From: Thelocarpon superellum
Lineage: Eukaryota
DNA: 20,000 nt
Direction of reading: 5' to 3'
Assembly: GCA_026025795.1 (NCBI GenBank)
Contig: JAPEUG010000033.1
Coordinates: forward strand, 57,540 to 77,539
Part shown: positions 1-20,000 of the stretch, piece by piece
Position numbering within the stretch: position 1 is the first letter of the stretch
Layout of the letters: every line of letters starts with the position of its first letter
Made by a program: the position numbers and the translations under genes
Notes under the pieces: model-generated
What the model saw: the letters and a program-made list of their open reading frames with translations, nothing else
Told to the model about the DNA's origin: nothing
Database searches by the model: none

Positions 1-33
1 CTATAGCTACGGTCGCTAACGGACGAGGTGCAG

Positions 34-421
34 CTAGTGCAGGAGATTGAGTCCCGGGCGGCTCAGGCCCAGCAGCAGATTAACATCGTCAAGACGCAAA
101 TCGCGGCGAAGCAACGAGATGCGCGTTTGTTGCAGCTCACGTCGAGCGAAGTGCGTGGTCTGCCCGCATCAACCAATGTCTACGAAGGGGTAGGCAAGAT
201 GTAAGTCCCACGCTGCCATGATCTGGGCGGATTCTCATCGTTTTGGCATCAGGTTTGTGCTCCGGCCGACGGGCGAGGTGGAGAAGAGGCTGGTCGGCGA
301 AACGAGCGAGCTCACGTCCGACGTCTCGAGTCTGGAGAAGAAGCTGCACTATCTGGAGACGACGCATAAGAACAGTCGGGAACACATCGACCAGATCTTT
401 CGGTCAGGGGCGAGAGGATAA
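34..421 (+). CDS. PFD1: Prefoldin subunit 1 (5'-truncated by the window); exons 34-200 and 253-421
   Basis: Branch GCTAAC (15-20) and acceptor CAG (31-33). Intron 201-252 (GTAAGT..CAG). Spliced product LVQEIESRAAQAQQQINIVKTQIAAKQRDARLLQLT..TNVYEGVGKM|FVLRP..LEKKLHYLETTHKNSREHIDQIF has the beta-prefoldin YEGVGKMF hairpin between two coiled-coil helices. Confidence 0.92.
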
Positions 422-863
422 AGGGGAGATGATGGTGGGAAGCGGCAGACATTACCCCAGCCTTGATCTTGAAGCACACATGTATCGCTCGCCTGCGTGG
501 CTGGACACGCGGTCACGCGACGGGGCACGCTGGAAGTGCACACCCCCAGAGACCAGGCCCGCTGATAGCTACCACCGAGCGCCATCTGGTCACGATTCTC
601 GTAGCCGCGGTCGGATGTCATCTACTTGGAGACGCCGTAGCCACAACCGGGCGTCAGGCGGACCAATCATGCCCTGTCATCCGACGTCCGTTGTCATGCG
701 AGCCGCCATAGAGTGGGGAATACCCGTGGCTGGATCGATCGAGACATGCACCGTTGGGTGACACGAGGAGAAGCGTGGATGGTGTATGTATGAACGACTG
801 CGCCTGATCATCGAAGCTTCATCGAACGGTCGCACATTGACTGCCTCTCAAGCGCGGACGTTG

Positions 864-872
864 ATGAGTCAT
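864..872. promoter_or_regulatory. Optimal Gcn4/CPC-1 (AP-1-like) site ATGAGTCAT
   Basis: Exact 9-bp consensus ATGA(C/G)TCAT in the ~1.7 kb intergenic region upstream of the 2116 gene; function is inferred only. Confidence 0.35.
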
Positions 873-921
873 TTTGCACGTCCACGATCCTGTCAGGCTG
901 AGAGCCCGGGCCAAGGACATA

Positions 922-960
922 AGTAGTAGCAGCAGCAGCATAAGCAGCAGTAGCAGCAGC
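922..960. repeat. Imperfect (AGC/AGT)n trinucleotide microsatellite
   Basis: agt agt agc agc agc agc ata agc agc agt agc agc agc, read directly. Confidence 0.85.
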
Positions 961-1844
961 CTGGCGAATGCCCATTGGCACGTGGGCATGTCCGCGGGCG
1001 AGCATGACAATGCCTGGCGCCACGGCCGAGCGGGTGGATACACCGCTCAGCCCTGGGAGAATGCCACGGGCGCGCTCCAGCTGACCGAGAGATTTCCTCG
1101 GCTCAGAGTGGGGGAGGGGCTGGGTCGGAGTCGAGCTTTACGGGGCGCCTGATGGCTTGGACCACTACCAGCGCACCGCCGCCACAAGCACCTCTGATCC
1201 GACGCTGCCTGGCTCATGCTGGATGTAAGCTGCAGGCAGTCTCGGCCCCAATGGGCGCTCCTCTGGTCGATGCCAGGTGTGCTGTCGCTGCGTCGTGGAC
1301 CCCAACGACCGCTCCCATGCCATCTCGCACTTACCCCACCCCGCCGTGCCTCAGCTGCGGTGATGGTGGAAGGGCGGCGCAGGCGCAGTCACACATTGCG
1401 TATATGCCGTAATCCCTACGGGAGCAAAGGGGCTTGCCCCGGTCGGCCATGGATGACTTACGTCGCCCCGTCGCTACTGGGAGTGATCTCGGGGGAAAGT
1501 TAGCGTCGACTGGCCATGAAGCGTGGCCATTATCGTCACGGTACAGTGCAAAGCCCGACGCAGACCACCGGACCGACTAGGCGGACGACGCATGTTGCGT
1601 GCAGCAGCGTTGGACACCGCTCATGATTCCTCGGGTCGTGATCGTCTGCACAACTAGCAACGACCGACCAGGGTTGGGCGGAGTTATGTTATGGTGCCGC
1701 TGCCGGTAAGAATCGATTTCCCACGCGCGCTGCCAACCATACCGGAGGGACCTTGAAGAGGGATGGGGACCCCACACCTACGTCTTACTCGTTCTCGCTC
1801 TCGTGTTCTGCTCGCCCGCCGCCAGCCAGCCCAGTCACACCTTG

Positions 1845-1874
1845 ACCACCACCACCACCACTACCACCACCACC
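1845..1874. repeat. (ACC)n microsatellite in the probable 5' leader of the 2116 gene
   Basis: About 10 ACC units with one ACT interruption. Confidence 0.85.
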
Positions 1875-2115
1875 TCATTTCCCACACCAGTCTCCCCCCA
1901 GGATCTCGCCAACCACCCCATCCTCGTCTCGTATGACTCTCGATGCACTAGCACAGTCACCACTGCGGATCCTGTCCATCTCGTGGATTTCCTAGGATTA
2001 CGTCGTCCCGATCGTACGGACTTCTTCTGGCATCTCTGTCGGATCGTCGAATCGTCCGACCCCACCGCACGCGTCGTGCCATTAGCGGGCCCGGGTCCGC
2101 TCATCTTCCTCCACG

Positions 2116-3219
2116 ATGGGCACGCCATGGGATTACATGGAGCATCCGCAGTTTCTCCGTCCTGACGAACCCGTCGTCCTCCCTGGCGCCCGTCCGCCTC
2201 GCTTCCGTCACCGCATGTTCAGCGATGACTACGCACGTCCTCCAGCCTTCTACCCCGGCGAACACGGGGGGATGTTTGTGCCAGAGCACGGGGCGGGGAT
2301 GCACCGGACACGGTCGACAGGTCCTCGCCACGGGATGCCGGCCGCACCGCCGGTGGTCTTCAACAACTTCATCCACGAGGACGACTTGCGCGGCCGGCCA
2401 TTGAGCGTCGGCGACGAGTGGGCCATGCGCGAGCACAGCCCCTTCCGCGAACACTCGCGACATGGCGCGCGCTTCTCACCACGCGCGCCATCGCCCTTCT
2501 ACAAGTGGCAGTCGGAGGCGGAGAACGAGCATTTGCGCAAGCAGCTTGACGAGCTCAAGCGCGAGAAGGACAAGGCGGCCGAGGAGGAGCGGCTCAAGCA
2601 AGAGATGATACTGAAGCTGGCGCTCAAGGAGAAGAAGGAACGCGAGGACGCGGAGAAGCGCAAGGAGATTGAGAAACAAGCCATCATCGACTTCAAGCGC
2701 AAGGAGGTGGAGGAGAAGGAGAAGAAGAAGAAGGAGGAGGCGAAGCGGGAGGAGGAATATCGAGCGCGACTACAGAAGGACCTGGGTCTAACGGAGACCC
2801 AGGTGGCACGCATCGTCAAGAGCGAGGGCCAGAACGCTGTGGACCTGCGACGCACCACCTACACCAAGATCGCGCGACGGCACGTGTCGATCGAGACGCT
2901 GCGCGAATACAATCTCCCCTTTAAGTTCGATGACGTGAGTCTTGCTATCCCCACTGTGCCCGCCCAACGCCGTTGTGTCCGCGCTGACGGATCGGCCTAG
3001 CATGACCCCGATCACTATGTGCTGATCAAACGCTGGGTGCCGGAATACGAGCAAGAACTCTTGTGGGACCACACCAAACGGATTCGCGAAGAGCGTACCG
3101 TGCGGGTTCGCCGTCTCGAGCTGACACGGGTGGCGGACGAGCGCAGGGCCAAGTTGCTGGTGGCCAAGAAACGGCCCAAATCGCCGGGCATGTTCGATTT
3201 CATCGCTGGGCGGAGATAG
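2116..3219 (+). CDS. Fungal hypothetical protein (~345 aa): Pro/Arg-rich N-terminus, E/K-rich coiled coil, small globular C-terminal domain; exons 2116-2934 and 3001-3219
   Basis: Intron 2935-3000 (GTGAGT..GCTGAC..TAG) joins the two ORFs in frame: ..TYTKIARRHVSIETLREYNLPFKFDD|HDPDHYVLIKRWVPEYEQELLWDHTKRIRE. I recall this motif from uncharacterised filamentous-fungal proteins. Strong GC3 codon bias. Confidence 0.85.
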
Positions 3220-3507
3220 ACCGGGCGATGAGCCCTGAGACCACGAAGAAACGCCCCGACCACGTCTGCACGTCTGCACGCTTTACGATGACACGCACGG
3301 CACGCTTGTCGAAGCACGTCGACGCACGTCGCTGCCGACCGCTCCATACCACTTTACGCCTTTGTCGATGTCGCAAGTGATCTTCTGATCGTCGACAACA
3401 CTGTCTTCTGTCGATTTGTTCGTTGTGCGTGTCCTCTACCTTTCTGATCTACTCTTCTCCTGTCCTGTGGGTCTTTTCGCCCTTATCACCTCGTCTGGTC
3501 TTTGATA

Positions 3508-3543
<36 letters not shown>
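3508..3543. repeat. (CAA)n microsatellite between convergent 3' ends
   Basis: CAA x7 followed by CAT CAA CAT CAA CAA. Confidence 0.9.
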
Positions 3544-3666
3544 TGTCCAAAACACCTCGCATGCTACCGGAACCTTGACCCTCGCGCCGTCGAGATTGTG
3601 CAGTGCCAAACAGGACATGTAAGAGATGAGCAGGGTATCTACGCCAGACTCGACGAGGTCACGAAC

Positions 3667-4691
3667 TCATGGCATCACTTCCGTCGCTGGGTCCTTCCAC
3701 CGTCCTTCTGCTCGGCGAATCAGCTCTTCGTAGAGCGTCCAGGCCAGCGCCGAACTCAGCGCTTTACGTGCCATGCGGAGGCCCAGCCCGTCAAACAGCG
3801 AGCGGACGCCGTCTTCCTGGACCATGATCCGTGCCGCCTTGGCCATGTTCTGGTAGCGTTGGGGCATTAGCTGCAGGCGGGTCTTGATGGCGTCAAACGG
3901 GTTGGTCATGGCCGTTGCAATGCCCGCGGCAACGGCGCCGGAAAGAAAATTGATGCCGGCCGAGGTCATTCCACTCATGTTGGACTCGATGGCCGCGGAC
4001 ACGGGTGTCGTCTGTGACAAAATGCTCAATCGCTTCTTGCTCTCTTCGTAACACAGCACGTATAGCCCAGCATATGGCGCGTCTCGGGCCGCCGTGGCCC
4101 CAAAGCCAGAGAAGAAGCCTCGCAGGCCTTCGTGCCGCAGGATGTCGGATCCAGCCCCCCAAAGGGAGCGATAGGCGTAATAGCTAGACTCATAGCGGAC
4201 CTTGATGACAGTGATGGGCATCATCATGAATCCCACCAACGCTCTCGCCATCGCTCCCGTCGTCAGGTTTGCCAACTTGGACAACTTTGGCAGCGATGAC
4301 GAGCTATGTGGGGTGCCCAGGTCCATACCATCGGCCGCGACGAGGCCGGATCGGGCCACATATTGCCGTAGCGAATTCAAGCCGGAGAAATAGAAGGCGG
4401 AGCCAATCCCCGTGCGCAGAGCCGATGGCAGAGTCCCCCGCCACAGCTGCCGTAGCGGGCTCGGTCCATGGGCAATGACGCGGATCGTCTGGAGCAAGGA
4501 GTCGGAGCGCGATTGCTGGACCCGCGTCTTGAGGAGATCCGCGGGCTGGAGCAGGACGGCGGACAAGACGCCCGAGCTCAGCCCTGCGGCAAAATGGAAG
4601 GCTAGAGGTAGCGTCAGTCAGGTTGTCAATCTTTCATAGCATGGCCTTCCCTACTCGATGGCGCATTTCGACGTGGGGCATCGCTTGGCAT
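3667..4691 (-). CDS. HEM25: Mitochondrial glycine carrier (SLC25A38/Hem25 family), ~323 aa; exons 4691-4655 and 4601-3667
   Basis: Three carrier signatures ([24 protein letters not shown]) plus subfamily motifs [19 protein letters not shown] and [10 protein letters not shown]. Intron 4602-4654 (GTAGGG..CTGAC..TAG) gives the N-terminus [32 protein letters not shown]. Confidence 0.92.
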
Positions 4692-5339
4692 CGCGGCAGT
4701 CCCTACCCAGCTTCCGGCGGTTAGCTTGGCGGTGGGGAATGCATAAGTGAGGAGAGAGGTGGTGTTGTATTCTCAGCCAACTGTGGATCTACCGTCTATC
4801 GACCAGGAATCCTCCATGGCCATCGATGGAGTCATTGGAGGTATCTACTGCCTGGACGGATTCTCTCCGCTCGCCTGGTTGTTCATTGCGATGCATCTTC
4901 ACGTCATGGGATACGGTGAGGTATAAACACCATTTGGATCACACGAGGCGTAGCCAGCGATACTCGTCACGCAGCTCAGCTAACTCGGGTGGTCCGGTGG
5001 CGGAGCGAATGGCACGCGCCGCTCACCGCCATCGAGCGGAACAAGCCGTCAGTCGCTTGAAGGCGGCAGGATACGGTCGACCGCACGGACCAAGGGTGCT
5101 TAGATCCAGGCCTGATTCCAGCCACGACTGAATGACCAGAGCTTCGTCTCTGCGACGTGATCTTTGACTGAATAATGCGCTCGACTGAGCTCGGAGCGGC
5201 AGTCCCGCGAAGAATCTCTGCCCGGAAGCACGGCCCTATCCCCACGTCGCTCGTCCTGCGTCCTACCGGGTCAGTCGCTTAACGCCGTTCCCCTCGTCCC
5301 ACGTTATCACCGACAGGACGCTGGATACCCTCCTCCATC

Positions 5340-7165
5340 ATGACCGCCCAGGCCATCATGATCGGCGAGACCATCGCCAACATGAAGAGAGCCATCTTCC
5401 GCAATGCTGATGGTATGAGATCTGATGTGGGATTCGCGTGTCATGCTGACGACGTCGTGTAGCCTCGGACTCGGAGGATTCAATCCATCAGCCCACGAAT
5501 CGGGGAAACAAGCTCAAACGCAAATCAAAATTCGTACGAGAAGGCCAGCTCGATCTTCCCAATGGGCCCCGCGTCTATCGACGGGTGAGGATCTGCAACT
5601 CTCCATGCCTTGTGAAGGCTGGCACTGACCTCGGTCGCAGAAGATCGAACACGCCGGATACAAACGTTACATCATCAGCCGGAATCCTCGGCGCTTCGAT
5701 CGATACGGCGATGAATTGGAGGATGACGAGATTGATGAGGAGGCCGACTCGATGGCGGCCGAAGAAAATCCGTATGCCGACATACATCTCGAGCGTGAGT
5801 AATACCCATCTACATACTTTGAACGCGGCTGACGGGACTTCTCCAGATATCCTTGCACCGCTCACATCCGCGGCCGAGCTACCGGAGCACCCGACGTTGT
5901 CGATCCCGTACCTGTCAACCGCATTGACGGATATGACGCGACAGGCGGGAGAGCTAGTGCACAAGGAGCGGGCGACGCTGTGGCGGACCAAACAGCTTTT
6001 CACCAGATTTCGGGACGAGACGTGGATTCCTTGCGGCGCACTAGAGACCGAGGACGATCTCGCTCTGTTTGGCAACCCGTATGAGTCTGCTCCGCCAGCT
6101 CAATTTGTGTCAGTGGGTGGGGGAGAGCCGGCCGCATTGAGCAATGGGGCGGCAGCGACTGTCCAGGACGCACCAAATGGTGAGGTCAAGATGACTGACG
6201 CTGTCGAGCCGAGACCGACGACGGAGCTCCCGGTGACGACGGGGGAGATTGGAGACGAGTCAAAAGAGCTTGAGGAGCCCCAAGACGCTCAGATGGATGG
6301 CGTCGAGAGCGAGAAGGAGGATCAGGCGGATGCAGTGGAAAGTCAGACGTCCGACGCAGCGCCTACACGACACGTGCACGATGAGGACGGAGACCGAGCC
6401 GAAAATAATGCCATGGATGCCATGGAGGTCACCCAATCCCGTGAGCAGCCGCCTACGGCAAGCTCCGAAGCAGAGGCCAACGGCGAGGGTCAAGTCGAAG
6501 GCGAAGGCAAAGGTGATAAAAAAGGTGAAGATGAAGGCGGAGGTGAGGGCAGGAACGCCAAGGAGGGGAAAGAAAAAGGCGAGGACGAAGAGGAAGGCGA
6601 AGGAGAAGGAGAAGGCGAAGGAGAAGGAGAAGGAGAAGGAGAAGGCAAAGGTGAAGGCGAAGACGAAGAAGCCGATTCGCAGCCAGCGCCACACCGGATG
6701 ACGACGCGAGCGCAAGCGCAAGCAGCCTCGGACCCAACGCCATCAGCGCGAACGGGGTCGCCCTCCTCCGACCCGTCCATTCCCACCGTGCACCCCTTCT
6801 TCCTCGTGCCCGCGAGCGCCATTCCCGACCGAGACTTTGGGCTGCCAGCCAATGAAGCGGAAGAAACGCGCCGTCTGCTGCTCTCGTACGTGCAAAAGCA
6901 AGAAGAAGTGTGCCGCGGCTCCGAGCGACTCTACACGAGCCTCCTGACGGCCGACCGACTACGCAAGACGGTGCTCCGCTGGGCCAAGGCCGAGGCGCAC
7001 GTGGGCGAGATGAGCGATGGTGAGGACTGGTACGACAAGGACGAGTGGGGTCTAGATGAGGATCTGAAGAAGGGGCACGAGGAAGACGACGACGACGCTG
7101 GTGCTGGTAACGGCACAGGTACCCAGGGTAAGAAAACCCGGGGCCGGCGCGCCGCCAATAACTAG
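5340..7165 (+). CDS. RXT2: Rxt2-like subunit of the Rpd3L histone deacetylase complex, ~555 aa; exons 5340-5412, 5463-5584, 5641-5794, 5847-7165
   Basis: Three canonical introns restore one frame: MTAQAIMIGETIANMKRAI..SDSEDSIHQPTNRGNKLKRK..KIEHAGYKRYII..EENPYADIHLEHILAPLTSAAELPEHP (RXT2_N-type motifs TNRGNKL and ENPY..L.PL), with a C-terminal HVGEMSDGEDWYDKDEWGL block. Confidence 0.88.
6593..6661 (+). repeat. (GAAGGM)n hexamer repeat encoding a (Glu-Gly)n tract in RXT2
   Basis: gaaggc gaagga gaagga gaaggc.. translates as EGEGEGEGEGEGEGEGKGEGE. Confidence 0.85.
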
Positions 7166-7426
7166 ATGCGACGCTTCACGTCGAGACCATGGAAGGCATT
7201 ATCATATCTGGCGATTGGGACGGGGTTGGTCTCGAGAGGAGCAGTATGGAAGAAAGAAATGGAATGAGTTAGGAAGATAGGACTATTACAGGTACCTGCG
7301 ACATCTGACATGACTTGAGTTTCGCCCTTTTCCATCTCCTATCCCGTTTTCTCCCTTGTCCGCTGCCTGAATATCCACCATACAGATTAAAGTGCCATAC
7401 GACACTGTGCCGCTCCTTCTGCCCTA

Positions 7427-7570
7427 CTACTTCTGCTTCTTGCCCTCTCCTTCTTTCTTCTGCTGCCCCTGCCCTTGTCCATGCTGTTGTCGCTCTTGTT
7501 CTCGCTTGGCGTAGATGGAAGCCGTGAATGGACTGTTCAGTTCCTCGTTAGCTTCCCCATCCCATCCCAC

Positions 7571-7611
<41 letters not shown>

Positions 7612-8561
7612 TCACTCCTCAAATCCCAGCGCAATCACGTAAACAGCCAACACCTCTGCGGTGAGCAAGATCCCCGCAGGTTTCGCATATAGCAGTGCCG
7701 TACCCAGGAATGACATGGTCGAACCATAGTACATCGGGGCGTCGGTGAGATTGAACGGGAAAGAGGTGACGCGTGATTCCATCAAGATGCCAAAGTAGTC
7801 GCCGAGATACGTCCCCGTGAGTCCCAGCGCCCACATGCTTGACAGGACTAGTGTGTTTCCTGCCACTAACAGTGTGTAGGCTGTGATCTCGACGGGTATG
7901 CTCTGAAGGAGGGGCAGCGTCGGTTGGTGTCGCAGGGCGCGCTCGAATCTGGACCGTTCAACGGGTCAGTCAGTCAGTCATGACTTGGCCTTGGATTGCA
8001 TTGACGAGAGCGGTGGAGGAGGGCGAATTCGGGGAGGAGAGGGGAGGGGGGTTGGAGAAGTGATTGATGGAGCGGGTGTGGTGGTAAGAGATGAGGGGGG
8101 GGTGACTGACAGTAAGTCCCGAAAGATACCCAGACTAAAGATCGTCGCAGCCAGGATGTAACATCCCATGTACCGATTGCCCCCGCATGCATTCGTGAGG
8201 ATTTTGTGGTGATATTCTGCGTAAGTTGGCATCATTGATGGCATGAATGTAGAGAAGATGCATGGGGCCATCTACCTTGACGCGCTACGGTACTGGTTGA
8301 AGGCTGGTGTGAGAATGGTTGAGCTGTCATCTGCCGTGAGGGGGAGAGACTCACTTCCAGAATATGGGATTGAATGCTATTGCCAGGGCAGCCACTGTAT
8401 TTCACCAGGAATCAGTCAAGTTCTTGGTCATGTGTGGACGCACTCGGTCGATCATCTTGTGCTGGGATGAGGCTCGAACGACAGCTGCGAGAGAACTCAC
8501 GCCGGAGACTCCGTTGACTGAAGTCAATCATGTCCGTGAGGTTCGCTGCTATGTAAGACAT
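7427..8561 (-). CDS. OPI3: Phosphatidyl-N-methylethanolamine N-methyltransferase (PEMT), ~220 aa; exons 8561-8501, 8394-8355, 8292-8276, 8216-8111, 7948-7616, 7532-7427
   Basis: Spliced product contains IAFNPIFWNTVARQEYHHK, SSMWALGLTGTYLGDYFGILM, FPFN..PMYYGSTMSFLG and FEDPFTASIYAKR. All five introns are GT-AG and the exon phases are consistent. Confidence 0.95.
7575..7608. repeat. (AG)17 / (CT)17 dinucleotide microsatellite inside the last OPI3 intron
   Basis: Perfect AG run directly after the GTGAGT donor on the minus strand. Confidence 0.95.
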
Positions 8562-8892
8562 TTTGGCGACGGTACGACCACGCGGGCCAAGTGGAAGTGA
8601 TAGGGATGGGGCAGCAAGCGCATTAAAGGTGGGTGGTGAGTGGCGTAATGCTCGTTTCTGGATCTTGACCTTCACCTTTTGGTGGATCGCTTCGGCGCCT
8701 ATGACGTGCCTTTGCAGGGAGCTTCATTCGACCGTCACTGCGTCGAATACGGGCACTTGCGTATGGAGGCTCATTGAAATGGAGTGCTATGGACGTATGC
8801 CTATATCCAATGCCAACAATACATCATCCATCACACATCACACATCAATCCATTCATCTATCCGCCGATCATCAGGATACACTCGTACTCGA

Positions 8893-9940
8893 TCATATCT
8901 CCGGGTAAAGGTCCCTAACCAACGTTAGCATTGTCCCCGTCGTTTCCCACAACCATTCACTCACGTTCTTCTCAACAATGGCATCTCTCGCCGAACCTTC
9001 TGCGACAAGGACAGATCAATGTCTGCCGTGGCAATCTCCGGCCCATGGTCCTCCCCTCCTAGCTCCGCCAAGATCTCACCCCAAGGATTGACAATCATCG
9101 AATGGCCATAGCTACGTCTCTTCTCATTATGTGCCCCGACCTGCGCCGCCGCAATCACATATGCCTGTGTCTCGATAGCACGCGCTCGTAGGAGTATCTC
9201 CCAGTGAGCTCTGCCCGTCGGTACCGTAAAGGCAGAAGGATATGTGATGATTTGAGCATTCTGCCGTTTCAACGCCAGACCAATCTCAGCAAACCGGAGC
9301 TGCGATCATCAGCGAGCTCACGCCCGACACGCATCTTGATCATACTCACGTCAAAGCAGATGGTCATCCCCACTCGACCCAACGCGGTGTCGAACGGAGG
9401 CAAGATCTGCATCCCCTTCTCCACGCTGTTGCTCTCCTTCAGCACCGGTCCATTGTGGATATCCACGTCGAAGAGATGGATTTTTTGATAGCGCTGCGCA
9501 ATGTGGCCTTGCTCATCGATCCAGATCAAGGTGTTCTTGACCTTGTGGCCCTCCGTCGTAGGCTCATGGATGCCAACATTGATGGCCAATCGTGACTTGC
9601 GGGCTTCGGCTCGAAGACCCCGCACGAACTCGCTGTCATCCACGGACTTGGCCAGCGATACCGTCTCTGCGGCCGATCCCGCGATGTAGTCGCTAGCCTC
9701 GGGGAGAAATAATGCCTAGGGCTTGTTGAGTCAATGGATGCGGCGGACCCCTCGTGGTGGTGGATGCACGCACTTGGACACCGGACACCACGGCTTTCTG
9801 GATCAAGGTCTGGCATTGTTGCAGATTGTGGCTCATGCTTGCCGTCGAGCATAGCTGGCCGACTGCCTGCAGTAGAGACGGTCAGGGTATACAGATTGAA
9901 GAGACGCAGATCAAGATCGACCACGTACTGCCAGAACCAT
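8893..9940 (-). CDS. NIT2: Carbon-nitrogen hydrolase, Nit1-like (probable deaminated-glutathione amidase, yeast NIT2 type), ~275 aa; exons 9940-9929, 9866-9774, 9715-9350, 9299-8965, 8914-8893
   Basis: Catalytic triad motifs LFLPEASDYI (E), YQKIHLFDV (K) and ICFD|LRF (C), plus YPSAFTVPTGRAHWEILLRARAIETQ, SYGHSMIVNPWG and the C-terminus RRTDLYPEI after the last intron (8915-8964). Confidence 0.9.
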
Positions 9941-10187
9941 CTTGAGCTTCGGGTGTGCTTTCAACGACCGCGATGTCTCTGCTCTGATCCTCAGATGTCG
10001 TCCAAGGACACGACGTAGAAGAAGGGAGGGTGGACCATATGTCCACTAGCCGGCCGTCGATGACGAGCTCGGCCATCGCTCCTCTCAAGTATCCATGTCA
10101 CCTACCCCCATAGAGACACCCAAGATGTAACTTCCGTACACACTACATTGCCAGTGATCTCAGGCTCGACGGGACAAAGCATCAAAA

Positions 10188-10895
10188 ATGATGGAATCCC
10201 ACCCCGATATCAATAATAATAACGATCCCGTCCCCTTCCCCTACCCCCAAACCCACTCCTTCCCACCATTCTACACGCTTCAACCCAACACCTCCACGCT
10301 CCACGCGCAACTGACGACCTGGTCCTCGCTGATCCTCTCCTACTGCCGGCACCACCGGCTGTTCAAGCTCTCGCTGTCAGATGCGCTGGAGTGGGATCTC
10401 TTCTGCAACAAGACGATCCAACGACGGCTGAGTCTCAACGACGCCCGCGCCGTCATCGACTTCATGCGAACCAAGGAGGGGAGAGCGGAGTGGGCAGACG
10501 CAGGGAAGGGCGGCAAGGGCGAGGGCAACGTGTGCTGGATCTGGTGGAGGCGGGCGGAGGAGTGGGCCGAGTTACTGGAGCATTGGGTGCGTTTCCTCCG
10601 CATGTGTTTCGTTGGTCACGGGAGCTGAATGGGTGAGGTGCGTGCGTGTAGGTGGATGAGACGGGCCAGAAGAATACCGTGCTTACCTTCTACGAACTCA
10701 CCGACGGGGAGATGAGTCGGGGCACGGGTGGGAGTCACGGCGCACCTCTGGTCCTACGGCTTGCTAGCTAACCTCCGCATAGAATTCCACGGTATGGATC
10801 GGGAAGTCTTGCAGAAGTCACTAAATGTCTTGACGAAACGAGGCAAGGCACAGGTCTTTGGCAATGAAGATCAACCGGGCGTCAAGTTCTTTTAG
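10188..10895 (+). CDS. VPS25: ESCRT-II subunit Vps25, ~195 aa; exons 10188-10586, 10652-10727, 10783-10895
   Basis: FPPFYTLQPN..QLTTWSSLILSYC, LFCNKTIQRRLS, IWWRRAEEWA, NTVLTFYEL, EFHGMD and terminal GVKFF are Vps25 hallmarks. Both introns are GT-AG. Confidence 0.95.
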
Positions 10896-11056
10896 ATGGA
10901 TGGATCCGAGACCTTGATAACTCGTGGTGATCGGGGCGGATGATTGGATCGTCGAGACATAATGTATACGATGATAGCCCCACATATCCTCCGCCGTCAT
11001 AAGGCACCGGGTCCATCTCCAACGGTACGTCCAATTTCCAAGTGACACCAAGGGGC

Positions 11057-13784
11057 TCATGCCCGCGTCGCCGGCAGCGCATAGCTCCTATCCCACTTGA
11101 TCTCTTGGGACATGGCGAGATCGAGCAGCCACTCCGTCTTCACCACTCGGGGCACCATCCCCTGTGTCGTGGCCTGCTGGCAAAAGTTCTCTGCCACCTC
11201 TCGCTGCTCTGCCGTGTCGCTACTCAGCAGATAGACCGCTTCGGGTTGATCCTCGTCCGAACTCGGCCCCGCTCCGCCCTCCTTCTCCATGCGCATCGAC
11301 ACGATCCCACGGCGCGGTCGGAATAGCACGCAGTGACCTCCGTTCGCCTCGATGATGGCCTTGTTCGTGTCGAAGCCTCCGTGCACCGCCTCCGTGCAGT
11401 AAATGGTGATCCCGCTGAGGAGACTTCGCTCGTTGACGCGTGCCCGCTGCACCGCCTCCTTCAGCCGGAAGCCAAATCGCTTCTCGGCCTTGACATCCTT
11501 CAGAAGGAATCGCTCGTCGGGCACCACTTCGTTCTCCTCCAGACACTCATCGACAAATTCCGTCGAGATGATGACAGGGGCATATGCAAGCGCCAGGAGG
11601 AACTTCTGCGTCCGCATGATGGCGGGCGCGGCCAGATGCGTGCATTTGCTCGGATCCTGCACGATCAAGATCCCCAGCTCCCGCAGTCGTTTCTTGCTTC
11701 CGTCAGCGACTTCTTTCACTCAGGACGCGAGTCCACATACCGTGTCATCTTCCTCCGTTTGTGGCTGGCCCACCCACTTCTGATAGCCAGTCAACAACAG
11801 CCTCATCTTGGGTGGTGGAAGCTTGGTCGTGCGTGGTCGCTTGACTTCTCTTCCGTCGTCAACATCCATCGCGTCCTCATCATCTGCCGACTGGTGGCTA
11901 AAGCTGCGCTTCGATCGATCACTCGACGCCTCAGCCGTCCTTCGCCCGCCCCAGATCACCCCACCCACCCGCTTCTTCTCCTTTTCGTATAGGGCGATAT
12001 CTGGGGCAAGGTCATGCAGTCGGGCCATGGCACGATCCTTGGCTCCGCGGCTCGAACCCGTGGTCGGCGTCTCGTTTTCCTTGCCAGTCACCCTCATTCT
12101 CGATGCCAGAGGGGTCTCGAACTGTCCAGGTTCGTCAAGACGTTGCCTTCGAGCTTTCTTGGGTCGAGCCTCATCACTGAGGTTAGAGCTCGAATGCAGA
12201 CCGGTTTGGTGCCTTGGGCTCGAGCTGGACACGCCGCCGTTGGCGAGAAGGGTCGAGGAGATATTCTCGTCCTTCCGATGCATCGCCCGCGAAGGCTCCG
12301 TGCCCTCGGCGTCGGGGCTCGAACCGTCACCCGGGAAGAAGAGCGCCTTCATGACATCACGATCAACCTGGGTCTGTCCGACAACCTCGCCAAGGTTGGT
12401 GCGCGCCGGGAAATGGTTGTATCGTGGATTCGTGAGGCTTTGGACGTCCCATTTGGCATAGCTCTCTTCCAGCCAAAGATGATTTACGAGGTGGATGTTC
12501 CACTCCCGGGCAGCATTGCATTTCTCGCTCTGGGATCGTGCGGTGATCAGGTGTGTGTTCTCGGGCGAGAGAGTCTTGGTAAAGGTGCCGCCGGCCGCCA
12601 CGATGAGATTCTCCAGGTAGAGACGAGCTTCCCCCTCGTAGTTCGAGACCGAGATACGATAGTCCTTAAATTCCGAAATGCCATGACGGGCGACGGGGTA
12701 GTGCAGGAGACGTCGAAAGGGGGATGTCCATACGTTGCTGGCGATCAGGTAGTAGAGCCAGGACAAGTTGCCCACGTCTTTGCCCGCCCGAGACGCCATC
12801 TCGTAATCCTTGCCTTCACGATAGTGACAGATCAGAACGTCGGCCGTGTGAACGCTCCCAGTGATGGAGCCCCTGCCATCGGTAACCAGGTCCTCAATGA
12901 CACCCCGGAGGTGGCTTCCCAATTCAAGATCGTGGGACAGCATCACCTTTTTCCGTTCAAACACGTCCAAGTCCTGACGTGGGCCACTCGAGGATGTGAT
13001 GTCGGGCCGGGTCGAGCTGGCACCAATAAGATGACTGCCTCGCGATGCAGCGACAGGGTCATGGGGAGCGGCAGTGGTCAGGTCTGGGTTGGGCAGCAGA
13101 TAGGGCGCTTCATCGATCCGCTTGCCAAGTTTCAGGCAGTCATCGAACCTGCAACGCGTCAGGAATCAAGACAACCTCGGCCAATTGGCATTTGCTCACC
13201 AGTGGGGCAAAACAGTCTTGCATGGGAGAGCCTTGATGATGGCCTTCTGACACTTTTCGTTGTCCTCAGTCAAGGCGACAATATGCGTGACCATCTTGGT
13301 CAGGCTCGCGGAATATTGGCCTCCCATGGCAAGCACGCCCCCAATGATGGCTTCCTTGTCGCCTTCCGGCAGGTCGACGCACGTGAGGGTGACGCCAGAG
13401 AAGAAGAGACGCGGGTCGGGGCTGTAGGGCCGCATTGGGGCCAGACGTTGCTTGGCTACGGAGGCGGTCACCCATGCGGGTTTGACGACCGAAACGAAGG
13501 CATCGAGCGCAGCGTGGTACTCCGGGAAGTCCGAGGTCATGGAAATGATGTGCGTCACGTCTTCGAGGTGGATCTTCCCGCCGCTCGACTCATTGGCTTC
13601 TTGGTTTGCGCCAAGCTCATTCAGAAGAATGACGAGCTGAGATCTGATCAGTTCGGAGCGGTGGATTAAAGAAGGGTGAAGGTACCTGTTCCGCCGCGTC
13701 GTCGGGCAATTCGTCGCTACGAACGATGTGGTACGTGACGTTCTCGAAAAGACGAGACGCGTCCCCGCCGTTGGCCGTCTGCAT
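11057..13784 (-). CDS. RTT107: Multi-BRCT DNA-damage scaffold Rtt107/Brc1, ~859 aa; exons 13784-13686, 13636-13200, 13148-11741, 11692-11057
   Basis: Four N-terminal BRCT-like repeats (VVKPAWVTAS, YSPDPRLFFSG, LPHWFDDCL, LLHYPV, HLVNHLWLEES) and a C-terminal tandem BRCT (CTHLAAPAIMRTQKFL, VKTEWLLDLAMSQ). Introns 13637-13685, 13149-13199 and 11693-11740 keep the frame. Confidence 0.9.
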
Positions 13785-14443
13785 TGGTGGAACTGAGGCG
13801 TTGGCCGTCTCAAAAGGGATTGAAGTCGTCAGCAATCTACTGATGGCATGCCTTTCGGATCTCTATCCAAAACGATGCGGACGATGAGAAGACTGTGAGC
13901 AAAGCCGCCCTTGGCGACTGACGTGTGTTTGTTTCAATTGGCGTGGGTCAAGTGCCACCATTGGCGAACGTGTAGCAGCGCGTCTTGGTCACAACCGCGA
14001 GCTCCGGCTCCCTCGAAAGCACGTGACATATCCGTTCCATGTCTGTTTCTTCATGGCCACAGCATCTGCGCTAGAACTCCTCTTGTACGGTATTCACGAG
14101 CTAGAGAATCAGGTTGCATCGTGTGACTATCTGGGTAGCAGGACGGAGTCTCAAATTGATGCAAATAGAAGTTTGTGGTATCGTGCTTACACAGACATGA
14201 CGGCACCAACAGCTCTTTGGTGCTACGAGAGAGACGTAAGCACGGACGAACATTGACATATCTGCAACGGCTGACAGTGGGGCAGGTGCAGCCTCGGCTT
14301 CTCCTTCCTCGCTGCTCGTCTCCTATGCAGCACCCCCAGGGAAGATTCGACACAATCAATTTTGAGCTACGAGACGAAAACCTGATATTCCCTCGACCAG
14401 CCGTGCTACATTGTGCGTAGTGCTACGTTCTCAGTCCATCACG

Positions 14444-15879
14444 ATGTCTACCGATCGATTCCTTGTACACGAGCATAGAATTCCCGGTCAGCATGTCCGG
14501 GAATACCCCGCGGCAACAGCCCATAAGCAAGAAGACGTGCTCTATCTAGAGATAAAGCAATATTCTCCCCGGAGTAATGCGAGTCCCTCGCCGGGAGATG
14601 TCACCATCATCGGAGCGCACGCCAATGGGTTCCCCAAAGTGAGTCCCCGACCATGGCGATAGGGCGAGGATGACCAACAAGGCGAATAGGAGCTCTACGA
14701 ACCGCTTTGGGACGAGCTGCTAGCCCGCGCAGAGACCAACGGCTTCAAGATCCGAGACATTTGGATCGCCGACGTGGCTCACCAGGGATATAGTGGGGTG
14801 GTCAACGAGAACGTGCTGGGAAACGACCGTAAGGAAACGCACCGACCACGCAGCCTACGCAGGCATTGACAAGCGCCACAGCATCTTGGCACGACCACGC
14901 GCGCGACTTGCTGCACATGATCAACCACTTCCGAGATCAGATGCCGCGGCCGCTGATGGGCATTGGACACAGCATGGGCGCAGCGAGTCTCGCCACGCTG
15001 TCGCTGATGCACCCGCGGCTCCTGACCAGCCTCATCCTCCTCGACCCCGTCATCTTCGAGATCGAGCACATCCCCGCGCGGCCCGACTTCGCCATCATGT
15101 CTACCTTCCGCCGAGACCGCTGGCCGTCGCGCCCGGAAGCCGAAGCCAGCTTCCGCAAGAGTCCAGTCTACAAGCGCTGGGACAAGCGGGTACTGGATCG
15201 GTGGATCCAGCATGGGCTCCGCGAGCTACCCACGGCCATCTACCCCGACGCCGGGCCCGGCCTTAGCTCCAGCTCCAGCTCCACACAGGGCATCACACTA
15301 CGAACAGCGCTCCCGCAAGAACTGCACTCCTATTCACGACTAAAGGTCCTCCCAACAGACAGCCAAGGACTGGCCATCGTCGACCGGGACCGTTTTCCCG
15401 ATCTACCGAGCGGCAAGCTCGTCAAAGCCGCCGACTTCTACCGGCCAGAACCAGTCTGGATATCCGCAAACCTGCCCCACATCCGTCCAAGCGTGCTGTG
15501 GATATTCGGCGCCGAAAGTCCCATCTCCCCACCCATCACACAAGACGACAAGATGGCGCGCACGGGAACCGGAGTAGGTGGCAGCGGGGGCGCGGGCGAG
15601 GGGCGGGTGTCCAAGGTGGTTGTGGCGCGAGCGGGCCACCTGGTCGCGATGGAGGCCGTGGCGGCGTGTGCAGAGGCAAGCGCGGGGTGGATTGGGGCGG
15701 AGATGCGGCGGTGGCGGGCGCAGGAGGAGCAGTTCAAGGTGGCGTGGACGGACCGCCCGCACCGGGAGAAAATCACCGTGTCGGAGGAGTGGAAGGTGCG
15801 CATGGGCGGCGATCCGCGCGCGCGAGCGAAGAACGGCAAGAAGGCCGCGGAGAAGGGAGGCGCCAAGAGTAATCTCTGA
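14444..15879 (+). CDS. Alpha/beta hydrolase (Lpx1/MpaH-like fungal family), ~443 aa, C-terminal PTS1-like AKSNL; exons 14444-14638, 14690-14828, 14882-15879
   Basis: HANGFPK|ELYEPLW, IWIADVAHQG, PSWHDHARDL, nucleophile elbow GHSMG, LILLDPVI and catalytic His motif GHLVAME. Introns 14639-14689 and 14829-14881 are GT-AG. Confidence 0.9.
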
Positions 15880-16457
15880 TGTTGGCCGTGATTCTTCTTT
15901 CTGCCATTCTTTCGGATCACTCTTGTGGAACACTCTTACAGCTGACTCTTCCGGATCGACTCCTCTACATCATAGCATGTCATGTCAACTTCCATCTAGG
16001 ATGCAAGACCAGATAAAGAGCGGATGGATTTTTTGGGATATGGCGCATACTCGTAGTTGACGCACTCCGTAAATATGTTGCTTAGAGAGGGTTGGGCAGG
16101 AAGAAAAAAGAAGGAAAGGATGAACATCGAGCAGTGGACTAGATCCAGGGCAACATGTTTTTGGCATTTGGTAGTAGTGGTTCGCAGTTGTCATCAAGCA
16201 AAGGAGAGAAAGGAAGCCACGAGTCAATCCCCAAGGGAGACGTCAGAACCGGCCGTCACGAAGCCTTGCAGACCCCGAAACCCGGGGTGGGGTGGGAAAG
16301 CAGAAAAGGAAAGCAGAAGAAAACTTGAAACCTCGGTCGAGAGCGTCCTTGGTGCACACCAAATGGCACCTGCTACCATCAACCTCCCCAAGGGCTGAGC
16401 CAGTTGCCCAACCCCCACTTCTGTTGCAACGAGGGAAGACGTTCATCGATATCCCAC

Positions 16458-17273
16458 TCATCCCCGTCCGGGGTTCCGACTCAATGCCAGATTTTTCCAA
16501 TGCGCGACCTCGCCTCGGAGCTCATCGATGGTGGACTCCAGCTCATCGAAGCGCTGCAGCTTCTTCTGTCGAGACTTTCGCGCCGCCAAGGTATTCCGCG
16601 CTCGCTTCACCGCCACGGTATCGTTCATGTCGTCCACGATGATGTCCGGGAGATCGCTGCCGCGCTTGCGCGCGCTGACTCCTGACACCGACGAATGCTT
16701 GCTCGTGGTGGGACGGCCGCCGTGCGGAGAGTGTCGGGGCGACGACCGTTGACGAGTGGCGGGTGCGGCGATGGCGCACGAGGTTTGCTCGTACAAATCG
16801 CCCGTGGTAGTCGGGGGCGACCCGTCCGTCTCCGCCGTGGTGCCAGGGAACAAGGAGAACCAGTTGTCGGTGCCAATCTCCGTATCGCCCGTGTGGAACA
16901 TGGGGGACGTCTCGAAGCTCTCGTTGACGTCGGGCGAATCAAAGATGGAAGGCGACGTGAGGTTGGTGAAGGCCGTCGACGGGGGCGCCGAGGCTTGCGG
17001 GTCCCTCACCAAGTCCTTGGGCGACACGGTGCCCTGGTTGTGCGACGTCGACGACGCCGTCGACTCGTTGATGCTCGTAAAATGAGGCGACGACAAGTCC
17101 GCGTCGAAGAGCGGCGCGTCGGACGTGAAGTCCTCGGCGTAGCGGGCGGAGAGGTCGAAGAGGCTATGCATATCTGGGGGCGAGAGCATCGCGGTTAGCG
17201 TCGACGCATTGGAAATGGAGGACGACATGGCGGCGGGATCCATCGTACCTTGAGGCATGGTGGAAGTAGCCAT
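16458..17273 (-). CDS. cpc-1: Cross-pathway control bZIP transcription factor CPC-1/CpcA (Gcn4 ortholog), AUG-initiated form ~246 aa; exons 17273-17249 and 17173-16458
   Basis: Basic region/zipper DTVAVKRARNTLAARKSRQKKLQRFDELESTIDELRGEVAHWK, activation motif DNWFSLFP, and GTVSPKDL / SAPPSTAFTNLTSPS blocks. Start GCC-ATG-G at 17273. Intron 17174-17248 (GTACGA..GCTAAC..CAG). Confidence 0.95.
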   Translation of the reverse strand: MATSTMPQGTMDPAAMSSSISNASTLTAMLSPPDMHSLFDLSARYAEDFTSDAPLFDADLSSPHFTSINESTASSTSHNQGTVSPKDLVRDPQASAPPSTAFTNLTSPSIFDSPDVNESFETSPMFHTGDTEIGTDNWFSLFPGTTAETDGSPPTTTGDLYEQTSCAIAAPATRQRSSPRHSPHGGRPTTSKHSSVSGVSARKRGSDLPDIIVDDMNDTVAVKRARNTLAARKSRQKKLQRFDELESTIDELRGEVAHWKNLALSRNPGRG

Positions 17274-17948
17274 GGCGTCCGGTGCGTGCGGGTTCGCGTG
17301 CGACAGACGCACGTTACCAGTGCTGTTGCTGGCGAACAGCGGAACCTGCGGGCGAGAGCTGGTGTGCGGCGACGGGGCCGACTGCGGGAGCGCCGCGGTG
17401 GAGGACGGGGCCGAGGACGCGTAGAACGACGGCTTCGGGCCGGGTGGACTGTACCGATGGAGATGGAAAGACGTAGACGAGGGGTGGTGCCCGGAACCTT
17501 GGATGATCGTCGTCACTCTTGGGTTCTGCGCAGACGACGCAGAGGATTGAGAAGAGTTTCGTCGAAGCGGACCGCTAGGGGTCGCGAAGGTAGAGCTAGG
17601 GCTGGTCCGAGACGCGGGCGTCACCAGCTCGGCCGAGTGACGGGCGGAGCGCGGTGCGGCGGGATTCGTCGCTGTGGGGAACAGCACGAAGTCGGACGGG
17701 AGGGACGAGTTGAAGTCGGGTTGCGTTGCCGGCGTATGCCTGTGGAGAAGTGGGGGTTGGGAAAGCCATGGCTGTTGGTTATCCGTGGTGAACGACGGGG
17801 AAGTCGTCGTGGAGGTAGTGGAGTGGAGTGCGTTGGACGCGTAATGCGGAATGGTGTGGGCGCGGGGAGGTCCTGGTAAGAGGATCTCCGGAGCAAAGGG
17901 TGGGAGTGGAGTGGGGTCGAGGAACCGAAAGGACTCGAAAGAGGCAAT
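17274..17948 (-). CDS. cpc-1: Putative non-AUG (AUU)-initiated in-frame N-terminal extension of CPC-1, ~225 aa
   Basis: No stop and no in-frame ATG from 17996 to 17274. ATT at 17948-17946 in the context GAC AAG ATT GCC. Encodes SDFVLFP, RVTTII, FYASSAPSS and RPQVPLF blocks. Confidence 0.75.
17596..17769 (-). other. cpc-1 uORF2 (57 aa, MAFPTPTSPQAYAG..VSDQP*), out of frame with CPC-1
   Basis: The only ATG between uORF1 and the main AUG; strong context AGCC-ATG-G; ends at TAG 17598-17596. Confidence 0.85.
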
Positions 17949-17996
17949 CTTGTCTGACGGGGAGACAAGTGCTGGGTAGAAGTAGGGAGCAGACGG

Positions 17997-18014
17997 TCAG
18001 AAGGCAGCCATCAT
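17997..18014 (-). other. cpc-1 uORF1 (ATG ATG GCT GCC TTC TGA; MMAAF*)
   Basis: Short 5'-most uORF downstream of the CT-rich box, matching the reinitiation-permissive uORF1 of GCN4/cpc-1 leaders. Confidence 0.85.
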
Positions 18015-18065
18015 GCGTGGTGTCTTCTGAGGGTTATCGGTTCTGTGCGTGTGATGGGATGGATG

Positions 18066-18125
18066 GAGAGAGAAGAGAAGAGAGAAAGCCTTCAGGCAGA
18101 CGTGAGCGATCAGGCAGGTATTATA
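18066..18125 (-). promoter_or_regulatory. cpc-1 core promoter: TATAATA (18125-18119) followed by a CT-rich box (18087-18066)
   Basis: An AT-rich TATA-like element in GC-rich DNA, then a pyrimidine tract typical of fungal transcription start regions. Confidence 0.6.
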
Positions 18126-18270
18126 GTAAGGGACTCGGGCCACGGCTCTGGCGCCTGGTGGCCCCTCCAGGTGGTAGTTTGCCCTTCACGCCGCGTCCTA
18201 GGTCGTGCTACTCCATCCGTGACGGGGTGTGGGCAAGGCGCATCGCCCACCGCTCGCTTGCGCTGCCCTG

Positions 18271-18291
18271 ATTGGCTAGAGAGTGAGTCAT
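18271..18291 (-). promoter_or_regulatory. CPRE/GCRE ATGACTCAC (18291-18283) next to a CCAAT box (18275-18271)
   Basis: Exact TGACTCA core about 160 bp upstream of the cpc-1 TATA-like element. Confidence 0.65.
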
Positions 18292-20000
18292 TCTTCTTCG
18301 TCTCACTTTCGCTCCTGTTAGGAATCCCAGCGCAGCGGCGCTAGCAGGGGTCGCTGCCCCGCTACGCCCGCTCGTAGACCAGCACAGCGGCGTGCGTCGG
18401 GTCTTAGCCGTTCGTCCTCAGCACGCATTTGTAAGACCCTCTGCTTCGCATCACTAACCATTGCGGGGCCGTATTTCAGTCGTAGATCTCGCGCCTGTCC
18501 GCAATCCTACGATCCATGAATGGTTGATCCGGGGGTCCAGGGAGCAGGCCCTGGGGTATTCTCTCGACGCAAGAAATCGCCCAGTTGGTTGATGAGCTCC
18601 TCAGCACGTTCACGTCTTCGTCGGTGGTGGGGGCTCAAAGGGACGCAACCTCCTCGTCACTTTCCGGCCTGGCCGGGCTGGGCCGGACGCTGGTCGCTTA
18701 GTTGGTCATGCCGGTGCTTGGCCCAGCCTTTTCCGTGTGGACCGAACATCGTCTCAAGCGCGATCTGGGAGTGGTCGAAACAGACGCTCATGCAGTTCCG
18801 CCCCTGAAGAGTCATACGACGACGTGATGGTCCAGCGCGGCAGGCCAATCAGGCCCCCGCCGTCTCGCTCGGCTGGCAAACGCAGCGCACCAGACCCTCC
18901 GCTGGGTGCTATGCCTACCCCACGTCCAGCGCCGTCGGCGCTGAACCAGGACGGATAGGGCAGCATTGACTTTCGGGGGTTGCGGACTACTCCGCCCTTT
19001 GGTCCGCGGCGCACCGCAAACCCACGCCCTTCGACACGCCCACGGAGGCTCGCAAGGTCGGTGTGGGCTTGCAGGCTTGCCTGCGCAATTTCACCGCTAC
19101 TTTCCGAGCGAGGCCCACCCTGCATCGGCTCCCAGCGGACTTTGAGGACGCCTTGCTGCGCACCATTGTCTATGCTCGCACGCCGCAAGACCCTTGACCC
19201 TTGACCCCACACGAGACAAATGTTGGTCGCGACGGCCGTTGGCGACCGCCGCTCGCGTGCGGATACCGCACGGAGTATGGTTCGGGGAACCAAAGGAAGG
19301 TGGTAGCAACGCTACGGACGTAAAGCAGTGCTGCGCCCTGCGGATTACAACGCTACGATCTTAAACTCTGGACGCTGCTACGCTGCAGCGTTCTCCGCCA
19401 TAGCGCCGACCCTCGTATCTCGTGGGTGACGAAGCATCTGGCCGACCTTGAGACCTTCTGCACTCCTCCACAGCGCTCTTTCCCCGCGGTCGAAGCCTTG
19501 TTTGATCTTCCTCGATATGAACATAATCCGAGACGTTATCCACCCACATGTACGCAATCACGCGCTAAATCATTGGCCATACCCCACGTTGAAATATTCA
19601 GAATATTTTAATTGAAGCGGGACAACAAGAATTCGTCCCGGTCGTTCAGAACCATAATTTCGCCCTCGACACCTCGGCTCCAGTGTTATTTCCATCATGC
19701 ATCTGGTGATAGAACTCCTTGGATTGACCAGACCTTAGAATTATGTCCAGCCAAGGCAAAACCAATAGCTACCTCGCAGTTCCGCCTGTACGGTGTTGGT
19801 TATTGTAGTGGTAGGCGAAAAGAACGCTTACGAGGTGGATGGCCGTCGCGCAGACGACCAAAGCATATGCATGGGGCTCGTCAAGGCGCCGAGTCTGCCA
19901 AGTCCGCCGTAGTCACCGTCTCAAAGTGTCCGAAAGTGTCCGAAAGTTTCCGATTATGGGGCATGGGCGGCAGCTCGCCTTGACTGACACGAAGTCGAAG

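Follow-up and report, generated by a model that had tools for sequence, protein, structure and literature searches.

The leader of S. cerevisiae GCN4, which encodes a bZIP protein, carries four uORFs, the first of which is short and permits reinitiation and the last of which is inhibitory. In cpc-1, uORF1 and uORF2 act like uORF1 and uORF4 of GCN4 (Ivanov et al. 2017, mBio, PMC5487733). According to that study, CPC1 of N. crassa and 100 Pezizomycotina carries an N-terminal extension that is initiated at near-cognate codons and bypasses uORF2. There, uORF1 spans 3-6 codons and uORF2 35-70 codons, stops included, with uORF2 in the -1 frame. Three near-cognate codons are described as deeply conserved, namely CUG (NCC6), AUU (NCC7), and ACG (NCC8), whereas NCC1-5 are sporadic. 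Roughly three quarters of the species have NCC6 and NCC7, and the minority without both consists mostly of Dothideomycetes (Fig. S2 of PMC5487733). GCN4 and other Saccharomycotina homologs lack an in-frame N-terminal extension (PMC5487733), unlike the locus described here, which otherwise shares with GCN4 the bZIP family and the order of a permissive first and an inhibitory last uORF. A further analogy, drawn in the same paper, is with mammalian C/EBP alpha and beta, bZIP factors with several N-terminal isoforms in which start choice is linked to eIF2 status. However, most C/EBP isoforms are shortened forms that begin at AUGs 3' of the uORF, whereas non-AUG starts upstream of the inhibitory uORF would lengthen the protein here.

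The experimental basis for this phenomenon, as given in PMC5487733, comes from N. crassa. NCC5-8 start translation in vitro, and their mutation removes specific products in extracts. In vivo, ribosome footprints upstream of the AUG follow the CPC1 frame, and near-cognate reporter activity is below 1% of that of AUG. Published dN/dS is 0.285-0.348 over the extension, compared with 0.144 over the main ORF. Lecanoromycetes- and Geoglossomycetes-type taxa do not appear in the species list of the paper; the nearest protein relatives of the present locus, which are Thelocarpon, Sarcosagium, and Pleopsidium MAGs together with Glutinoglossum, come from classes that this list lacks. Among the papers from 2018 onwards that a literature search listed, none deals with a fourth conserved cpc-1 start.

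The locus lies in a stretch of 20,000 nt, referred to here as the window. On its minus strand, a bZIP frame is free of stops from 17996 to 16461 (512 codons) and terminates at 16458-16460. The first in-frame ATG, residue 242 of this frame, lies at 17273 in the context GACGCCATGG and opens the main ORF (16458..17273, minus strand), which encodes 271 aa plus stop. The gene is cpc-1/GCN4, the cross-pathway control gene of a filamentous ascomycete, in agreement with the identity given in the original prediction. A bZIP_2 domain (PF07716, E 1.9e-7) matches residues 463-497 of the 512-codon frame, placing the basic region and leucine zipper at 16506..16610 on the minus strand, and the sole confident helix of the predicted structure spans residues 460-507. 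A search of 1.84 billion representative proteins retrieved 567 homologs at E<=0.001. Homologs bear the names general control protein GCN4 and cross-pathway control protein, and the nearest database relatives are lichen-associated Lecanoromycetes-type MAGs.

Above the main AUG, the CPC1 frame continues for 241 codons (17996-17274) with 0 stops and 0 ATGs, as had been claimed, up to an in-frame stop at 17997-17999, which is the TGA of uORF1. The extension was also correctly said to comprise 225 codons when counted from ATT 17948 (17274..17948, minus strand); counted from ACG 17786, it comprises 171. The protein lengths required correction by 25 residues each: the AUG protein has 271 aa instead of about 246, and the isoform from ATT 17948 would have 496 aa instead of about 471. 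The open stretch is 64% G+C, and its other two frames contain 2 and 4 stops. In first-order Markov simulations (20,000 replicates), frame 0 was free of stops in 6.4% of cases and free of both stops and ATGs in 4.0%. By itself, the open frame of this window is thus only marginally beyond chance, and its significance comes from comparison with relatives.

The leader, about 750-800 nt long, carries two uORFs. uORF1 (ATGATGGCTGCCTTCTGA, MMAAF*; 17997..18014, minus strand) is 6 codons long with its stop and shares the CPC1 frame here. uORF2 (17596..17769, minus strand) encodes 57 aa plus stop (58 codons) and is shifted into the -1 (+2) frame with respect to CPC1. Its AUG sits 17 nt past the A of ACG 17786. 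Further upstream lies a TATA-like box (TATAATA, 18119..18125, minus strand), read from the sequence as a candidate core promoter element, and a CT-rich tract comes after it at roughly 18050-18090. Together, these elements likely form the core promoter, and transcription would then start upstream of uORF1. A TGACTCA motif (18284..18290, minus strand), which we take to be a Gcn4/CPC1-type response element, lies approximately 160 nt upstream of the TATA-like box. Suggestive by its position alone, it could serve as an autoregulatory site; across the window, 3 matches to TGACTCA compare with 3.06 expected by chance, and the motif is therefore not enriched. A bacterial promoter scan of the window, a type of scan unsuited to a fungus, returned nothing. 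RNA from the leader is represented by a single 151-nt contig (17883-18033), which has the same coordinates in two metatranscriptome runs that are perhaps one data set. The transcript comparison covered four runs, whose contigs are uninformative on transcript 5' ends. The putative RNA run X6 covers only 16923-17154 and short conserved islands. A contribution of RNA structure to initiation was also considered and rejected, as neither ATT 17948 nor ACG 17786 lies in a 101-nt segment, extending around and beyond the codon on its 3' side, that folds better than shuffled sequences (z = 0.02 and 0.29).

This layout corresponds closely to that of Pezizomycotina cpc-1 as described in PMC5487733: two uORFs of the published sizes, uORF2 in the -1 frame, an ACG in the consensus context at the NCC8 position, and a CPC1 frame that stays open and ATG-free from a point above uORF2 down to the AUG. 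The feature therefore belongs to an already published phenomenon. The original prediction was right that Pezizomycotina cpc-1 has a published near-cognate extension bypassing uORF2 (PMC5487733). The present extension, which it described as hidden, is thus of a kind known since 2017, although the 271-aa AUG model appears incomplete. The locus nevertheless departs from most of the published genes, which carry both NCC6 (CUG) and NCC7 (AUU), as it has neither.

To place the locus among its relatives, we scanned metagenomes with an alignment of the extension only. The scan returned 65 loci, which together with the window gave 55 distinct sequences. The usable set comprised 52 of these (51 metagenome loci and the window), forming 15 single-linkage clusters at 70% amino-acid identity. 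Three were dropped: L020, whose 1.3-kb contig is frameshifted between DFVLF and QNQRV; L033, with an unrelated 5' end; and L043, an isolated fragment without the bZIP domain. Since the loci were selected by the exact peptide FYASSAPSS inside the extension, the set is biased towards a conserved extension. Judged by start-codon contexts, Eurotiomycete- and Dothideomycete-type sequences are apparently under-represented. In all 52 sequences uORF2 lies in the +2 (= -1) frame, with lengths of 39-58 codons, and the spacing from the ACG to the uORF2 AUG is 17, 20, or 23 nt in 32, 19, and 1 of them, respectively. In contrast, the frame of uORF1 relative to CPC1 varies, being 0, 1, or 2 in 19, 14, and 16 of 49 sequences. 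Readthrough of the uORF1 stop (TGA then C), in frame here, which would produce an AUG-initiated long form, was rejected as a conserved mechanism because of this variation.

Selection on the extension is strong from NCC8 onwards. From NCC8 to the first ATG, the 52 sequences together have 0 stops in the CPC1 frame, compared with 111 and 144 in the two alternative frames, and an in-frame ATG upstream of FYASSAPSS is absent from all sequences except the L043 fragment. The dN/dS ratios (NG86) were estimated from 18 phylogenetically independent pairs, with the window in none of them, and are given with bootstrap 95% intervals. In the CPC1 frame, the ratio from NCC8 to the AUG was 0.27 (0.25-0.29) and that of the main ORF 0.18 (0.14-0.22), in agreement with the published 0.285-0.348 and 0.144, respectively (PMC5487733). 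Both regions gave 1.3-2.2 in shifted frames. Where uORF2 overlaps the extension, the ratio was 0.41 (0.28-0.56) in the CPC1 frame and 1.70 (1.17-2.80) in the frame of uORF2. The window itself was compared with L001 and L002 (approximately 52-56% protein identity) by DNA alignment without protein guidance. Mismatches at codon positions 1, 2, and 3 were 0.25, 0.21, and 0.41 in the extension and 0.35, 0.28, and 0.57 in the main ORF, and every gap in the extension was a multiple of 3. Furthermore, a near-identical strain from a moss metagenome has an in-frame 6-nt deletion at 17456. That the locus encodes an extended isoform from ACG 17786 downstream is well supported at the sequence level, because the dN/dS of 0.27, indels in multiples of 3, and codon periodicity against the nearest relatives all point to it. 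The expectation of a conserved frame with dN/dS below 1 in relatives was thus borne out between NCC8 and the AUG, where no in-frame stop occurs in the usable sequences and L020 is the one frameshifted locus among the 55; it carries much less weight between residue 17 (Ile17) and NCC8, where the ratio is just 0.71.

The near-cognate codons named in the original prediction are all present in the contexts it gave. The 5'-most conserved one in frame is ATT 17948 (Ile17; 17946..17948, minus strand) in the context GACAAGATTG, with A at -3 and G at +4, the candidate start of the 496-aa isoform. Downstream, the interval 17784..17885 (minus strand) holds ATC 17885 (-3 G), ATT 17852 (-3 A), ACG 17810, ACG 17807, and ACG 17786. 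The last of these is NCC8, from which a 442-aa isoform is the candidate product; its context, TTCACCACGG (-3 A, +4 G), is identical to the commonest one in the Fig. S2 table of PMC5487733. AAG 17951 is a further in-frame near-cognate codon, and GTG 17687 (Val104) also lies in the CPC1 frame, downstream of the uORF2 AUG. Across the relatives, only four columns between uORF1 and uORF2 are near-cognate in at least 90% of sequences, namely Ile17, NCC6, NCC7, and NCC8, and all the others reach at most 34%. NCC8 is ACG in 52/52 sequences. The Ile17 column contains ATT in 40 and ATA in 10 of the 50 sequences that cover it, never ATC, and the -3 position is A in 50/50, so that the expected conservation of the AUU context at 17948 was found. 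ATC makes up 59% of the Ile codons elsewhere in these ORFs (384/648) and dominates at other conserved Ile columns; the NCC7 column likewise avoids it.

The two middle columns set the window apart. The NCC6 column has CTG in 45 sequences and TTG in 5, and the window alone (1/51) lacks a near-cognate codon there, carrying CCC/GCC (GGACCTCCC in the window, GGACCTCTG in the relatives). At NCC7, with ATT in 34, ATA in 15, and ATC in 2 sequences, the window is again the only one without a near-cognate codon (1/52), having ACC. The conserved CUG and AUU middle starts are lost in this lineage. ACG 17810, ACG 17807, ATT 17852, and ATC 17885, which lie near the missing columns, were noted as lineage-specific candidates. 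The Ile17 AUU/AUA is a fourth conserved near-cognate column beyond those of PMC5487733, the text of which treats NCC1-5 as sporadic; this column may correspond to NCC5 of that paper.

How far upstream of NCC8 the coding region extends depends on the reading given to Ile17. In one account, the extension is real, ACG 17786 is its sole start, the longest isoform has 442 aa, and the 54 codons above it are an open but untranslated leader. The selection data are in keeping with this, as the strong coding signal from NCC8 onwards (0.27) gives way to a dN/dS of 0.71 (0.59-0.85) between Ile17 and NCC8, which is not clearly apart from the 0.77 (0.54-1.02) upstream of Ile17, both of these values being pulled downwards by the protein-guided alignment. 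Amino-acid constraint on the 54 codons thus appears weak. Additionally, codon periodicity is absent from this interval in the comparisons of the window with L001 and L002, and the window is stop-free in all three frames from ATT 17948 to ACG 17786, so that an open frame over this interval carries no information at this locus. The ATT also lies just 48 nt past the uORF1 stop, at which point, under the general GCN4 model, few 40S subunits should have regained the ternary complex. However, a sole start at NCC8 leaves the invariance of Ile17 unaccounted for, namely the restriction to AUU or AUA and the -3 A in every sequence, together with the avoidance of AUC, the commonest Ile codon elsewhere. 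The distance from Ile17 to NCC8 takes 8 values between 144 and 165 nt, every one a multiple of 3, and across the loci the interval contains 0 stops in the CPC1 frame compared with 79 and 62 in the others. The distance from the uORF1 stop to Ile17, 33-66 nt, falls in any frame (19/14/16); frame conservation therefore starts at the Ile17 codon. Moreover, NCC5 of N. crassa, an AUU on the 5' side of NCC6 and possibly the counterpart of Ile17, initiates in vitro according to PMC5487733. We consider a sole start at NCC8 unlikely, if far from negligible. In the alternative account, the Ile17 AUU/AUA would be a fourth deeply conserved start and the 5' coding boundary in Sordariomycete-, Leotiomycete-, and Lecanoromycete-type fungi. 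With the CUG and AUU starts lost, only two extended isoforms, of 496 and 442 aa, would then be made in this lineage, and the G at +4 of ATT 17948 may offset the loss. This combined proposal is tentative, falling a little short of even odds; for the use of ATT 17948 as a start, taken separately, the odds seem about even. The long isoform put forward originally is accordingly upheld from ACG 17786 downstream, where low dN/dS, in-frame indels, and periodicity coincide, and is less secure over 17948-17786, where constraint is weak.

Two other explanations dispense with near-cognate initiation. Translation of the CPC1 frame above the AUG could arise through +1 (or -2) frameshifting out of uORF2, a possibility raised by the authors of PMC5487733, who report a -1 uORF2 in all Pezizomycotina examined; the same relative frame holds in 52/52 sequences here. 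Nevertheless, frameshifting requires neither the four near-cognate columns nor their Kozak-like contexts, all of which are conserved above the uORF2 AUG. In N. crassa extracts, mutating NCC5-8 abolishes specific products (PMC5487733), and an unsystematic look at the sequences did not reveal a conserved shift site. We regard frameshifting as improbable. Alternatively, the frame might be untranslated here, open by chance in a G+C-rich leader, with its conservation due to constraints at the RNA level or from uORF2. The 4-6% of simulated sequences that are equally open would agree with this, as would a nucleotide island at 17751-17797, around NCC8 and the uORF2 AUG, that is conserved even in unrelated contigs, and the depressed dS of the leader (0.24-0.33, compared with 0.62 in the main ORF). 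However, the substitutions are strongly frame-specific, as dN/dS rises from 0.27 when read as CPC1 to 1.3 and 2.0 in the two shifted frames, one of which is that of uORF2; every indel is a multiple of 3; and invariant residues such as those of FYASSAPSS and VPLF lie far from uORF2. An untranslated frame is therefore the least probable of the explanations, and very improbable in our judgment.

The extension itself resembles a disordered region with short conserved motifs. It is predicted to be disordered, with pLDDT below 50 throughout, as in the remainder of the model apart from the bZIP helix. Motif islands had been described in it from the translation, where all of them are indeed present; DFVLFP, RV..II (within QNPRV..IIQ), FYASSAPSS, and RPxVPLF are conserved in relatives, but ASFESFRF is not. 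In an alignment of 19 sequences, whose members were picked because they cover the extension, 14 extension columns are invariant: T71, W77, D102, F103, L105, V161, S195, A196, P197, S199, P219, L220, F221, and S225. As a guess, the conserved hydrophobic motifs may act as extra activation-domain or stability motifs. Queried with residues 1-241, the protein database returned 21 proteins at E<=0.001, all with bZIP domains, and the best matches were annotated models from the Thelocarpon, Sarcosagium, and Pleopsidium MAGs and from Glutinoglossum. Among the best 150 of the 567 matches to the full frame, the best-matching stretch starts at or before query residue 212 in 55. In a local phmmer search, the extension alone matches 42 of the 168 retrieved homologs at E<=1e-3. 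Several database models of relatives contain the extension, with a Met start that varies in position within or above it.

Taken together, the data favor a locus encoding a near-cognate-initiated, extended CPC1 that would escape the uORF2 block under a Gcn4-type model, to which we assign a probability of roughly 0.8. The two uORFs of the leader would form a Gcn4-type reinitiation switch, in which most 40S subunits translate uORF1 and then scan on. A minority of the scanning or reinitiating subunits would start at near-cognate codons of the CPC1 frame that precede the uORF2 AUG. Reading on in this frame, these ribosomes would cross the uORF2 region and yield an extended CPC1, exempt from the block imposed by uORF2. 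The starts in use at this locus would most likely be ACG 17786, giving 442 aa, and ATT 17948, giving 496 aa. That these codons initiate and that the resulting isoforms bypass uORF2 is something we infer from homology and from the published N. crassa experiments.

CPC1/Gcn4 is the master regulator of the fungal amino-acid starvation response, and extended isoforms would escape the uORF2 block of the textbook Gcn4 switch. The present locus adds a lineage that was unsampled by the 2017 study (PMC5487733), and in it the extension appears to persist despite the loss of two of the three start codons described as deeply conserved. For annotators, this means that a 271-aa model of CPC1 beginning at the AUG is probably incomplete. 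What is new is modest: this lineage has lost NCC6 and NCC7, and an AUU/AUA column further upstream is conserved. If true, an Ile17 start would call for a change to the published account, in which three near-cognate codons are conserved, and the lineage would offer a natural two-start variant for dissecting the roles of the individual isoforms.

Nucleotide conservation within the cpc-1 leader is highest in a 47-nt island at 17751-17797 on the minus strand, which covers both NCC8, the conserved near-cognate ACG at 17786, and the AUG of uORF2 (17596-17769, minus strand). This island matches the contigs of other organisms with at least 88% identity in two runs, and the flanks are dissimilar on either side.

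The AUG-free N-terminal extension in the CPC1 frame (17274-17948, minus strand) is included in the database gene models of three protein relatives (P0003, P0004 and P0005), with predicted Met starts placed at differing positions. The start predicted for P0004, "MDKI...", coincides exactly with the Ile17 site, the candidate upstream start at ATT 17948. These Met starts are either true ATG codons or artefacts of gene modeling. Among the metagenome loci, three contigs break the pattern, namely one with a frameshift within the extension (L020), one with an unrelated 5' end (L033) and one carrying an extension fragment alone, without the bZIP domain (L043); misassembly or derivation from pseudogenes may account for them. 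In a moss metagenome run (X2), a near-identical strain differs from the window by an in-frame 6-nt deletion at 17456, within the extension, as well as by a C>A substitution at 17270, codon 2 of the main ORF.

The 6-codon uORF1 (17997-18014, minus strand) lies in the CPC1 frame in the window, and its stop codon is a TGA with C as the next base. Reading through this stop, which would yield an AUG-initiated long form, was considered and rejected as a conserved mechanism. Since uORF1 is distributed 19/14/16 over the three frames across the loci compared, so that the frame relation is not conserved in relatives, the match seen in this sequence is probably incidental.

The open frames around cpc-1 at 3667-4617 (minus), 5450-7165 (plus), 11720-13165 (minus) and 14833-15879 (plus) are ordinary fungal genes, with Pfam matches to a mitochondrial carrier, an RXT2-like N-terminal domain, BRCT domains and an alpha/beta hydrolase. 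Upstream of cpc-1 itself, a perfect TGACTCA, the motif of the Gcn4/CPC1-type response element, is located at 18284-18290 (minus strand), approximately 160 nt upstream of the gene's own TATA-like box (18119-18125, minus strand). The position of this motif hints at cpc-1 autoregulation. TGACTCA occurs in the window at chance level (3 occurrences versus 3.06 expected).
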